A stretch of DNA of 64,000 nucleotides from Arenicellales bacterium. Its GTDB lineage: Bacteria > Pseudomonadota > Gammaproteobacteria > Arenicellales > Poriferihabitantaceae. Under the pieces are notes generated by a model. That model did no database searches, had not been told where the DNA came from, and saw nothing but the letters and a program-made list of their open reading frames with translations. A program made the translations under genes and the position numbers. Below, piece by piece: positions 1 through 64,000 of the stretch; position 1 is the first letter of the stretch, and each line of letters starts with the position of its first letter. The stretch spans positions 163,943 through 227,942 of the forward strand of contig OY734803.1 in the NCBI GenBank assembly GCA_963457535.1. Reading direction: 5' to 3'.

Positions 1-1
1 C

Positions 2-865
2 GGCGCGTGGGAGCGGCTGTGCCGGCGCACGGGGGCGGAGTTCGTGCTGTGGGAAGTGGACAAGCAAAGCGGCGAATTGTCATTGTCGCGTTTTCGCGAA
101 CTCTTGGATGCGCAGGTCAAACTCGTCTGCGTAACGCACAGTTCCAACATCGTCGGCAGCGTCAATCCGGTGGAGGAAGTCACCGCCCTCGCCCGCAAAC
201 ACGGCGCGCGCGTGGTTATTGACGGCGTCTCCTACGCGCCGCACCGCTGGCCCGAGATCGCCGCATTGCAGCCGGACGCGTATTGTTTCAGCGCCTACAA
301 AACCTACGCGACCCACCTCGGCGTGCTCTACACCGCGCCCGACTTCGCCGAGTCGCTGGATCCGCAATGCCATTACTTCAACCGCGACTCCCTGCAAAAA
401 CGCCTGGACGCGGCCGGCCCCGACCACGCCTCCATCGCCGCGCTCGCCGGCCTCGGCGAATATTTCGCCGCGAGTCACCGCCACCACTTCGGCGAATCGG
501 CCGCGCCGCCGCATGAAAAAGCGCAGGCGGTGTCCGCGCTGATGCACCGCCACGAAAACGAATTGTGCGCGCCGTTATTGGAAGCGCTGTGCTCCATGCC
601 GTTTCGCATTCTCGGCCGCAACGACATGCGCGGCCGCGAAGCCAACATCGCGCTCTTTTCCGAGAAACATTCCTCGGCGGAACTTTCCGCGGCTCTCGCG
701 CACGAAGATATCGCCGCCGGCCACGGCCACTTTTACGCGAAACGCCTGCTGGACAGCGTCGGCCTGCGCGACAGCGAAGACGGCGTGCTGCGCATCAGTT
801 TTTCCCACTACAACAGCGCGGAGGAAGTGGAGCGTGTCATTGTGGCGTTGCGCGGGGTGGGCTAG
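2..865 (+). CDS. Class V-fold PLP aminotransferase / cysteine desulfurase-like protein, C-terminal part (5' end lies outside the window)
   Basis: The frame is open from the window edge. It contains VCVTHSSNIVGS, a FSAYKTY PLP-lysine-like motif and the C-terminal RISFSHYNSAEEVERV typical of class V enzymes. G+C matches the host. Confidence 0.7.
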   Translation, partial: GAWERLCRRTGAEFVLWEVDKQSGELSLSRFRELLDAQVKLVCVTHSSNIVGSVNPVEEVTALARKHGARVVIDGVSYAPHRWPEIAALQPDAYCFSAYKTYATHLGVLYTAPDFAESLDPQCHYFNRDSLQKRLDAAGPDHASIAALAGLGEYFAASHRHHFGESAAPPHEKAQAVSALMHRHENELCAPLLEALCSMPFRILGRNDMRGREANIALFSEKHSSAELSAALAHEDIAAGHGHFYAKRLLDSVGLRDSEDGVLRISFSHYNSAEEVERVIVALRGVG

Positions 866-894
866 CGCGCGCCTGGCGCAGGTGCCACCCGGCA

Positions 895-2067
895 TCAAGT
901 CCGATAGTCGTCAATCAATGACTTGTCGGATTTGCGCCCCACACAATACTGGCTCACCGGGCACTTGTCACACTTTGGACTCTGATGATTAAAGCAGTAG
1001 TTCCTGCCAATCTCAATCAGCCCGTCATCGAAAGACTCTACCGTGATGTTTTTGCTTTGCTGTTTCCACAAAAGCGCATGTTGAAATCTTTGGATTTCAA
1101 CTTTTCGCGGTGCCCTTGTATGTGACTGCAAATGGTTGACGCAGATGTCTTTGTAGATTTCCTGCAAATCAGACGGCACATTCGCGCTGACCGGCATGCT
1201 GCGCATGTTGGTCACACGAATGTAATCCGTTCCTTTTTTGCCTTGCCCAGGCTGAATGACATTTTGTTTTTTGTACTCGCTCTTGTCCGCAAGTTCGCTC
1301 AAATAGCCGGTTCGCCACAATACGCGGCCGGCATTGGAGTCGAACGGCAGTTCGTAAGAAAACGGGCTCCAGTTGGTCTCATCTTGCCTTCTGGCCAGGC
1401 GAAAAGTTGAGACCATCCATTTGGCAAAAAGATGGCAAGCCTTGACGCCAATTGCCTTGCCGAGCCCGAACTTCTCGTTCCCCTTTAATCCACTGCACAT
1501 TTGTTCAGCGGAAGAATAGCCTTCCAAGTAGTCTGCAAGCGCGGTTGCCGGCTTGTATCCACTCCGGCCGAGCAAGTAAGGAAGCGCCAGCGGAACGCCC
1601 CACCGAAAAATGGCGTAATTCAGCGTCTGCTTGCTGTTGTCCATATAGAGGTTGTATTTTTCCGCGGATGACTGGTTGTCCTCAGCCCACCGTTCCGAGT
1701 GCCGGGACTTTACCTTGTCATGCATCTCCAAAATCTGTTCCACCGAGATGTTGATCTCCTTGAAGAAATCCAACGGCCGGTGGAAAATACGAACCTCCCG
1801 CTGGTAGAGGTCATTTACGACCCCCACCATCATTTCCCTGACACCGTCCAGGTCGGGGCCCTGGTCGAGCACCGCAGTGAGGACCAGCATGCGCAACAGC
1901 AGTTCCCGGCGCGTACATCCGCCGTCGCGCTCGTCCAGCTTAGACACATCAAGGACGTTGCCGTCGAAGAAATGTGCAAACGCGTCAAGCTGATGGGCCG
2001 GGGGCGGCGTCTTGTGGGAGACACCAACCTCCGCAATTGCAAGCGCAAGTTTTTCCAGATGCTCCAT
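895..2067 (-). CDS. HhH-GPD / endonuclease III-like DNA glycosylase superfamily protein with a C-terminal [4Fe-4S] cluster loop
   Basis: 390-aa ORF in a visibly lower-G+C segment. HhH-like GLGKAIGVKACHLFAKW is followed by FDSNAGRVLWRTGYL (Asp of the GPD region). The C-terminal CFNHQSPKCDKCPVSQYC gives a C-X7-C-X2-C-X5-C pattern. Its ATG lies 2 nt after the stop of the upstream methyltransferase. Confidence 0.6.
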   Translation of the reverse strand: MEHLEKLALAIAEVGVSHKTPPPAHQLDAFAHFFDGNVLDVSKLDERDGGCTRRELLLRMLVLTAVLDQGPDLDGVREMMVGVVNDLYQREVRIFHRPLDFFKEINISVEQILEMHDKVKSRHSERWAEDNQSSAEKYNLYMDNSKQTLNYAIFRWGVPLALPYLLGRSGYKPATALADYLEGYSSAEQMCSGLKGNEKFGLGKAIGVKACHLFAKWMVSTFRLARRQDETNWSPFSYELPFDSNAGRVLWRTGYLSELADKSEYKKQNVIQPGQGKKGTDYIRVTNMRSMPVSANVPSDLQEIYKDICVNHLQSHTRAPRKVEIQRFQHALLWKQQSKNITVESFDDGLIEIGRNYCFNHQSPKCDKCPVSQYCVGRKSDKSLIDDYRT

Positions 2068-2069
2068 AG

Positions 2070-2888
2070 TCAGTCAAACAGCGAAGCTGTTGCGCGGCCC
2101 CCGTTTGCGCCGGTGTCGTGGATTCGATAGTTCCCGGAAGTCAGCCGTTCCAGCGCAAAATCGCAGTATTCGCGCACGATTTCAAAACCGATGTAGCGGC
2201 GGTTTTTCATCTTGCTGACCACTGCAACCTGCCCGGATCCCAAAAACGGGTCCAGTACGACATCGCCCTCCCCGCTGGAATAGTCAAGGATTTTTTCAAT
2301 GATCTCCGCGGGAAGCTTGGTCGGCGTTTTTTTGTCGCCCCGCCAATACTCCCGCTTGATTTCCCAGACATCCTCTTTGTCGCGGTAATGCGCCGAGCCG
2401 CCGTTCGCGGCGCGCTCGTCTTTGCCAAACCGCGCATACGGGTGGAAGCACCGCTTGCGGTCATCCTTGCAGAGATACAGGCAGTGGTAGTGCGAAGTAA
2501 CATACTTCCGCCGGGTCGTTACGCCAAACTGGTATTTCCAGATCAGGTGGTTGACCGTGGTCAGTTGGCATTCATCGATCGCGATCAGCAGGTCTTTGAG
2601 ATGATTCCATCCGGAAAAAATATACATACTTCCGGAATCTTTCAAAACCCTGGTCGCCTGGCGCAGCCAGTCAAGGGTGAATGCCTGATAGGCACTCCCC
2701 TCGACTTCGCCGTAACCGGCGATCACCCGGCTGCTTTTTCGGTTGTAGTTTGCCCGGTTTGCTTTGAAGTCAATCGCAAACGGCGGATCAGTGATGACCA
2801 GGTCGACGCATTCCCCGGGCATTGCATGCATCAACTCGATGCAATCCCCGTGCGTTACGGCGTCCAACATTTCGGAAGTTTTTTTCAT
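2070..2888 (-). CDS. DNA methyltransferase, beta-class amino-MTase (N6-adenine or N4-cytosine)
   Basis: Motif IV (ITDPPFAI) precedes motif I (VVLDPFLGSGQVAV), the beta-class order. The start is set at MKKTSEML (ATG 2886-2888). The longer ORF reaching 2969 would overlap the 3' end of the upstream gene. G+C is lower than in the flanks. Confidence 0.85.
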   Translation of the reverse strand: MKKTSEMLDAVTHGDCIELMHAMPGECVDLVITDPPFAIDFKANRANYNRKSSRVIAGYGEVEGSAYQAFTLDWLRQATRVLKDSGSMYIFSGWNHLKDLLIAIDECQLTTVNHLIWKYQFGVTTRRKYVTSHYHCLYLCKDDRKRCFHPYARFGKDERAANGGSAHYRDKEDVWEIKREYWRGDKKTPTKLPAEIIEKILDYSSGEGDVVLDPFLGSGQVAVVSKMKNRRYIGFEIVREYCDFALERLTSGNYRIHDTGANGGRATASLFD

Positions 2889-2908
2889 TGAAGTGTGCCG
2901 CCGGCGCG

Positions 2909-4222
2909 TCAACAATCCAGCGTGTGCTCCACCTCCCAGCGGCTGATGGCGCGGGCGTAGTCGTCCCATTCGTTGCGTTTCAGTTTGCAGTAACTCTCCA
3001 CCAATTCCGCGCCGAGGGCTTCCTTGAGGGCGCGGCTTTTTTCGGTTTTGCGGATCGCGTCCAGCAGGTTCAGCGGGAGTTTTTTCAGGCCGCGGGTTTT
3101 TGCGCCGGGGGCGTACATGTTGGTGTCCAGGCGCTTGCCGGGGTCGCGCTTGTTGGCGATGCCGTCCAGGCCGGCGGCGAGGATGCCGGCCTGCAGCAAA
3201 TAGGGATTGGCCGCGCCGTCCATCAGGCGCAATTCAAAACGGCCGCGGTCGGGGACGCGGATCATGTGGGTGCGGTTGTTGCCGGAATAACTGACCGCGT
3301 TCGGCGACCAAGTCGCGCCGGAGAGCGTGCGCGGCGCGTTGATGCGTTTGTAACTGTTGACGGTCGGATTGAAGAACGAGGCGAGCGCTTCCACGTTGTG
3401 AATGACGCCGCCGAGAAACTCGTAGGCGAGTTTTGACAGGCCGAGTTCGTCCCCGCCGGTTTGGTCTTCAAAAAGATTTTTCGCGCCGCTTTGGTCCCAC
3501 AGCGAGACATGCGCGTGGCAGCCGTTGCCGGTCAGGTGCGAAAACGGTTTGGGCATGAAAGTCGCGCGCAGTCCGTGGTCCTCGGCGATTTGCCGCGTCA
3601 TGTATTTGAAAAACGCGTGGCGGTCGGCGGTGCGCAGGCAGTCGTCGTAGTCCCAGTTCATTTCAAACTGGCCGTTGGCGTCCTCGTGGTCGTTTTGGTA
3701 GGGGCCCCAGTTGAGTTGAATCATCGCGTCGCAAATTTGCGAGACCACATCAAAGCGGCGCATCAGCGCGGACTGGTCGTAGCACGGCTTTTCCTGCGTG
3801 TCGCGCGGGTCGGAAATCGCCGCGCCGTCCGGCTGAATTAAAAAGTATTCGCATTCCACGCCGCTCTTCATGCGGTAGCCGAGTTTTTCGGCGCGCGCAA
3901 TTTGCCGCCGCAGCGCGACCCGCGGCGAGGCCTCCACCGGCGCGCCGTTCATGTGCAAATCGCTCGCCAGCCATGCGACTTCGGGCTTCCACGGCAATTG
4001 CGTCAGACTTTCCGGATCGGGCAGCGCGAACATGTCGGGGTGCGCCGGCGTCATGTCCAGCCACGCGGCGAACCCGGCGAAACCCGCGCCCTCTTCCTGC
4101 ATCTGCGAAATCGCGCGCGCCGGCACCAGTTTGGCGCGCAGCACGCCGAACAAGTCGACGAAACTGATCAGAAAATAGCGGATGTTTTTTTGCTTTGCCT
4201 CTTGGGCGAGATCTTGCGCCAT
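2909..4222 (-). CDS. Glutamine synthetase family protein (GlnA-like gamma-glutamyl ligase)
   Basis: Motifs seen are FVDLFGVLRAKLVP, VECEYFL, NGQFEMNW, TFMPKP...GNGCHAHVSLW, NSYKRI and RFELRLMDGAANPYL. The start is set at MAQDLAQEAK (ATG 4220-4222). Confidence 0.85.
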   Translation of the reverse strand: MAQDLAQEAKQKNIRYFLISFVDLFGVLRAKLVPARAISQMQEEGAGFAGFAAWLDMTPAHPDMFALPDPESLTQLPWKPEVAWLASDLHMNGAPVEASPRVALRRQIARAEKLGYRMKSGVECEYFLIQPDGAAISDPRDTQEKPCYDQSALMRRFDVVSQICDAMIQLNWGPYQNDHEDANGQFEMNWDYDDCLRTADRHAFFKYMTRQIAEDHGLRATFMPKPFSHLTGNGCHAHVSLWDQSGAKNLFEDQTGGDELGLSKLAYEFLGGVIHNVEALASFFNPTVNSYKRINAPRTLSGATWSPNAVSYSGNNRTHMIRVPDRGRFELRLMDGAANPYLLQAGILAAGLDGIANKRDPGKRLDTNMYAPGAKTRGLKKLPLNLLDAIRKTEKSRALKEALGAELVESYCKLKRNEWDDYARAISRWEVEHTLDC

Positions 4223-4292
4223 GATTTGCGACCGGTGGTGGTTGGGCTGTCCATTATAATCGCCGAAGCGCAATTTTCGCGCGGCGCGCAAA

Positions 4293-4751
4293 ATGCCCGG
4301 ACAAAACCCCATGCCCGAAAAAACTCCCCACCTCCGCCACCGCAAGTTCAACACGCGCGACACCTACCCGGAGCAGGATCTGGACAATGACCTCTGCCAG
4401 GTCGTGGTCGCGCGCGGAACCTTGGTGTTCGTGCGCGGACAGGTGGGTCAGGAGTTGGAAGGCGGCGCCGACATCAAAGAGGCCGGCGCGGCCGCGCAGG
4501 CCGAACAGGCGATGCGCAACCTTGAACAACTGCTGCGCGAGGCCGGCTCCGATCTCAGCCACATTTGCCGCGTGCAAATCTACATCACCGAGCGCGCCGA
4601 CCGCGACGCGGTCTACCGCGTGGTCGGCAAATGGCTGAAAGGCGTGCATCCGGTTTCCACCGGCTTAATCGTCCGCGGCCTGGCGCGCCCCGAATGGCTG
4701 ATGGAAATAGAAGCGACCGCGGTCATTCCCGAATCGGAAAACGCAGAATGA
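4293..4751 (+). CDS. RidA/YjgF/TdcF family protein
   Basis: 152 aa with the C-terminal GLIVRGLARPEWLMEIEATAV typical of the RidA fold. Its stop overlaps the next start (ATGA). Confidence 0.75.
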   Translation: MPGQNPMPEKTPHLRHRKFNTRDTYPEQDLDNDLCQVVVARGTLVFVRGQVGQELEGGADIKEAGAAAQAEQAMRNLEQLLREAGSDLSHICRVQIYITERADRDAVYRVVGKWLKGVHPVSTGLIVRGLARPEWLMEIEATAVIPESENAE

Positions 4752-5425
4752 CTTTCTCGATTGCCGGGCATTGCCGCCGCAGCGGAATGTTCGGCGTCGC
4801 CATCGCCACTTCCAGCATCAGCGTCGGCGCGCGCTGTCCGCATGCGCGCGCCGGCGCCGGCGCGGTCGCGAGCCAGAACATCACCGACCCGTCGCTCGGC
4901 GCGGCCGTGCTGGATGAACTGGAAGCCGGGCACGGCGCACAGGACGCGCTGCGGCGCGCGCTCGCGGGCCGCCCGAATTTGGAATACCGCCAGGTTACCG
5001 CGGTGGACCGCCACGGCAAAACCGCCTGCCATTCCGGCGAACGCATGCTGGGCATTCACGCCGCCGCGCCGGGCGGGGACTGCATCGCTGCCGGAAACCT
5101 GCTGGACAATCCGGGAGTGCCGGCCGCGATGACCGCCGATTTCGCGCGGCGCGCCGATGCGCATCTCGCCGAGCGCCTGCTGGCCGCGCTGGAAGCGGGG
5201 CTGGCGGCCGGCGGCGAGCAAGGCGAATTGCATTCCGCCGCGCTGCTGGTCGCGGACGCGCAGCCGTATCCGCTGGTGGATTTGCGCATTGACTGGCGCG
5301 ACCACGCGCCGCTGTCGGCGTTGCGCGAACTCTGGCGGGCTTACGAGCCGCAAATGCAGGACTATCTAACGCGCGCGATCAACCCGGCCGGCGCGCCGTC
5401 GTATGGCGTGCCGGGGGATTTATGA
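4748..5425 (+). CDS. DUF1028 family protein (Ntn-hydrolase fold)
   Basis: The N-terminus MTFSIAGHC...GVAIATSSISVGARCPHARAGAGAVASQN matches the characteristic DUF1028 start. It is translationally coupled to the RidA gene. Confidence 0.75.
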   Translation: MTFSIAGHCRRSGMFGVAIATSSISVGARCPHARAGAGAVASQNITDPSLGAAVLDELEAGHGAQDALRRALAGRPNLEYRQVTAVDRHGKTACHSGERMLGIHAAAPGGDCIAAGNLLDNPGVPAAMTADFARRADAHLAERLLAALEAGLAAGGEQGELHSAALLVADAQPYPLVDLRIDWRDHAPLSALRELWRAYEPQMQDYLTRAINPAGAPSYGVPGDL

Positions 5426-5453
5426 GTTACTCATGCTCCGAGTCGGGAGTTAC

Positions 5454-6134
5454 TCACTTGACATCCGCTTCACCCCAAAGTTTTTCAAAAATGCCCTCAA
5501 ATACTCTTTTCTGAGAGGACAAATTGAAGACAAAGGAAAGTTTCCCACCGATGTTGTTCAGGCTTGTTCCAAAAATATACAAATGCTCCTTGTCGATCAA
5601 AAAGCGATCATGTATATCTTGTTTGCTCTTGGCCAAGGAGATGTGATGCCTTCCAATCACATGCGGTTTTTGACGGTCGATTTTTTTATAGCAATAGACG
5701 ACCTTCAGCGAGTTGATTTTCTGGGGATTCAGCAACATCCGCAACTTACTGTATGCGTTCTCGTCGAAGTAGGGGTCGCACAGTTTGACATCGCCAGACA
5801 CCCCGGCAAAGAGATTTTCCAGAGTTTCGTGAGTGCTTTCTTCGTGGGCCGGATCGATCACAAAAATGCTGTTTTCAAGGTATTCAATACCCTTCTGCAT
5901 AATCGTGAACTTTTGCTGGTCCATAAAGACCCACCCATCTTTTCTGGGAGTCTCTCGCAGGTCCCTCAGCGTATACGACAAGAAACCCTTGATTTCACTC
6001 GTTACCGGTGAAACTTTGCGCGCAAGCAGCCGTTCCCTGATTTCTGCAATGGAGAGCGGGCTGCGACTTTCCTTGAGTATGAGCAGCACTTGCCTTTTTG
6101 CATCCAGCTGGTGGATGTCGATGTTTTCACTCAT
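5454..6134 (-). CDS. Winged-helix DNA-binding domain fused to an HKD-less PLD-fold (MIT_C-like) domain; function unknown
   Basis: Low-G+C ORF and last gene of a four-gene cassette. The N-terminal wHTH-like segment is LLILKESRSPLSIAEIRERL...FTIMQKGIEYLE. The C-terminal segment is VKLCDPYFDE...SLKVVYCYKK...IHDRFLIDKEHLYIFGTSLNNIGGK. Confidence 0.55.
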   Translation of the reverse strand: MSENIDIHQLDAKRQVLLILKESRSPLSIAEIRERLLARKVSPVTSEIKGFLSYTLRDLRETPRKDGWVFMDQQKFTIMQKGIEYLENSIFVIDPAHEESTHETLENLFAGVSGDVKLCDPYFDENAYSKLRMLLNPQKINSLKVVYCYKKIDRQKPHVIGRHHISLAKSKQDIHDRFLIDKEHLYIFGTSLNNIGGKLSFVFNLSSQKRVFEGIFEKLWGEADVK

Positions 6135-6140
6135 GTTTCA

Positions 6141-6614
6141 TTACCGTGCTTTTGACTTAGTGGAACGTTTCTTTCGGCCGGTTTCCTGAGAAGGCAGCAT
6201 GGAAATCATCTGCCGTCCCTTAATTGAAATGCGAAACCCCCGCTTTTCTTTTGGCGGGCGTTCAATGTAGCCATATAAAGGAGAATTGCAGGTGTTACGA
6301 ATGGCCGCACACAACGCGGCCGGCTTCGTGTTTTTTACACCTTCTGGATTGTTGCGGATAAAGTCCACGATTTCGGCGGACGTAGCTGACGGCTTGGTCG
6401 TACCGGTAAGCTCATCCACAACAAGAGCAATGATTTGGTAATCGTTTGCAGGCTTTTTTTCAGCAAGGTAAGATTCCCAGGCCATTGATTCACTTCGGGC
6501 TTCTTGCGGGCGAGCAGACGCATGAGCCCCTTGTATTTGGGCCCCTTGCTCTATTAACAAAGTGCGGACTTCAACCAACAAATCACGCACTTCTTTGAGA
6601 AGAGGGTCACTCAT
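6141..6614 (-). CDS. Hypothetical small protein: N-terminal helix, wHTH-like core, basic tail (paralogue set member C)
   Basis: 157 aa, low G+C, with a 4-nt overlap to the upstream gene. It contains DYQIIALVVDELTG...GFRISIKGRQMISMLP and the tail GRKKRSTKSKAR. Confidence 0.6.
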   Translation of the reverse strand: MSDPLLKEVRDLLVEVRTLLIEQGAQIQGAHASARPQEARSESMAWESYLAEKKPANDYQIIALVVDELTGTTKPSATSAEIVDFIRNNPEGVKNTKPAALCAAIRNTCNSPLYGYIERPPKEKRGFRISIKGRQMISMLPSQETGRKKRSTKSKAR

Positions 6615-7171
6615 TGTTTTTTCTTCTTTTTTGCTTTCTTCTTTGTTGCTGGCGGTTGTTCTGGGAGTTGTTTAAGCATTTTTCGCCCCAAAGGCGTCAT
6701 GTTATACACTCCTTTTCCGACGGAGCGAATATACCGAGACTGTGCCACGGTGTTTGAGATCGCCTTAGTCAGGTTGGTGAGTTGGCCGATATGTTCGTAG
6801 CATTTGTTCTCAAGAAAACTCATGAGAGCATGCTTCTTCACACCAACACTTTCTTCTTGATCGTCTAGCTGCTGCCTTGAAAGATAATCAACAGCGAGAG
6901 CAATCACTTGATAGGTGCCTTGCGGTTGCTTTTGTTCGTACACATCAGACCATTGCTGAGTAGCCGGGCTTGATGCCTTATCAGCAGGTGCGTCGCCAAC
7001 AGGGGACGTGGGCGAAGTGCGCGTGACACCTTTCCCGCGCAATAAGTGTGCAAGGACGACGCCATAGGCAGAAGCAAAAAACTCACGGTCAATCTTGCTT
7101 GCCTTGACCAGATCTTCTGCTTCTTTAATCGTTTTCTGTATGTCTGAGTTGTTCATGTCTTGCTCATTCAC
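6611..7171 (-). CDS. Hypothetical small protein: wHTH-like core, poly-Lys tail (paralogue set member B)
   Basis: 186 aa, low G+C, with 4-nt overlaps on both sides. It contains TYQVIALAVDYLSRQ...GVYNMTPLGRKMLKQLP and the tail KKKAKKKKKQ. Confidence 0.6.
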   Translation of the reverse strand: MNEQDMNNSDIQKTIKEAEDLVKASKIDREFFASAYGVVLAHLLRGKGVTRTSPTSPVGDAPADKASSPATQQWSDVYEQKQPQGTYQVIALAVDYLSRQQLDDQEESVGVKKHALMSFLENKCYEHIGQLTNLTKAISNTVAQSRYIRSVGKGVYNMTPLGRKMLKQLPEQPPATKKKAKKKKKQ

Positions 7172-7563
7172 AGAGTTTCAACATACTCGGCCCCAGTTTT
7201 TGTGAGGTCCCAGTACTTCTTTTTTGATTCACTAGCATCTGATTCTGTGATCCAGCCATTCGCGGCGCACCTTGCGAGACAGGCTGCCACGTTCGTCGGG
7301 ATTTTCTCACGTGCATCACGAAAAATTTTCTTAACCGCTTTTACGCCAATGGGCTCCGAGGAGTTCTGCCGGCGCATGGCGAGAAAATACACCAAGCAAA
7401 TGCATTTGTCGTGCGCGTTGTTGGGAGATTTCTCCAAGAGGAATTCTCGGGGGCTCTGGTCGATTGCAACATGGGGCTGGTTCAGAGAAGGAGTTTTCCC
7501 CTCCAAATTCGCCACCCGTTTTGCAAGCGCATCAAACTCTGATTTAGTTGCATATTGTTGCAT
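7168..7563 (-). CDS. Hypothetical small protein: N-terminal coiled segment plus wHTH-like core (paralogue set member A)
   Basis: 131 aa, first gene of the cassette. An SD-like GAGAGGG lies 4 nt upstream of the ATG. It contains CICLVYFLAMRR...IGVKAVKKIFRDA...YWDLTKTGAEYVE. Confidence 0.6.
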   Translation of the reverse strand: MQQYATKSEFDALAKRVANLEGKTPSLNQPHVAIDQSPREFLLEKSPNNAHDKCICLVYFLAMRRQNSSEPIGVKAVKKIFRDAREKIPTNVAACLARCAANGWITESDASESKKKYWDLTKTGAEYVETL

Positions 7564-7595
7564 TTTACCCTCTCATATATTGGTTGATGAGGAGC

Positions 7596-7623
7596 ATAAT
7601 AATGCTAATTTTTGAAAAGTCAA
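7596..7623 (-). promoter_or_regulatory. Sigma70-like promoter of the four-gene cassette
   Basis: The minus strand reads TTGACT (7618-7623), 16 nt, TATTAT (7596-7601) inside an AT-rich stretch, about 30 nt upstream of the ATG at 7563. Confidence 0.5.
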
Positions 7624-7997
7624 GCGAAAATAACACATTTTAATGATTTATTTTACTGTATGCTTCCAGGGCTTTTTCTGAAAATTAGCAAATAAATCGG
7701 AATTTTACCCTAAATTATCTCCGAATAAGCCTTTTGGTTGCCGTGCTGTCATGCTCTCCAATTCACCCCCGCCTGGTACCAGCAGCATGATATTCGCAAT
7801 AATCACGTTGCGTTTATCGTCCAATTCCGGGGCCGCCAAGCAACGAATCGCCGTAATCGGGAGCGTGCCGGGCGCATGCGAGTCGGCCAAAATAACCGCC
7901 AGCCCGGTCGGTGTCGGCGCGGATGCGCGTTTTTGCAGTCGGATGCGGGCTGGGCGCGTCGCGCTCCCCCGCGCCCCCTCCCCTCCGCTCGTGGCGA

Positions 7998-10900
7998 CTA
8001 CGGCAGCAACGCCGCGATTTTGTTCAGCACGGCGACGCGCGCGGGCGCGCCGGTGATGGAAAGCCCGGCGAAAAGTTCATCGCCGCGCAGGCCGAACAGG
8101 TAGCGCGCGATGAGGAAGCCGTCGGTTTCATCGGAGTCGCCGTCGCCGTCCACATCCAGGGCGTTGGTGGCGACGCCGTCCTGCAGCGAGGATTCGTAGT
8201 CGCGGAAATTGCCGGCGCTTTGTCCGCGAATCAAGGAGGGACCGCGCGAGCCGAGCAAATATCTTGCGGTGATGATGCCGTCGCGGACGGTTGCCGCGGC
8301 CGCGGCGTCTCCATCGGCGGTGTTCAGGTCCAAATCAAAAGTCGCGGTGCGAATGGAGAATTCCTGCTCGGCGGTGTCGCCGGCGTTGTCGGTGACGGTG
8401 TAGGTGATTTGCGCGTCGGTTCCGGCGGCGGGCGTGCCGGAGATTTCGCGGGTCTCTTCGTCAAAGGCGAGTCCGGACGGCAGGCCGCTCACTTCGTAGG
8501 TATAGGGAGTGGAGCCGTGCTCGGCCGCGGGCAAAACCACCGGCGATGCGAGTTGCGTGTCCGCGAGGAAAATCAAATCGGCCTGCGGCGTTGCGAACGC
8601 CAGCACTTCCTGCGGCGTTCCTTCGGCGGAAGTGGACCACGCGCCGGTGCCGGCGCTGTTGACCGCGGCGACTTGCACTGAATAGACGGTGCCGTTGGTG
8701 AGGCCGGGGATCGTGTAAAACGCGTCGGTTCCCCCGGTGGAAACACCATTGGCGTCCACCCATGAAGTAGAGCCGCTTCCCTCGGCCCAGCGAACGCGGT
8801 AGCCGCGCAACACGCCGCCGCCGAGGTCGGCATCGGCCGGCGCGGTCCAGCGCAACATCAATCGTTGGTCGGCCGGCGCAACCGCCAGACCGCTGAGCGC
8901 GGACGCAGGTCCGGCGGTTACCGTCAAATCTATGTCAGCGCGCGCAACGCCGGCGCCGGTTGCCATGCTGTCCTGCGCCGAATAAGTGATGCGAAACAGT
9001 CCGCCCTGCGTCGGCGTGCCGGCGAGGGTGCGCGAAGATTTTGTGAACGCCACCCCGGACGGCAGTGTGTCCCCGCTCAGCGTATAACTGAGCGGCGGAA
9101 AGCCTCCGCGCGCGGCCGGCAGGACAACGCTCTTGGCGGTGTTGTGTTGAAAGGTCAGCGCGGTCGGCGCGGCGGGCGTGAACGTCACCGGCGACACAGT
9201 CTCGGTGGTGAATCTACGCAGAGCCGCTTGGGGCGTCTTGGCGGAATCCACCACCTCATAATTCAGAGTCCATTGCAGGAGGGAGTTGCCGATGGTTTCA
9301 GGCTCAAAATCGCCGGTGAGGGCGCGCGTGTCCGCATCAAAAGAAAAGCCGGCCGGCAGCGGATCATTCCGCGTCATCCCGAATAAGTAGGCGAAGTAAG
9401 AATACGGCGGGAAACCTCCGCTCGCCGCCGGCAAAACGGTCGTTACCGGGGCGCCCGCGTAGGAAAAGATTTTCGCCGGGGCGGGGATGCGCAGCGGTTC
9501 CGGGGTGCGGATGAGCGTGATGCTGTAAGTCTTGGTCGCGCTTCCGTCGGCGGAAGTTACCGCGAAACGGACGGTGAGAGGAATGCCTTGCTGCAAATTC
9601 ACACTGACCTCCGCCCCGCTCGCGAGCGCGGCCGCGGCGGCCGTGCCGGCGGTGACGCGAATGTTCGCGCCGGAATTCTCGGCTGTCGGGCGCAGCGCGA
9701 CGCTCGCGGTCGTCTTCTCCACGGTGATTTCATAGGACAGCGTCTCTTTGTCAAAGGAAAACCCCGGCAGAGTCGTATCCGCGGTCAGACTCTGCAAATC
9801 GGCGTTGTCCTCGCCGACAAAATCAAAGGACGCGCCGGCCCAGACGCTGCCGGCGGTGGTCGCCGCGTCAAACGCGTCGCCGACGGCGATTTCCAGCGCG
9901 GCCACCTGCACATCGTATTTGCCGGGCGTCAAATTGGGAATGGAGACCATGGTGGTGGCGACGCGCGCCGATGCGGTGTAGGTGGAGACGCCGTCCGGTT
10001 TCCAGCGCGTGCGGTAACTCTGCACATTCGCGCCACCCGGCGCGCGCCAGCGCACCTGCAGCGCGCCGGCCGCGGAAGATGCCGAGAAATCGCGCGGCGG
10101 GTCGGGATGCGCCGCCGGCGCATCGAGGAAGCCGCTGCTCTCCACCCATGCGCTCTGCCCGGCCTCGCTGACCGAGGCGACCGCAAATTTCAAGGCCGCG
10201 GTCAAACGCGGCGAGTTCCAAGTCGCATCGGCGCTGCCGGTGGCGACGCCCGACGCGCCGCCGGTGCCGTCCCATGCCCCGGTATTCACGGAAGTCCAGC
10301 GCACCCGGTATTCGGTGATGGGCGCGCCGGCGACCGCGGCCGGCACATTCCAATCCAGGGAAAATGCGCTTTTTCCGCGGATTACGACAATATTCGCGGG
10401 CCGATTCGGCAGAATTTGGCGGGTCGCGACCACGCGGTAGGTCTTTTGCGCGGAGCCGTCGTCGGCGGTCACCACGATGGTGAAGATGATGCTCGCGCCG
10501 ACATCCAGCGCGGTCGGCGTACTTGCCGTGCCGCTGGTTCCGGCGGCCGGCGTCCCGCTGTCCACTTGCAGCGTGAAAGACGCGTGTTCGTCGTTCAGCG
10601 TCGCGGTGATGCCGACTTCGGTGCTGGCGTTCGGGGTAACCGAGGTGTAGTCGGTGGTGTCCGCGTCAAACGCCGGCGACAAATCGCCGGAGGACATTTC
10701 CAGCGCGGAGAGGGTCGCGTCAATATTCGGCAGCGCAGTCGCTTGCGCCGCGCTCCACGCGCCGGCGCCGACGCTGTTGACCGCGGCCGCCGCGACATCG
10801 TAGGCGGATTTTTCCAGACCGGAGATTGTATAACTGCGCGCCGATGCGGCGACGCTTTCGCCGCAATCGTTGTCGGTGGCGGTGTCGCCGTCATTGCATT

Positions 10901-12902
10901 CGGCGTCGTCGCCGCTCGCGTCCTGCCAGGGTCCGGGGCTGCCGGAGCCGTCGTCGCTTATCCGCCAGCGAACGCGGTAGTTGCTGATGGCGGCGAAGCC
11001 ATCGCTCGCCGGCACCTCCCAGTTGAAGGTGATCTCGCGCCGCCCGGCGGCCGCCGACGGATTCGCCGGCGCGCCCGGCGCGCCGACGCGCCTGACCACG
11101 ATGACATAGGTCTTCTGCGAACTTCCGTCATCGGCGGTAACCGCGATGCGAAAGGTCTTTTCGCCGCCGGCGTCAATGGAAAACTCGGAACTCGCGGTTC
11201 CGCTCACGCCGGCCGCCGGGGTTTCGCTGTCTTCCTGCAGAGTGAATTGCGCGTTGGCGTCCTTCAGCACCGCGGTGATTTCGGTGCCGGTCTCGCTGTT
11301 GGCGAGCAATGCGTCGTAAGAAAAAGTCGCGACGGCAAAGGACGGCGTCAGCGAGCCGGGGGAAATCGCCAGCGCCAGCAGGGTCGCATCGGTGGAGGCG
11401 AGCGGAGTCGCCTGCGCCGCGGTGTCGCCGCTCCACGCGCTGGCGCCGGCGCTGTTGACCGCGGCAACCGCGACATCGTAGGAGACCTTGTCCAGTCCGG
11501 TAATCTCATAGGAGGTCGCCGATGACGCGACTTCCACGCCGCACATCGCTTCGTTGCTCGCGTCGTTGTCGTTGCATTCGGCGTCATCGCCGCTCGCGTC
11601 CTGCCAGGGTCCCGGCGTTCCGGTGCCGCTGACGCGCCAGCGCACGCGGTAGGAGGCGACCGGGCGGTCGCTGTCTTCGGCCGGGGCGGTCCAGGAAAAA
11701 TTAATCGCGCGCACCGCGGCGGCCGCGGTCGGGCTGGTCGGGGTTGCCGGGGCGGTTACCGAGAGCGGGCTGCGGCTTTGCACCGCCGACCATGCGCCGG
11801 GCGCGAAAGTGTTCAGTCCGCGCACCCGCACATCGTAGGTCAGCGCGTTGTCCAGTCCGGTGATGTCGGCGCTGCCGCTGCGCGAGGATTCTATCAACCT
11901 GCCGCAGGCGGCCGAGGTTCCGGGGTCGTTTGCCGGGGCGGCGGCGCAGTCGGCGTCGTCGCCGGCGTCATTTTGCCAGGCGCCGGCGGTCTGCGCGCCG
12001 GCGCCGTCCGGGTCGGCGGTGCGCCAAGTGAGCCGCCAGACATCCAGCCGCGGACTGCCCAACTGCCAGCGATAGTTGACGCGCAGCGCGGTATCCAGGC
12101 CGTCAAGCGTTACCGTGGGCGCCACCGGCGCGGCGGTTACGGTTCGCGGCGAGGGGCGGGAAACACTTATGTTTATCAGCGGGGACATCGAGCCGCCGTC
12201 GGTCTCCGACTCGGCGGCGTTGAACTGTGTGAAACTCGGCCCCGCCGGCAGCGCATACACCCGGGAACTTCCGCCGCTGGCAATCCGCTCGCGGTTCGCT
12301 CCCGGGCCAAAAAGAAAATCCCCGCCGCCCAGCGCGGTCGCCGTCACCGCAATGCCGTCGATGACGGTTGACACATTGGGTACTGTGACGCTCGATGTCG
12401 GCGAATCGGCTTGGACGGTGCGCACCACTTCACTCCCGACATAGAGCCGCACCGTCACCGAAGTGAGCGTGCCGGTGCCGACCACGATGCCGGCCGAGGC
12501 AGACCAAGCGGTCGCGCCGGAGACTTCGGCGCCGACTTGCACATCGTATCGCCCGTCATCCAGATTGTCCGGTTGGCCGTTTGAATCGGTCGGCTGGATG
12601 GTGTAAGTGAGGGTGCCGGCGGCGACGGAAACGCCGTCGGCGCCGTCGTCGTTGAGCCAAGCGGTGGAGCCCGCGCCTTTCGCCCAGCGGACTTTGTATG
12701 CGCTGACCGTGCCCGAGGCCGGCGCGGCCCAGCGAACATTGATCAAACTCTTGCCGCCGCCGCTGCGGTGGTTTTGCTCCAGCACCACCGAAGTCGGCTG
12801 CGCCAGCGCCTGCGGCGCCTCAAACAGCGCGGCCAGGCAAAAAACCGCCGCGGCAAACAACGCCGCGCGCGAGCGGAAAAGGGTTTGGATTTTCGCGGGC
12901 AT
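7998..12902 (-). CDS. Giant secreted repeat protein P1 (FN3 / cadherin-like beta-sandwich / He_PIG Ig repeats, C-terminal dockerin-like module)
   Basis: 1634 aa with signal peptide MPAKIQTLFRSRAALFAAAVFCLAALFEAPQALA/QP. It has many FN3-like units (Y[KR]VRW...Y.V.V.A.N..G...WS). Cadherin-like units read DATLSALEMSSGDLSPAFDADTTDYT. He_PIG-like units read LPSGLAFDEETREISGTP. The C-terminus is DVDGDGDSDETDGFLIARYLFGLRGDELFAG. Confidence 0.9.
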   Translation of the reverse strand: MPAKIQTLFRSRAALFAAAVFCLAALFEAPQALAQPTSVVLEQNHRSGGGKSLINVRWAAPASGTVSAYKVRWAKGAGSTAWLNDDGADGVSVAAGTLTYTIQPTDSNGQPDNLDDGRYDVQVGAEVSGATAWSASAGIVVGTGTLTSVTVRLYVGSEVVRTVQADSPTSSVTVPNVSTVIDGIAVTATALGGGDFLFGPGANRERIASGGSSRVYALPAGPSFTQFNAAESETDGGSMSPLINISVSRPSPRTVTAAPVAPTVTLDGLDTALRVNYRWQLGSPRLDVWRLTWRTADPDGAGAQTAGAWQNDAGDDADCAAAPANDPGTSAACGRLIESSRSGSADITGLDNALTYDVRVRGLNTFAPGAWSAVQSRSPLSVTAPATPTSPTAAAAVRAINFSWTAPAEDSDRPVASYRVRWRVSGTGTPGPWQDASGDDAECNDNDASNEAMCGVEVASSATSYEITGLDKVSYDVAVAAVNSAGASAWSGDTAAQATPLASTDATLLALAISPGSLTPSFAVATFSYDALLANSETGTEITAVLKDANAQFTLQEDSETPAAGVSGTASSEFSIDAGGEKTFRIAVTADDGSSQKTYVIVVRRVGAPGAPANPSAAAGRREITFNWEVPASDGFAAISNYRVRWRISDDGSGSPGPWQDASGDDAECNDGDTATDNDCGESVAASARSYTISGLEKSAYDVAAAAVNSVGAGAWSAAQATALPNIDATLSALEMSSGDLSPAFDADTTDYTSVTPNASTEVGITATLNDEHASFTLQVDSGTPAAGTSGTASTPTALDVGASIIFTIVVTADDGSAQKTYRVVATRQILPNRPANIVVIRGKSAFSLDWNVPAAVAGAPITEYRVRWTSVNTGAWDGTGGASGVATGSADATWNSPRLTAALKFAVASVSEAGQSAWVESSGFLDAPAAHPDPPRDFSASSAAGALQVRWRAPGGANVQSYRTRWKPDGVSTYTASARVATTMVSIPNLTPGKYDVQVAALEIAVGDAFDAATTAGSVWAGASFDFVGEDNADLQSLTADTTLPGFSFDKETLSYEITVEKTTASVALRPTAENSGANIRVTAGTAAAAALASGAEVSVNLQQGIPLTVRFAVTSADGSATKTYSITLIRTPEPLRIPAPAKIFSYAGAPVTTVLPAASGGFPPYSYFAYLFGMTRNDPLPAGFSFDADTRALTGDFEPETIGNSLLQWTLNYEVVDSAKTPQAALRRFTTETVSPVTFTPAAPTALTFQHNTAKSVVLPAARGGFPPLSYTLSGDTLPSGVAFTKSSRTLAGTPTQGGLFRITYSAQDSMATGAGVARADIDLTVTAGPASALSGLAVAPADQRLMLRWTAPADADLGGGVLRGYRVRWAEGSGSTSWVDANGVSTGGTDAFYTIPGLTNGTVYSVQVAAVNSAGTGAWSTSAEGTPQEVLAFATPQADLIFLADTQLASPVVLPAAEHGSTPYTYEVSGLPSGLAFDEETREISGTPAAGTDAQITYTVTDNAGDTAEQEFSIRTATFDLDLNTADGDAAAAATVRDGIITARYLLGSRGPSLIRGQSAGNFRDYESSLQDGVATNALDVDGDGDSDETDGFLIARYLFGLRGDELFAGLSITGAPARVAVLNKIAALLP

Positions 12903-12942
12903 TTGTCAGATCAACATTAAAAAGAAAACGGGGAGCCGCGAT

Positions 12943-12972
12943 TATACATTTGCCGGCGGCGGCCGGTAGAAT
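12943..12972 (+). promoter_or_regulatory. Candidate promoter of the small divergent ORF (copy 1)
   Basis: TATACA-18 nt-TAGAAT lies about 20 nt upstream of ATG 12993, with AGGA as SD. The same module occurs at 19500-19529, and as TATACA...TAAAAT before 25270. Confidence 0.4.
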
Positions 12973-12992
12973 GCGGCGAGCAGGACGAAACA

Positions 12993-13538
12993 ATGAAATT
13001 TTGGGGCAGGAAGAAAGCCGCGCAACTGGCGCGGCGGCGCGGGGCGTCGTGGCTGCGGTTGCGCGCCCGCATTTTGCGGAACTCGCGGGCGGTTGAGCAG
13101 ACGCTGCGCGGCGCGTCCGCGGTGGCGTTCATAGACAAACAGCGCGCCTTGCGCGCGCCGCCGGCGGCGGCGAATCCGAAAGAAGCGCGGCGCGATTATT
13201 TGCCGGTGGGAATTTTGGAAGCGGGAGCGGCGCGGCGCATCGGCGCGAAATCGCGGGTGGTGCGGCTGACCGACCGGGTGGCGGACAAGCAGTGGCATGC
13301 GCATGGCGGCGGGCTGCAATATCTTCCATTAAGCCCGAGCAAACGCAAGCGCCGGGCGGTGCCGGCGGCGTGGTATGCGGACATTCCCAAACTCCTGCGC
13401 GAAACCAAGCCGTATCGCAACCACAAAAATCGCTGGCAGTTTGATCATGCCGGCCTGAAGCGGCGGCTGGTTCTTGACTTGGATGAGGACGGTAATCCCG
13501 TCGTGATTTCCTATCACCCGAAAGAGAATTTGAAGTAG
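12993..13538 (+). CDS. Small basic protein, divergent from P1; possibly a PBECR/Barnase-EndoU-RelE-like nuclease fold (weak)
   Basis: 181 aa with SD AGGA. The N-terminal 16 aa (MKFWGRKKAAQLARRR) are shared with the ORF at 19550. The C-terminal part is KQWHAHGGG...IPKLLRE...RLVLDLDEDGNPVVISYHP. Confidence 0.5.
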   Translation: MKFWGRKKAAQLARRRGASWLRLRARILRNSRAVEQTLRGASAVAFIDKQRALRAPPAAANPKEARRDYLPVGILEAGAARRIGAKSRVVRLTDRVADKQWHAHGGGLQYLPLSPSKRKRRAVPAAWYADIPKLLRETKPYRNHKNRWQFDHAGLKRRLVLDLDEDGNPVVISYHPKENLK

Positions 13539-13623
13539 TTGCCTGCCGCAATAATGCGGGGTAGTCAGGCAACCGCGGCGGAAAATGCGGGTTACTACCG
13601 AACCACTCTCGACGCCGCCAATG

Positions 13624-13651
13624 AGTATGCCACTGCGGAAGGCGGTGTCAA
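13624..13651 (-). promoter_or_regulatory. Sigma70-like promoter facing P1, antisense to the small ORF
   Basis: The minus strand reads CCGCTTGACA (TTGACA at 13646-13651), 16 nt, CATACT. The second repeat unit keeps the -35 (13836-13841) but has a degenerate -10. Confidence 0.4.
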
Positions 13652-13851
13652 GCGGTTTGTGCAAAAAATCCGGCGGAGAATTTCAGCGGATTTTTGCCGT
13701 TTGCCCCGGAAAATCGGGGAAATTTGAAGTAGTTGCCTGCCGCAATGCGGGGTAGTCAGGCAACCGCGGCGGAAAATTCGGGCTACTACCGAGCCACGCT
13801 CACGCCGATGAGAAGTCTGCCACTGCAAAACGCGGTGTCAAGCGGTTTGCG

Positions 13852-13901
13852 CAAAAAATCCGGCGGGGATTTTGGCGGAGTTTTACCCTTGCCGCCCCGC
13901 C
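13852..13901 (-). terminator. Rho-independent terminator of P2
   Basis: The minus strand reads GGCGGGGCGG-loop-CCGCCaaaatCCCCGCCGG followed by ATTTTTTG. It begins 9 nt after the P2 stop. Confidence 0.55.
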
Positions 13902-13909
13902 CTGCCCGC

Positions 13910-16900
13910 TCACCCGCCCGGCAGCAGGCCGGCGATGTTTGCCGCGGTGGCGGCTTCGTCGTTCACGGTGAACCCGGCGAAGAGTTCGTCTCCGCGCAGG
14001 CCGAACAAATAGCGCGCGATGAGGAAGCCGTCGGTTTCATCGGAGTCGCCGTCGCCGTCCACATCCAGCGCGTTGGTGGCGACGCCGTCCTGCAGCGAGG
14101 ATTCGTAGTCGCGGAAATTGCCGGCGCTTTGTCCGCGAATCAAGGAGGGACCGCGCGAGCCGAGCAAATATCTTGCGGTGATGATGCCGTCGCGGACGGT
14201 TGCGGCGGCCGCGGCGTTTCCGTCGGCGGTGTCAAGGTCCAAATCAAAAGTCGCGGTGCGAATGGAGAATTCCTGTTCGGCGGTGTTGCCGACGTTGTCG
14301 GTGACGGTGTAGGTGATTTGCGCGTCGGTTCCGGCCGCGGGCGTGCCGGAGATTTCGCGGGTGCCTTCGTCAAAGGCGAGTCCGGACGGCAGGCCGCTCA
14401 CTTCGTAGGTGTAAGGCGTGGTTCCGTGCTCGGCCGCGGGCAACACCACCGGCGATGCAAGTTGCGTGTCCGCAAGGAAAATTAAATCGGCCTGCGGAGT
14501 CGCAAACGCCAGCACTTCCTGCGGCGTTCCTTCGGCGGAAGTTGACCACGCGCCGGTGCCGGCGCTGTTGACCGCGGCGACTTGCACCGAGTAGGCGGTG
14601 CCGTTGGTCAGGCCGGAGATCGTGTAAAACGCGTCGGTTCCCCCGGTGGAAACACCATTGGCGTCCACCCATGAAGTGGAGCCGCTTCCCTCGGCCCAGC
14701 GGACGCGGTAATCGCGCAACACGCCGCCGCCGAGGTCGGCGTCGGCCGGCGCGGTCCAGCGCAACACGAGTCGCTGGTCGGCCGGGGTAACCGCCAAATC
14801 GCTGAGCGCGGACGCGGGTCCGGCGGTCACCGTCAAATCTATGTCGGCGCGCGCGGTGCCGGAATCGCCGGCTATCCTGTCCTGCGCCGAATAAGTGATG
14901 CGAAACAGTCCGCCCTGCGTCGGCGTGCCGCCGAGGGCGCGCGAGGATTTTGTGAACGCCAGCCCGGGCGGCAGCGTGTCCCCGCTCAGCGCATAACTGA
15001 GCGGCGCGAAACCCCCGTTCGCGGTCGGCAGGCCCAGATTCCTGGCGGTGTTGTATTCAAAAGTCAGCGCGGCCGGCACGGCGCTTGCAAATACCACCGG
15101 CCGCGCAATCGCGGTGTTGAGGGTATGCAAATCGCCTTGGGGCGTCCTGGCGGAATCCACCACTTGGTACTGCAGATCCCATGTCAGGCCGCCAACGCCG
15201 ACGTTTTCAGGGTCAAAATCGCCGGTGAGGGCGCGCGCGTCCGCATCAAAAGAAAAACCGTCCGGCAGCGGATCATTCCGCGTCTGCCCGAGTCTATACA
15301 CGAAATAGGAATACGGCGGGAAACCGCCGCTCGCCGCCGGCAGAACGGTCGTTACCGGAGCGCCCGTGTAGTAAAAGATTTCCGCCGGGCCGGAGATGCG
15401 CAGTGCATCCGGAGTGCGGATGAGCGTCACGCTGTAGGTCTTGGTCGCGCTTCCGTCGGCGGAAGTTACCGCGAAACGGACGGTGAAAGGAACGCCCTTT
15501 TGCAAATTCGCGCTGGCTTCCGCCCCGCCGGCGAGCGCGGCCGCGGCGGCCGTGCCGGCGGTGACGCGAATACTCGCGCCGGAATTCGCGGTTGTCGGGC
15601 GCAGCGCGACGCTCGCGGTCGCATTGTCCACGGTGATTTCATAGGACAGCGTCTCCCTGTCAAAGGAAAAACCCGGCGCCAGCGCGGTTTGGTCGGCGGC
15701 GTTTACCACGGACAACTCCCGCAAATCCGCGTTGTCGGTGGCGGCCGCGTCAAAAGTCGCGCTCGCCCAGACGCTGCTCAGGGTCGCCGAGGTTATCGCG
15801 TCATCCACGCCGGCTTCCAGCGCGGCGACCTGCACATCGTATTTGCCGCTCGGCAAGTTCGCGATGGAGGTCATGGTCGCGGCGACGCGCAACTCGGGCG
15901 TGTAGGTGTTCACGCCGTCCGCTTTCCAGCGCACCCGGTAACTTTGCACATCCGGGTCGGTCGGCGCCTGCCAGCGCACCTGCAGTTCGTTCGCCGAAAC
16001 CGCGGAAAGATTGCGCGGCGGGTCCGGGTTGGTGGAACTCGTGCTGACGGGGCCTTGCGCGGCGCTCCACTCGCTCTGCCCGGCTTCGCTGACCGAGGCC
16101 ACCGCAAACCACAGCGTTCCGTTGCGGGTCAAATTCCAAGTCGCATCGGCGCTGCCGGTGGTGATGCCGTCCGCGCCGTTGTTGCCGTTCCAGGTCGGCG
16201 GCGTGACGGTGGTAAAGCGCACCCGGTATCCGGTAATCGGCGCGCCGGCCACCGCCGCCGGCTCGTCCCAGTCCAGCGAAAACGCGGCCCGTCCGGGCGT
16301 TACCTTGAGATTGGCCGGCGCATTCGGCAGGATCGGCCGCGTCGCGACCACGGTGTAGGTTTTTTCCGCGGTTCCGTCGTCGGAAGTTACCGCGATTTTG
16401 AAGGTTACGCTCGCGCCCACCGCGATGGAGGTCGGCGCGCTTGCAACGCCGCTGGCGCCGGCGGCCGGCGTTCCGCTGTCCACTTGCAGCGTGAAAGACG
16501 CGTGTTCATCGTTCAGCGTCGCGGTGATGCCGACTTCGGCGTCCTGGTTGGGGACGACCGCGGTGTATTCGGTGGTCGCCGCGTCAAACGCCGGCGACAA
16601 ATTGCCGGACGACATTGCAAGGGCGGACAGCGTCGCGTCGTCCAAACCGGACGGCGCGGCCTGCGCTTCGCTCCATGCGCTGGGGCCGTGGAAATTGAGC
16701 GCGGCCACCGCGACATCGTAGGAGGCCTTGTCCAGTCCGGAAATCGTGTATGCGGTGGAAGACGCCGCGACTTCCACGCCGCACAGCGCGTCGTTGCCCG
16801 CGTTGTTGTCGTTGCATTCGGCGTCTTCGCCGTTCGCGTCCTGCCAGGGCCCGGGGCTGCCGGAGCCCGCGTCGCTCCGCCGCCAGCGCACCAAGTAGCC

Positions 16901-19459
16901 GCCAAGGTTGACGAAACCGTCGTGCGGCTCCTCCCATCGGACGGTGATCGTGCGCCCGGCGGCGCTTGCCGACGGATTCAGCGGCGCCGCCGGCGGCCCC
17001 TGGCGTTTGACCTCAATGGCATAGATTTTTTGCGTGCTGCCGTCTTCGGCGGTAACCGCGATGCGCACGAGTTTGCCGACGCCGGCGACCAGGTTAATCG
17101 CCGAACTCGCCGCGCCGCTGGTCCCGGCGACCGGCGTTTCGGCGTCTTCCTGCAGCGTGAACCGTGCGCTGGTGTCGGCAAGCGTGGCGGTAACGGTGAT
17201 GCTCGTTGCCTGCGCATTTAACAGAAACAATTCGTAGGTGAGCGTCGCCGCGGTAAACACCGGCGTCAGCCCGCCGGCGGAAGGATGGAGCGCCGAAAGG
17301 TTCGCGTTGGAACTCTTGCGCGGAGTCGCCTGCGCGTCGCTCCACGCGCCGATGCCGGCGCTGTTGACCGCGGCCGCGGCGACATCGTAAGAAACCGCGT
17401 CCAGCCCGGAAATCGCGTATGCGGTGGAAGACGCCGCGACTTCCACGCCGCACATCGCGTCGTTGTCCGCGTCGTTGTCGTTGCATTCGGCGTCGTCGCC
17501 GCTCGCGTCCTGCCATGCGCCGGGCGTTCCCGAGCCGTCGTCGCTCACCCGCCAGCGCACGCGGTAGGCGGTTACCTCGGCAAAACCGTCGTTCGCCGGC
17601 GCATTCCAGTCCGCCGCAATGCTGCGCACGCCCGCGGCCGCCGAGAAATTCGCCGGCGCATCCGGCACATTGAGGCGCCTGACCGTGATGACATAGGTTC
17701 GCCGCGCGTTTCCGTCGTCGGCGGTAACCGCGATGCGAAAAACCCTGCTTGCGCCGGCATCAATGGGAAAAGACGAACTTGCGACGCCGCTGGCGCCGGC
17801 GGCCGGCGTTCCGCTTCCTTCCTGCAGCGTAAAGGCGGCGTTTTGCTGGTTTAGCGTGGCGGTGATGGCGATGCCGCTTTCGGCGCGGTCCAGCAGGACT
17901 TCGTAGGTGCGCCACACCGAGGCAAATGCCGGCGAAAGTTGCCCGGCCGACACCGCGAGATTGGAGAGAGTCGCGTCGGCGGACACGATCGGCGTCCCCT
18001 GCTGCACCGCGCTCCACGCGCTGGCGCCGGCGCTATTCACCGCCGCCGCCGAGACATCGTAGAGGGCGAGTTCCAGTCCGGTGATGAGATACAAGGTGGC
18101 GGCGTCGGAACTTAAGGCGACTTCCTCGCCGCACATGTGGTCGTTGTCCGCGTCGTTGTCGTTGCATTCGGCGTCGGCGCCGTTCGCGTCCTGCCATGCG
18201 CCGGGTGCGGTGCCGGGCCCGGAACCGTCGGCGTCGGCGAGCCGCCAGCGCACGCGGTAGGAAGCCGCCGCGCCGCTGCCGGCGAGAATTTGAGTTTCAA
18301 GGCCGCGCTCGCGGCTGCCCAAAGCGGACAGTTGCGGAACGCCCGGCGTCTGCACCGAGGACGGAGTGGCGCTCTGCGTCGTGGACCAGGTTCCCGCGCC
18401 AAAAGTGTTCAGCCCGCGCACCCGCACATCGTAGGTCAATGCGTCGTCCAGACCGGTGATGTCAGCCATCAGAGCGGCGACATGCCGGCCGCAATCCAGC
18501 GACGCGCCGGGGTCGGCGGGCGGCGCGGCCGCGCAGTCCGCGTCGTCGCCGCTTTCGTCCTGCCATGCGCCGGCGGTTTGCGCGCCGGCGCCGTCCGGGT
18601 CGGCGGTGCGCCAAGTCACCCGGTAGGCGTCGGAGAGAGGGTCGGTTAATTCCCAACTGGCGCGCAGCGCCGAACCCAGACCGGAAAGCGAAACCGCCGG
18701 AGCCCCGGGCACGGCGGTCGCGGTCACCGGCGCGTTGCGGTTAATGATCACTTCGGTGAAAGATGAATAGATCCTTCCGGAGTCGGCGGCGACCGAGCCG
18801 ACATTAAAAAAATTCTTGCCGACCGACAATGCCACCTCCGCGGTGGTCGCGCCGCTGGCGGCCGTTTCCAAGTCTCCGCCGGAAATTTGCATTCCAAAAT
18901 CTCCGCCGCCGAGGGTTACGCCGGTCGCCGAAACGCCGACCACATCGGCGGATACACCCGGCGTATCGACGATGCCGGTGTTGAGCAGGCTGTAAGTCAG
19001 CGTCTGCCCGTTTGACAAATGCAGTGTCAGCGAAGGCAGCCGGCCGTTGCCGATGATGAGGCCGGTAGAGGGCGACCATGTGGTAACGCCGCCGACCACC
19101 GCGGCGATCTGCACATCAATGCGCCCTGCGTCAAATTCCCGGCGGACGCCGCCTGAGGTGCTGTCCTCAATGGTATAAGTGAGGGCGGTGCCGGCCGAGA
19201 CGCCGTCGGCGCCGCCGGCGTTGACCCAATTTGTGGAGCCTTCGCCTTTCGCCCAGCGGAGTTTGTATTCGGTCGCGGTTCCGCTCTCCGGCGCCTGCCA
19301 CGCGGCGACGATGCTCCAAAAATTGGTGTTTTGTGTCAGCGTGATGGAAGTCGGCTGCGCCAGCGCCTGCGGCGACTGAAACAGCGCGGCCAGGCAAAAA
19401 ACCGCCGCGGCAAACAACGCCGCGCGCGCGCGGAAAAGCGTTTGGATTTTCGCGGGCAT
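13910..19459 (-). CDS. Giant secreted repeat protein P2 (same architecture as P1, longest copy)
   Basis: The start is set at the conserved MPAKIQTLFRARAALFAAAVFCLAALF (ATG 19457-19459). The upstream ATG at 19474 is not conserved in copy 1. It has FN3, cadherin-like and He_PIG repeats, and ends FAGFTVNDEAATAANIAGLLPGG. Confidence 0.9.
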   Translation of the reverse strand: MPAKIQTLFRARAALFAAAVFCLAALFQSPQALAQPTSITLTQNTNFWSIVAAWQAPESGTATEYKLRWAKGEGSTNWVNAGGADGVSAGTALTYTIEDSTSGGVRREFDAGRIDVQIAAVVGGVTTWSPSTGLIIGNGRLPSLTLHLSNGQTLTYSLLNTGIVDTPGVSADVVGVSATGVTLGGGDFGMQISGGDLETAASGATTAEVALSVGKNFFNVGSVAADSGRIYSSFTEVIINRNAPVTATAVPGAPAVSLSGLGSALRASWELTDPLSDAYRVTWRTADPDGAGAQTAGAWQDESGDDADCAAAPPADPGASLDCGRHVAALMADITGLDDALTYDVRVRGLNTFGAGTWSTTQSATPSSVQTPGVPQLSALGSRERGLETQILAGSGAAASYRVRWRLADADGSGPGTAPGAWQDANGADAECNDNDADNDHMCGEEVALSSDAATLYLITGLELALYDVSAAAVNSAGASAWSAVQQGTPIVSADATLSNLAVSAGQLSPAFASVWRTYEVLLDRAESGIAITATLNQQNAAFTLQEGSGTPAAGASGVASSSFPIDAGASRVFRIAVTADDGNARRTYVITVRRLNVPDAPANFSAAAGVRSIAADWNAPANDGFAEVTAYRVRWRVSDDGSGTPGAWQDASGDDAECNDNDADNDAMCGVEVAASSTAYAISGLDAVSYDVAAAAVNSAGIGAWSDAQATPRKSSNANLSALHPSAGGLTPVFTAATLTYELFLLNAQATSITVTATLADTSARFTLQEDAETPVAGTSGAASSAINLVAGVGKLVRIAVTAEDGSTQKIYAIEVKRQGPPAAPLNPSASAAGRTITVRWEEPHDGFVNLGGYLVRWRRSDAGSGSPGPWQDANGEDAECNDNNAGNDALCGVEVAASSTAYTISGLDKASYDVAVAALNFHGPSAWSEAQAAPSGLDDATLSALAMSSGNLSPAFDAATTEYTAVVPNQDAEVGITATLNDEHASFTLQVDSGTPAAGASGVASAPTSIAVGASVTFKIAVTSDDGTAEKTYTVVATRPILPNAPANLKVTPGRAAFSLDWDEPAAVAGAPITGYRVRFTTVTPPTWNGNNGADGITTGSADATWNLTRNGTLWFAVASVSEAGQSEWSAAQGPVSTSSTNPDPPRNLSAVSANELQVRWQAPTDPDVQSYRVRWKADGVNTYTPELRVAATMTSIANLPSGKYDVQVAALEAGVDDAITSATLSSVWASATFDAAATDNADLRELSVVNAADQTALAPGFSFDRETLSYEITVDNATASVALRPTTANSGASIRVTAGTAAAAALAGGAEASANLQKGVPFTVRFAVTSADGSATKTYSVTLIRTPDALRISGPAEIFYYTGAPVTTVLPAASGGFPPYSYFVYRLGQTRNDPLPDGFSFDADARALTGDFDPENVGVGGLTWDLQYQVVDSARTPQGDLHTLNTAIARPVVFASAVPAALTFEYNTARNLGLPTANGGFAPLSYALSGDTLPPGLAFTKSSRALGGTPTQGGLFRITYSAQDRIAGDSGTARADIDLTVTAGPASALSDLAVTPADQRLVLRWTAPADADLGGGVLRDYRVRWAEGSGSTSWVDANGVSTGGTDAFYTISGLTNGTAYSVQVAAVNSAGTGAWSTSAEGTPQEVLAFATPQADLIFLADTQLASPVVLPAAEHGTTPYTYEVSGLPSGLAFDEGTREISGTPAAGTDAQITYTVTDNVGNTAEQEFSIRTATFDLDLDTADGNAAAAATVRDGIITARYLLGSRGPSLIRGQSAGNFRDYESSLQDGVATNALDVDGDGDSDETDGFLIARYLFGLRGDELFAGFTVNDEAATAANIAGLLPGG

Positions 19460-19549
19460 TTGTCGGCTCAACATTAAAAAGAAAACAGGGAGCCGGGATT
19501 ATACATTTGCCGGCGGCGGCCGGTAGAATGCGGCGCGCAGGACGAAACA

Positions 19550-20095
19550 ATGAAATTTTGGGGCAGGAAGAAAGCCGCGCAACTGGCGCGGCGGCGCAAT
19601 CTGCGCATACTCCCGCGGCGCATGCGTCCGCGGCGAAAGCGGGCGGCCATCGCGGAAAATTTGCGCGGCTGCGCTTTTGCGCGGCTGTGGCGGCGGACGC
19701 CGCTGATGCCGAAACCGGCCGACCAAAAAAAATTCAAAGACCTTGCAGGCAGGCGCGAAGTGGAGACGCCGGCGGCGCTGCTGCCGGGCGAATTAAGCGC
19801 CAAGGGGCACAATCTGGCGTGGCTTTCGCAGCAGACCATCGGCAAGATCAAGGCGCGGCACCCCAAAGTAACGCCGGCGGACATGCTGCTCGCGCAAAAA
19901 GCCGGCGACGGCGCGGATGTCTTTCGCCAGGGCGCGCGGGAGTGGATCGGCTTTGCGCGCGACTGCGCGGGGAAGTTGTGGGCGGCCGCTTGGAAGCGAA
20001 ACGCCGACGGGAAAATCTACATCACGAGCATTCACCGCGCCCGGCCGGCGCAATTGCGGCGGGCGGCGAAGAAATGGCGGAGGGTGAGGAAATGA
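19550..20095 (+). CDS. Small basic protein, divergent from P2; PBECR/Barnase-EndoU-RelE-like pattern (weak)
   Basis: 181 aa with the same promoter, SD and first 16 aa as the ORF at 12993. The remainder differs: IGKIKARHPKVTPADMLLAQ...ADVFRQGAREWIGFARDCAGKLWAAAWKRNADGKIYITSIHRARPAQL. Confidence 0.5.
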   Translation: MKFWGRKKAAQLARRRNLRILPRRMRPRRKRAAIAENLRGCAFARLWRRTPLMPKPADQKKFKDLAGRREVETPAALLPGELSAKGHNLAWLSQQTIGKIKARHPKVTPADMLLAQKAGDGADVFRQGAREWIGFARDCAGKLWAAAWKRNADGKIYITSIHRARPAQLRRAAKKWRRVRK

Positions 20096-20194
20096 GCACT
20101 TGGGAGGCGCCAACACGATCCTCCACAGGTCGCACTCCAACAGCAAAAAAGTTCCTCAGTGAGTGCTCCGGCTATGGCAATGGCTCAAGTGCTC
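20094..20194. other. Candidate structured RNA or cis element (11-bp closing stem enclosing internal hairpins)
   Basis: GAGCACTTGGG (20094-20104) pairs with CTCAAGTGCTC (20184-20194). Internal hairpins are GGAGG/CCTCC and GCACTC(20132-20137)/GAGTGC(20161-20166). A partly covarying copy lies at 25488-25555. The strand is undetermined. Confidence 0.3.
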
Positions 20195-20200
20195 GCGGAC

Positions 20201-20227
20201 ATCTTACCACTGCGGGGGTCTTGTCAA
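20201..20227 (-). promoter_or_regulatory. Sigma70-like promoter facing P2, antisense to the small ORF
   Basis: The minus strand reads CCGCTTGACA (20222-20227), 15 nt, TAAGAT (20201-20206). The predicted TSS coincides with the 5' end of the structured element. Confidence 0.4.
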
Positions 20228-20237
20228 GCGGTTTGCG

Positions 20238-20287
20238 CAAAAAATCCGGCGGGGATTTTGGCGGAGTTTTACCCTTGCCGCCCCGCC
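20238..20287 (-). terminator. Rho-independent terminator of P3
   Basis: The sequence is identical to the terminator at 13852-13901 and begins 9 nt after the P3 stop. Confidence 0.55.
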
Positions 20288-20295
20288 CTGCCCGC

Positions 20296-23200
20296 TCACC
20301 CGCCCGGCAGCAGGCCGGCGATGTTTGCCGCGGTGGCGGCTTCGTCGTTCACGGTGAATCCGGCGAAAAGTTCGTCTCCGCGCAGGCCGAACAAGTAGCG
20401 CGCGATGAGGAAGCCGTCGGTTTCATCGGAGTCGCCGTCGCCGTCCACATCCAGCGCGTTGGTGGCGACGCCGTCCTGCAGCGAGGATTCGTAGTCGCGG
20501 AAATTGCCGGCGCTTTGTCCGCGAATCAAGGAGGGACCGCGCGAGCCGAGCAAATATCTTGCGGTGATGATGCCGTCGCGGACGGTTGCCGCGGCCGCGG
20601 CGTCTCCATCGGCGGTGTTCAGGTCCAAATCAAAAGTCGCGGTGCGAATGGAGAATTCCTGTTCGGCGGTGCCGCCGACGTTGTCGGTGACGGTGTAGGT
20701 GATTTGCGCGTCGGTTCCGGCGGCGGGCGTGCCGGAGATTTCGCGGGTGCCTTCGTCAAAGGCGAGTCCGGACGGCAGGCCGCTCACTTCGTAGGTATAG
20801 GGAGTGGAGCCGTGCTCTGCCGCGGGCAGCACCACCGGAGACGCAAGTTGCGTGTCCGCGAGGAAAATCAAATCGGCCTGCGGCGTTGCGAACGCCAGCA
20901 CTTCCTGCGGCGTTCCTTCGGCGGAAGTTGACCACGCGCCGGTGCCGGCGCTGTTGACCGCGGCGACTTGCACCGAATAGGCGGTGCCATTTGTCAGGCC
21001 GGGGATTGTGTAGAACGCGTCGGTTCCCCCGGTGGAAACACCATTGGCGTCCACCCATGAAGTGGAGCCGCTTCCCTCGGCCCAGCGGACGCGGTAATCG
21101 CGCAACACGCCGCCGCCGAGGTCGGCGTCTGTCGGCGCGGTCCAGCGCAACACGAGTCGCTGGTCGGCCGGGGTAACCGCCAGACCGTTGAGCGCGGACG
21201 CGGGTCCGGCGGTCACGGTCAAATCTATGTCGGCGCGCGCAACGCCGGCGCCGGTTGCGATGTCGTCCTGCGCCGAATAAGTGATGCGATACAGTCCGCC
21301 CTGCGTCGGCGTGCCGCCAAGGGTGCGCGAGGATTTTGTGAACGCCAGCCCGGGCGGCAATGCGTCTCCGCTCAGCGCATAACTGACCGACGGAAAGCCT
21401 CCGTTCGCGGCCGGCAGCACCACATTCCTGGCGGTGTTGTATTCAAAAGTCAGCGCAACCGGCGCGGCGGTCGCGAATGTTACCGGCCGGGCAATCGTGA
21501 CTGCAAGAGACTGCCGGACATCTGTTCTGGATTTACTGGAATCCAGCGCAAAGTAAACCGGATTCCAGCGTCGCAGCGAGGCGCCGAGGAGCGCGGCGGC
21601 GACATCGCCGGTCAGGGTGCGCGTGTTCGGGTCAAAAGAAAGTTCGTCCGGCAATGCCCGGCCCCCGGGCAAAAAGAGCGCGTAGGAATACGGCGGGAAA
21701 CCGCCGATCGCCTCCGGCAGAACGGTCGTGGCCGGAATGCCCCCGTAGAATCGGAATTCCTCCAACTGGGGAATGTCCAGCCGCTCCGGGGTGCGAGTGA
21801 GTGTCATGCTGTAGGTCTTGGTCGCGCTTCCGTCGGCGGAAGTCACCGCGAAACGGACGGTGAGAGGAATGCCCTTTTGCAAATTCACGCTGACTTCCGC
21901 CCCGCTGGCGAGCGCGGCCGGCGCGGCCGTGCCGGCGGTGACGCGAATGTTCGCGCCGGAATTCGCGGTTGTCGGGCGCAGCGCGACGCTCGCGGTTGTT
22001 CTGTCCACGGTGATTTCATAAGCCAGCGTATCCTTGTCAAAGGAAAAGCCCGGCAGATTCTCATTCGCGGTCAGACTCTGCAGATCCGCGCTGTCCTCGC
22101 CGACAAAATCAAAGGACGCGCCGGCCCAGACGCTGCCGGCGGTGGTCGCCGCGTTAAACGTGCCGCCGACGGCGATTTCCAGCGCGGCCACCTGCACATC
22201 GTATTTGCCGGGGGTCAAATTGGGAATGGAGACCATGGTGGTGGCGACGCGCGCCGATGCGGTGTAGGTGGAGACGCCGTCCGGCTTCCAGCGCGTGCGG
22301 TAACTCTGCACATCGGCGTCGTTCGGCGCGCGCCAGCGCACCTGCAGCGCGCCGCCCGCGGAGACCGCCGAGAAGCCGCGCGGCGGGTCGGGGTTGACCG
22401 GCGGCGCGGCTGAAAAGCCGTCGCTCTCCACCCATGCGCTTCGCCCGGCTTCGCTGACCGAGGCGACCGCAAAGCGGTAGGTATTGCCCTGCTGCACACT
22501 CGGCGAGTTCCAAGTCGCGTCGGCGCTGCCGGTGGCGACGCCCGACGCGCCGCCGGTGCCGTCCCATGTGCTGCCGCCCAGCGCCGACCAGCGCACCCGG
22601 TATTCGGTGATGGGCGCGCCGGCGACCGCGGCCGGCACATTCCAATCCAGGGAAAACGCGAGTCGTCCGGGGATTACCAGCAGATTGCTCGGCGGATTCG
22701 GCAGGACCTGGCGGGTCGCGACCACGCGGTAGGTCTTTTGCGCCGAGCCGTCGTCGGCGGTCACCACGATGGTGAAGGTGATGCTCGCGCCGACATCCAG
22801 CGCGGTCGGCGTGCTTGCCGTGCCGCTGGTTCCGGCGGCCGGCGTTCCGCTGTCCACTTGCAGCGTGAAAGACGCGTGTTCGTCGTTCAGCGTCGCGGTG
22901 ATGCCGACTTCGGCGCTGGCGTTCGGGGTAACCGAGGTGTAGTCGGCGGTGTCCGCGTCAAACGCCGGCGACAAATCGCCGGAGGACATTTCCAGCGCGG
23001 AGAGGGTCGCGTCAATATTCGGCAGCGGCGTAACTTGCGCGGCGCTCCACGCGCTTGCGCCGGCGCTGTTGACCGCGGCCGCCGCGACATCGTAGGCGGA
23101 TTTTTCCAGACCGGAGATTGTATAACTGCGCGCCGATGCGGCGACGCTTTCGCCGCAATCGTTGTCGGTGGCGGTGTCGCCGTCATTGCATTCGGCGTCG

Positions 23201-25185
23201 TCGCCGCTCGCGTCCTGCCAGGGTCCGGGGCTGCCGGAGCCGTCGTCGCGCAACCGCCAGCGAACGCGGTAGTTGCTGATGGCGGCAAAACCGTCGCTCG
23301 CCGGCGGCTGCCAGTTAACGGTGATCTCGCGCCGCCCGGCGACCGTGGTCGGATTCGTCGGCGCGCCCGGCACGCCGACGCGCTTGACCACGATGACATA
23401 GGTCTCCTGCGAACTCCCGTCATCGGCGGTAACCGCGATGCGAAAGGTCTTTTCGCCGCCGGCGTCAATGGAAAACTCGGAACTCGCGGTTCCGCTCACG
23501 CCGGCCGCCGGGGTTTCGCTGTCTTCCTGCAGAGTGAATTGCGCGTTGGCTTGGTTCAGCATCGCGGTGATTGCGGTGCCGGTCTCGCTGTTGGCGAGCA
23601 ATGCGTCATAGGAAAAAGTCGCGTCGTCAAAGGACGGCGTCAGCGAGCCGGGGGAAATCGCCAGCGCCAGCAGGGTCGCATCGGTGGAGGCGAGCGGAGT
23701 CGCCTGCGCCGCGGTGTCGCCGCTCCACGCGCTCGCGCCGGCGCTGTTGACCGCGGCCACCGCGACATCGTAGGAGACCTTGTCCAGTCCGGTAATCGCA
23801 TAGGAGGTCGCCGATGACGCGACTTCCACGCCGCACATCGCTTCGTTGCTCGCGTCGTTGTCGTTGCATTCGGCGTCATCGCCGCTCGCGTCCTGCCAGG
23901 GTCCCGGCGTTCCGGTGCCGCTGACGCGCCAGCGCACGCGGTAGGAGGCGACCGGGCGGTCGCTGTCTTCGGCCGGGGCGGTCCAGGAAAAATTAATCGC
24001 GCGCACCGCGGCGGCTGCGGTCGGGCTGGTCGGCGTTGCCGGGGCGGTTACCGAGAGCGGGCTGCGGCTTTGCACCGCCGACCATGCGCCGGCTCCGAAA
24101 GTGTTCAGTCCGCGCACCCGCACATCGTAGGTCAGCGTGTTGTCCAGTTCGGCGATGGTGAAGTTGCCGGATTCGCCGCGGTCAATATACTTGCCGCAGG
24201 CAACCGAGGTTCCGGGGTCGTTTGCCGGGGCGGCGGCGCAGTCGGCGTCGTCGCCGGCGTCGTTCTGCCAGGCGCCGGCGGTCTGCGCGCCGGCGCCGTC
24301 CGGGTCGGCTGTGCGCCAGGTCGCCCGCCAGCCCTGCGCGTTGTGCGGCGCTTGCGACAGGTAATTGACGCGCAGCGCGGCATCCAGACCGTCAAGCGTC
24401 ACCGTGGGCGCCGACGGCGCGGCGGTTGCAGTTCCCGGATTCAAGCGCGAAACAAGTATATTGATCAGCGGGCCCAACTGGCCGTCGCCGGTCTCCGCTT
24501 CAATCGCCTGAAATGAATTGAAGCCCGGCGCCAGCGGAATCACCTCCGTGCTCGCGCCGCTGGCGGCGCGCCTGCGGTTCGCCGCCGGGCCAAATTGGAA
24601 ATCTCCGCCGCCCAGTGTGGTCGCGGTCGCCGCAATGCCGTCCACAAAGGACGACACATTGTCCAGGGAGTGGCTCGTTCCCGTTAGGTCGATCACTTGG
24701 GAGCGAAACAATTCGCTTCCGACATACAGGCCCAAGGTCAGCGAGGTGAGCGAACTGCTGCCGACCACGATGCCGGCCGAGGCCGACCAAGCGGTCGCGC
24801 CGGAGACTTCGGCGCCGACTTGCACGTCGTATCGCCCGTCTGCCAGATTGCCCGGGAAGTCTTCGTCCTCCGGCTCGGTTATGGTGTAACTGAGCGTGCC
24901 GGCGGCGACGGAAACGCCGCTTGCGCCGCCGGTGTTGACCCATGCGGTGGAGCCGGCGCCTTGCGCCCAGCGGACTTTGTATGCGGTGACCGTGCCGGAG
25001 GCCGGCGCCGCCCAGCGGACTTCTATCAAACTGAAGCCGCCGCTGTCGCGGTGGTTTTGCTCCAGTTTCACCGAAGTCGGCTGCGCCAGCGCATCTTGCG
25101 CCGAAAACAGCGCGGGCAGGCAAAAAACCGCCGCGGCAAACAACGCCGCGCGCGGGCGGAGGAGGTGTCGGATTTTCGCGGGCAT
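20296..25185 (-). CDS. Giant secreted repeat protein P3 (mosaic of P1-like and P2-like segments)
   Basis: The start is set at the conserved MPAKIRHLLRPRAALFAAAVFCLPALF (ATG 25183-25185). The middle is nearly identical to P1 over long stretches. The C-terminus is identical to P2 (FAGFTVNDEAATAANIAGLLPGG). Confidence 0.9.
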   Translation of the reverse strand: MPAKIRHLLRPRAALFAAAVFCLPALFSAQDALAQPTSVKLEQNHRDSGGFSLIEVRWAAPASGTVTAYKVRWAQGAGSTAWVNTGGASGVSVAAGTLSYTITEPEDEDFPGNLADGRYDVQVGAEVSGATAWSASAGIVVGSSSLTSLTLGLYVGSELFRSQVIDLTGTSHSLDNVSSFVDGIAATATTLGGGDFQFGPAANRRRAASGASTEVIPLAPGFNSFQAIEAETGDGQLGPLINILVSRLNPGTATAAPSAPTVTLDGLDAALRVNYLSQAPHNAQGWRATWRTADPDGAGAQTAGAWQNDAGDDADCAAAPANDPGTSVACGKYIDRGESGNFTIAELDNTLTYDVRVRGLNTFGAGAWSAVQSRSPLSVTAPATPTSPTAAAAVRAINFSWTAPAEDSDRPVASYRVRWRVSGTGTPGPWQDASGDDAECNDNDASNEAMCGVEVASSATSYAITGLDKVSYDVAVAAVNSAGASAWSGDTAAQATPLASTDATLLALAISPGSLTPSFDDATFSYDALLANSETGTAITAMLNQANAQFTLQEDSETPAAGVSGTASSEFSIDAGGEKTFRIAVTADDGSSQETYVIVVKRVGVPGAPTNPTTVAGRREITVNWQPPASDGFAAISNYRVRWRLRDDGSGSPGPWQDASGDDAECNDGDTATDNDCGESVAASARSYTISGLEKSAYDVAAAAVNSAGASAWSAAQVTPLPNIDATLSALEMSSGDLSPAFDADTADYTSVTPNASAEVGITATLNDEHASFTLQVDSGTPAAGTSGTASTPTALDVGASITFTIVVTADDGSAQKTYRVVATRQVLPNPPSNLLVIPGRLAFSLDWNVPAAVAGAPITEYRVRWSALGGSTWDGTGGASGVATGSADATWNSPSVQQGNTYRFAVASVSEAGRSAWVESDGFSAAPPVNPDPPRGFSAVSAGGALQVRWRAPNDADVQSYRTRWKPDGVSTYTASARVATTMVSIPNLTPGKYDVQVAALEIAVGGTFNAATTAGSVWAGASFDFVGEDSADLQSLTANENLPGFSFDKDTLAYEITVDRTTASVALRPTTANSGANIRVTAGTAAPAALASGAEVSVNLQKGIPLTVRFAVTSADGSATKTYSMTLTRTPERLDIPQLEEFRFYGGIPATTVLPEAIGGFPPYSYALFLPGGRALPDELSFDPNTRTLTGDVAAALLGASLRRWNPVYFALDSSKSRTDVRQSLAVTIARPVTFATAAPVALTFEYNTARNVVLPAANGGFPSVSYALSGDALPPGLAFTKSSRTLGGTPTQGGLYRITYSAQDDIATGAGVARADIDLTVTAGPASALNGLAVTPADQRLVLRWTAPTDADLGGGVLRDYRVRWAEGSGSTSWVDANGVSTGGTDAFYTIPGLTNGTAYSVQVAAVNSAGTGAWSTSAEGTPQEVLAFATPQADLIFLADTQLASPVVLPAAEHGSTPYTYEVSGLPSGLAFDEGTREISGTPAAGTDAQITYTVTDNVGGTAEQEFSIRTATFDLDLNTADGDAAAAATVRDGIITARYLLGSRGPSLIRGQSAGNFRDYESSLQDGVATNALDVDGDGDSDETDGFLIARYLFGLRGDELFAGFTVNDEAATAANIAGLLPGG

Positions 25186-25269
25186 TTTTCGGCTCGTCAT
25201 TAATTCAAGAAGAGAATGGACATTATACATGCGCCGCCGGGGGTAAAATGCGGGGCGCAGGACGAAACA

Positions 25270-25544
25270 ATGAAATTTTGGCACAGGGAGCAAGCCGCGC
25301 GGCCGGCGCGGATGTTTTTCGCCAGAGCGCGCGGGAGTGGATCGGCTTTGCGCGCGATGACGCGGGGAAGTTGTGGATAGCCGGCTGGAAACAAACCGAC
25401 GACGGCAAGATGTATCTCAACACAATCCATCGCGCAAAGCCGGCGCAATTGCAACAGGCGGAGAAAAAATGGCGGAGGGTGAAAAATGAGCGCCTGGGGG
25501 TGGGCAAATCTCCCCTCATGGCTCAAGGCCGGTTATGCCGCTGA
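25270..25544 (+). pseudogene. Deletion and frameshift remnant of the small divergent ORF (copy 3)
   Basis: ATG 25270 with the conserved MKFW start runs into a stop at 25378-25380. The C-terminal homology (ADVFRQSAREWIGFARDDAGKLWIAGWKQTDDGKMYLNTIHRAKPAQL) sits in another frame. About 330 bp present in copy 2 are missing. Confidence 0.65.
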
Positions 25545-25562
25545 CTCAAGCGCTCGCGAATT

Positions 25563-25590
25563 ATCTTACCGCCCTGCTCCGCCGTGTCAA
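25563..25590 (-). promoter_or_regulatory. Sigma70-like promoter facing P3
   Basis: The minus strand reads CCGCTTGACA (25585-25590), 16 nt, TAAGAT (25563-25568). Confidence 0.4.
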
Positions 25591-25787
25591 GCGGATTGTG
25601 GAAAAAAGTTCGCCGGTTTTTGCGGTTTTTTGGGGAATTTTCCCTTGTGCGCCGCTTTTTGCGGCGGGATAAAGCGTGGTTTGTGCAACCTCAATATCCG
25701 AGGGTATGCTATTATCCGTGCCCATCTTCTCCCGCCCCAGTTGTGCGGGAATTGCGGCCAATGAAAACCGCGTTCGCGGAGGAAAAA

Positions 25788-26639
25788 ATGCAGCCACTTG
25801 ACGACCAGATAAAAAACGAACTGAACCGGCGCATCGCCAAGATTGGGGAAAACCTTGGCGACATGGATGTGATGTCCATTATTGGCGCCATTGAGTATGG
25901 CGTAGACCATGGCGTCCGAGATGCGCTTGAATTGAAAGCGCGAAAAAAACCCGGAATTGCAATTGTTCTGGAAACCTTGGGCGGCCTCATCGATGTGGTC
26001 GAGCGTATTGTCCAAACAATCCGGCATTTCTATACGGAAGTCGTGGTGATTGTTCCCAACACCGCGATGTCTGCCGGGACCTTGCTGGCGCTGAGCGCCG
26101 ACCGGGTACTGATGGACTACTTTTCGCGGCTGGGCCCGATTGATCCGCAAATTTCCAAAGACGGCAAACTTGTCCCGGCGCTTTCTTACCTGAACCAGTA
26201 TGAAAAACTGAACAAGAAAGCGGCCAGCGGCGAACTGACCACCGCGGAATACGCAATGCTCAAACAACTTGACCTGGGAGAGTTGTACCAGTTCGAGCGG
26301 GCAAAGGAATTGTCGGTGGAGTTGCTGGTCAAGTGGCTGTCCCAGTATAAGTTCAAGAACTGGAAGCGAACTCAAAGCGCCAAGCAGAAAGTCAGCGAAG
26401 AAATGAAGCAGGATCGCGCTGATAAAATTGCCCGAATGCTGAGCGATCCGGAGCGGTGGCATTCTCACGGGCGCGGCATTGACATCTTCACGCTGCGAAA
26501 AGAGTTACATTTGCAGATCGAAGATTTCTCGGAGAAAGAGGAACTGCGTGAGAGCATCAGCCATTACTTTGCTCTGTTGGCGAATTATGTGGCCCGCCAG
26601 CAGATGACCATCTTTGTCCACACTGAGGAGTTCTTTTAA
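25788..26639 (+). CDS. SDH-family (serine dehydrogenase proteinase) Clp-fold serine protease
   Basis: VLETLGGLIDVVERIVQTIRHF...VVVIVPNTAMSAGTLLALSADRVLM matches the SDH_sah/ClpP-fold nucleophile region. A GGAGG SD lies 6 nt before ATG 25788. G+C is lower than in the flanks. Confidence 0.7.
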   Translation: MQPLDDQIKNELNRRIAKIGENLGDMDVMSIIGAIEYGVDHGVRDALELKARKKPGIAIVLETLGGLIDVVERIVQTIRHFYTEVVVIVPNTAMSAGTLLALSADRVLMDYFSRLGPIDPQISKDGKLVPALSYLNQYEKLNKKAASGELTTAEYAMLKQLDLGELYQFERAKELSVELLVKWLSQYKFKNWKRTQSAKQKVSEEMKQDRADKIARMLSDPERWHSHGRGIDIFTLRKELHLQIEDFSEKEELRESISHYFALLANYVARQQMTIFVHTEEFF

Positions 26640-26640
26640 C

Positions 26641-26841
26641 ATGACAAAAGCATCGCACAAGCATTCCCCGCTCTTTGATGCACATCTGAAGAGCAACCCA
26701 AAAGTATCCAAATCTGTCGTCGAGCAATACCAGATGCTTGAAAAGGAACTGCACCGGCTCGGGGTGGATACGCGCGCGCGGTACACTCTGTCGCATCCCT
26801 TTGACCGAGTGGCTTATCGCCACCGCCCAAAGGCGAAGTAA
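26641..26841 (+). CDS. Small hypothetical protein (66 aa) coupled to the SDH protease
   Basis: The ATG lies 1 nt after the protease stop. The composition is the same lower G+C. No recognisable motif was found. Confidence 0.4.
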   Translation: MTKASHKHSPLFDAHLKSNPKVSKSVVEQYQMLEKELHRLGVDTRARYTLSHPFDRVAYRHRPKAK

Positions 26842-26952
26842 CCGGGGAAAACAAGATCTGCCGGAGAGCGGACTTCACGCCCAACACATCCCCTGTTAGT
26901 CGACGGCGCGAATGGACCGGGTTTTGACCGCAACGCGGCCCCGGCAGCCTCC

Positions 26953-29900
26953 TTACCCCCCCGGCAGCAGCCGCGTGATGTTCGCCTCCACTTTCGCGCG
27001 TTCGGCCTCGTCGGTGATGGAGAAGCCGGCGAAAAGTTCGTCGCCGCGCAAGCCGAAGATGTGGCGGGCGATGAGGATGCCGTCGTCGCCGTCGGCGTCG
27101 CCGTCGCCGTCCACATCCAGCGCGGTGGAATCCACGCCGTCTTTCAGCGCGGATTCGTGGGCGGCGACATTGCCGGCGCTTTGGCCGTGCAGCAGCGAGG
27201 CGCCGCGCACGCCGAGCAAATACCGCGCGGTGATGATGCCGTCGCGCGCGTTTGCCGCGGCTTCGGTGTCGGTGTCAGCCGTGTCCAAGTCCAGGTCAAA
27301 AGAGACCAGGCGAATGTTGAACACCAGTTGGTCTTTGACCGTGTCCGGAGTGGAAGCGTCTTCGGCGGTGAAAGTCGCGGCGACGGTAACCGGCAGTTCG
27401 CTCAGGGTATACGGCACCATGCTTGCGTCCCCGCTGTTGTCCCCGGGGGTGCCGCTGAGTTGGCGGGTTTCAGCGTCAAAATCCAAACCGATGAGCAGTT
27501 TGTTCAGATTGCCGTCCGGATCCGCCAGCGCGTAGGAAATCGGCGCGCTGCCGCCGCGCGCCTGCGGCAGCGTTACCGGCTGTGAAAGCGGAATGCCGAG
27601 CGCCAGCACCACTTCTTCCTGCGGTTCAACAAAGGTCAGCACGTCGGTCGGAGTGGATTCAATCGCCGCCCATGAGCCGATGCCGACGTTGTTCACCGCG
27701 GCGACTTCCACATCGTAGTTCATGTTGTTGTTCAGGCCGGTGATGGTGTAACTGGCGGCGTCAAAGGCGAGCATTTCGCCGCACATGTTGTCGTTTTCCA
27801 TGTTGGTGTCGTTGCATTCGGCGTCCACGCCGCTTGCGTTGCGCCAGCTGTCGACCGCGCCGTCGCGCTGCCAGCGAATGCGGTATTCGGTGATGTCGTT
27901 GCGCGCCAGCGGAGTCCAACTTATGCGCAGCCCCTCGTTGATCGGGCGCGCCGCCAGATCTTCCACCGTCGGCGGAAGCGCGCGTTCCACTATCACTTCC
28001 AGCGGCGAGCGCACCGTGCCCGAGGCGGCGCCGCGCGCGCCGAGCAGGTCCACCGCGCGGTAGAACAGCGATTTTGTTTCGGCGGTGGTCGGCGTGCCGG
28101 TCAGCATGCGAGTTTCGCCGTCAAACTCCAGTCCGGCCGGCAACTCGCCTTCCAGCACATAGGTATACGGCGCGAAGCCGAGCGTCAGCGCCGGAAGTTC
28201 GGCGCGCAACGCGGTGTTGATGGTCAGCGTCATCGCGGCCGGCGCGGCTTCAGACAGCACCGGCGGCGGCGCCAGCGACAGCGGAAACTCGTAGGAACTT
28301 TCGCGCGGCGGCCGCGCCGAGTCGCGCACTTTGTAGGTGAGTTTGATTTCGGTCAATTCCGAAACCGTCGGCGGTCCGTCCGGAGCGGCCGCGGTCGCCA
28401 GCCGGCGCGTATTCGGAGTGTAGGCCAGATAGGTCGGCACGCCTTCCAGCAAATGCGAGACGCGCCCGACCGCGCCGTAGGCGCGCGGCAGCACGACTTC
28501 CGAGGCGACATTTCCATCGGCGTGAAAGCGCACCCGCGGTTGAATCGGCGTCAGCAGCGGAAGCATGGCGCGGGTCACGGTGACCTGGTAGGTGCGCGTG
28601 GTTTCGCCGTCGTCGGCGGTGACCACCACTGCAAAGACATTTTCGCCGGACGACAGCGTGAAGTCGCGCGAGGCGATGTTGTTGCGCCCCATCCAGCGTT
28701 GTCCGCCGGTTTTGCCGATGGTGAAACTCGCGAACTGCCCTTTCGCCTCGGCGGTGAAGCGCATGCGCTCCACTTCGCTGCCGACTTCCATCGTGTATTC
28801 GGTGGTTTCCGCGTCAAAGTTCGGCGAGATCGTTCCGGTGGAGGGGCGCAGCGAGAGCAGCGCGGTTTCGGCGCTGCGCCGCGGCGTCGCCGAGACCGAG
28901 GTGGTCCATTCGCTGACCGCGCCGGAGGCGCCCCGGTGCATCGCGGCAACCTGCACTTCGTATTCGGTGTCAAGTTCCAGCGGCCCTATCAGGCCCTCGG
29001 TCAATGCCACCGAGCCCAGCGCCACGCCGTCCTCGCCGCCCGGCCCCTCCCAGGTGTTGTCGGAGCCGCCTTTGACATCGTCGTCGTCGGACCAGCGCAC
29101 ACGGTAGTTGCCAATCCTTTCGCCGCCGGCGCGCTCGGGCGCCTGCCAGTTCACCTTGAGTTTTCGGCCTTCGGCCTGGGTAACGCTCAGAAAGCGCGGT
29201 ATGCCGGGCAGCGTCACAGGCACGCTCGCGGCGTTGGCGGCAAGGGTGCTTTCCTGCGCGATGCGCGACCACTCGCTGTCGCCGATGCCGTTGCTTGCCC
29301 GAACTTGCACATCGTATTTGGTTGTGCCGGCCAGTCCGCTGTAAATGTATTCGGTCGGGGCCGGGGTTCCGGTGATGGTGACGGGAGCCTCCCATGCGCC
29401 GGCGGCGGTGTCGCCGACCGCGGAGGTGCGAACACGCACATCATAGCCGGAGATTCCGTCGCCCCTTTCAAACGGCTTGCTCCACTGCACCAGCAGAGAG
29501 GGAACCGTGCCGGGTCGCTGAGTAAGGATCACATCCTGCGGGGCTTCGGGTGTGGTCGCGAGGGTGATCTCCCAGGCCGAGTAGTCACTTCGGCCGCCGG
29601 GCCCTTCCGCGGCGAGTTGCACGCTGTAGAATGCGCCGTATTGCAGCGCGCCGGCCGGTATCGTGTAGGCGCGCGCGGTGGCAGGCAGGCGAACGCCGTC
29701 TTCGCCGCCTTCGTTGGTAAATTCGCCGTTGGGAAGAACCCGCCAGCGCACCAGGTAGTTGCTGATTTGCGCCTTCGCGGCATTGGGCGGCCGAGTCCAG
29801 GTCAGGTCAAAGTTGGCGTCGCCGCCGAATGCAACCGCAAAATTGCCGGGGAAATTGGCCGGCGGAATCAGTTCCGGCGTGGTCGGCTGCGGCGGAGTGG

Positions 29901-31674
29901 TTGTGGCGGTCGCCGACCAGACGCCCCATCCGCTGCTGTTGCGCGGGCGAATGCGCACCGTGTATTGGGTGCCGGGGGTGATGGTCAGTCCGGAGGCGGT
30001 GCTGTTGTCAAACACCAGCGGGCTTCCGGTGGAAGCCGCCCACATGTCGCTTTGCTTGACGCCGGGGATGTTGTAAGTCCCGGTGTGCGTGTTGCCGCTT
30101 TCGGTGAGTTCCCACTCGTATTGAAAAATGGTGGAGCCGCCGTCGTATGTCGGCGGAAACCATCGCAGCGTCATGGTGTTGTGCGTGGAAGTGAACGAGG
30201 TGAGGCGCGGCGCCCCCTCCGGCACCACGGTGCGCGGCCGCGCCGAGGTGGTAAGACTGTTGGACCAGACTCCGGTTTTGGCTTCGTTGAAAGCGCGCAC
30301 CTGCGTTTGCGTGCCGCGCTCGGTCGGCAAATCGGTTACCAGAAAACTGTGCGCCAGGCGCACGCTGCGGCCGTCCGCGCTGCGCTCGGCGCGCGCGCCC
30401 GGATTGAGATAGGCGCCGGACGGCAGGCCGAGGCGCGGCGGATCAAATACGCGGAATTCATAGCCGAGAATTTCCAGCGCCGGATCGGCCGGCGGCGTGA
30501 AGTGAAACATGACCTGGCGGTTGCGCTGCTGCGCGAACTGCAGGGTCGGCGCGCCCGGCGCGTTCTGCGACTGGCCCCTGGAGCCGGCGGTGGACTGAAT
30601 GGCGTTGGACCACTCGGACTGCAGGTTTTGCGCGTTCACCACGCGCATTTGGTAGCGGACGACATGCCGGCCGTCAATGCCGGTGATGGTCAGCGAGTTG
30701 CCGCCCTGAATGCGAATAAAAGTGCCGTCCTCGCCGCCGCCGGCGCTGTGCCAGTTGGCGGTGTCCGCGGCGCTCAGTCCGGGGCCGGAGACCAGCCGCC
30801 AGCGGTAGACCACGCCGATGATCGGCGCGCCGCCGTTGTTGGCGAGCGTCCAGTTCAGCAGCATTTTGTTGTGGCGCGGCTGCAAACTCATCACCGGCGT
30901 CGCCGGATTGGTGTAGGGCATGCTCTCCACCGAATCCGACCATTCGCCGAGTCCGCGGCGGTTGTAGCCGGCGATCTGCACCGCGTAGGTCTGCCCGTTG
31001 GTCAGACCTGCGATGACGTGGTCGCGGCGGTCGGCGATGCTGACTCCCGCGGAGGCCGGAATGCGCACGCCGAATTCGCCGCCCGGATTGATCCAGTCGG
31101 TGGAGCCGGCGCCGCGCGCCCAGCGCACCGCATACCCGTCCGGCTGCTGCTGCGTGGCGCTGGAGGTGAAGCCGCCGAGCCAGTTGACCTCAATTTTGCC
31201 GTTCATCGGTTTCAGGTGCAGGCCGCTCACTCGAGGCGGCGTGCCCACGCCGGTGTTTGCGCGAATCGCGGTTCCGCTCCACCGGGTGACCTCGGCGCCG
31301 GACACCATTTTGGACGAGCCGAGTTCAATGTCGTATCCGGTGTTGGGAATGAGTTGCGCCAGGCGAATGCCGGTCGCCGCGGTTCCGCCCGGCACCACCA
31401 AGCCGTTGATTCCGCTCGGGTTGAGCCAAGTGCCCGCGCCCGGCGTGGTCCAGCGAATGCGGTAGTGCAAAAGTTGTCCGGCGTTGGTCGCCGGCGTCCA
31501 CGCCCAGGTCAGCGTGGTGAGGTCGGCGCTCCATACGACCGCGCTCGGCAAATCGGCCGCGGCGGCGTTTTGCGCGCGCGCGGCCGGCGAGGCCGCAAAC
31601 GCGGCAAGAAATCCGGCGGCAAGCAGCGCGGCAAGTTTCGCGGTGATTTTCATGCTGGCGCGGGCGGGTTTCAT
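26953..31674 (-). CDS. Giant secreted repeat protein P4 (second subfamily; FN3-rich, cadherin-like, He_PIG, dockerin-like C-terminus)
   Basis: 1573 aa with signal peptide MKPARASMKITAKLAALLAAGFLAAFAASPAARA/QN. Its ATG overlaps the P5 stop (ATGA). It ends DVDGDGDADGDDGILIARHIFGLRGDELFAGFSITDEAERAKVEANITRLLPGG. Confidence 0.9.
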   Translation of the reverse strand: MKPARASMKITAKLAALLAAGFLAAFAASPAARAQNAAAADLPSAVVWSADLTTLTWAWTPATNAGQLLHYRIRWTTPGAGTWLNPSGINGLVVPGGTAATGIRLAQLIPNTGYDIELGSSKMVSGAEVTRWSGTAIRANTGVGTPPRVSGLHLKPMNGKIEVNWLGGFTSSATQQQPDGYAVRWARGAGSTDWINPGGEFGVRIPASAGVSIADRRDHVIAGLTNGQTYAVQIAGYNRRGLGEWSDSVESMPYTNPATPVMSLQPRHNKMLLNWTLANNGGAPIIGVVYRWRLVSGPGLSAADTANWHSAGGGEDGTFIRIQGGNSLTITGIDGRHVVRYQMRVVNAQNLQSEWSNAIQSTAGSRGQSQNAPGAPTLQFAQQRNRQVMFHFTPPADPALEILGYEFRVFDPPRLGLPSGAYLNPGARAERSADGRSVRLAHSFLVTDLPTERGTQTQVRAFNEAKTGVWSNSLTTSARPRTVVPEGAPRLTSFTSTHNTMTLRWFPPTYDGGSTIFQYEWELTESGNTHTGTYNIPGVKQSDMWAASTGSPLVFDNSTASGLTITPGTQYTVRIRPRNSSGWGVWSATATTTPPQPTTPELIPPANFPGNFAVAFGGDANFDLTWTRPPNAAKAQISNYLVRWRVLPNGEFTNEGGEDGVRLPATARAYTIPAGALQYGAFYSVQLAAEGPGGRSDYSAWEITLATTPEAPQDVILTQRPGTVPSLLVQWSKPFERGDGISGYDVRVRTSAVGDTAAGAWEAPVTITGTPAPTEYIYSGLAGTTKYDVQVRASNGIGDSEWSRIAQESTLAANAASVPVTLPGIPRFLSVTQAEGRKLKVNWQAPERAGGERIGNYRVRWSDDDDVKGGSDNTWEGPGGEDGVALGSVALTEGLIGPLELDTEYEVQVAAMHRGASGAVSEWTTSVSATPRRSAETALLSLRPSTGTISPNFDAETTEYTMEVGSEVERMRFTAEAKGQFASFTIGKTGGQRWMGRNNIASRDFTLSSGENVFAVVVTADDGETTRTYQVTVTRAMLPLLTPIQPRVRFHADGNVASEVVLPRAYGAVGRVSHLLEGVPTYLAYTPNTRRLATAAAPDGPPTVSELTEIKLTYKVRDSARPPRESSYEFPLSLAPPPVLSEAAPAAMTLTINTALRAELPALTLGFAPYTYVLEGELPAGLEFDGETRMLTGTPTTAETKSLFYRAVDLLGARGAASGTVRSPLEVIVERALPPTVEDLAARPINEGLRISWTPLARNDITEYRIRWQRDGAVDSWRNASGVDAECNDTNMENDNMCGEMLAFDAASYTITGLNNNMNYDVEVAAVNNVGIGSWAAIESTPTDVLTFVEPQEEVVLALGIPLSQPVTLPQARGGSAPISYALADPDGNLNKLLIGLDFDAETRQLSGTPGDNSGDASMVPYTLSELPVTVAATFTAEDASTPDTVKDQLVFNIRLVSFDLDLDTADTDTEAAANARDGIITARYLLGVRGASLLHGQSAGNVAAHESALKDGVDSTALDVDGDGDADGDDGILIARHIFGLRGDELFAGFSITDEAERAKVEANITRLLPGG

Positions 31675-34600
31675 GGCGTCAGCGCCTCCAGATGCGTCAT
31701 GGCCGCGGTGCGCTCGTCGGCGCCGGTGAGAAAGCCGCCGAAAAGTTCGTCTCCGCGCAAACCGAGCAGGTATCTGGCGATGAGGATGCCGTCGTCGCCG
31801 TCGGAATCGCCGTCGCCGTCCACATCCAGCGCGTTGGAATCCATGCCCTCTTTCAGCGTGGCTTCGTGCGCGGTGACATCGCCGCCGCTCTGCCCCTGCA
31901 GCAGCGAGGCGCCGCGCACGCCGAGCAAATACCGCGCGGTGATGATGCCATCCTGCGCGGTCGCCACGGCCTCGGCGTCGTTGTGGGCGGCGTCCAAATC
32001 CAGGTCAAAGGCGACGATGCGAATGGTGAACTCCAGTTGGTCGGTTACCGGAGTGGCCGCGCTGTCGGTGGCGACATAAGTGGTCGCCACATCAAGCGGA
32101 AACACCAGCGTGCCGCCGCTGTTGTCGGTGATCGTGCCGTGTATCTCGCGGGTGCTGCCGTCAAAATTCAGCCCGGCAAGGCCGGTGGAATCGGCCGTTA
32201 TCGTATACGTGACATCGCCTTCGCCATGCTCCACCGCCGGCAGCGTCACCCGCGGGCGAATCGGCACATCCAGCGCAACGACCAAATCTTCCTGCGTCGC
32301 GGCAAACGCCAGCACCTCGCTCGGCGTGGCCGTGACTTCGGCCGACCATTCGCCGGGGCCGAGGTTATTTTCCGCGGCGATTTGCACATCGTAGGCGGTG
32401 TTGTTGGTCAGGCCGGTGACGGTGTAGTTGGTTTCGGTGAAGCCGCCGGTGGAGACGCCGTTGTCGTCGGCGCCGTTCCACGCGCCGGCGGCGACATCGT
32501 CGGCGGTGCCGGCGATGCCGTCGGCGCCGTTGGTGGCCGCGGTGCGCCAGCGCGCGCGGTAGTTGGCCAGATCCAGGCGCTCCAGCGCGGTCCAACTCAG
32601 GCGCAATCGCCGGTCGGCCGGGTTGGCGGCCAGCCCTTCCACCTGCTGCGGAAGCGCGGTGTCCACCGACACTTCCACGTCGGCCTGTAGCGCGCCCGAG
32701 GCCGTGCCGCGCGCGCCGAGCAGGTCAAAGCCGCGGTAGTTCAGCGATTTGACCTCGGCGGCGGCCGGGGTGCCGGTCAGCATGCGGGTTTCGGTGTCAA
32801 ACTCCAGGCCGTCCGGCAACTCGCCCTCCAGCACATAGGTATACGGTTCAAAGCCGCCCTCCAGCGCCGGAAATTCCACGCTCACCGCGGTGTTAATGGT
32901 CAGCGTCATTTTTGCCGGCGCCGCTTCGGAAAAAATCGGCGGCGGCGCCAGCGTCAGCGAAACCGGCTGCGTCACTTCGCGCGGCGGGCGCGCCGAGTCG
33001 CGCACCGTGTAGACCATGCTGACTTCCTCGGTCTCGGTGACCATCGGCGGCTCGGCCGGGTCGGTGGACAGGGTGCGCGTCGCCGCGTTGTATGCGAGAT
33101 AGGTCGGCACGCCGGTGAGCAGATGCGAAGCGCGCCCGATTGCGCCGTATGCGCGCGGCAGCACCACTTCGGACTGCAGCGCGCCGTCGGCGTGAAAGCG
33201 CACCGGCGCCTGCACCTGCGTCAGCAGCGGCAGCGCGGCGCGGGTGATGGTGACGCGGTAGGTTTGCGTGTCCTCGCCGTTGTCGGCGGTGATGATGACA
33301 TCAAAGACATTTTCGCCGACCGCCAGCGGAAACTCGCGCGACGGCGTGTTGTCGCGCCCGACCCAGCGTTGTCCGCCGCTTTTGCCGATGGTGAAACTCG
33401 CGAACTCGTCCTTGGCGGTCGCGGTGATGCGCAGGCGCTCCACATGGTTGTCGACCGAGGCCGCATAGGCGCTCAACTCCGAATCAAACCCGGGGGAAAT
33501 TCTTCCGTCGGAAAGACGCAGCCCGATCAGCGCGGTTTCAGCGCTGCGCCGCGGCACCGCCGAGACCGAGGTGGTCCATTCGCTGAACGCGCCGGCCGCG
33601 CCGCCGCCGACGATCTGTTCGGCCGCGATTTGCACTTCGTATTCGGCGCCGACCGTCAGCGGCCCGAGCAGGTATTCGGTCGCCTGCCGCGAGGTGGCGA
33701 CAATGCCGTCCGCGCCGCCGGGCCCCTCCCAGGTGTTGTCGGAGCCGTTTTTGACATCGTCGTCGTCGGACCAGCGCAACCGGTAGCCGCTCAGCGCGCG
33801 GCCGTTGGTGCGCTCCGGCGCCTGCCAGTCCACCTTGAGTTTTCTGCCTTCGGCCTGGGTAACGCTCAGAAAGCGCGGCAACGGCGGCGCGGAATGCGCG
33901 CTGTTGGAGGTGGTTTCGCCGGAGGTTTCCGAATACGGGCCTTCCGTGCCGGGAATGGCCGCGCCGTATATCACGGTGACGCGCACATTGTATTGCACAT
34001 TTGCCTGCAGTCCCGACAAAATATGACTGGTGGTATCGGGCCGGCCGCTGGCGGTATGGGCGGTGGTCCAGCCGGCGGAGCCGGACCTTTGGCGCTGCAC
34101 CCGGTAGCGCAGAAAGTTGCTGCCGTTGAAATCGGGCCGAGTCCAGTGCACATCAATTCGGGTGGCGCTGACGCGCGTCAGCGAGACATCCTGCGGAGCG
34201 TCCGGCGGCGCCTCCAAAAAGACCTCGGTGCTGACCCAGTTGCTGCGGCCGTTGGCGCCGACCACGGCGATATCCAGGCGGTAACGCCGGCCGTATGGCA
34301 GATCGGCGCCGGCCTCGGTGGTGTAGGCGTTTCGGGCGGAATCCACGCGAACGCCGTCGGCGCCGCCTTCGTTGAGCCACTCGGGGAAAAACCCCTGGCG
34401 CTTCCAGCGCAGCAGGTAATGGCTGATTTGCGCCTCGGCGGCGTTTGCCGGCGGCTGCCAGGCCATGCGAATGTTGTGATCGCTCGGCGTGGCGTTGGTT
34501 GCGGTGAAGGAATTCACCACTCCGGGCGCCGGCACCGGCGGCGCCGGCGTCGGCGGCTGCGGCGCGGTGACCTTGGCGTTCGCCGACCAACTGCTGTATC

Positions 34601-36341
34601 CGGTGCTGTTGCGCGCGCGAATGCGCACCGTGTATTCGGTGCCGGGGGTGATGGTCAGCCCGGTGGCGGTGCTGTTGTCAAATACGAACGGACTTCCGGT
34701 GAAAGCTGCCCACTCTTCGCCGCGGCTGACGCCGGGGATGTCGTAATCCCCGCTGAATTCCCAGTCGGCGTCGGCGTCGTTGGAGAGTTGCCATTGGTAT
34801 TGCCAAATGGTGGAGCCGCCGTCGTATTTCGGCGGAAACCACCGCACCGTCATGGTGTTGTGCGTCGCCGTGAAGGAAGTGATGCGCGGCGGCCCGCCTT
34901 CCGGCGCCACGGTGCGATCGCGCGCGGCAGTGTTAAGAGAGTCGGACCATTCGCCGACGCCGGCTTCGTTGAAAGCGCGCAACTGCGTGTCGGTGCCGCG
35001 ATTGGTCGGCAATGAGGTCACCAGAAAACTGTGCGCTTCGCGCACGCTGCGGCCGTCCGCGCTCAAAGTGGCGCGGGCGCCCCCATTGAGATAGCGCCCG
35101 TTTACTTCGATGCCCATCTTCGGCTGCCACACGCGGAATTCGTAGCCGAGAACTTCCAGCGCCGGCTTGGGATTCGGCGGAGTGAAGTGAAACATGACCT
35201 TGCCGCCGCGCTGCTGCGCGAATTGCAGGGTCGGTTTGCCCGGCTTGGCCTGCGACTGGCCGCGGGAGCCGGCGCTGGACTGCACTGCGTTGGACCAATC
35301 GGACTGCAGGTTGCGGGCGTTGACCACGCGCAGTTGGTATAGAGTGGTGTGGTTGGCGTTAATGCCGGTAATGGTCAGCGAGTTGCCGCCCTGTATGCGC
35401 ACAAAGGTGCCGTCCGAGCCGCCGGCGTTGCTGTGCCAATCCATGTCAAGGGAGCCGAGCCCGGCGCCGGCGGTCCACCGCCAGCGGTAGACCACGCCGA
35501 CTATCGGCGAGCCGCCGTTGTCGGCGAGCGTCCATTTCAACGACACTTTGTTTTGGCGCGGCTCCACCGTTATCACCGGCGCCGCCGGATTGGTGTAAGG
35601 CGCGGTTTCCAACGCATCCGACCACTCGCCGACGCCGCGGCGGTTGTAGCCGGCGACCTGCACAACATATGTCTGCCCGTTGGTCAGGCCGGTGATGTTG
35701 TGGTCGCGGCGGTTGGCGATGGCGATTCCGGCCGAGGCCGGCACACGAAAGCCGAATTCGCCGCCCGGATTGATCCAGTCGGTGGAGCCGGCGCCGCGCG
35801 CCCAGCGCACCGCGTAACCGGTCGGTTGCTGCTGCGTCGTGCTGGAAACAAAACCGCTGAGCCAGTTGACTTCAATGGCGCCGTTGCCCGGTTTCAGGTG
35901 CACGCCGCTCACTTTGGGCGGCGCGCCGAGCCCGGTGTTGACGCGCAGCGCGACTCCGCTCCATCGGGTGACCTCCGCGCCGCTGACCATCTTGTCCGAG
36001 CCGATTTCAAAGTTGTAGCCCTTGTTGGGCACAAGCCCGGTGACGCGAATGCCGGTGGCGGCGCCGCCGCCGGGAACCGCCAGCCCGGTGTTCGTGCCCG
36101 GATTGAGCCACGAGCCGGTGCCCGGCAGCGTCCAGCGAATGCGGTATCGCAGAATATTCGCGGCGTTGGTCGCCGGCGCCCAGTAGGCGGTGACGGTGCT
36201 GTGATCGACGCTCCATACGATGCTGCGCGGCAAATCAGCGGCGGCGGCATTTTGCGCCTGCGCGACCGGGGCGGCGGCAAGCGAAGCCAGCAACAGTGCC
36301 GCTTTCGCGACGAATCCAAGGGAGGTTCGTTTGGCGGACAC
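31671..36341 (-). CDS. Giant secreted repeat protein P5 (paralogue of P4)
   Basis: The start is set at GTG 36339-36341 (VSAKRTSLGFVAKAALLLASLAAAPVAQA/QN). The ORF extension to 36506 contains the promoter and the A-tract repeat. The N-terminal ~450 aa are collinear with P4. The dockerin-like C-terminus ends HLEALTP. Confidence 0.85.
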   Translation of the reverse strand: MSAKRTSLGFVAKAALLLASLAAAPVAQAQNAAAADLPRSIVWSVDHSTVTAYWAPATNAANILRYRIRWTLPGTGSWLNPGTNTGLAVPGGGAATGIRVTGLVPNKGYNFEIGSDKMVSGAEVTRWSGVALRVNTGLGAPPKVSGVHLKPGNGAIEVNWLSGFVSSTTQQQPTGYAVRWARGAGSTDWINPGGEFGFRVPASAGIAIANRRDHNITGLTNGQTYVVQVAGYNRRGVGEWSDALETAPYTNPAAPVITVEPRQNKVSLKWTLADNGGSPIVGVVYRWRWTAGAGLGSLDMDWHSNAGGSDGTFVRIQGGNSLTITGINANHTTLYQLRVVNARNLQSDWSNAVQSSAGSRGQSQAKPGKPTLQFAQQRGGKVMFHFTPPNPKPALEVLGYEFRVWQPKMGIEVNGRYLNGGARATLSADGRSVREAHSFLVTSLPTNRGTDTQLRAFNEAGVGEWSDSLNTAARDRTVAPEGGPPRITSFTATHNTMTVRWFPPKYDGGSTIWQYQWQLSNDADADWEFSGDYDIPGVSRGEEWAAFTGSPFVFDNSTATGLTITPGTEYTVRIRARNSTGYSSWSANAKVTAPQPPTPAPPVPAPGVVNSFTATNATPSDHNIRMAWQPPANAAEAQISHYLLRWKRQGFFPEWLNEGGADGVRVDSARNAYTTEAGADLPYGRRYRLDIAVVGANGRSNWVSTEVFLEAPPDAPQDVSLTRVSATRIDVHWTRPDFNGSNFLRYRVQRQRSGSAGWTTAHTASGRPDTTSHILSGLQANVQYNVRVTVIYGAAIPGTEGPYSETSGETTSNSAHSAPPLPRFLSVTQAEGRKLKVDWQAPERTNGRALSGYRLRWSDDDDVKNGSDNTWEGPGGADGIVATSRQATEYLLGPLTVGAEYEVQIAAEQIVGGGAAGAFSEWTTSVSAVPRRSAETALIGLRLSDGRISPGFDSELSAYAASVDNHVERLRITATAKDEFASFTIGKSGGQRWVGRDNTPSREFPLAVGENVFDVIITADNGEDTQTYRVTITRAALPLLTQVQAPVRFHADGALQSEVVLPRAYGAIGRASHLLTGVPTYLAYNAATRTLSTDPAEPPMVTETEEVSMVYTVRDSARPPREVTQPVSLTLAPPPIFSEAAPAKMTLTINTAVSVEFPALEGGFEPYTYVLEGELPDGLEFDTETRMLTGTPAAAEVKSLNYRGFDLLGARGTASGALQADVEVSVDTALPQQVEGLAANPADRRLRLSWTALERLDLANYRARWRTAATNGADGIAGTADDVAAGAWNGADDNGVSTGGFTETNYTVTGLTNNTAYDVQIAAENNLGPGEWSAEVTATPSEVLAFAATQEDLVVALDVPIRPRVTLPAVEHGEGDVTYTITADSTGLAGLNFDGSTREIHGTITDNSGGTLVFPLDVATTYVATDSAATPVTDQLEFTIRIVAFDLDLDAAHNDAEAVATAQDGIITARYLLGVRGASLLQGQSGGDVTAHEATLKEGMDSNALDVDGDGDSDGDDGILIARYLLGLRGDELFGGFLTGADERTAAMTHLEALTP

Positions 36342-36387
36342 TTGGGTTTTTTTGCGGCGGTCGTTGGCGAATCGCAAAATTTCAGGG

Positions 36388-36416
36388 ATTAAAAACCGGG
36401 TGGCGCGGTTTGTCAA
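36388..36416 (-). promoter_or_regulatory. Sigma70-like promoter of the P5-P4 operon
   Basis: The minus strand reads TTGACA (36411-36416), 17 nt, TTTAAT (36388-36393), about 45 nt upstream of GTG 36341. Confidence 0.55.
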
Positions 36417-36420
36417 TAGC

Positions 36421-36540
36421 GAAAGCGAAAAAATCCGCGGAAAATCCCGGTGAAAAATCCTTCGCCGAAAAAGTCCGTCGGAAAGTTCGGGGAAAAAATC
36501 GGTCAAAAAACCCGCCGAAAAAAGCCGGCCGGAAAATCAC
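36421..36540. repeat. Degenerate A-tract/GC-clamp tandem array (about 9-10 units, period 11-15 bp, consensus about GAAAAATCCGCG)
   Basis: A-tracts start at 36428, 36441, 36453, 36468, 36482, 36493, 36505, 36518 and 36533. The array lies immediately upstream of the P5 promoter. Confidence 0.7.
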
Positions 36541-36604
36541 TTTTCCCTTAAGAAACCGCTTACAAAATCGTTGCAAAAACTGATGAAAACTAAGCGGAAT
36601 TTTC

Positions 36605-38530
<1,926 letters not shown>

Positions 38531-38561
38531 CGCCGTTTCAGTCGGCGCCAGAGAGGCTGCA

Positions 38562-38885
38562 TCAGTATTGCGACTCCGGCACATGCACGACCAGGCCGTC
38601 CATTTCCGGCGCGAGTTTAATTTGGCACGCGAGGCGGCTGGTCGCGTCCACGCCTTCGGCGAACTCCAGCATTTCCGTTTCCATTTCTTCGGGCGGCGGA
38701 AGCTTGCCGAACCATTTTGCATCCACATGCACATGACATGTCGCGCAACTGCAGACGCCGCCGCATTCGGCAAGGATGCCCGGCACTTCGTCGCGCTTGG
38801 CGATGCGCATTAACACATCGCCCTCCTCCGCTTGCGCTTCACGCGAAGTTCCGTCGGCGAGTTGGAAAGTGATTTGAATGCTCAT
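38562..38885 (-). CDS. 2Fe-2S ferredoxin (adrenodoxin/putidaredoxin type)
   Basis: 107 aa with the cysteine pattern ECGGVCSCATCHV...LACQ. Its ATG overlaps the LysE stop (ATGA). Confidence 0.8.
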   Translation of the reverse strand: MSIQITFQLADGTSREAQAEEGDVLMRIAKRDEVPGILAECGGVCSCATCHVHVDAKWFGKLPPPEEMETEMLEFAEGVDATSRLACQIKLAPEMDGLVVHVPESQY

Positions 38886-39487
38886 TGCGCGAACAACACC
38901 GGATACAGCGTCGCCACCAATAACGCGGCGATGGTGTAGTTGAAGACGCGCAATTTTACCGGATCGGACAGCCACCGCCGCAACTGCACGCCGAGCACCG
39001 CCCATGCGCTGACCGACGGCAGAGTGATCGTCCCGAAAATGACGGCGACCATGACCACGCCAAAAAGCGAATGCGACGGCGGCGTGAACGCGCTGATCGC
39101 GGTCAGCGCCATCACCCATGCTTTCGGATTGACCCACTGAAACATCGCCGCCTGAAAAAAACTCACCGGCTTTCCGCCGCGCTGCGAGGCGTCTCCGGAC
39201 GGCGGCGCCGCGGTCGCGGTCTTCCACGCGAGGAACAGCAGGTAGCAAATGCTGAGCGTTTTGAGGATGAGATAACTCAGCGGATAGGCGTTGAAAACGC
39301 CGATGAGTCCGGCGCCGACCAGCGCGATCATCAAGGTAAACCCGCCGCACACGCCGAGCACCACCGGCCAGGTGCGCCGCATTCCAAAATTCACGCCGGA
39401 AACCAGCACCATCAGGTTGTTGGGGCCCGGCGTTATCGACGAGACGAACGAGAAAAACGCCAGGCCGGCGAGGAGTTCCGGAGTCAT
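38882..39487 (-). CDS. LysE/RhtB family amino-acid exporter
   Basis: The N-terminus is MTPELLAGLAFFSFVSSITPGPNNLMVL. The protein is about 200 aa and multi-TM. Confidence 0.8.
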   Translation of the reverse strand: MTPELLAGLAFFSFVSSITPGPNNLMVLVSGVNFGMRRTWPVVLGVCGGFTLMIALVGAGLIGVFNAYPLSYLILKTLSICYLLFLAWKTATAAPPSGDASQRGGKPVSFFQAAMFQWVNPKAWVMALTAISAFTPPSHSLFGVVMVAVIFGTITLPSVSAWAVLGVQLRRWLSDPVKLRVFNYTIAALLVATLYPVLFAQ

Positions 39488-39502
39488 TTGCAGGCGGCGT
39501 TT

Positions 39503-41479
39503 TTAAATCAAATCCGCGTCGGACATGATTTCCACCAGCGCCGGGCCGTTGTGCGCCAGCGCTTTTTGCACGGCGCTATCCAGTTTTTCCGGCTGCGTTA
39601 CGCGCTCGCCGTGCGCGCCGCACAGGCGCGCATACGCGGCGAAGTTCGGGTTGTGCAGTTGCGTCTGCCAGACGCGCCATTCGCCGGCGCGCTGCTCCTT
39701 GCTGATCTTGCCGAGTTGCTCGTTGTTCAGCAAAAAGTGCGTGATGTTCATTTGGTACTTGACCGCGGTGGTCAGTTCGGCGAGGTATTGCCCGAAGCCG
39801 CCGTCGCCGCTGATGGAGATGACTTGGCGGCCGCGCAGGTTTTCCATGTCGCGCGCCGCCGCCCACGCGCCCATCGCCGCCGGAAAGGAAAAACCGATGG
39901 AGCCGAGGTAGCCGGACATCAACACCGACTGTTCGGCGCATTCAAAATAGCGGCCGAACGAATAGGTGTTGTTGCCGACATCCACGGCGATGATTGCGTC
40001 CTTCGGCGCGAGGCGGGTCAGCGCGTCAAAAATCACCGCGGAGTTGAGGCCGCGTCCGCGGTCGTCGGCGCGGCGGTTGGCTTTTTCCGCGCGCCAAATT
40101 TTCCAGCGCTCGGCGATTTCTTTGCGCTGATCAACGGTTTTTGGTTTGCCGGCGGCGTCGCGCAACAGTTTTGCGGTCGCGCCGATTTCACCCCACAGCG
40201 GCAATTCCACCGGGTGAAATTTGCCGAGCGCCATCTGTTCAAAATCCACCTGAATAATCGGCCGCTTGGTGGTGATGCCGGTGTGATCGGAGAACGACGA
40301 GCCGAACGCGAGAATTAAATCGCATTCGTTCATAAACCAACTGGCAATCGGCGTGCCCGAGCGCCCGAGCACGCCGGCGGCGAGCGGATGCGCGTCGGAA
40401 ATTTGCCCCTTGCCTTTGAAAGTGGTCAGCACCGGCGCGTTTAAGGTTTCGGCCAGCGCAATCACCTCGTTCATGGACTCGCGCGCGCCGTAGCCGGCGA
40501 TGAGAATCGGGCGGCGGTATTTTTTCAGCATGTCCGCGGCGCGCGCCAGCGCCTCGGGCGGCGGCGTGATTTGCTGCGCGGCCAGCCGCCCGGCCGGATG
40601 CGCGGCTTTTGCTTCGCCGGCCTCAATCGTCTGCACATTGTCCGGAAAGATCAGATGCGCCGGCACGCGGTTTACGATGGCGTTTTTGCAGGCGAGGCTC
40701 ATCAACTCGGCATGCTTGCTGGTGTGCAGCGCGGTCTGGCTGAAATCGGCGACCGATTCAAACGCCGCGGCCAGGTCAATTTCCTGAAACGCGCCGGGCC
40801 CGAACACCTGCACTGCGACCTGCCCGGTCAGCGCGAGCGCCGGCGCGCGGTCCACTTTCGCGTCCCACAATCCGGTCAGCAAGTTGGTCGCGCCGGGTCC
40901 GGCGATGGTCAGGCAGGCGGCCGGTTTGCCCGAGAGTTTGGCGTAGCCGCTGCAGGCGAACGCCGCGGCGCCTTCGTGGCGGATGCCGTAATAGGACAGG
41001 TTGCCGGCGACTTCCTGTTGGCGCAGCGCTTCGGCCAGGCCGAGGTTGGAATGCCCAACCATGCCGAATACCGTCCGAATGCCCCAATTGACCATGGTCT
41101 CGGCCATCACATCGGACACGGTGCGCGCGCGTTGCGGCTCCTTTTCCAGGCCGAGGTAAATGCCGTCTTCGCGCACTTCCAGCGGATAAATCCGCTGCCC
41201 GGAATCTTCGTGGCCGCCGGGCGGTTTGCCGGTCTGCGGGTCAAAATCCCAGCCGTGCCACGGGCAGCGCAGCCAGCATTTGCCGTCCTTGCCGGTCTCA
41301 ATGGTGCCCTCGCCGAGCGGCCCGCCCTGGTGCGGGCAGCGGTTGTCCATCGCCGTGTAGCGCCCGCCGACATGGGTCAGCGCCACGGTTTTGTCGCCGG
41401 CGGTCGCGCTTTTGACGCGGCCCTCGGGGAGTTCGTCAATCCCGGCGATTTTGTGCCAGTCAAGTTCGGGAGAATTCAT
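39503..41479 (-). CDS. Rieske [2Fe-2S] domain fused to a thiamine-diphosphate enzyme (acetolactate synthase / pyruvate oxidase family)
   Basis: The N-terminus has CPHQGGPLGEG...CPWHGWDF (a C-x-H...C-x-x-H Rieske motif). It is followed by TPP-enzyme N, central and C domains (GMVGHSNLGL, IAGPGATNLLTGL, ISGDGGFGQY...LLNNEQLG). Confidence 0.8.
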   Translation of the reverse strand: MNSPELDWHKIAGIDELPEGRVKSATAGDKTVALTHVGGRYTAMDNRCPHQGGPLGEGTIETGKDGKCWLRCPWHGWDFDPQTGKPPGGHEDSGQRIYPLEVREDGIYLGLEKEPQRARTVSDVMAETMVNWGIRTVFGMVGHSNLGLAEALRQQEVAGNLSYYGIRHEGAAAFACSGYAKLSGKPAACLTIAGPGATNLLTGLWDAKVDRAPALALTGQVAVQVFGPGAFQEIDLAAAFESVADFSQTALHTSKHAELMSLACKNAIVNRVPAHLIFPDNVQTIEAGEAKAAHPAGRLAAQQITPPPEALARAADMLKKYRRPILIAGYGARESMNEVIALAETLNAPVLTTFKGKGQISDAHPLAAGVLGRSGTPIASWFMNECDLILAFGSSFSDHTGITTKRPIIQVDFEQMALGKFHPVELPLWGEIGATAKLLRDAAGKPKTVDQRKEIAERWKIWRAEKANRRADDRGRGLNSAVIFDALTRLAPKDAIIAVDVGNNTYSFGRYFECAEQSVLMSGYLGSIGFSFPAAMGAWAAARDMENLRGRQVISISGDGGFGQYLAELTTAVKYQMNITHFLLNNEQLGKISKEQRAGEWRVWQTQLHNPNFAAYARLCGAHGERVTQPEKLDSAVQKALAHNGPALVEIMSDADLI

Positions 41480-41578
41480 GGTTTTGCCGTTTTTTCAAGG
41501 GAAATCAAGTTTTTGCGGGTGAAATTCAAAAAAGGCCGCAGTAATTAAAAAGTCCCGCGGAAACCGCCGGGAAGCGAA

Positions 41579-43189
41579 TTATGACCCAACCCCGCCATAA
41601 CGGACGCCGGTCAGCGCCGCCATGTCGCGGTCAAAGGTGGTCAAATCTTCCGCGGAAAATTGCCCGAGGTGGGTGTGCCCGCAGGCGCGCGCGAGGATTT
41701 GCATCAATTCCACCGAGGATCGCAAAAACCGCCCGAGCCGCGCGGCCGCGTCCTCCACCGGCAGGCGCGCGCGCAAATCGGCGCGCTGCGTGGCGATGCC
41801 GACCGGGCAATTGTTGGTGTGGCAGGCGCGCATGCCGAGGCAGCCGATCGCCTGCAGCGCGGCGTTGGAAAGCGCCACGCCGTCGGCGCCGAGCGCCATC
41901 GCCTTGGCGAAATCGGCCGGGGTGCGCAGGCCGCCGGTCGCTATCAGCGTGATTTCCTTTTTATCGCAGGAATCCAAGTGCCGCCGCGCGCGCGCCACCG
42001 CGGCCGTGGTCGGCACCGAAATATTGTCGCGGAAAATCAGCGGCGCCGCGCCGGTGCCGCCGCCGCGCCCGTCCAAAATGATGTAGTCCACGCCGACTTC
42101 CAGCGCGGCGTCAATGTCGGCTTCAATGTGCTGCGCCGACAATTTGTAGCCGAGCGGAATGCCGCCGGTTTTTTCGCGCGCCTCATTGGCGAAATCGCGA
42201 ATCGCCGACGCGTCCTGCCAATCGGGAAAACGCGCCGGAGAAATCGCGTCTTCGCCCGGTTTCAGGCCGCGCACTTCGGCGATTTTCCCGAGCACTTTTG
42301 CTCCGGGCAAATGCCCGCCGGTGCCGGTCTTCGCGCCCTGCCCGCCTTTGAAGTGAAACGCCTGGCAGCGTTTCACTTTGTCCCAGCCGAAACCGAAGCG
42401 CGCCGAGGCGAGTTCGTAGAAATATCTGCTGTTTGCGGCCTGTTCTTCGGGCAACATCCCGCCTTCGCCGCTGCAGATGCCGGTGCCGGCGAGTTCCGCG
42501 CCTTTTGCCAGCGCGATTTTCGCCTCCGCGGAAAGCGCGCCGAAACTCATGTCGGAAACGAACAAGGGAATTTCCAGCGTCAGCGGCTTTGCCGCGCGCG
42601 GGCCGATGACCAAGTCGGTCGCGACCGGGTCATCGTCCAGTCGCGGCGGGCGCGCCAATTGCGCCACGACAAATTGCAAATCATCCCAACTCGGCAAGTC
42701 GCGGCGGCGGACGCCCATCGCGCCCACGGGACCGTGGTGGCCGGTCTTGCTGAGGCCGTCGCCGGCGAGTTGGCGGATGTATTTGACATGCGGCTCGTCG
42801 GGCGTGCCGACCGGGTCCTGATAGATGCCCTGATACGCGCCGCGGTGGTAGGGCTGCGGATGCGCGCGCTCCCACTGCAAAATTTCCTCCTCGTCCACCC
42901 ACACCGCATCGTCCTCCACCCACGCGGAAAACTTGCGCAGCGTTTCGCTGTTGTTGTATTCGCTGACGCCGCTGTCCAGCCGATAGTCCCAGCCGTGCAC
43001 GCCGCAAATCAAATTGTCGCCGTCCACATGCCCGTCCGACATCAGCGCGCCGCGGTGCGCGCAGCGGCCGTATAACACCGACACTTCGTCGTCATAACGA
43101 ACGATCACGAGGTCCACATTGGAGACCAGCGCATGCGCGGGCGCGCGGTCGCGCAAAGATTTCCAGTCGGCGATGCGGAGTTTTTTCAT
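41579..43189 (-). CDS. Rieske [2Fe-2S] domain fused to an FMN-binding glutamate synthase (GltB domain 2)-like protein
   Basis: The N-terminus has CAHRGALMSDG...CGVHGWDY. It is followed by GEGGMLPEE, KGGQGAKTGTGGHLPG and DGRGGGTGAAP. Its ATG overlaps the antiporter stop. Confidence 0.8.
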   Translation of the reverse strand: MKKLRIADWKSLRDRAPAHALVSNVDLVIVRYDDEVSVLYGRCAHRGALMSDGHVDGDNLICGVHGWDYRLDSGVSEYNNSETLRKFSAWVEDDAVWVDEEEILQWERAHPQPYHRGAYQGIYQDPVGTPDEPHVKYIRQLAGDGLSKTGHHGPVGAMGVRRRDLPSWDDLQFVVAQLARPPRLDDDPVATDLVIGPRAAKPLTLEIPLFVSDMSFGALSAEAKIALAKGAELAGTGICSGEGGMLPEEQAANSRYFYELASARFGFGWDKVKRCQAFHFKGGQGAKTGTGGHLPGAKVLGKIAEVRGLKPGEDAISPARFPDWQDASAIRDFANEAREKTGGIPLGYKLSAQHIEADIDAALEVGVDYIILDGRGGGTGAAPLIFRDNISVPTTAAVARARRHLDSCDKKEITLIATGGLRTPADFAKAMALGADGVALSNAALQAIGCLGMRACHTNNCPVGIATQRADLRARLPVEDAAARLGRFLRSSVELMQILARACGHTHLGQFSAEDLTTFDRDMAALTGVRYGGVGS

Positions 43190-44490
43190 CGTGATTTGGC
43201 GCGCACTTTACCGCGAACCTCGCGCGTTCGCAGAAAACGCTCGCCGCGCTTGCGGTGCTCTTCGTAGCCGTGAAATTCGGCCGCGGCCGCGCCGTAGAGT
43301 TTCGCCAGCGGCGCCGCGCTCAGGCCATGCAGGAAAATGCTGAGAAGCACGGTGATGAACACGATGTCCACCAGCGTTTCGGCGTGGGTCAATTCGGTTT
43401 TGCTGATGACCAGCAGCACGAACAACACCGACGCAAGTCCGCGCGGCCCGAACCAGCCGAGGAAAAGTTTGGTCTGCATTTTTAAATGCAGCCCGGCGAG
43501 CGACAGCGCGATCGGCAGCATGCGAAGCACGGTCAGGCTCAGCGCGCCATAAAGCCAGTGCCACGGATTAAACGCGGCCAGCGCCGGCGGCAGCAGCAGC
43601 GCGCCGAAAATGAAAAACGAGCCGAGCGTCAGCAACTGCCCCTCGGTCTCCACGAATTCAAACAGGTATTTGCACGGGCGCTCCAGTTTGTTGCCGAACA
43701 CCAGCCCGCCGAGGAAGGCCGCGATGAAACCATTCCCCTGCAGCGCCTCGGCCGCGAGGAAGCAAATGCCGGCGAGGACCAGCGAAAAAATTCCCTCGCC
43801 CTCCTCCGACATCCAGCCATGCGCGTCGGCGCGGCTCAGCAATTTTGCGCCGGCGTAACCGACGGCGATGCCGACCGCGGGCCCGAACACCAATTGCAGC
43901 GCGGCGAAATGCACCCAGTTGGTCATCTCGTGACTCGCCATCGCGCTGGCGACGCTGGCGATAATTAAAATCACCGGCAGCGCGATGCCGTCGTTCAGGC
44001 CGCTTTCCACATTGACGCTGCGGCGGATTCGCTCCGGGACTTTTTCGTCGTTCAGCACCGCCTGCCCGAGCGCGGCGTCGGTCGGCGTCAAAATCGCCGC
44101 GAGAAGCATGCCTTCAAACGGGCTCAGCCCGAGCGGCAGCACATAAGCGAGCGCGCCGCCGAGCGCGATGCCGAGCGGCATGCCGAACAGCAGCATGCGC
44201 TGCGGCACGATGTGATCGTTGATCAGGCGGCGCAAATTGATGCGCGCGGCGTCGCTGAACAGCACCAGCACCAGCGTCGCTTCCAGCAGAATCAGCATCC
44301 AGCCGCCGTCGCCGCCGGCGTGCATGTGTTCAACGGGAAAATGCACGGCGCCGAGAAACATCTCGCCGAGCAGCAGTCCGCCGCCGGCGAACAGCATCGG
44401 CGGCGTCACCGGCGTGCCGGCGATGCGCTTGGACACGAGGCCGAAGCACAGGAACAGAAGGAGAATGAAGATGACGGAATGGTGGTCCAT
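43186..44490 (-). CDS. Cation:proton (Na+/H+) antiporter, CPA1 family
   Basis: 434-aa polytopic membrane protein with LILLEATLVLVLFSDA, TDAALGQAVL and ESGLNDGIALP motifs. Confidence 0.75.
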   Translation of the reverse strand: MDHHSVIFILLLFLCFGLVSKRIAGTPVTPPMLFAGGGLLLGEMFLGAVHFPVEHMHAGGDGGWMLILLEATLVLVLFSDAARINLRRLINDHIVPQRMLLFGMPLGIALGGALAYVLPLGLSPFEGMLLAAILTPTDAALGQAVLNDEKVPERIRRSVNVESGLNDGIALPVILIIASVASAMASHEMTNWVHFAALQLVFGPAVGIAVGYAGAKLLSRADAHGWMSEEGEGIFSLVLAGICFLAAEALQGNGFIAAFLGGLVFGNKLERPCKYLFEFVETEGQLLTLGSFFIFGALLLPPALAAFNPWHWLYGALSLTVLRMLPIALSLAGLHLKMQTKLFLGWFGPRGLASVLFVLLVISKTELTHAETLVDIVFITVLLSIFLHGLSAAPLAKLYGAAAAEFHGYEEHRKRGERFLRTREVRGKVRAKSR

Positions 44491-44624
44491 TACGGGGGTC
44501 GGTGTTTGCGGGTGATTTGTTTGTCGCGGCGCGCGGGGTATTACAATGCGGCGCGATGGCGCATTTTAATACGAAACCGCGGCGGCGCGGGCGAACTCGC
44601 ATGCTCGGGCGAAATCGCCGCGGC

Positions 44625-45434
44625 ATGTCCTTTCGCGGGCCCCTGCGCGCGCGGATTTCGGCGCGGCGACCGGCACAACCCAAAGCACAACATTCCCCGC
44701 GGCGATTTTTGCCGGGCAAATCCCGCCCCGGCAATTATCGCGGACATTTTCGCCGCCGCCCCCCGTTTCGCTCCCAGGGTTTTGGCGCGCCGCATTACCC
44801 GGTTCCGCTGCGCCTCGCGGTGCTGCCGGCCGCGGCGTTTACGCTGGTGTTGTGGCTGGTGCATTTGACCTCGGAATTTCTGCTGCCGTCGGCCGCGTCC
44901 GCCGGAATTTATCCGCGCCGCGCCGAGGGGTTGCCGGGGATTTTTTTCGCGCCGCTTTTGCACGCGTCTTTTGATCATTTAATCTCCAACACCCTGCCGC
45001 TGCTGTTGCTCGGCGGCGGCATGCTGTATTTCTATCCGCGCGCGTCAAAAATCGCGCTGCCATTTCTCTACCTCGCGCCCGGCGCCGGCGTGTGGTTGTT
45101 CGCGCGCGGCGCATGGCATCTCGGCGCGAGCGGACTCTCCTACGGAATCATGTTCTTCGTCCTTTCCGCCGGGTTTTTGCGCAAGGACAAAGTTGCCGCG
45201 GGATTTTCCACGGCCGCATTGTTTTTATACGGCGGCGGAATGCTCACCGGACTTTTGCCGGAAGATTCCGGAGTTTCCTTTGAATATCATCTGTTCGGCG
45301 CGCTCACCGGCGTGTTGTGCGCGTTCGCGTTGCGCCGGCGCGACCCGCTGCCGCCGCCGCCAAAAAGTCCCGCGGAAAATGCCGAAGAGGAGGAAGACGA
45401 CATTATCGGCGACCAGTGGAAATTGCCGCGATAA
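44625..45434 (+). CDS. Rhomboid family intramembrane serine protease (start uncertain, between 44556 and 44820)
   Basis: It contains HASFDHLISNTLPLLLLG, the catalytic-Ser motif HLGASGLSYGIMF and the downstream His region EYHLFGALTG. The Arg-rich N-terminal part of the ORF is probably not translated. Confidence 0.65.
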   Translation: MSFRGPLRARISARRPAQPKAQHSPRRFLPGKSRPGNYRGHFRRRPPFRSQGFGAPHYPVPLRLAVLPAAAFTLVLWLVHLTSEFLLPSAASAGIYPRRAEGLPGIFFAPLLHASFDHLISNTLPLLLLGGGMLYFYPRASKIALPFLYLAPGAGVWLFARGAWHLGASGLSYGIMFFVLSAGFLRKDKVAAGFSTAALFLYGGGMLTGLLPEDSGVSFEYHLFGALTGVLCAFALRRRDPLPPPPKSPAENAEEEEDDIIGDQWKLPR

Positions 45435-45450
45435 ACCGCAGTCATGTTAA

Positions 45451-47721
45451 CTACGGTTGCGGCAGCGCCTCAATGTTGGTTTTGACCGTGGCCGCGTTTG
45501 CGGCCGCGCTCATGCCCGCGGTCAATGCGTTCAAAGCGGCGGTCAACGCGTCGCCGCTCGCGCTCGCCACCCCGAGCAGGTAATAGCGCGCGATCATCAC
45601 GCCGTCGGCGACGGTGGTTCCGTTTGCGCCGTCCACATCAAAAGAGTCGGCCAGCACGCCGGCGTTGACGCGGTCGCCGATTGCGGCCGCGCCGCTCAGA
45701 TTGAGTCCGGCGATCAATGCGTTGCCGCGCACGCCGGCGAGATACCTCGCAATCAGCACACCGTCCTTCCAATCCACCGCGCCGCTTCGGTCCACATCCA
45801 TGTTGAAGCCGCCGGTGGTGGCGCGCACCGGCGCGGTGTAAGTCCCGGTGCCGGCGTCGTTGCGCGCGGCCACGCGCACTTCATAGACCGCGCCGCCGGT
45901 CAGTCCGCCGAGTTCGTAGGAGGAGTGGGAGACGCCGGTCGCCACCGTGGTCCAATTGGTTGTGCCCGCCCCCTGCGAATGCTGCACCGAATATTCCTCG
46001 ATGGCGTCGCCGCCGTTGGAGGCCGGCGCGTTCCACTCCAAAGAAAGCCGGCCGATGCCGGCCTGCGCGCGCAGGTCGGTCGGCACGCCGGGCGGCGTCG
46101 CCGGATTGTCGCTGGTCTCCGCGAAATCGCCGGTTCCCTCGGAATTGACCGCGGCGACTCCGATGGCATACGAGACGCCGTTTGTCAAATCGCTGATTTC
46201 GCGGCTGGTCCCGGTGGTCACGCTCTCGCCGGCCGCGCCCGACGGGTTGATGTAGGTGTCGGGAGTCGCGGCCTGCGCCCAGCGCACCCGGTATCCGCTG
46301 ACATCGGCGCCGCCGTTGTTTGCCGGCGCGCTCCACGACACCGTGATTTTTCCGTCGGCGATGGCCGTGCTGAGCGACTGCGGCTGCCCCGGAACGGTGC
46401 GCGCTGTTTCGCTCTTTGAAACGAAGGAACTGGTTCCGGCAAAGGTGTGGGAGGCGACCTGCACTTCGTAGCGGGTGCCGGCGGTCAAACCGGTGACCGT
46501 ATAAGGCGTGGTGCCGCGGTCGCCGGTGGCGCCTTCGGGATTGAGCCAGGCCGAGCCGCCGTCCTCCCGCCAGCGCACCAGGTATTCCAAGGTGGCGGAC
46601 ACGCCGCCGGTGTCGGTCGGCGGGTCCCATTCCAGCGTCACGGTGGTTGCGGTAACCTCGGTGAAAGTAAGCGCGCTCGGCGGTCCGGGCGGTCCGAGCG
46701 GAGTTCCGCTGGTGGTTTCCCATTGACCGACGACGAAACTGGTCTCGGCGGCGACATCCACCCGGTAGCGGGTGCCGTTGGTCAGCCCGGTCAGTTCATA
46801 ACTCCGCGCGCCCGCGCCGCCGGATATGAGTTTGCCGGTCTCGCCGGGCGGGTCGGCCCACACCGGAGTGGACGCGGACGGCGCCCAGCGCACCCGGTAG
46901 TTCGTGACCACCGGCGTTTCCGCCGGGTTCGGGAATGCGCGCGGCTCCGACCATGACACCGTCAGTTTTTGGTCGCCGCGATCCGCCACCAAACTGCGCG
47001 GCCGGTTCGGCGCGCGAAAAGTCCGGCCGGTCACCACATTGGACCAGAGACCGGTGTCAAAGGCGTTGACCGCCGCGACCTGCACATGGTGCGTCATCAT
47101 GGGGTGAAAGACGACAAAACTGTGGGAGCGCGCATCGGCGCCGCCGGGAATCTCCTCGCCCGAACTGCCGAGGCTGTTCGTAAAATCACTCGGGTCGTCG
47201 GACAGCGCGTGGCGGTATCTGTAGCCGGTGATCGGGCTGCCGGAATCGCTGCTCGGCGGACTCCAGTTCATTTCCAATTCCTGGTTAATGGAATCGGAGG
47301 TGATCGAGTTCAGCGTCGGCGCGCCCGGACCGAAGCCGAAATACACGGTGTAGGATTTCGGGTTGTCGCCGATGGTCGTGATGGTGACCGTCAGCGGCAG
47401 TGTAAAGGCAGTGTTTCTCCTTACGATTTCATGGGTGGTTCCTCCGCCGGTGGTTTGATGCACCGGATTTACCGTGGCTGCTATGTCGGTGGTGGCCCAC
47501 AGAGCATCAACCGTGCGCGGCGGCGCCGCCCAGTAGGTATAGACGCTCGAGCTGAAGTCCGGCGTGAAGTCAAATCCCTGGGTCGGGCAACTGCCACTGG
47601 CGCAAAGCTCCGGCGCGCCGTAACGCAGAGTCAAACTGCCCAGGTTCTGCGCGCTCGCATTCCACGACGCGAAAAGCGCGGTCAATGCGGCGGCGAGGAG
47701 GAGGGATTTTTTCATGGGCAT
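45451..47721 (-). CDS. Secreted repeat protein P6 (cadherin-like N-domain, about 6 FN3, dockerin-like C-terminus)
   Basis: 756 aa with signal peptide [26 protein letters not shown]. It has FN3 units (YRVRWA..., YEVQVA...). The C-terminus is [26 protein letters not shown]...[22 protein letters not shown]...NIEALPQP. Confidence 0.85.
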
Positions 47722-47752
47722 TTTTGGGGGGCGGAAAAATCCCGGCGAAAAC

Positions 47753-47842
47753 TGGCGGAGAGAGAGGGATTCGAACCCTCGATACGCTTACGCGTATACA
47801 CGCTTTCCAGACGTGCTCCTTCGACCGCTCGGACATCTCTCC
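47753..47842 (-). tRNA. tRNA-Ser (anticodon GGA), CCA encoded
   Basis: The manual fold gives acceptor GGAGAGA/TCTCTCC and a 3-bp D-stem. The anticodon arm is CACGT-CTGGAAA-GCGTG. The long variable arm is TACGC-GTAA-GCGTA. The T-arm is GAGGG-TTCGAAT-CCCTC, followed by discriminator G and CCA. Confidence 0.9.
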
Positions 47843-47853
47843 GCGCGGTTCCT

Positions 47854-47881
47854 AGCATAGCGCAGGCGGAACCATTGTCAA
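47854..47881 (-). promoter_or_regulatory. Sigma70-like promoter of tRNA-Ser
   Basis: The minus strand reads CCGCTTGACA (47876-47881), 16 nt, TATGCT (47854-47859). The predicted TSS is a few nt upstream of the mature 5' end. Confidence 0.6.
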
Positions 47882-47891
47882 GCGGGACTTT

Positions 47892-48536
47892 TTAAGGCGA
47901 AAGGCGGCGAATTTCCCAGTCGCCCTTTTCGCCGGCGCGGGTGTAGAGGAGGCGGTCGTGCAGGCGGTGCCGCCGCCCCTGCCAAAACTCCATGCGCCGC
48001 GGATGAATGCGGTAGCCGCCCCAGAAATCCGGCGGCGAAATTTCACGCCCGTCAAAACGCGCGGCGATTTTTGCCAGGCGTTTTTCCAGAACTTCGCGCG
48101 ACTCCAATTCCGCGCTCTGATGCGAGGCCCAGGCGCCGAGTTGCGCCTCGCGCGGGCGCGAATGAAAATACGCCCGCGATTCTTCGGCGGGAATTTTCGC
48201 GGCGCGCCCTTCCACGATGACCTGCCGCGCCAGCGCGATCCACGGAAAAAGCGCCGCGACATTTTCGTTGTCGCGCATTTGCGACGCTTTTCGGCTGGTG
48301 TAATTGGTGAAAAACACCAGGCCGTCATGGTCAAAGGATTTCATCAGCACGCAGCGCACCGACGGCGCGCCGTCCGCGTCCGCGCATGCGAGCGCAATCG
48401 CGTTCGGCTCGGGCAGTCCGGCGGCGCGCGCCTCGGAAAACCATTTGTCAAATTGCGCCAGCGGATCGGCCGCAACATCGGCGCGCGCCAGACCCGCGGC
48501 GCTGTATTGCGCGCGAAGGTCTTGCGGGTCGGGCAC
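47892..48536 (-). CDS. pdxH: Pyridoxamine 5'-phosphate oxidase
   Basis: It is collinear with PdxH throughout (FFTNYTSRKA, LFPW..L.RQV...G, YFHSRPR..Q.GAW.S.QS, FWGG.R......EFWQG...RLHDR). It ends RRLSP and uses a GTG start. Confidence 0.9.
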   Translation of the reverse strand: MPDPQDLRAQYSAAGLARADVAADPLAQFDKWFSEARAAGLPEPNAIALACADADGAPSVRCVLMKSFDHDGLVFFTNYTSRKASQMRDNENVAALFPWIALARQVIVEGRAAKIPAEESRAYFHSRPREAQLGAWASHQSAELESREVLEKRLAKIAARFDGREISPPDFWGGYRIHPRRMEFWQGRRHRLHDRLLYTRAGEKGDWEIRRLSP

Positions 48537-48553
48537 GCGCCGGGGGTTTCCGT

Positions 48554-49033
48554 TTAGAACGGAATGTCGTCGTCAAAATCGTCGGCGGCTTTGTCGGCCG
48601 CTCCCGATTTTTTGCCGCCGCCGGAAGGCGCGGATGCGGGCGGAGCGGATTGGTCGTATTCGTCGCGACTTCCACTGCCACTACCACCGCCGCCACCGCG
48701 GCTGTCAACCATTTGCATGTTTTGCGCGACGATTTCGGTGGTGTAACGCTCGTTGCCGTTTTTGTCCTGCCACTTGCGCGTCTGCAAGCGTCCTTCCACA
48801 TACACGAGCCTGCCCTTTGCCAGGTACTGCCCGACGATTTCGGCGGTGCGTCCGTAAAAGGTGACGCGGTGCCATTCGGTGCGCTCCTTTTTTTCACCGG
48901 TTTGCTTGTCGTTCCAGAACTCAGTGGTTGCGATCGTGGAATTAACCACGGCGCCGCCTCCTTCGGGAAAATGACGAACTTCCGGGTCTTGTCCAAGACG
49001 CCCCAGCACGATTGCTTTGTTTACATTTGCCAT
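48554..49033 (-). CDS. ssb: Single-stranded DNA-binding protein
   Basis: [20 protein letters not shown]...[15 protein letters not shown] is followed by a Gly-rich linker and the acidic tail DDFDDDIPF. The start is set at ATG 49031-49033. Confidence 0.9.
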
Positions 49034-49107
49034 GATCAATAATCCTGTTTTGAATGATGGAATGAAGTGCACTCTCCGAGTGCCCGGCTAGTCTACCAAA
49101 TATTCGC

Positions 49108-50301
49108 TCAGCGCGGACCCGCCCGCGGAAAAATTTCCGCGCCCTCCCCGCCCCTTTTATACGCGGCGGCGGCGGCGAACCAAACCGCCGCCAGCGCCGC
49201 GCAAAACCAAAATACGCCGCCCGCGCCGAATCGCCCGCTGAGCGCGCCGCCGCACAGGCCGCCGGCGAACATGCCGAGAAATTGGCAGGTGGTGTAGACG
49301 CCGATGGCCGCGCCTTTTGCGCGCGCCGGCGCGAGGCGCGAGACCCGCGACGGCAGCATCGCCTCCAGCGCGTTAAACGCGGTGAAAAACACCCACAACG
49401 CCGCCAGCACCGCCGGCAACGCGCCACTTCCGGCAATCCGCGCAAGCCCGGCGCAGGCGACCGCCAGTAACGCGACCGCGCACAACAATGCAATCCGGTG
49501 GCGGCGCGCGGACAACATTAAAAGCGGCGCCATCGCGACCGCCGACGCGGCCAGCACCGGCGCGTAAATTTTCCAATGCGAGGCGAGCGGCAACCCGCTT
49601 TGCTCCTGCAGCATGCCCGGCAATTCCACGAACACCGCGGTCAGCGCCGCATGCAATGCGAACGCGCCGAAATTCAATTGCAGCAATCTGCGGTCCGTGA
49701 TGATTTCGGCAAATTGCGCCGAGTTTCCATGCGCCGGAGCGGTTGGCGGCGCGGGCGGCAGCGCGCCCCACAACAGCGCGACCGCGCCCAGCCCGAGCGC
49801 CGCGCTCAACCAGAAAATTCCGTCCACGCCGATTGCGCTTTGCAGCGGCGGCGCGCAGATCAGCGACAGCAAAAATACCGCGCCGATGCCGACGCCGAGT
49901 ATCGCCATCGCCGTGGTGCGCTGTTCGGCGCGCGTCAGGTCGGCGGTCAATGCCAGCGCCGCGGCCGAAACCGCGCCGCCGCCCTGAATGGCGCGGCCGA
50001 GAATCAGCATTTCAATCGACTCGGCGAGCGCCGCGATGGCCCCGCCGAGCGCGAACACCAGCAACCCGGCGGTGATTACCGCCTTGCGCCCGAAGCGGTC
50101 GGAGGCCATACCGAAGGGAATTTGCAGCGCGCCTTGCGTCGCGCCATACACGCCGAGCGCGAGTCCTATTAACAGCGGCGAACTCTCCGGCATGCGCGCG
50201 GCATGCGGCGCGAGCACCGGCAGCAGCAAAAACAGGCCGGCCATGCGCAGCGCGAAAATTCCGGCGAGCACGGCGACTGCTTTGCGCTCGGCGGCGTTCA
50301 T
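49108..50301 (-). CDS. MFS transporter
   Basis: It has about 12 predicted hydrophobic segments and the MFS motif SDRFGRK. The start is set at MNAAERKAV (ATG 50299-50301). The longer ORF overlaps the uvrA start region. Confidence 0.75.
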
Positions 50302-50398
50302 GGGAGTGGGGGTCGGGGGGAGGAAGTTGCGCGGCTTGCCGCGCCGCGGCGTTGCGGGTATAGTAGCAGGTTTGCACACCGCCACAGGAGGCGGGCAA

Positions 50399-53266
50399 GT
50401 GAGCATCCAAATTCGCGGCGCGCGCACGCACAACCTTCGCGGCATAGACCTTGACCTGCCGCGCGGTCGGCTGATCGTCATCACCGGGCTGTCCGGCTCG
50501 GGCAAGTCGTCGCTCGCCTTTGACACCATCTACGCCGAGGGCCAGCGGCGTTATGTGGAGTCGCTGTCCACTTATGCGCGGCAGTTTTTGTCCATCATGG
50601 CGAAACCGGAAGTGGATTTGATTGAGGGACTCTCGCCGGCGATCAGCATTGAACAAAAATCGTCGTCGCACAACCCGCGCTCCACGGTCGGCACCGTGAC
50701 CGAGATCTACGATTACTTGCGCCTGCTGTTCGCGCGGGTCGGCGAGCCGCGCTGCCCCGAGCACGATGTCACCCTCAGCGCGCAAAGCGTCAGCCAGATG
50801 GTGGATCAGGTGTTGGAATTGCCGGCCGGCGAGCGGCTGCTGCTGCTCGCGCCGGTGGTCATGCAGCGCAAAGGCGAATTCCGCGAACTCCTCACCGAAC
50901 TGCATTCGCAGGGATTCGTGCGCGCGCTGATAGACGGCGCCACTGTGGAATTGGAATCGCCGCCGAAACTGGACAAGCGCTTCAAGCACGACATCTCGGT
51001 CATCGTGGACCGCGTCACCGCGCGCGAGGAAAACCGGCAGCGCATCGCCGAGTCGTTTGAAACCGCGCTCGCGCTCGCCGACGGCGTGGCGCGGATTCTG
51101 CGCCCCGACGCAAAGGGTCATGCCGCAAAAGGCGGGGCTGCGAAAGAGATGGTTTTCTCCGGCAAATTCGCCTGCCCGCATTGCGGTTACGCGCTCGACG
51201 AACTGGAGCCGCGGCTGTTTTCGTTCAACAACCCGGCCGGCGCCTGCGACGAATGCGACGGCCTCGGCCAGCGGCAGTTTTTTGACCCGGAGCGCATCGT
51301 GCAGGACGCCTCGCTGTCGCTCGCGGCCGGCGCGATTCGCGGCTGGGACCGGCGGCACGGGTATTTTTTCGCGCAATTGGCGAGCCTAGCGCGGCATTAC
51401 AAGTTTGATGTGGACACGCCGTTTTCCAAACTCAGCGCGAAAAACCGCGCGCGCATTTTGCACGGCAGCGACGGCGAGGAAATCACCTTTACCTATTCCC
51501 GGCCGGGTCGCAACTACCAAAAAAAGCAGGCATTTGAGGGGGTTATCCCGCACTTTGAACGCCGTTACCGCGAAAGCGAATCGGCCGGCGCGCGCGAGGA
51601 ACTGGCGAAATGCATGAGCACGCGCAGTTGCGAAAAGTGCGGCGGCAGCCGCCTGCGCCGCAGCGCGCGGCATGTGTTCATCCGCGGGCGCGCCATTCAC
51701 GACCTCGCCGAGTTGCCGGTCGCCGACTGCCTGGCGTTTTTTCGCGGCTTAAAACTGCCCGGCCGGCGCGCCGAAATCGCCGATAAAATCGTCAAGGAAA
51801 TCAATGCTCGACTCGGGTTTTTGATTAATGTGGGTTTGAATTACCTGAGCCTCGCGCGCGCCGCCGAAACGCTGTCCGGCGGCGAGGCGCAGCGCATTCG
51901 GCTGGCCTCGCAAATCGGCTCCGGGCTGGTCGGCGTGATGTATGTGCTGGACGAGCCGTCCATCGGCCTGCACCAGCGCGACAACGCCAAACTCCTGGCC
52001 ACGCTGTTCCATTTGCGCGACCTCGGCAACACCGTCATCGTGGTGGAGCACGACGAGGAGGCGATTCGCCGCGCCGATCATGTCGTGGATCTCGGGCCCG
52101 GCGCCGGCCGGCACGGCGGGCTGGTGGTCGCGCAGGGCGCGCCGCGCGCGATTGAAGCCTGCCGCGAATCGCTGACCGGGCAATACCTGAGCGGCGCCGC
52201 GCGGATTGAATTGCCGCGCGCGCGCGTCAAGCCCGACATGAAAAAAATGCTCGTGGTCAGCGGCGCTTCCGGAAACAACTTAAAGCGCATTAACGCCAAG
52301 TTTCCGGTCGGCCTGCTCACCTGCGTCACCGGCGTTTCCGGCTCGGGAAAGTCCACGCTGGTCAACGGCACGCTCTACCCCGCCCTCGCCCGCCACCTGA
52401 AACTGCTGCGCGCCGGCGCGCAGCCGCATCAGGAGGTGCGGGGACTCGCGCATTTCGACAAGATCATTTCCATTGACCAGAGCCCGATCGGGCGCACGCC
52501 GCGCTCCAACCCGGCGACCTACACCGGCCTGTTCACGCCGATTCGCGAACTCTACGCCGGCACGCGCGACGCGCGCGCGCGCGGCTACCACCCGGGACGC
52601 TTCTCCTTTAATGTCAAAGGCGGCCGCTGCGAGGCGTGCAGTGGCGACGGTCTGCTGCGCGTGGAGATGCACTTTTTGCCGGACATTTATGTCGCCTGCG
52701 ACGCCTGCGGCGGCGCGCGCTACAACCGCGAGACGCTCGGCATTCGCTACAAGGGCAAGACCATCAGCGAGACGCTGGACATGACCATTGAAGACGCCGC
52801 CGGATTTTTCTCGGCGATTCCGGTGATCAAGCGCAAACTGGACACGCTGCTGGATGTCGGCCTCGGCTACATCACCCTCGGGCAAAGCGCGACCACTCTG
52901 TCCGGCGGCGAGGCGCAGCGCGTCAAACTCTCGCGCGAACTTTCCAAGCGCGACACCGGGCGCACCATGTATGTGCTGGACGAGCCGACCACCGGCCTGC
53001 ACTTCCACGACATTCGCCAGTTGCTCGGCGTGCTGCACCGGTTGCGCGACCAGGGCAACACCGTGGTGGTCATTGAACACAACTTGGATGTGATCAAAAC
53101 CGCCGACTGGGTCATTGACCTCGGCCCCGAAGGCGGCGAAGGCGGCGGCAAAATAGTCGCCTGCGGAACGCCGGAGCAAGTCGCCGCGATCAAGGCCTCG
53201 CATACCGGGCAGTATTTAAAACCCATGCTGCGCCGCCCGGCGCGCAAGCGCGGCGCGGCCGCGTAG
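50399..53266 (+). CDS. uvrA: Excinuclease ABC subunit A
   Basis: GTG start with an AGGAGG SD. It begins [57 protein letters not shown]. It has two ABC modules, zinc-finger cysteines and [11 protein letters not shown] signatures. Confidence 0.95.
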
Positions 53267-53305
53267 CCGAGTTGCAGTCAGCGGCCAGCGGCTACAATAC
53301 GCGCG

Positions 53306-54124
53306 ATGAAACCGTTCCGCCGCATCGCTCCCCTGCTGCTCGTTTGCGCCGCCGTTTTTGCCGCGCCGGGCGCGTTTGCGTCGGAAACGCTCGTTCGCCT
53401 CGCCACCACCACCAGCACCGACAACTCCGGCCTGCTGCGCCATTTGCTGCCGCAGTTTGAGCGCGAGAGCGGCTACCGCGTGCAGGTGATTTCGGCCGGC
53501 ACCGGCAAGGCGCTGAAACTCGGCGAGAGCGGCGATGTGGATGTGGTGCTGGTGCACGCGCCGAAAAGCGAGCGGCGTTTTATGGACCTCGGTCACGGCG
53601 TTGACCGCCGCACCGTGATGGAAAACGATTTTATTTTGGTCGGCCCGCGCGCCGACCCGGCCGGGTTGCGCCGCGCCGCGTCGGCCGCCGACGCGTTTCG
53701 CCGCATGCACCGCGCCGCGCATGCATTCGTCTCGCGCGGCGATGATTCCGGCACGCATAAAAAGGAACTCAGTTTGTGGCGCGCGGCGCGCGTGGATGTC
53801 GCCGATGAAAACGCATGGCGGCTGGAAGTCGGGCGCGGCATGGGCGCGAGTTTGCAAATCGCCGGGGAATTGCAGGCATACATGCTGATAGACCGCGCCA
53901 CCTGGCTTTTCGCCGGCGCGCAAAGCGAGTTGCAGTTGCTCTACGAAGGCGGCGCCGAGTTGCGCAACCCCTACGGCGTCATCGCGGTCAACCCGGCGCG
54001 CCACCATGTCAATTACCCCGGCGCGCGCGCGCTGATTGAGTGGCTGGTGTCGGATCGCGGACAGTCGGCCATCGGCGGCTACACCGCCGGCGGCGCGCGG
54101 CTGTTCACGCCGTCGGCGCGATGA
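53306..54124 (+). CDS. tupA: Periplasmic tungstate/molybdate-type ABC substrate-binding protein (TupA-like)
   Basis: It has a signal peptide followed by LATTTSTDNSGLLRHLLPQFE (the TTTS motif characteristic of TupA). Confidence 0.6.
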   Translation: MKPFRRIAPLLLVCAAVFAAPGAFASETLVRLATTTSTDNSGLLRHLLPQFERESGYRVQVISAGTGKALKLGESGDVDVVLVHAPKSERRFMDLGHGVDRRTVMENDFILVGPRADPAGLRRAASAADAFRRMHRAAHAFVSRGDDSGTHKKELSLWRAARVDVADENAWRLEVGRGMGASLQIAGELQAYMLIDRATWLFAGAQSELQLLYEGGAELRNPYGVIAVNPARHHVNYPGARALIEWLVSDRGQSAIGGYTAGGARLFTPSAR

Positions 54125-54822
54125 ACACGCTCGGCGCGGCCACGCTGGAGGCGTTCGCGCTTTTGTTCCGCGGCGACGCCGGGCTGTGGGAGATCATCGG
54201 CATTTCCTTTCGCGTCTCGTGCGCGGCGATCGCCATCGCCATTCCGCCGGCGGTGCTGGCCGCGTTTGCGCTCGCGCATTTTGAATTCCCGGGGCGGCGG
54301 CTTTTGATTTCACTTTCCAACACATTGCTGTCGCTGCCGGCGGTGGTGGTCGGGCTGACCGTGTATTTGCTGCTGTCGCGCCAGGGTCCGCTCGGCGACT
54401 GGCGGCTGCTGTTCACGCAGCCGGCGATGGTGCTGGCGCAAATTCTGCTGGCCTTTCCGATTTTGGTTTCCATGGGCCATGCCGCGTTTCAGGCGGCCGA
54501 CCGCCGCGCCTGGGAGACCGCGCGCATGCTCGGCATTCCGCCGGCGCGCACTTTTTTCATGGTGGTCGGCGAAGTGCGCTTCGGGCTGCTGGCCGCGATG
54601 CTCGCCGGTTTCGGGCGCATCATCGCCGAAGTCGGCGCGTCCATGATGGTCGGCGGAAACATCCTGCACCACACGCGCAACATTCCGACGGCGATCGCGC
54701 TGGAAACCAGCAAGGGAAATTTTTCGCAGGGCATCGCGCTCGGCATCGTGCTGCTCTTGATGGCGTTTGTCCTGAACATGCTCCTTCAATATTTTCAGGG
54801 GCGCGGCAGAATCGCGTTATGA
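54121..54822 (+). CDS. tupB: ABC transporter permease (TupB-like)
   Basis: The start MNTLGAATLE overlaps the tupA stop (ATGA). It is multi-TM with an EAA-like loop (ETARMLGIPPARTFF). Confidence 0.6.
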   Translation: MNTLGAATLEAFALLFRGDAGLWEIIGISFRVSCAAIAIAIPPAVLAAFALAHFEFPGRRLLISLSNTLLSLPAVVVGLTVYLLLSRQGPLGDWRLLFTQPAMVLAQILLAFPILVSMGHAAFQAADRRAWETARMLGIPPARTFFMVVGEVRFGLLAAMLAGFGRIIAEVGASMMVGGNILHHTRNIPTAIALETSKGNFSQGIALGIVLLLMAFVLNMLLQYFQGRGRIAL

Positions 54823-55547
54823 GCGAAATCCGCATCCGCTACACCGAACTCGGCAAGTCGTTCGCGCGCCGCCGTTTGTTTGAAGACCTGTCGCTGTCGC
54901 TGGAAAGCGGCGCCGCGCTGCTGCTCGGCGGCGAAAACGGCGCCGGCAAGACCACCCTGCTGCGCATTCTCGCCGGTTTGGAAAAACCGTCGCATGGCCT
55001 AGTGGATTTCGGCGCGGGCGAAGTCGCCTGGCAGCGCTGCCGAAAAATCCTGCAGCGGCGGGTCATGTATCTGCATCAGGCGCCGTATATGTTTGAGGGC
55101 AGCGTTGCGCGCAATCTGGAACTGGCGCTGCCGCGCGGCCTGTCCAAATCGCGGCGCGACGAAAAAATCCGCCGCGCATTGGAATGGGCGCGCTTGAACG
55201 GCCTCAGCGCGGCGCGCGCCAAAACTTTGTCCGGCGGGGAAAAACAGCGCGTCTCGCTGGCGCGCGCCTGGCTGCGCCAGTCAAAAATCCTGCTGCTGGA
55301 CGAGCCGGCCGCCAACATGGACCGCGAATCGCAACTGCGCACGGCCGCGCTGCTGCGCAGGTTAAAGGCGGCGCGGGTCGCGCTGGCGCTCGCCAGCCAC
55401 AACCACGAAGTGTTTGACGAATTGATCGATCGCCGCCTGCTGCTGGAGGACGGCAAACTGCATGCGGCGCGCGCGCCGGCGCTGCCGGAAAATGTGACCC
55501 GCCTGGCCGCGGGCCGCCTCCGCCGCGCCGCGAAAGCCCGGCGCTAA
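54819..55547 (+). CDS. tupC: ABC transporter ATP-binding protein (TupC-like)
   Basis: It has Walker A GENGAGKTTLL, signature LSGGEKQRVSLA and Walker B ILLLDEP. Its start overlaps the permease stop. Confidence 0.65.
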   Translation: MSEIRIRYTELGKSFARRRLFEDLSLSLESGAALLLGGENGAGKTTLLRILAGLEKPSHGLVDFGAGEVAWQRCRKILQRRVMYLHQAPYMFEGSVARNLELALPRGLSKSRRDEKIRRALEWARLNGLSAARAKTLSGGEKQRVSLARAWLRQSKILLLDEPAANMDRESQLRTAALLRRLKAARVALALASHNHEVFDELIDRRLLLEDGKLHAARAPALPENVTRLAAGRLRRAAKARR

Positions 55548-55551
55548 AAAA

Positions 55552-56139
55552 GTGCCGCCCGCGTTGCTGACCGCGGTCGTTCTCGCCGGCGGGCGCGCAA
55601 CGCGAATGGGCGGCGCCGACAAAGGCCTGCGCGAGTTTCGCGGGCGGCCGCTGGCCGCGCAAATTTGCGAGGCAATCGCGCCGCAGGCCGCCGAAGTTTT
55701 AATCAGCGCAAACCGCAACCACGCCGAATACCGCGCATTCGGCTGCGCGGTCATTGAAGACGAATTGTCCGGAAGCCTCGGCCCCCTCGCCGGCATGCAT
55801 GCCGCGTTGCGCGCGGCCGCGCATCCGTGGCTGCTGACCCTGCCCTGCGACAGCCCGTTCGTGCGCCCGGACTACGCCGCGCGCATGCTGGAAGCCGCGC
55901 GCGCGCAAAACGCCCTACTCGCGGTCGCCCACGACGGCATGCGCGCGCAGCCGGTGCATATGCTGCTGCACCGCGAATTAACCGCCGACCTGGAAAACTT
56001 CCTGCGCGAAGGCGGCCGAAAAATAGACCAATGGCACGCGCGCCACAATTGCGCGACCGCGGATTTTTCCGGCGAGACGCGAATGTTCCTGAACGCCAAC
56101 ACGCCGGAAGAATGGGCCCAGATGGAGAAGATGGAGTAG
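55552..56139 (+). CDS. mobA: Molybdenum cofactor guanylyltransferase
   Basis: It contains VVLAGGRATRMGGADKGL and LTLPCDSPF. It uses a GTG start 4 nt after the tupC stop. Confidence 0.8.
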   Translation: MPPALLTAVVLAGGRATRMGGADKGLREFRGRPLAAQICEAIAPQAAEVLISANRNHAEYRAFGCAVIEDELSGSLGPLAGMHAALRAAAHPWLLTLPCDSPFVRPDYAARMLEAARAQNALLAVAHDGMRAQPVHMLLHRELTADLENFLREGGRKIDQWHARHNCATADFSGETRMFLNANTPEEWAQMEKME

Positions 56140-56161
56140 CGGCGCGTTGCTCCGCCGCGCG

Positions 56162-59100
56162 CTACTGCACCAGCGCTTCAATGTTGGAAATCACCGTCGC
56201 CTCGGCCGTGCCGCTCATGCGGGTGGTGATTCCGTCGCCGGCGCGCATGCCGAGCAGGTAGCGGGTCAGCATGATGCCGTCGGCGAGGGTTGTTCCGTTT
56301 GCGCCGTCCATGTCCAGGTCGCCGGCGGCGACCCCGGCTGCGATGTGCGCGGCGACATTGTCGGCGTTCAGGTTGGTGCCGCCCATGTCGGCGATGAGGT
56401 TCGCGCCGCGAACGCCGGCCAGGTGGCGCGCGATTAGCACACCGTCCTGCCAAGTGACCGAGGAATCGCCGTTGATGTCCGGGTCAAACTCCGGCGTGAC
56501 GCTTTGCACGGACGCGGTGAAAGGTCCCGGTCCGGCGCGGTTGCGCGCGGCGACTTGAACTTCATAAGTGGTCGCGCTTTTTACGCCGGTCAAGTCGTAG
56601 GCGAGATTGGTGGAAGCGGTCGCGAGTCCGTCGTCATCCGGCAGCCAGTTGCTGCTGCCCGCGCCTTCGGAGTAGCGCACCGCGTAATCGGTCAGCGCCT
56701 CGTCTCCGGTGTTCGCCGGCGCGGTCCAGGACAGTGCGATTGCGCCGGCGCCGGAAGTGGCGCTCAAACCGGTCGGCGCGTCGGGCGGCGGCGCGACCGG
56801 GCTGGTTTGGTGCGAGGCCCAGGCGCCCGTGCCGAGCGCATTGACCGCGGCAACTTGGATTTCATAAGTGGTGCCGTTGGTAAGACCGCTGATCTCGTAT
56901 TCGGTTTCGGTGACGGACGCGCCGTCGTCATCGGGCTGCCAGTTGCTGCTGCCGGCGCCTTCGGAGTGGCGGACGCGGTATTCGCTGATGGCCGCGCCGC
57001 CGTCGTCCGGGGCGTCCCATGCGGGCGTTATCGTTCCGTCGCCGACCGAGGCAGTCAAATTGCGCGGCGCGCCGGGCAATTCGCCGGGGACGCTTTCGCG
57101 CGCGAATGACCATTGCGCATCACCGCCGCCATAGACCGCGCCGACTTGGACTTGATAAGTCGTGCCATCGGTCAGACCGGAGACGGTGTAACTGATTGCC
57201 GTCGCGCCACCCGGAACATCCTGCCCGGTTTCTTCGTCGGTGTTCAGGTAGGCGTCCGCGTCGTTGGCGTCGGCCCAGCGGACTTTGTAGGCGGTATGCG
57301 CGGTTCCCCCGACCTCCACCACCGGCGCGCGCCAGGTCAGCGCCAATTCGCCGCGGCTCGGCTTCGGCACTGCAAGTGACGGCGCGGCGTCTCCAATCAA
57401 AATTTCACCGGTGAAGGTGATGGTGTCGCTGCCGTTGTTGCTGCCTTGTGCGTTGCTGACGAAAGTCCCTTTGCCGCCGCATGCGGCGGCGGCGGTGAGC
57501 GGGATGCTTTCAATGTCATTGTCGCCGTCCACCACCGGCGTAAAGGAAAAAGTCATATCGCCGGAGGCTTCCCGGCCGGAAATCGTGATGGTCGACGGGT
57601 TCGGCGTTCCGGTGTAATGCGTGTTCGCCGCCGCGACTTTGTCGCCGCGCGTGCCGCTGATTGCGCTGGTGCCGAGGCTCACGGTCAGCGCGCAGTCTTT
57701 GGGCGGCACGATGTCGCCGTCTATCTCGGCGGTGATGGTCGCGGTCTGCGCGCCGCCGCCCTCGCGCACCGCGCCGGAAAGTTTACCGGTGGTCGCGACG
57801 GCGTCGTCGTCGGAGATCCGGAGATTCAATGCCGCACTGTCCGAAAGCTCATAAGGGCCGAATCCCCGGAATGTGGGGATATCGCAGGTGTGCCCAATGA
57901 TGCGGTCTCCTTCGGCGATGTTGTCGTCGGGTGCAGCAATGCCAACGGCGCGCCCCAGATTCCAGTCGCCGGCGTCGCCGCCGGTGGCCGCGGGTCCGAT
58001 GTTCACTGAGTCCGCTGTTGATTGGCCGTCCCATATCGTTTCAGTGCCGTCGGGGCCCACGCAGCGAATGACGGGCATTGCGCCGGGGTCAAATTCCGCC
58101 GGGTCAAGCGGCAGCGACAGGCAGACAGTAACGGCCGTTCCTCCCTCGGTCAGCGGCAGGGGCTGGGCAATCGGGTCATTGTGCGCTGCCGGGCAGGTGC
58201 CGTCGGCGTCGGCCTGCGTGACCAGGGGCGAAGTATTGAGCAGCAAAATTTCCGCCTCCGCAAACGCGATGCCAGTCGCGTCTCCGCAGGAAGCCGCCGC
58301 CCCGGAAAAAGGAATGCTCTTCTTGTCCCTGCCAGTGTTTCTCTCGACGGGCGGATGGAAAGTTGCTTTGCCAAAGAGCGAACCGGCCGGAATGGTGATG
58401 CTCGGCGCGGTGAATGCGTCGTAGTCGGTCCCTTCCACCGCGAGCGCGTCGCCGCGCGTATCGGCGATCGCGGCGGAGCCCTTGGTCAGCGTTACCGTGC
58501 AATCCTCCTGCGGCGCGATGTCGCCGTCCAGCGCGGCGATTGCGACGACGGTTCCGGTGCGGCTGGTGGAAGCATGGGTGAAAGACAGCGTGGCGCCGGC
58601 GGTGGAAATCGTGTCGGGAGCGGTGTCGTCTTTGACGGTGACGGTGATCTCGTCGGTGAGGCCGCTGTATCCGGTGGAGACATCGGCGGCCGCGGTGCAG
58701 GTGAGCGTGTCGGTTGGCGCCGTGGAGAACGCGAGGTTGTTGTCCACCGCGACTATCGGGAAAGTCTGCTCGGTCTCGTGGTTGGCCGAAGTAAAAGTCC
58801 GCGTCTGCGCGGAAGTGAACAGCGCCGGATCGGCCGCGCCCGAACAAGTCACGGTGACATCGGAACTCGGCGCGTTGCCGGCCAATTTGACGCAGATATT
58901 TTCGGCGGCGGCGCCCTCCTCCAGTTCCAGCGTGGTGCTATCGTTGTCGCTGCAGTCGGTGATGACGACCGCGGCGTCCACGATGAGAACCTCGGCCGCG
59001 GCAAAAGTTACCGTGGAAAGGCCGCAGGAGATGTTTGCGGCGGTGAACGTAATGCTCTTGATCTCGCTGACACTCGCGCTCGGCGTGATGGAAAGCGTCG

Positions 59101-60993
59101 TGCTGGCGGTGTTTTTGCCGGCCGGAATGGTGATGCTCGGCGCGGTAAAGGCGGTGTAGTCGGTTCCCGAAACGGCGAGCGAGGCGCTCGGCGAGTTGCT
59201 GAGTTTTGACGCGCCGAAGGCGGTTGCCACCGTGCAGGCCTCGCCCGGCACGATGTCGCCGCCGAGGGTCGCGGTGATTTTCACCTCCTGCGCGCCGCCG
59301 TTTTTGCTGAGCGCGCCGGTAACGCTGAGCGCGGCGCCGCTGGTGGAGACGACATCGGCGTCGGTCAGCGTAATCGCGAGTTCTTCCACCAGCGCCGAAT
59401 AGTCCGAGCCGATGCCGCCGCTCGCGGTGCAATTCAGCGCGTGCGTTCCGCTGGCGACGAATGCCGAGTTGTTGTCGGGGGCGGTTAAAGTCAGCGCCTG
59501 TCCGCGCCGGCGGTTTGCCGAGGTGAATGACAATTTCGCCGGACTCGCGGAAACCGTGGTCTCGCCGAGCGCATTCGGCAACGCCGCGCAACTGACCGAA
59601 ACGCTTTCGCCCGGGTCGCTTTTCAGCGACACGCACACGGTTTTTGCGTTGCCGGCCTCGGCCACCTCCACACTGCTTACCGCGGCGTTGTTGGTCGCCG
59701 GGCAGGCGTTGTTGGAGTCGGGCGCGGTGAAGTTCACGCCGGCCTCGGCGATTTGCAGGAAGGTGTCCTGCCGCTCTTCGGCGGGGAGATTATGAAATTT
59801 ATCTATGTCAGTAGAGGTGGAAAAGGCGATGTTGATGCGCCCACCGTCGCCGGAGGTTTTCGGCGTAATCGCGAATGCCGGGAAGGTGAAATGCTGCAGC
59901 GGCCGGTCCGGGTTGCGGCGGATGCCGTTAATGGCCGGCAGCGCGCCGTCGGTGTCGGTGTTGGCGACCAGCGGATTCACCGGGTCATTGCGCGTTTGCA
60001 GGTCCAGAGTGAGCGCTCCCACATCTTCGGGAAAATGCTCAAAGAAAAATATCGTGATTTCAAACCGCTGCTCGCCGCCGGCCGATTCGCTGATGGTGTA
60101 GCCGTTGCGCGCGGCCTGCAGGCACTCGTCAAAAGTGCCGGGGCGCGCGCCGACCGGGTGAATGCAAAGCGCGCCTTTGATGCCGGATTGGAACGGCAGG
60201 CCGCGCTCCCGGACCGCCGACCAATCGCCGTCGCCGACGGAATTGACCGCCCGAACCTGCGCCCGGTAGAAAGTGCCGGCGGCCAGATTTTCCAGCACAT
60301 ATCTGCGCGCATTCGCGTCCGCGTCAACGCCGCTCGCGCCGCCGGTGTTCAGATAGTTTTCCGGCGAGTTTTTCTCGGCCCAGCGAACTTTGTAGCCGGT
60401 GATTTCGCTGCCGCCGTCGCTCGGCGCGCCCCAGCGCAATACCATGCTGTCTTCGGTGCGCGCGAGCAACTCGGCGGACGGCGCCGACGGTTTTTTTGCC
60501 GCGGCGGTGGTGACTTGCGCGGACACCGCCCAGGCGCTTTGGGAAAAATTTGTGTCTTCCGAGCGAACGCGCGCTTCGTAGGTTGTGCCGCCCGCAAATC
60601 TGCGAACACGACCCATCGCGCGGTATTGCCCGTGTTGGTGTCGGGGAAGAGAAAACCGCGCCCGCCGCCGGCTGTGCCCTTCCGCAGACCGGTGGTAACA
60701 GTGGCGTAAGAGGGCCATGCGTTGCCGGCGGCGCCGGATGCGGTTGGAAATGCCGTTGGCAATTCCCGCAGTTGAACGATGTAATCAATTCGTCCGCTGC
60801 CGCCGGTGGATGCGTTCCAAGTGAAACTCAAGGTGGGACCGGGCGCATCCCCGACTCCCACCAGCGCCAATCCGCCGGGCACGCTCGGCTGCGCATGCGC
60901 GGCGCCCGCGCCAACCAAAAGCGCAAACGCCAATGCGAAAAATTTCCCCGCTCGGCGAGGGGCGAAAACTTCGCTGGTCGTGGTGAATTTCAT
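56162..60993 (-). pseudogene. Giant secreted repeat protein P7 (FN3, Calx-beta-like repeats, dockerin-like C-terminus) interrupted by a frameshift near 60585-60640
   Basis: The signal peptide and first FN3 (MKFTTTSEVFAPRRAGKFFALAFALLVGAGAAHA/QP, GAGGA SD) lie in the frame of ORF 60349-61065. The rest (GGTTYEARVRSED... to ...NIEALVQ) lies in the frame of ORF 56162-60718. The two frames overlap and are offset by one nt. Confidence 0.6.
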
Positions 60994-61113
60994 CGGATTT
61001 CCTCGGTTGGTTTTGCGGCGCGCCGCGCGTTTAATGATAACAAATCCGCCGCAAACGCATTTCATTGCGAATCCGCGCGCGGTTCTGCCGCGCTCGCCGC
61101 CCCGCCGCCGGCG

Positions 61114-61845
61114 TCACTCCGCAAACACCACCGTAATCCGACGGTTCTGTTTCCCCTTGCTCTTGATGCTTTGCACGCGCACCGCGCCGATTTCGCCGGT
61201 TGCGGCGACATGCGTGCCGCCGCAGGGCTGCAAGTCGGCGCCTTCAAATTCCACCAGGCGCACCCGCCCGCCGCCGCTCGGCGGCTGCACCGACATGGTG
61301 CGCACCAGGTCGGGCTGCGCGGCGAGTTCTTGGTCGGTGATCCAGCGCATGCGCATCGGGTGGTTTTCGCTGATGAGACGGTTCAACTCGTCTTCCAGTT
61401 GCTGTTTGTCCGGCGGGTCGGGCAGGTTAAAGTCAATGCGCGCGCTGCCGTCGCGAATCGCGCCGCCGGTGACCGGCGCGGGAATCGCCGCGCACAACAT
61501 GTGCATGCAACTGTGCATGCGCATCAGCCGGTGGCGGCGCTCCCAGTTGATTTTCAAAGTCACTTTTTCGCCGATTTCGGGCGGCGCGGTCTCCTCCGCC
61601 TGGGCCGCGCACAGGTGCAGCAACGCGCCTTCATGTTTGCGCGTGTCGGTGATGGCGATTTCGCCGCCGCCGGCGCGAATCAGCGCGCCGCTGTCGCCGG
61701 GCTGGCCGCCGCCTTCCGGATAAAACACGGTGCGGTCGGTGCAAATCGCATGCCCGTCGGCGTGCGGCGCGACCGACAGCACCTCGGCCTCGCATTCGCG
61801 CAGGTAGCCGTCTTCTCTAAACAATTCAGCAGTTTGCGTGCTCAT
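61114..61845 (-). CDS. AlaX-type alanyl-tRNA editing protein (Thr/Ala-tRNA synthetase second additional domain)
   Basis: It has the zinc and editing motifs HSCMHMLCAA (HxxxH) and LQPCGGTHV. The start is set at MSTQTAELF, overlapping the upstream stop (ATGA). Confidence 0.75.
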   Translation of the reverse strand: MSTQTAELFREDGYLRECEAEVLSVAPHADGHAICTDRTVFYPEGGGQPGDSGALIRAGGGEIAITDTRKHEGALLHLCAAQAEETAPPEIGEKVTLKINWERRHRLMRMHSCMHMLCAAIPAPVTGGAIRDGSARIDFNLPDPPDKQQLEDELNRLISENHPMRMRWITDQELAAQPDLVRTMSVQPPSGGGRVRLVEFEGADLQPCGGTHVAATGEIGAVRVQSIKSKGKQNRRITVVFAE

Positions 61846-62891
61846 GTTGCGCCCTCCCATGAAGTGAAAATGTCGGCCTCGGCGATTCGTCCGGGCGCGC
61901 CGGCGCGGCCGCCGCGGGCGATGGATTCAGCGATGTTGCGCCGCACTTCCTGCGCGACCTGCACCGCCAGCAAGCCGTCCTCGCCGCTGACCAGCGGGCG
62001 GCGGCGGTGGCGGACGCAGTCCGCGAAATGCGCGAGTTCGGCGTTCAGCGGCAATTGCGGCGCGACTTCCACCGGGCGCGCCACCAACGGCGGGAATTTT
62101 TCCCCCGAAGATTTGGGCGCGTTATTCAACTCCCCCGGCGCGATGTGCTCCAACCGCTGGTCGGTGAAATCCAGCGCGAGATAGGCGTCCTGCGAAAACA
62201 CGCGAATCCGCCGGAAGCGGCGGCGCGACACGCGGCTCGCGGTCACATTGGCGACCGCGCCGTTGGCGAATTCCAAACGCGCGTTGGCGATGTCCACATG
62301 CTCGGTGATGACGCGCGCGCCGGCCGCGCGCACTTCGGCGAGATCCGACGGCACCAGCGACAGCGCGATGTCAATGTCGTGAATCATCAAGTCGGCGACC
62401 ACATCCACATCGGTGGCGCGTTCAACGAATGCGCCGAGGCGGTGCACTTCAATAAAACGCGGCGCGCTCGCCAACTCGGCGAGTTTCATCACGCCGGCGT
62501 TGAAGCGTTCCAAGTGGCCGATTTGCAGGATGACGCCGTTGCGCGCGGCCATCGCCACGATAGCGCGGCTTTCTTCAATGCTCGGCGCGATCGGTTTTTC
62601 CAGCATCACATGAATCCCTTTTTCCAATAATGCGCGCGCCACCGGCAGATGAAAACTGGTCGGCACCGCGACGCTCGCCGCGTCGACTTTTCCGGCCAAT
62701 TGCTCCGGCGATTGCAGCGCTTCGCAGTTGTGGCGCGCGGCGATTTCGGCGGCGCGCGCGGCGTTGGCGTCCACCACCGCGACCAATTCCACATCGGGCA
62801 TCGCCGCGTAAATCTTGGCGTGAATCGCGCCGAAGTCGCCGACGCCGGCGACCGCGACTTTCAAAGGTTGGTTTTGTTTTTCTGCGGGCAT
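61842..62891 (-). CDS. Gfo/Idh/MocA family NAD(P)-dependent oxidoreductase
   Basis: It has the N-terminal Rossmann motif KVAVAGVGDFGAIHAKIY and EKP at LEKPIAPS. The start is set at MPAEKQNQ (ATG 62889-62891). Confidence 0.75.
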   Translation of the reverse strand: MPAEKQNQPLKVAVAGVGDFGAIHAKIYAAMPDVELVAVVDANAARAAEIAARHNCEALQSPEQLAGKVDAASVAVPTSFHLPVARALLEKGIHVMLEKPIAPSIEESRAIVAMAARNGVILQIGHLERFNAGVMKLAELASAPRFIEVHRLGAFVERATDVDVVADLMIHDIDIALSLVPSDLAEVRAAGARVITEHVDIANARLEFANGAVANVTASRVSRRRFRRIRVFSQDAYLALDFTDQRLEHIAPGELNNAPKSSGEKFPPLVARPVEVAPQLPLNAELAHFADCVRHRRRPLVSGEDGLLAVQVAQEVRRNIAESIARGGRAGAPGRIAEADIFTSWEGAT

Positions 62892-62940
62892 AAGAAGAAA
62901 CTTACCGCGAAACCGCGCGCGGCGCAATGCGGGGATTAAA

Positions 62941-63090
62941 TTAAACCGCCGCGGCGGTTTTCGCGGAAGTTTTCACCGGAGTTTTCGCGGCGATTTTTCC
63001 GCGGACTTTTTCACGGGCTTTTTCGCCGGCGTTTTTCGCGGCCCTTTTTTCATTAATGTTTTCACTGATGTTTCCGCCGATGTTTTCACC
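62941..63090. repeat. Degenerate 12-13 bp tandem array (T-tract/GC-clamp on the plus strand), the same family as 36421-36540 in inverted orientation
   Basis: T-tracts start at 62958, 62970, 62982, 62994, 63007, 63019, 63032, 63045, 63059, 63071 and 63083. The array lies inside the 3' end of the oxyR ORF. Confidence 0.7.
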
Positions 63091-64000
63091 GCGCAACATC
63101 TCGGCGCAATGCAGCGGGCACGCATGCACGGCGCGGCGCAGCGTTTCCAGCGCGCGCAGGCGCGGATAGCCGCGCCGCCAGGCGAGAATCACATCGCGCC
63201 GCGGACTTTTTCCGGCGAACGGTTTTACCCGCAATAAACGCCCGGAGTGTTCGGCCGCGCCGGCCGCGGTGCACGGCAGCACGGTGATGCCAACGCCGCC
63301 GGCGACCATGTGGCGAATGGTTTCCAGCGAGCCGCCTTCAAAAGTTTTCTGCAGTTCCTCGCCGCTGCCGAGGCAGGCCGGGCATTCTTCCAGCACCTGA
63401 TCGCGAAAACAATGCCCGGGTCCGAGCAGCAAAACAGTCTCGCCGCCGAGGTCGTCGGCGCGCACCGCCGCGCGCCGCGCCCAGGCATGCGCGGCCGGCA
63501 GCACCACCACGAATTCCTCGCGGTACAACGGCGCGATGTCCACGCCGGGTTCGCGAAACGGCAATGACAAAATGACCGCGTCGAGCGCGCCCTGCTTCAG
63601 GCGCACGCGCAAATCGGCGGTGAAGCCCTCCTCCACGATGAGCGGCATGCCGGGGGCGCGCTCGCGCAAAATCGGAATCAGGTGCGGCAGCAAATAGGGG
63701 CCGATGGTGTAGATCACGCCGAGGCGCAGCGGCTCGCGCAGCGCATCGGCATTTTCGCCGCCCCGTCCGCGCCGCGCGATGCGCCCGACTTCGTCTGCCG
63801 CTTCCAAAACAACTTGCGCCTGCGCGACGATTTGTTTGCCGAGCGTGGTCGGCGCGACCCGCCCGGGGCCGCGCTCAAACAGCGCCACGCCGAGTTGGCT
63901 TTCCAGTTTTTTTACCGCGATGCTGAGCGTCGGCTGGCTGACAAAACACGCTTTCGCGGCGCGTCCGAAATGCAGTTCGCGCGCGACCGCGACGATATAG
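62941..64000 (-). CDS. oxyR: LysR-family redox regulator OxyR with an unusual Lys-periodic C-terminal extension (5' end outside the window)
   Basis: The HTH reads YIVAVARELHFGRAAKACFVSQPTLSIAVKKLE at the window edge. The redox cysteine pair GHCFRDQVLEEC has the 9-residue spacing of OxyR C199/C208. The ORF runs about 45 aa beyond the usual OxyR end. Confidence 0.8.
   Translation of the reverse strand, partial: YIVAVARELHFGRAAKACFVSQPTLSIAVKKLESQLGVALFERGPGRVAPTTLGKQIVAQAQVVLEAADEVGRIARRGRGGENADALREPLRLGVIYTIGPYLLPHLIPILRERAPGMPLIVEEGFTADLRVRLKQGALDAVILSLPFREPGVDIAPLYREEFVVVLPAAHAWARRAAVRADDLGGETVLLLGPGHCFRDQVLEECPACLGSGEELQKTFEGGSLETIRHMVAGGVGITVLPCTAAGAAEHSGRLLRVKPFAGKSPRRDVILAWRRGYPRLRALETLRRAVHACPLHCAEMLRGENIGGNISENINEKRAAKNAGEKAREKVRGKIAAKTPVKTSAKTAAAV

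What the first reader, a model, noticed from the sequence alone, without database searches (positions are those of the whole stretch)
895..2888. Methyltransferase coupled to an HhH-GPD/[4Fe-4S] glycosylase-like protein: restriction glycosylase or methylation-linked repair?
This is a two-gene lower-G+C insert between host-like genes. A beta-class amino-methyltransferase (DPPF ... DPFLGSGQ) is followed 2 nt later by a 390-aa protein. That protein has an HhH motif, a GPD-region Asp and an endonuclease III-type iron-sulfur cluster loop (C-X7-C-X2-C-X5-C). No classical PD-(D/E)xK, HNH or PLD restriction nuclease lies next to the MTase. Two readings are possible. In the first, this is an R-M system whose restriction component is an HhH-GPD base-excision enzyme; the known restriction glycosylases of the R.PabI family use a different, half-pipe fold. 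In the second, it is an MTase-linked mismatch glycosylase analogous to Mig.MthI or Vsr. The long, unrecognised N-terminal ~200 aa may be a specificity module.
Basis: partly seen in the sequence, partly recalled or inferred. Interest (0 to 1): 0.65.

Follow-up and report, generated by a model that had tools for sequence, protein, structure and literature searches.

The report
Iron-sulfur repair-fold restriction enzyme with methylase
A mobile two-gene cassette pairs a DNA methylase with an unannotated iron-sulfur protein built like the repair enzymes endonuclease III and MutY; comparative evidence suggests that this protein restricts unmethylated AGCT sites by removing a base rather than cutting the backbone, which would be a second, unrelated kind of "restriction glycosylase".

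Summary
A beta-class amino-methyltransferase (M, 2070-2888, minus strand) is followed after 2 nt by a 390-aa ORF (G, 895-2067). Both lie in a lower-G+C insert between a type III glutamine synthetase gene and a class-V aminotransferase gene. A relative has the empty site.

G belongs to a compact family of about 390 aa with no Pfam model. Its confident predicted fold is all-helical, and the best PDB matches are endonuclease III and MutY. Profile searches align only the 4-Cys cluster loop. A Lys, an Asp and three of the four Cys are invariant, and the fourth is nearly so.

In 78 of 80 genomes from more than 20 phyla, including archaea, G sits next to an amino-methyltransferase of one of three subtypes. 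No other gene is conserved. No intact G lacks M, but G is often broken beside an intact M.

Relatives of the window's M also occur as orphans or pair with a classical PD-(D/E)xK nuclease (R'). Seven loci carry M, G and R' together.

DNA around G avoids AGCT (median observed/expected 0.13). DNA around orphan M homologues does not (0.98).

Best reading (about 0.65): a Type II-like restriction-modification system in which G is a base-excision/AP-lyase restriction enzyme for AGCT. No biochemistry exists, and no publication was found in the searched library.

The parts
2070..2888 (-). M: beta-class N6/N4 amino-DNA-methyltransferase, 272 aa
   Evidence: Pfam PF01555 at 1.2e-38 and PADLOC MTase_II at 3.8e-63. 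Homologues align from residue 1, which supports the start at 2888.
2778..2789 (-). M motif IV, DPPF (residues 34-37)
   Evidence: Read from the sequence.
2232..2252 (-). M motif I, DPFLGSG (AdoMet binding), downstream of motif IV as in the beta class
   Evidence: Read from the sequence.
895..2067 (-). G: 390-aa HhH/[4Fe-4S]-type glycosylase-like protein, candidate restriction glycosylase/AP lyase
   Evidence: AF2 model with pLDDT 91.8, all-helical. The top 11 Foldseek PDB hits are endonuclease III and MutY. The family is almost always adjacent to M.
1852..1875 (-). AVLDQGPD motif (residues 65-72), the most conserved N-terminal block; Q69 and G70 are invariant
   Evidence: Alignments A1 and A2. 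A correspondence to the endonuclease III 'SAQATD' helix is only a guess.
1417..1473 (-). HhH-like motif (residues 199-217, FGLGKAIGVKACHLFAKW); K209 (1441-1443) is the candidate Schiff-base lysine
   Evidence: G201, G207, K209 and K216 are invariant down to 22% identity. K209 lies at the N-terminus of helix 208-221 in the model. Its equivalence to Nth K120 is inferred.
1339..1341 (-). D243 (in PFDSNAGRV), the candidate catalytic Asp
   Evidence: P241 and D243 are invariant in A2. D243 is at the start of helix 244-252. Its equivalence to Nth D138 is inferred.
943..996 (-). Iron-sulfur cluster loop, C358-X7-C366-X2-C369-X5-C375
   Evidence: PF10576 in 22 of 26 members. hhalign against an Nth/MutY alignment gives probability 91.6% and E 8.4e-7. 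C358, C369 and C375 are invariant and C366 is nearly invariant.
866..894 (.). Right junction of the insert: 29 nt between the G stop and the stop of the convergent aminotransferase gene
   Evidence: The empty site in L166 has a 430-nt repeat-rich spacer instead.
2889..2908 (.). Left junction of the insert: 20 nt between the glutamine synthetase stop (2909-2911) and the M start
   Evidence: No promoter-like site was found here, so read-through from the glutamine synthetase gene is possible.
2909..4222 (-). Host flank: type III glutamate-ammonia ligase
   Evidence: Pfam Gln-synt_C at 6e-93; source names.
2..865 (+). Host flank: class-V aminotransferase, C-terminal part
   Evidence: Pfam Aminotran_5 at 3e-34.

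Best explanation
M and G form a mobile Type II-like restriction-modification cassette.

M methylates an exocyclic amino group (N6-adenine or N4-cytosine, not decided) in a short palindromic site, most likely AGCT.

G is the restriction component. It is a very divergent endonuclease III/MutY-type helix-hairpin-helix enzyme with a [4Fe-4S] cluster loop. The inferred mechanism has four steps:
1. G binds unmethylated AGCT and flips out a normal base.
2. It cleaves the N-glycosidic bond with help from D243.
3. It forms a Schiff base through K209 and nicks the strand by beta-elimination.
4. On a palindrome, both strands are hit, which breaks the DNA.

Methylation by M blocks recognition or excision.

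Shown here:
- the gene pair and its insertion;
- the near-obligatory G-M linkage across bacteria and archaea;
- horizontal mobility;
- retention of the Lys, Asp and 4-Cys set;
- the one-sided decay pattern (G is lost while M is kept);
- interchange with a classical nuclease;
- AGCT avoidance in host DNA.

Inferred, not shown:
- glycosylase and lyase chemistry;
- which base is removed;
- the identity of the site;
- the type of methylation.
For: **Linkage.** tblastn finds a PF01555-type M beside G in 78 of 80 species-representative genomes. The two exceptions are a contig end and a G remnant. Clustering of all neighbouring ORFs finds only G and M conserved. M is usually upstream on the same strand, with a gap of -35 to +37 nt.

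**Dependence is one-sided.**
- Every intact G with enough flank has an intact M.
- G is broken beside an intact M in L004, L011, L039 and L073.
- G is also broken in two strain variants of this very locus. L164 has a +1 frameshift and L165 a complex change that creates a stop; M is intact in both.
- M homologues at 61-75% identity exist without G: 32 orphans and 22 with R'.

**The slot is a restriction slot.** The same M lineage is followed by R', a protein of about 220 aa. R' has a D...DxK motif and a confident fold whose best PDB matches are EcoRV, BglI, DpnI, SfiI, MvaI, HincII and PvuII.

**Partner swapping.** Near-identical G proteins pair with DPPF-, SPPY- or DPPY-type M, with at least 8 switches on the G tree. 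This is expected if any methylase of the right site protects.

**Mobility.**
- The G tree disagrees with taxonomy.
- The cassette has lower G+C than its flanks.
- A relative has the empty site (L166).
- The same site holds DarTG plus M-G in another relative (L169).

**Site avoidance.**
- AGCT observed/expected in DNA flanking G is 0.28 pooled and 0.13 at the median. It is below 0.5 in 59 of 70 loci.
- All NAGCTN contexts are depleted (0.13-0.30), and 22 of 24 phylum groups are at or below 0.63.
- Orphan-M loci give 0.98.
- The window's native 56 kb has 6 AGCT sites against 90 expected. Eight of the window's 14 sites lie in the two low-G+C islands.

**Catalytic set.** Q69, G70, G201, G207, K209, K216, P241, D243, C358, C369 and C375 are invariant down to 22% identity.

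**Fold.** The AF2 model has pLDDT 91.8. The top 11 PDB matches are endonuclease III or MutY, with TM-scores of 0.30-0.61 normalised to the target (0.47-0.61 for the best six). The cluster loop aligns to Nth/MutY at 91.6% probability.

**Literature.** Only the PabI/HALFPIPE family is described as restriction glycosylases (PMC10273834, PMC7806768).
Against: - There is no biochemical or genetic test of any family member.
- Sequence profiles link G to endonuclease III and MutY only through the cluster loop. Pfam HhH-GPD does not match. Foldseek E-values are weak (0.2 at best, none at or below 0.001).
- The Lys-Asp spacing is 34 residues, against 18 in Nth.
- Seven loci carry M, G and the classical nuclease R' together, and this occurs with each of the three M subtypes. 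G is therefore not always the only candidate restriction gene and could be an accessory.
- AGCT is also depleted, though less, in relatives that lack the cassette at this site: L166 0.26, L168 0.28, L167 0.62. No whole-genome matched control could be run, so avoidance cannot be pinned on this cassette alone.
- The cassette genes themselves are less depleted than the flanks (0.54 against 0.28).
- The assignment of AGCT to M rests on avoidance statistics and on a literature lead (persistent AGCT m4C orphan methylases in archaea, PMC10609329). It is not a measured methylome.
Confidence: 0.66

Rival explanations
1. G is a methylase-linked repair glycosylase, a functional analogue of Vsr or Mig.MthI. 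It would correct a lesion or mismatch that arises at the site methylated by M and would not attack foreign DNA.
For: G has a repair-enzyme fold. The pattern of M-G, M-G-R' and M-R' arrangements resembles that of dcm-vsr with and without a restriction gene (my knowledge). One-sided dependence of G on M is also expected for a repair gene that is useful only with M.
Against: - The partners are amino-methyltransferases (PF01555). Deamination of m4C or m6A gives U or hypoxanthine, which general repair already handles (established chemistry, my knowledge).
- The invariant Lys suggests a bifunctional lyase. MutY and Mig, which excise normal bases at mismatches, lack that Lys (my knowledge).
- Site-restoring repair should preserve or enrich the site. 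Hosts of M-G show the strongest AGCT depletion, and orphan-M hosts show none.
- A benign M-plus-repair pair would have little reason to spread across more than 20 phyla as a two-gene unit.
Confidence: 0.12
2. R' is the real AGCT restriction enzyme, and G is an accessory of such systems, for example processing ends or AP sites or modulating restriction. Most M-G pairs would then be remnants that have lost R'.
For: M-G-R' or G-R'-M arrangements recur with DPPF-, SPPY- and DPPY-type M (L088, five Phycisphaerae loci, L070). R' has a bona fide restriction-nuclease fold.
Against: - 74 of 80 G loci have no R' within 6 kb, yet G stays under strong purifying selection there (mean column identity 59%).
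- R' loci mostly lack G: 21 of the 22 M-R' loci.
- AGCT avoidance is stronger around M-G (0.28) than around M-R' (0.68).
- None of the window's own clade has R'.
Confidence: 0.1
3. G is a non-catalytic DNA-binding or sensing protein on a glycosylase scaffold, like the inactive endonuclease III domain of END nucleases. It might be a regulator of M.
For: Inactive endonuclease III domains serve as base sensors in defence proteins (PMC12191111). The HhH region of G is too divergent for profile detection.
Against: Candidate catalytic residues Lys and Asp are invariant across a family that has diverged to 22% identity, unlike the inactive domain, which lacks them. G is fused to no effector domain and is 390 aa long. 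Repeated disruption of G beside an intact M suggests a costly activity.
Confidence: 0.05

Closest known systems
R.PabI / R.HpyAXII / R.CcoLI restriction DNA glycosylases (HALFPIPE superfamily)
   Same: Each is the partner of an amino-methyltransferase in a mobile two-gene unit with a 4-bp palindromic target (GTAC for PabI). Restriction works by excision of an unmethylated base followed by AP-lyase nicking (PMC4357717, PMC10273834, PMC7806768). This is the proposed working mode of G.
   Different: The folds are unrelated. The known family has the half-pipe fold; the G model is all-helical (DSSP shows only short strand segments), its best PDB matches are endonuclease III and MutY, and no restriction glycosylase chain is among its Foldseek matches. 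G has a 4-Cys iron-sulfur loop. Its inferred site is AGCT. The activity of G is untested.
Endonuclease III (Nth) and MutY, the Fe-S branch of the HhH-GPD superfamily
   Same: G shares the Cys-rich cluster loop (hhalign 91.6%), gives these proteins as best structural matches, has an HhH-like G-x-G-x-K motif followed by a conserved Asp helix, and has a Lys as in bifunctional Nth.
   Different: G is 390 aa against about 211-225 for Nth and the MutY core. Its loop is C-X7-C rather than C-X6-C. There is no PF00730 hit. The Lys-Asp spacing is 34 rather than 18, and extra segments lie between the Asp helix and the cluster loop. G is sporadic, horizontally transferred and bound to a methylase gene rather than a housekeeping gene.
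Vsr and Mig.MthI (methylase-linked mismatch repair)
   Same: A small DNA-repair-type gene sits tightly beside a methyltransferase gene, sometimes with and sometimes without a restriction gene.
   Different: Those enzymes accompany C5-cytosine methylases and correct T:G mismatches from 5mC deamination. Here the partners are N6/N4 amino-methylases, and the hosts avoid the site.
DEMETER / ROS1
   Same: These are HhH-GPD, Fe-S, bifunctional glycosylase/lyases that read methylation state. ROS1 is a weak hit of the cluster-loop region.
   Different: They remove the methylated base. G would have to spare it, since it is encoded with the methylase.
END nucleases (PLD nuclease fused to an inactive endonuclease III domain)
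   Same: An endonuclease III-type domain is recruited to anti-phage defence (PMC12191111).
   Different: In END nucleases the domain lacks catalytic residues, is fused to a nuclease, has no methylase partner and targets hypermodified DNA.

Membership tests
Type II restriction-modification system (functional class) | The restriction gene is adjacent to a DNA methyltransferase gene of matching specificity | tested here: met
   78 of 80 loci have M adjacent, and only G and M are conserved. Matching specificity is inferred only.
Type II restriction-modification system (functional class) | The restriction gene is not tolerated without the methylase, while the methylase is tolerated alone | tested here: met
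   No intact G lacks an intact M. At least 6 cases have a broken G beside an intact M. M homologues occur as orphans. This pattern is also compatible with a methylase-dependent repair gene.
Type II restriction-modification system (functional class) | Horizontal mobility as a unit | tested here: met
   The G tree is incongruent with taxonomy. An empty site is seen in L166. The cassette has lower G+C than its flanks.
Type II restriction-modification system (functional class) | Avoidance of the recognition site in host DNA | tested here: met
   AGCT median observed/expected is 0.13 around G and 0.98 around orphan M. Caveat: relatives without the cassette at this site are also partly depleted.
Type II restriction-modification system (functional class) | Cleavage of unmethylated but not methylated target DNA; restriction of phage or plasmids | not testable with these tools
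   This needs expression and in vitro assays.
HhH-GPD superfamily, Fe-S branch (Nth/MutY) | Cys-X6-7-Cys-X2-Cys-X5-Cys cluster loop at the C-terminus | tested here: met
   G has C-X7-C-X2-C-X5-C. PF10576 matches 22 of 26 members. hhalign gives E 8.4e-7.
HhH-GPD superfamily, Fe-S branch (Nth/MutY) | Helix-hairpin-helix followed by a Gly/Pro-rich loop and a catalytic Asp | tested here: inconclusive
   The invariant G201/G207/K209 motif and D243 lie at suitable helix ends in the model. No profile alignment covers this region, and the spacing is longer than canonical.
HhH-GPD superfamily, Fe-S branch (Nth/MutY) | Match to the family model (Pfam PF00730) | tested here: not met
   No hit even at E up to 10 in any of 26 members.
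HhH-GPD superfamily, Fe-S branch (Nth/MutY) | Two-domain all-alpha fold | tested here: inconclusive
   The top 11 Foldseek hits are endonuclease III or MutY, with probability up to 0.95. TM-scores normalised to the target range from 0.30 to 0.61 and exceed 0.5 for three of them. E-values are 0.2 or worse.
PabI / HALFPIPE restriction glycosylases | Half-pipe fold | tested here: not met
   The model is all-helical, its best PDB matches are endonuclease III and MutY, and no restriction glycosylase chain appears among the Foldseek or sequence matches.
Vsr/Mig-type methylase-linked mismatch repair | Partner is a C5-cytosine methyltransferase whose product deaminates to a T:G mismatch | tested here: not met
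   All partners are PF01555 amino-methyltransferases with DPPF, SPPY or DPPY motif IV.

The most novel reading that the evidence does not exclude
G founds a second, structurally unrelated class of base-excision restriction enzymes. It would be the first restriction enzyme built on the endonuclease III/MutY helix-hairpin-helix scaffold and the first with an iron-sulfur cluster. It would be specific for unmethylated AGCT and spread by horizontal transfer through more than 20 bacterial and archaeal phyla. It would be interchangeable in evolution with an EcoRV/PvuII-like nuclease that serves the same methylases.
Probability: 0.6. Interest if true: 0.85.

Novelty: new variant of a known kind. Interest (0 to 1): 0.77.

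Why it matters
Restriction by base excision is known from a single protein family (PabI), which has its own fold. A second, independent origin from the main DNA-repair glycosylase superfamily would have several consequences:

- It would show that repair enzymes can be turned into sequence-specific, methylation-sensitive weapons more than once.
- It would add a new fold and the first metal-cluster cofactor to Type II restriction enzymes.
- It would give a natural example of a HhH glycosylase that reads a 4-bp sequence in undamaged DNA, which bears on how DEMETER-type enzymes arose and on engineering site-specific base-excision tools.
- It would assign a function to several hundred 'hypothetical proteins' in uncultured bacteria and archaea, many of them sponge symbionts and Chloroflexota.

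Tried and rejected
- **Profile comparison with E. coli Nth.** Only the cluster loop aligned, so the HhH and Asp mapping could not be confirmed by sequence.
- **tblastn with a MutY-like protein (P0248).** It extended some alignments so that MutY 'PGVGRYTAG' fell on G 'PGQGKKG' (residues 273-279). I rejected this as the HhH. That stretch is not conserved in the wider family, and the model shows short strand and turn segments there with no helix pair.
- **PDB sequence searches** with G and with its profile found only cluster-loop hits.
- **Viral contigs** hold no relative of G.
- **RNA evidence.** The four runs returned by the RNA query (X4-X7) are of unrecorded type; they cover the region evenly like DNA, so they gave nothing on expression. 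No contig joined the two flanks.
- **Insert ends.** No flanking direct or inverted repeats mark them. No convincing promoter or terminator was found.
- **Published methylomes.** The search for a methylome of Anaerolinea thermophila, which carries the pair, found none.
- **Whole-genome controls.** I could not run whole-genome AGCT controls or search for R' elsewhere in host genomes.
- **PADLOC** has no model for G.
- **Specificity of M.** I tried to read it from a classical partner with a named Pfam family. The partner R' has no Pfam or PDB sequence match.
Full report
**1. The observation**

On the minus strand, a 272-aa ORF (M, 2888..2070) ends with TGA at 2072-2070. Two bases later a 390-aa ORF (G, 2067..895) begins.

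M is a beta-class amino-methyltransferase:
- Pfam N6_N4_Mtase matches at 1.2e-38 and PADLOC MTase_II at 3.8e-63.
- Motif IV (DPPF) comes before motif I (DPFLGSG).

G has no family assignment in Pfam, NCBIfam or PADLOC, apart from sub-threshold hits to the endonuclease III/MutY iron-sulfur loop. The loop reads C358-X7-C366-X2-C369-X5-C375.

The two genes have G+C of 0.47-0.57, against 0.63-0.68 in the flanks. The flanks are a type III glutamine synthetase gene and a class-V aminotransferase gene. Only 20 nt and 29 nt separate the cassette from these genes.

The genome comes from a sponge-associated bacterium.

**2. It is an insertion at a variable site**

| Relative (glutamine synthetase identity) | Arrangement |
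|---|---|
| L166 (82%) | Synthetase and aminotransferase genes adjacent, 430-nt repeat-rich spacer, no cassette |
| L171 (84%) | Synthetase - M - G, with the same 2-nt spacing as in the window |
| L169 (88%) | Synthetase - DarT - macrodomain (DarG-like) - M - G, with an ATGA overlap |
| L167, L168 | Other genes at this position |

The site downstream of the synthetase gene is therefore a hotspot for defence-type cargo.

**3. What G is**

- A search of 5.8 billion proteins returns 666 relatives. The 120 listed are 298-432 aa, mostly about 390. No listed hit has a Pfam domain, and those that carry a name are called 'hypothetical'.
- An exhaustive profile search of 1.84 billion cluster representatives finds only 137 hits, many of them fragments. 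These include a more distant sister group of about 415 aa.
- AlphaFold2 with the family alignment gives a confident model (pLDDT 91.8, pTM 0.91) that is almost entirely helical.
- The top 11 Foldseek matches in the PDB are all endonuclease III or MutY. The probability reaches 0.95 and the TM-score normalised to the target ranges from 0.30 to 0.61. The E-values are weak, 0.2 at best.
- Profile-profile comparison with an Nth/MutY alignment is significant only for the cluster loop (91.6%, E 8.4e-7).

Across an alignment that reaches 22% identity, the invariant residues are Q69, G70, G75, Y138, G201, G207, K209, K216, P241, D243, G254, C358, C369 and C375. C366 is nearly invariant.

G201-x5-G207-x-K209 lies in the hairpin and at the start of helix 208-221. 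D243 opens helix 244-252. This is the arrangement of the HhH lysine (K120) and catalytic aspartate (D138) of bifunctional endonuclease III. The spacing is longer here, and there are extra segments before the cluster loop. I treat this mapping as inferred, not shown.

The model has no beta-sheet core that could hold a PD-(D/E)xK, HNH or GIY-YIG site.

**4. Context across genomes**

- Eighty loci were retrieved from one genome per species. They cover Chloroflexota, Planctomycetota, Pseudomonadota, Acidobacteriota, Nitrospinota and many other bacterial phyla. They also cover archaea: Thermoplasmatota, Aenigmatarchaeota, Helarchaeota, Altiarchaeales and Micrarchaeota.
- 78 of the 80 have a PF01555-type methylase next to G. 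One exception is cut by a contig end. The other is a G remnant (residues 160-390) with no M.
- Clustering of all ORFs within 4 kb shows that G and M are the only conserved genes.
- M is usually upstream and co-directional, overlapping G or separated from it by a few bases.
- The methylases fall into three subtypes by motif IV: DPPF (the window's type), SPPY and DPPY. These share as little as 21-25% identity with each other, while the G proteins stay at least 43% identical.
- On a G tree the subtype labels are clustered, but they switch at least 8 times, sometimes between near-identical G proteins. The tree ignores taxonomy, for example placing Thermoplasmata beside Aminicenantes.
- No viral contig carries G.

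**5. One-sided dependence**

- Every intact G with enough flanking sequence has an intact-looking M.
- G carries frameshifts, in-frame stops or rearrangements beside an intact M in L004, L011, L039 and L073.
- Two contigs from one sponge metagenome are 99.2% and 99.8% identical to the window. In these, G is split by independent mutations while M is intact at 272 aa. One mutation is a +1 G at about window 1838. The other is a complex change at about 1575-1577 that creates a stop.
- This is the decay pattern typical of costly restriction genes.

**6. The same methylases serve a classical nuclease**

A scan centred on M collected 83 loci whose M is 61-75% identical to the window's (80 from the metagenome scan and three from contig look-ups):
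- 32 are orphans in one lineage with conserved neighbours.
- 22 are followed by a protein of 214-228 aa, called R' here.
- 6 are followed by G. One of these, L088, also has R' after G.

R' has an invariant D76...D84-x-K86 motif and a confident model with pLDDT 93. Its best PDB matches are almost all Type II restriction endonucleases of the EcoRV, PvuII, HincII, BglI, SfiI, MvaI and DpnI kind. G therefore occupies the position that a bona fide restriction nuclease occupies beside sister methylases.

Seven loci carry all three genes: five Phycisphaerae loci and L088 as M-G-R', and L070 as G-R'-M. This occurs with each methylase subtype. It keeps alive the rival view that G is an accessory. However, 74 of 80 G loci have no R' nearby.

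**7. The target**

I computed observed/expected ratios (maximal-order Markov model) for the 16 palindromic tetranucleotides in the DNA flanking G, with the cassette excluded.

| Measure for AGCT | Value |
|---|---|
| Pooled observed/expected around G | 0.28 |
| Median per locus | 0.13 |
| Loci below 0.5 | 59 of 70 |
| All 16 NAGCTN contexts | 0.13-0.30 |
| Phylum groups at or below 0.63 | 22 of 24 |
| Orphan-M loci | 0.98 |
| R' loci | 0.68 |
| Cassette genes themselves | 0.54 |

- Only CTAG, which is avoided in many prokaryotes (my knowledge), is as depleted as AGCT.
- In the window, 8 of the 14 AGCT sites lie in the two low-G+C islands. The native 56 kb holds 6 against 90 expected.
- A survey of archaeal systems reports persistent orphan m4C methylases for AGCT in Nitrosopumilales and Methanomicrobiales (PMC10609329). 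That agrees with an AGCT specificity for this methylase lineage, but I did not show that those enzymes are the homologues found here.
- Caveat: three relatives without the cassette at this site are also AGCT-poor (0.26, 0.28 and 0.62). AGCT-directed restriction pressure therefore seems general in this community.

**8. Interpretation**

Taken together, the following favour a restriction-modification system in which G is the restriction enzyme and works by base excision plus beta-elimination at unmethylated AGCT:
- obligatory linkage to interchangeable amino-methylases;
- mobility;
- one-sided decay;
- replacement by a classical nuclease in sister loci;
- retention of a Lys/Asp/4-Cys set;
- strong site avoidance.

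A Vsr- or Mig-like repair role fits poorly. The partners are not C5-methylases, and site-restoring repair would not deplete the site.

A purely accessory role beside R' is possible but would leave most loci as remnants that are nonetheless well conserved.

An inactive sensor role, as in END nucleases (PMC12191111), is unlikely given the invariant candidate catalytic residues.

**9. Comparison with the literature**

Full-text searches found restriction glycosylases only of the PabI/HALFPIPE family. The 2023 review states that all other restriction enzyme families are phosphodiesterases.

G would work like R.PabI but is not a member of that family, because the fold does not match. It is a very divergent offshoot of the Nth/MutY branch and fails the Pfam HhH-GPD model.

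Earlier notes of this scan, read after my own AGCT analysis, describe the same or sister families in other genomes and reach the same reading. They are not independent evidence.

**10. Verdict**

This is a new structural variant of a known kind of system (base-excision restriction). It is untested at the bench, and the experiments needed are clear and inexpensive.

Noticed in passing
window 5454-7563 (minus strand): A second low-G+C island (0.43-0.50) holds four co-directional small genes. The last gene (5454-6134) hits PADLOC candidate PDC-S05 at 1e-8 and the VPA1262 N-terminal domain. The island holds 4 of the window's 14 AGCT sites. It is absent, together with the L-PSP and DUF1028 genes, from strain contig L164, where the 1634-aa surface protein gene abuts the glutamine synthetase gene.
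   Followed up: partly
L081:4839-5507, L085:4320-4982 and 20 further loci; L054:7125-7877, L070:1648-2301, L088:2831-3496: R' is an unannotated family of about 220 aa with an invariant D...DxK motif and an EcoRV/PvuII-like predicted fold. It lies directly downstream of AGCT-candidate methylases and is probably a classical AGCT restriction endonuclease. It has no Pfam model and no PDB sequence match.
   Followed up: partly
window 8000-64000: The native DNA of this sponge symbiont is strongly depleted in several 4-bp palindromes besides AGCT: GTAC 10 sites against 84 expected, ACGT 13 against 91, TCGA 34 against 209, CTAG 4 against 23. This suggests pressure from many restriction systems.
   Followed up: no
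L164 (window about 1838) and L165 (window about 1575-1577): Two strain variants from the same sponge metagenome carry independently disrupted G genes beside intact M genes.
   Followed up: yes
L169:2972-4230: In a relative, a DarT/macrodomain (DarTG-like) toxin-antitoxin pair sits between the glutamine synthetase gene and the M-G cassette. The site behaves as a defence-gene hotspot.
   Followed up: no
32 metagenome loci among L084-L163 (for example L120, L127, L142): Orphan M homologues (about 62-64% identical to the window's M) lie in a single low-G+C lineage with conserved TatA-like, SDR and large helicase neighbours. These loci show no AGCT avoidance. They may be the persistent archaeal AGCT m4C methylases of the literature, but this was not verified.
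   Followed up: no
P0177-P0204 (protein ids): A sister subfamily of G, about 415 aa and 22-27% identical, keeps the same invariant Lys, Asp and Cys residues. Its genomic context was not examined here.
   Followed up: no
L166:7324-7752: The empty-site spacer between the glutamine synthetase and aminotransferase genes contains two copies of an element of about 100 nt (GCCAGTCTTAG.GAGATTCCCGAGG...CTCGAGAATGACG) and two shorter repeats, resembling REP-like intergenic elements.
   Followed up: no
window 7998-12902 (minus strand): A 1634-aa secreted protein is rich in fibronectin-III and cadherin-like repeats and has a dockerin-like C-terminus.
   Followed up: no

Follow-up and report, generated by a model that had tools for sequence, protein, structure and literature searches.

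A foreign, low-G+C cassette of three small genes and a PLD-fold protein gene in an Arenicellales genome, a candidate restriction-modification-associated defence module

The window is the whole analysed stretch of 64,000 nucleotides of contig OY734803.1 (assembly GCA_963457535.1, Arenicellales bacterium). It contains a cassette of four intact open reading frames on the minus strand, and the ORF listing thus bears out the same-strand operon proposed in a preliminary description. Gene A (7563-7168) encodes 131 aa, gene B (7171-6611) 186 aa, gene C (6614-6141) 157 aa, and gene D (6134-5454) 226 aa. Read directly from the sequence, B and C overlap by the four nucleotides ATGA (6611-6614) and C and D are separated by 6 nt (6135-6140), both as first described. 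The 4-nt overlap of A and B (7168-7171), also part of that description, exists if B begins at GTG 7171. It is lost if B begins at ATG 7156, which leaves a 12-nt gap and a B of 181 aa, and this is the start chosen by the gene caller on the identical contig L005. The cassette has a G+C content of 0.476, against 0.638 for the whole window and 0.65-0.67 for the flanks, and the segment noted earlier as AT-rich is indeed foreign in composition.

The operon has its own promoter and ribosome-binding site, both at the places where they had been proposed. A sigma-70-like promoter, TTGACT-16-TATTAT, lies on the minus strand at 7596..7623, with 10 of 12 positions matching and 33 nt upstream of the start codon of A. 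It is the sole sigma-70-like match within 5200-8100; because shuffled sequence of that region gives a mean of 2.4 such matches, the promoter is informative by its position only. By eye, a TATAAT-like box is present upstream of A in most related loci that have non-coding DNA there. The Shine-Dalgarno sequence GAGAGGG (7568..7574, minus strand) ends 4 nt before the ATG of A at 7563. A repeat search also finds a perfect 10-nt inverted repeat, TGCTAATTTT / AAAATTAGCA, at 7603..7690, with one arm inside the promoter spacer. As its sequence is not conserved in the other loci compared, a role as operator is drawn solely from the MarR-like fold of A, and the repeat is a speculative candidate. No operator or end motif shared between related loci was found in their comparison.

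The cassette lacks signatures of mobility. Flanking att-like repeats and an integrase are absent, in agreement with the earlier reading. The search for flanking att or target-site repeats returned just one 10-nt duplication, at one end. There is no tRNA within 40 kb of the cassette and no relevant Rfam family near it.

Homologues of the four genes are syntenic in other genomes. The arrangement A-(B)-C-D is kept together in 8 further loci with D identities of 46-55 %, a count that is not fully independent because sponge and marine metagenomes that are identical or related supplied several of them. The usual setting is a type III-like restriction-modification locus in the order Res-A-B-C-D-Mod, so that the cassette is usually nested and not stand-alone. 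All six genes are found together in Ca. Spongiihabitans thiooxidans. Downstream of the cassette and on its strand, L001, L002, L003, L004, L009, L012, and L021 carry a type III-like Mod, which starts 0-7 nt past the stop codon of D. These methyltransferases score best against type III Mod models (1.4e-60). Res, a ResIII helicase with a PD..EVK motif, is found in L001, L004, L009, L012, and L021, and Mod and Res adjoin the cassette as in type III systems in L001, L004, L009, and L012. The relatives resemble type III systems in that a ResIII helicase-nuclease and a type III-like Mod flank their cassette. They differ from them in the order res-ABCD-mod, against mod-res. Restriction-modification operons with an additional effector inside them are known, with PrrC in EcoprrI as an example, although the cassette has no similarity to PrrC or RloC. 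Defence-type neighbours of the related loci include bacHORMA, Fic, DUF488 (PDC-M19A), DpnI, reverse transcriptase, PIN, and BglII restriction-modification genes.

In the window the cassette is an orphan: Res and Mod are both missing. No remnant of either was found beside it by tblastn, and the only methyltransferase in the window is a distant one of 299 aa (2070-2969), 2.5 kb away. Two features of these loci speak against a defence role: the missing Res and Mod of the window copy, and the lack of defence neighbours around L019, which carries a related X-A-D module.

The regular company of Res and Mod raises the alternative that A to D are accessory subunits of a type III-like enzyme, acting for example in loading, specificity, or the control of establishment. 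By themselves they would do nothing, and the copy in the window would be a remnant without function, orphaned only recently. An N6_N4 Mod follows the cassette in 7 of the 9 related cassette-type loci that have A and partner genes (Res in 5), D and Mod are translationally coupled, and decayed loci exist, with a chimeric ORF in L012 and a truncated C in L003. Methyltransferases of newer methylation-based systems also need accessory loaders, as in MANTIS (bioRxiv 10.64898/2026.09.23.753747). However, all four ORFs of the window copy are intact and keep every invariant residue, the promoter, and the Shine-Dalgarno sequence, and no remnant of Res or Mod flanks them. The cassette is below its flanks in G+C in 9/9 loci and below Res and Mod wherever those exist, and this sharp contrast within the same loci suggests a separable module. 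The distant relatives L018, L019, and L014, the last with a different methyltransferase, also lack this Res/Mod pair. The subunit explanation is rather improbable.

In the product of gene A (7168..7563, minus strand), a MarR-like winged helix-turn-helix comes after an amphipathic helix at the N-terminus. The protein is confidently modelled as a MarR-like winged helix, with an AF2 pLDDT of 84 and the topology H-H-beta-H-H-beta-hairpin-H. The top 50 Foldseek matches against the PDB are all MarR/MepR/PadR proteins, and profile matches in the PDB are MarR, MecI, and RosR. The predicted fold is like the MepR, MarR, HosA, and PadR-like structures. In the AF2 model and its Foldseek matches, A combines the winged helix with the N- and C-terminal dimerisation helices of the MarR family; in MarR such terminal helices form the dimer interface. 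A has no significant score against Pfam MarR or PadR, the PadR score (E 0.048) being below the cut-off. As to a palindromic operator, the 10-nt inverted repeat overlaps the window promoter, with no motif shared between the loci. The family comprises 42 clusters, and A is under purifying selection (dN/dS = 0.38).

Genes B (6611..7171) and C (6141..6614), both on the minus strand, are true paralogues as judged by BLASTP, which matches B to C-family proteins with E values down to 4e-9; the alignments agree. A 33-nt stretch of B is 76 % identical to C in DNA. The three small proteins had been described as diverged paralogues; this applies to B and C, but A is not demonstrably related to them by BLAST. 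The C protein consists of an N-terminal amphipathic helix, a low-complexity linker, a putative winged-helix-like domain, and a Lys/Arg tail, and has orthologues in 9 loci. The B protein, a paralogue that the cassette can lack, has an additional helical segment at its N-terminus and a poly-Lys tail, so that the basic tails reported for two small proteins are present. The window, L001, L009, L011, and L012 have B intact, L021 has a fragment of it, and L002, L003, L004, and L018 lack it. C has no match in Pfam, PDB, or PADLOC, and the B/C profile gives only spurious PDB matches to designed helical repeat proteins.

A winged-helix core had been proposed for all four products. For A it is borne out by structure, and for the others it is suggested by profiles. 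The N-terminal domain of D (residues 1-88; 5871..6134, minus strand) is a probable winged helix on weak signals: the A family aligns with the D superfamily with an hhalign probability of 73 % (P 3e-5), Pfam WH_Rok gives a weak match, and the AF2 pLDDT is <50 with an 8-sequence alignment. A winged helix in B and C is suggested less strongly than in D, by the alignment of C with the A family, which spans the whole wHTH region at a probability of 54 % (P 1.3e-4). The wing motifs listed before, YWDLTKTG, VYNMTPLG, FRISIKG, and FTIMQKG, are all present and fall in equivalent positions in the profile-profile alignments.

The C-terminal domain of D (residues 89-226 and the stop codon; 5454..5870, minus strand) has the MIT_C or 'HDR'-type fold of the PLD superfamily and is a putative effector. 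The preliminary description expected a PLD-like domain of MIT_C type without HKD. AlphaFold and Foldseek return a PLD fold for this domain (AF2 pLDDT 85-95), and the family profile matches MITD1. Foldseek matches, with a probability of ~1.0, include TrmBL2 (best), PLD3/4, Zucchini, FAM83A, F13, SauUSI, and BfiI, and the top BFVD match is a Pithovirus PLD-like protein. The MITD1 MIT_C chains 4a5z and 2ymb are matched with E 2e-3, with the DPY and HDR motifs aligned: CDPY with EDPY, and HDRY with HDRE. This match is reached only by the deeper 81-sequence profile, and neither D nor its 8-sequence profile has a direct match among PDB sequences. As D alone has no match to Pfam MIT_C, its membership of this subclass rests on the profile. 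Among the 81 relatives, 11 match Pfam PLDc_2 and 4 match MIT_C, whereas the PADLOC models are hit by 81 (PDC-S05), 13 (NsnC), 5 (DrmC), and 3 (MkoC).

The conserved site of this domain differs from that of canonical PLD enzymes. The motif HxK(x)4D(x)6G[ST]xN is absent and is replaced by H175-D-R177-F-L-I-D181...G189-T-S191-L-N193, that is, HxR with altered spacing instead of the catalytic HxK. Asp120, His175, and Arg177 are invariant in the 81 relatives, and P121, D176, G189, S191, G196, and K198 are at least 90 % conserved. D has the acidic residue after beta2 and the HDR motif before beta5 that define the subclass (PMC12065111). The invariant or nearly invariant Asp, His-Asp-Arg, Ser, and Lys form an active-site-like set that looks catalytic, and D is under purifying selection (dN/dS = 0.20). 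The PB-PLD1/MIT_C class is a predicted nuclease in Menshen NsnC and BrxL, whereas the MIT_C of human MITD1 is known as a membrane-binding, non-catalytic PLD fold, and an enzymatic role of the HDR variant is so far a published hypothesis only (PMC12065111). The HxR motif of D, the non-catalytic MITD1 domain, and the shared architecture with TrmBL2, a non-enzymatic chromatin protein, are observations that count against a defence role.

The likeness to TrmBL2 leads to a second alternative, a DNA-binding regulatory or chromatin-like module without a nuclease. D would be a one-component regulator similar to TrmB or TrmBL2, its MIT_C-like domain would oligomerise or bind a phosphorylated small ligand, and A to D would control Res and Mod or coat AT-rich DNA. 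TrmBL2 tops the Foldseek list and, like D, has a wHTH followed by a PLD-like alpha/beta domain, which is non-enzymatic in TrmBL2; nor is the MIT_C of MITD1 known as catalytic (PMC12065111). All four proteins of the cassette look like DNA binders, B and C have their basic tails, and a cluster in Haloarcula consists of wHTH proteins only. The coupling of Mod to D is reminiscent of the position of restriction-modification controller genes. TrmBL2 lacks the Asp/HDR/Ser/Lys set and has another genomic context, and neither D nor its relatives match TrmB Pfam models at the sequence level. Against such a module, four genes are excessive for a controller, and in the window, L018, and L019 the cassette is kept with no Res or Mod that it could control. 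The catalytic look of the invariant set also argues against pure regulation, as does the presence of a CHAT protease among the alternative terminal genes. Moreover, a D-type domain terminates a 1641-aa P-loop protein in Pseudomonas, and the PB-PLD1-type domain takes the place of nuclease domains in NsnC (PMC12065111). A regulatory module is unlikely.

No described multi-gene system matches the cassette in profile and structure searches, as had been claimed, and none of these searches places the genes in a characterised module. The class of the D C-domain is itself already catalogued, as PDC-S05 and as the PB-PLD1/MIT_C domain of Menshen and BrxL. Both PDC-S05 HMMs match D and its 81 relatives over their C-terminal ~120 residues (D, E 1e-8; best relative, 1e-24). 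The match covers just positions ~160-300 of the ~300 in the profile, and the N-terminal half of D differs. PDC-S05 consists of one gene, the cassette of four in one operon, frequently accompanied by Res and Mod; D, with ~120 C-terminal profile positions aligned and as the fourth gene of a conserved operon, is thus not a full-length single-gene PDC-S05. For one PDC-S05 representative, protection of up to 1000-fold from T7 and T5 is reported, as is a RhuM domain in the tested protein (bioRxiv 10.1101/2024.09.26.614923). Because the PDC-S05 models omit the N-terminal half of D, the tested protein shares at most the C-domain with D.

Other systems share single domains with the cassette. The MIT_C domain of MITD1 (PF16565) and the PB-PLD1 domain in Menshen NsnC and at BrxL C-termini have in common with D the PLD-like fold, the acidic residue after beta2, and HDR before beta5. 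Their domain partners differ, with MIT in MITD1, ParB/ATPase components in Menshen, a Lon-like AAA+ in BrxL, and a winged helix in D. PADLOC finds no NsnA, NsnB, or BREX genes with the cassette. Menshen (NsnABC) was rejected, as A, B, and C have no NsnA or NsnB match and only the effector-type domain is common. MANTIS (Gao_RL) comprises an AAA+ ATPase, a co-regulator, a methyltransferase, and a helicase-nuclease (bioRxiv 10.64898/2026.09.23.753747). The cassette and its related loci contain no ATPase, and MANTIS/Gao_RL, BREX, and DISARM were rejected as whole systems since the required ATPase and partner genes are absent. The PLD-wH type IV enzymes (Aba4572I / CbaI type) have an N-terminal canonical catalytic PLD and then a C-terminal 6mA-reading winged helix. 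They were rejected because D has the opposite order, winged helix then PLD-like, and an HDR motif.

A to C match nothing in PHROGs, Pfam, NCBIfam, or PADLOC. Phages were searched with PHROGs, IMG/VR scans with D and A, and tblastn against INPHARED; an origin as prophage repressor or from a phage was rejected in view of the lack of PHROG, IMG/VR, or INPHARED matches. A plasmid-borne module was likewise rejected, as D has no PLSDB match. The one remote A-like match on a plasmid lies in the D-less wHTH cluster of Haloarcula.

A toxin-antitoxin or addiction module, as the preliminary description itself suggested, is compatible with all data. D would be a toxic nuclease restrained transcriptionally or directly by A, B, or C, and the module would stabilise the island or its neighbours. 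A small DNA-binding protein stands first in a tightly overlapping operon of foreign composition, and the last gene is effector-like. However, three putative antitoxin-like genes are atypical, D lacks plasmid matches, and no similarity to toxin-antitoxin families was found in Pfam, NCBIfam, or PADLOC. This explanation overlaps with defence and is inseparable from it by sequence alone; taken separately, it is even less probable than the subunit explanation.

The preferred reading, with a probability of roughly 45 %, is a horizontally acquired, separately transcribed conflict or defence-type cassette, that is, a candidate defence module associated with restriction-modification and with D as effector. 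Its candidate function is probably that of an undescribed accessory anti-phage or anti-plasmid module. The D C-domain is found in effector-type positions elsewhere, at the end of the Pseudomonas P-loop protein and in the NsnC, DrmC, MkoC, and PDC-S05 models. The gene that follows A-family proteins varies: it is D in the cassette, L020 has a CHAT protease there, L018 an unrelated protein of 252 aa, and the Haloarcula plasmid a double-wHTH protein. Such a swappable position is typical of modular conflict systems.

In the mechanism proposed for this defence module, A would act as a MarR-like winged-helix dimer that probably attaches to the promoter region, where it would repress or gate its own operon. 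B and C, each with an amphipathic helix, a winged-helix-like domain, and a basic tail, would probably form a nucleic-acid-binding scaffold together with A and D. D would be the output component, its winged helix tethering the MIT_C/'HDR'-type PLD-fold domain to DNA. A single active site would require a homodimer of this domain, which would then cut or otherwise process nucleic acid. Elsewhere the cassette is co-transcribed with Mod and would therefore be an accessory or second layer of restriction there. In the window there is only the cassette, so this copy must either work on its own or be a functional orphan.

A bolder and doubtful extension is that A-(B)-C-D, with or without Res and Mod, constitutes an undescribed multi-component immune system, in which MarR-like and related winged-helix proteins would detect or tag invading DNA and license a PLD phosphodiesterase of the HDR type (MIT_C-like). 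Still more speculatively, D may form a covalent phospho-histidine-DNA intermediate that mobilises the cassette, which would explain the foreign G+C in every genome and the absent recombinase.

A functional cassette would extend the restriction-modification-associated defences by a novel multi-gene architecture. It could also serve as a small and tractable model for asking whether the widespread HDR/MIT_C PLD-like domain, found in PDC-S05, BrxL C-termini, Menshen NsnC variants, and human MITD1, is an enzyme, a possibility explicitly raised as an open hypothesis (PMC12065111). Catalysis by D, if true, would be the first enzymatic function for the MIT_C class of BrxL, Menshen NsnC variants, and human MITD1. 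The window copy represents a candidate defence module carried as an orphan in a sponge-associated genome, apart from its usual Res/Mod pair, which is relevant to the assembly and dismantling of defence islands. The cassette occurs in identical copies in four sponge-metagenome samples.

The cassette of four genes A-B-C-D is a discrete, foreign operon with its own promoter and is under purifying selection. Its genes lie on the minus strand as intact ORFs: A (7563-7168, 131 aa), B (7171-6611, 186 aa), C (6614-6141, 157 aa), and D (6134-5454, 226 aa). The G+C content of the cassette is 0.476 against 0.638 for the window, with 0.42-0.50 across 5400-7800 and 0.63-0.73 on both sides, which bears out the earlier account of four packed same-strand ORFs in a low-G+C segment. 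That account also had 4-nt overlaps and a 6-nt gap. The ATGA overlap joining B and C and the 6 nt between C and D are present, while A and B overlap only if B begins at a GTG. An alternative ATG lies 15 nt downstream (7156), and it is the B start picked by the gene caller on an identical metagenomic contig; identical short contigs occur in sponge metagenomes (PRJEB9378), which points to a sponge-associated bacterium as the source of the window. The proposed promoter and SD are both present: TTGACT-16-TATTAT (7623-7596) is the sole sigma-70-like match in the region, and GAGAGGG lies upstream of A. One arm of a perfect inverted repeat of 10 nt (7603-7612 / 7681-7690) falls inside the promoter spacer; the repeat is not conserved in the other loci. 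No att-type flanking repeats, integrase, nearby tRNA, or Rfam feature were found at the window cassette, in agreement with the preliminary description, which had seen neither integrase nor att repeats. The 10-nt direct repeat GAGTTACTCA occurs in two copies 23 nt apart (5424-5456), exactly where the D stop codon meets the convergent DUF1028 stop codon, and has no counterpart at the opposite end of the island.

The AF2 model of A, with an A-family alignment of 42 clusters as input, has a mean pLDDT of 84 and a canonical winged-helix topology plus an N- and a C-terminal helix. Its best 50 Foldseek matches in the PDB are all MarR/MepR/HosA/PadR-type repressors, and the sequence profile of the A family matches only MarR, MecI, and RosR in the PDB. 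The predicted fold of A is MarR-like. In both B and C, an amphipathic helix at the N-terminus is followed by a low-complexity linker, then by a conserved C-terminal domain and finally by a Lys/Arg tail. Judged by their sequences, they are real paralogues, with BLASTP E-values down to 4e-9 between family members and one stretch of DNA still 76 % identical. All three small proteins had been said to look like diverged paralogues; this stands for B and C, and is weak for A, which is related to the B/C family across the entire winged-helix region at an hhalign probability of 54 % (P 1.3e-4). The same alignment pairs YQ[IV]IAL.V with CICLVYFL, as had been proposed, and the wing motifs and basic tails quoted earlier are present.

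The N-terminal ~88 residues of D align with the winged helix of A (hhalign 73 %, P 3e-5) and are poorly modelled by AF2. The C-domain (residues ~89-226) is modelled at pLDDT 85-95, and its structure matches are TrmBL2, PLD3/4, Zucchini, FAM83A, vaccinia F13, SauUSI, and BfiI, of the PLD superfamily. An exhaustive profile search for the D superfamily gives 763 representative clusters, mostly of 235-265 aa with both domains. In an alignment of 81 members, D120, H175, and R177 are invariant, and P121, D176, G189, S191, G196, and K198 are conserved in at least 90 %. D thus bears a domain of PLD fold in which a cluster of polar residues is invariant. Pfam matches among these 81 relatives are PLDc_2 (11/81) and MIT_C (4/81), and the family profile matches the MIT_C domain of human MITD1 (E 2e-3), with CDPY on EDPY and HDRY on HDRE. 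The motif HxR...G[TA]SxN is HKD-like and non-canonical, for which reason D is rejected as a canonical HKD nuclease. The model, the profile match, and the HxR motif therefore make the earlier assignment of D to an HKD-less PLD fold of MIT_C type correct. The main rival explanation starts from the same matches: TrmBL2 is the top structural match of D and the MIT_C domain of MITD1 is not known as catalytic, so that D could be a regulator without enzymatic activity, like TrmBL2, in a cassette that is regulatory or chromatin-like as a whole. We consider this unlikely.

The domain class of D is already known, by prediction only (PDC-S05; PB-PLD1/MIT_C). The C-domain matches NsnC, DrmC, and MkoC models as well as PDC-S05 models; the latter span just this domain, and D is therefore not a full PDC-S05 member. 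The PB-PLD1/MIT_C class, to which the C-domain corresponds, is a predicted nuclease in Menshen and BrxL (PMC12065111), and protection against T7, T5, and T4 has been reported for one PDC-S05 representative (bioRxiv 10.1101/2024.09.26.614923). In the chromosome of Pseudomonas sp. B22129 (L015, 3504-8429), a 1641-aa protein ends in a domain of the class found in D. Besides long helical repeats, it contains a P-loop (GESGIGATT) at the N-terminus and CDPYF...HDRW...GTSFNSIG at the C-terminus, and is possibly a STAND-type defence protein.

Close relatives of D are very scarce, forming 8 clusters among 5.8 billion proteins, and the cassette is syntenic in every locus with enough DNA to judge. Repeatedly, it is found inside a type III-like restriction-modification locus, near defence-type genes. 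Res, the helicase-nuclease, is a ResIII helicase with a PD...EVK nuclease motif at its C-terminus, and Mod, an N6_N4 methyltransferase, has its best score with type III Mod models (1.4e-60). The full order Res-A-B-C-D-Mod is found in L001 and in the Ca. Spongiihabitans thiooxidans MAG (L009 = L010 = L013; LFLB01000038), and L004 has Res, A-C-D, and Mod. L002 has DUF488 upstream of A-C-D, with a protease and then Mod downstream. In L003, L011, and L021, the DNA covered holds no upstream gene; L003 has A-C(truncated)-D followed by Mod, L011 has A-B-C-D followed by an IS element and BglII restriction-modification genes, and L021 has A, a B fragment, C, and D followed by Fic, a second D-like gene, Mod, and Res. 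L012 has Res, then DUF488 and two more ORFs, upstream of A-B-C, and a gap and a Mod fragment downstream. Several of these loci come from related samples, so synteny counts overstate their independence. The locus type is found mainly in sponge and marine-symbiont metagenomes.

The D stop codon is 0-7 nt from the Mod start in L001, L003, and L004, and a TATAAT-like box precedes A in most loci with non-coding DNA there. The G+C content of the cassette is below that of its flanks in 9/9 loci measured, and below that of Res and Mod where these are present (0.356 against 0.470 and 0.454 in L009). Between L002 and L003, dN/dS is 0.20 for D, 0.38 for A, and 0.13 for Mod. In L002, the D stop is followed at once (2750-2900) by a leftover piece of the 5′ end of Mod, resembling the start of the L003 Mod, and then by the protease gene and a complete Mod. 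It therefore appears that insertion of the protease duplicated the Mod start. L012 contains a chimeric 118-aa ORF (7589-7945) that joins the first 12 residues of Mod (MLQWVGKKPLDV) to the PD-(D/E)xK nuclease domain from the C-terminus of Res. With the missing D and the fragmented Mod, it is evidence of rearrangement and decay in these loci.

The cassette is the inner module of this six-gene locus type and an orphan in the window, where no Res or Mod trace adjoins it. The earlier interpretation as a whole holds up well and is refined by this context. A-D might instead be obligate accessory subunits of the restriction-modification enzyme, with the window copy a dead orphan, which is quite improbable. 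Lacking Res and Mod, the window cassette falls outside type III restriction-modification; Menshen, MANTIS, BREX, and DISARM are rejected since the necessary partners are missing, and so is a PLD-wH type IV enzyme, from which D differs in domain order and motif. The earlier account had recognised no described system with this composition, and a cassette of A-B-C-D type was not described in the full-text literature searched, a partial coverage of the literature.

We infer the function of the cassette throughout, and the cassette is best classed as a defence-island-type module with a catalogued, uncharacterised effector domain. Defence with D as the effector is the favoured model, at a probability of 0.45. 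D is read as an effector because of the occurrence of its domain elsewhere, its conserved residues, and the variable terminal gene. A would dimerise and autoregulate at the promoter. The winged-helix-like domains and basic tails of B and C may serve to bind nucleic acid, and their N-terminal helices may mediate association. D would dimerise to form a single active site and cleave or process nucleic acid; nucleases of the PLD type need no metal. The least probable explanation, a toxin-antitoxin or addiction module, partly coincides with the defence reading. As a rare and coherent module that lends itself to testing, the cassette could decide whether HDR/MIT_C domains are enzymes.

Distant relatives are varied, and the arrangement is therefore modular. 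L019, in a Chloroflexota MAG, has X-A-D alone with metabolic genes around it. L018 has X-A-C and then an unrelated 252-aa protein, and adjoins DpnI and a reverse transcriptase; the X family is thus upstream of A in both. In L020, on a conjugative element, an A-like gene is accompanied by a small gene and a CHAT protease. L014, in a Woesearchaeota MAG (CAZAIT010000026, 70-3164), is an archaeal counterpart in which a DPPW (MT-A70-like) methyltransferase is grouped with three small X proteins, paralogues of one another, and a 216-aa D-like protein of wH-MIT_C type. Between the X proteins and the D-like protein is a 111-aa protein that is missed by the A-family HMM and looks A-like on manual reading alone (N-terminal coiled coil and winged-helix-like segment). 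A Haloarcula plasmid has A in a cluster of four wHTH proteins without D. A and D are absent from the phage and IMG/VR contigs searched.

The window has a second low-G+C patch on the minus strand (895-2969, G+C 0.49-0.56), 2.5 kb from the cassette, past the GS-like and DUF1028 genes. It encodes an N6_N4 DNA methyltransferase of 299 aa (2070-2969, Pfam 1.6e-38) and, directly after it, a 390-aa ORF (895-2067) with weak matches only, to the EndoIII/MutY 4Fe-4S loop (Pfam 0.0025; PDB MutY 0.07) and CcdA. Together they may form a type II restriction-modification pair of their own, conceivably one with a glycosylase-type restriction component. Five successive giant ORFs of 1573-1854 aa, rich in Fn3/cadherin-like repeat modules, occupy 7998-36506 on the minus strand; the first was read as a translation and the other four from the ORF list. 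Between giant genes, a patch at 25350-26850 has its own low G+C content (0.50-0.55 vs ~0.65) and contains, on the plus strand, an SDH/NfeD-type ClpP-like serine protease (ORF 25584-26639, homologous part 25788-26636). Over 283 aa, this protease shares 64 % identity with the L002 gene that is inserted between D and Mod, and it looks like a further small mobile or defence-type insertion common to these genomes.
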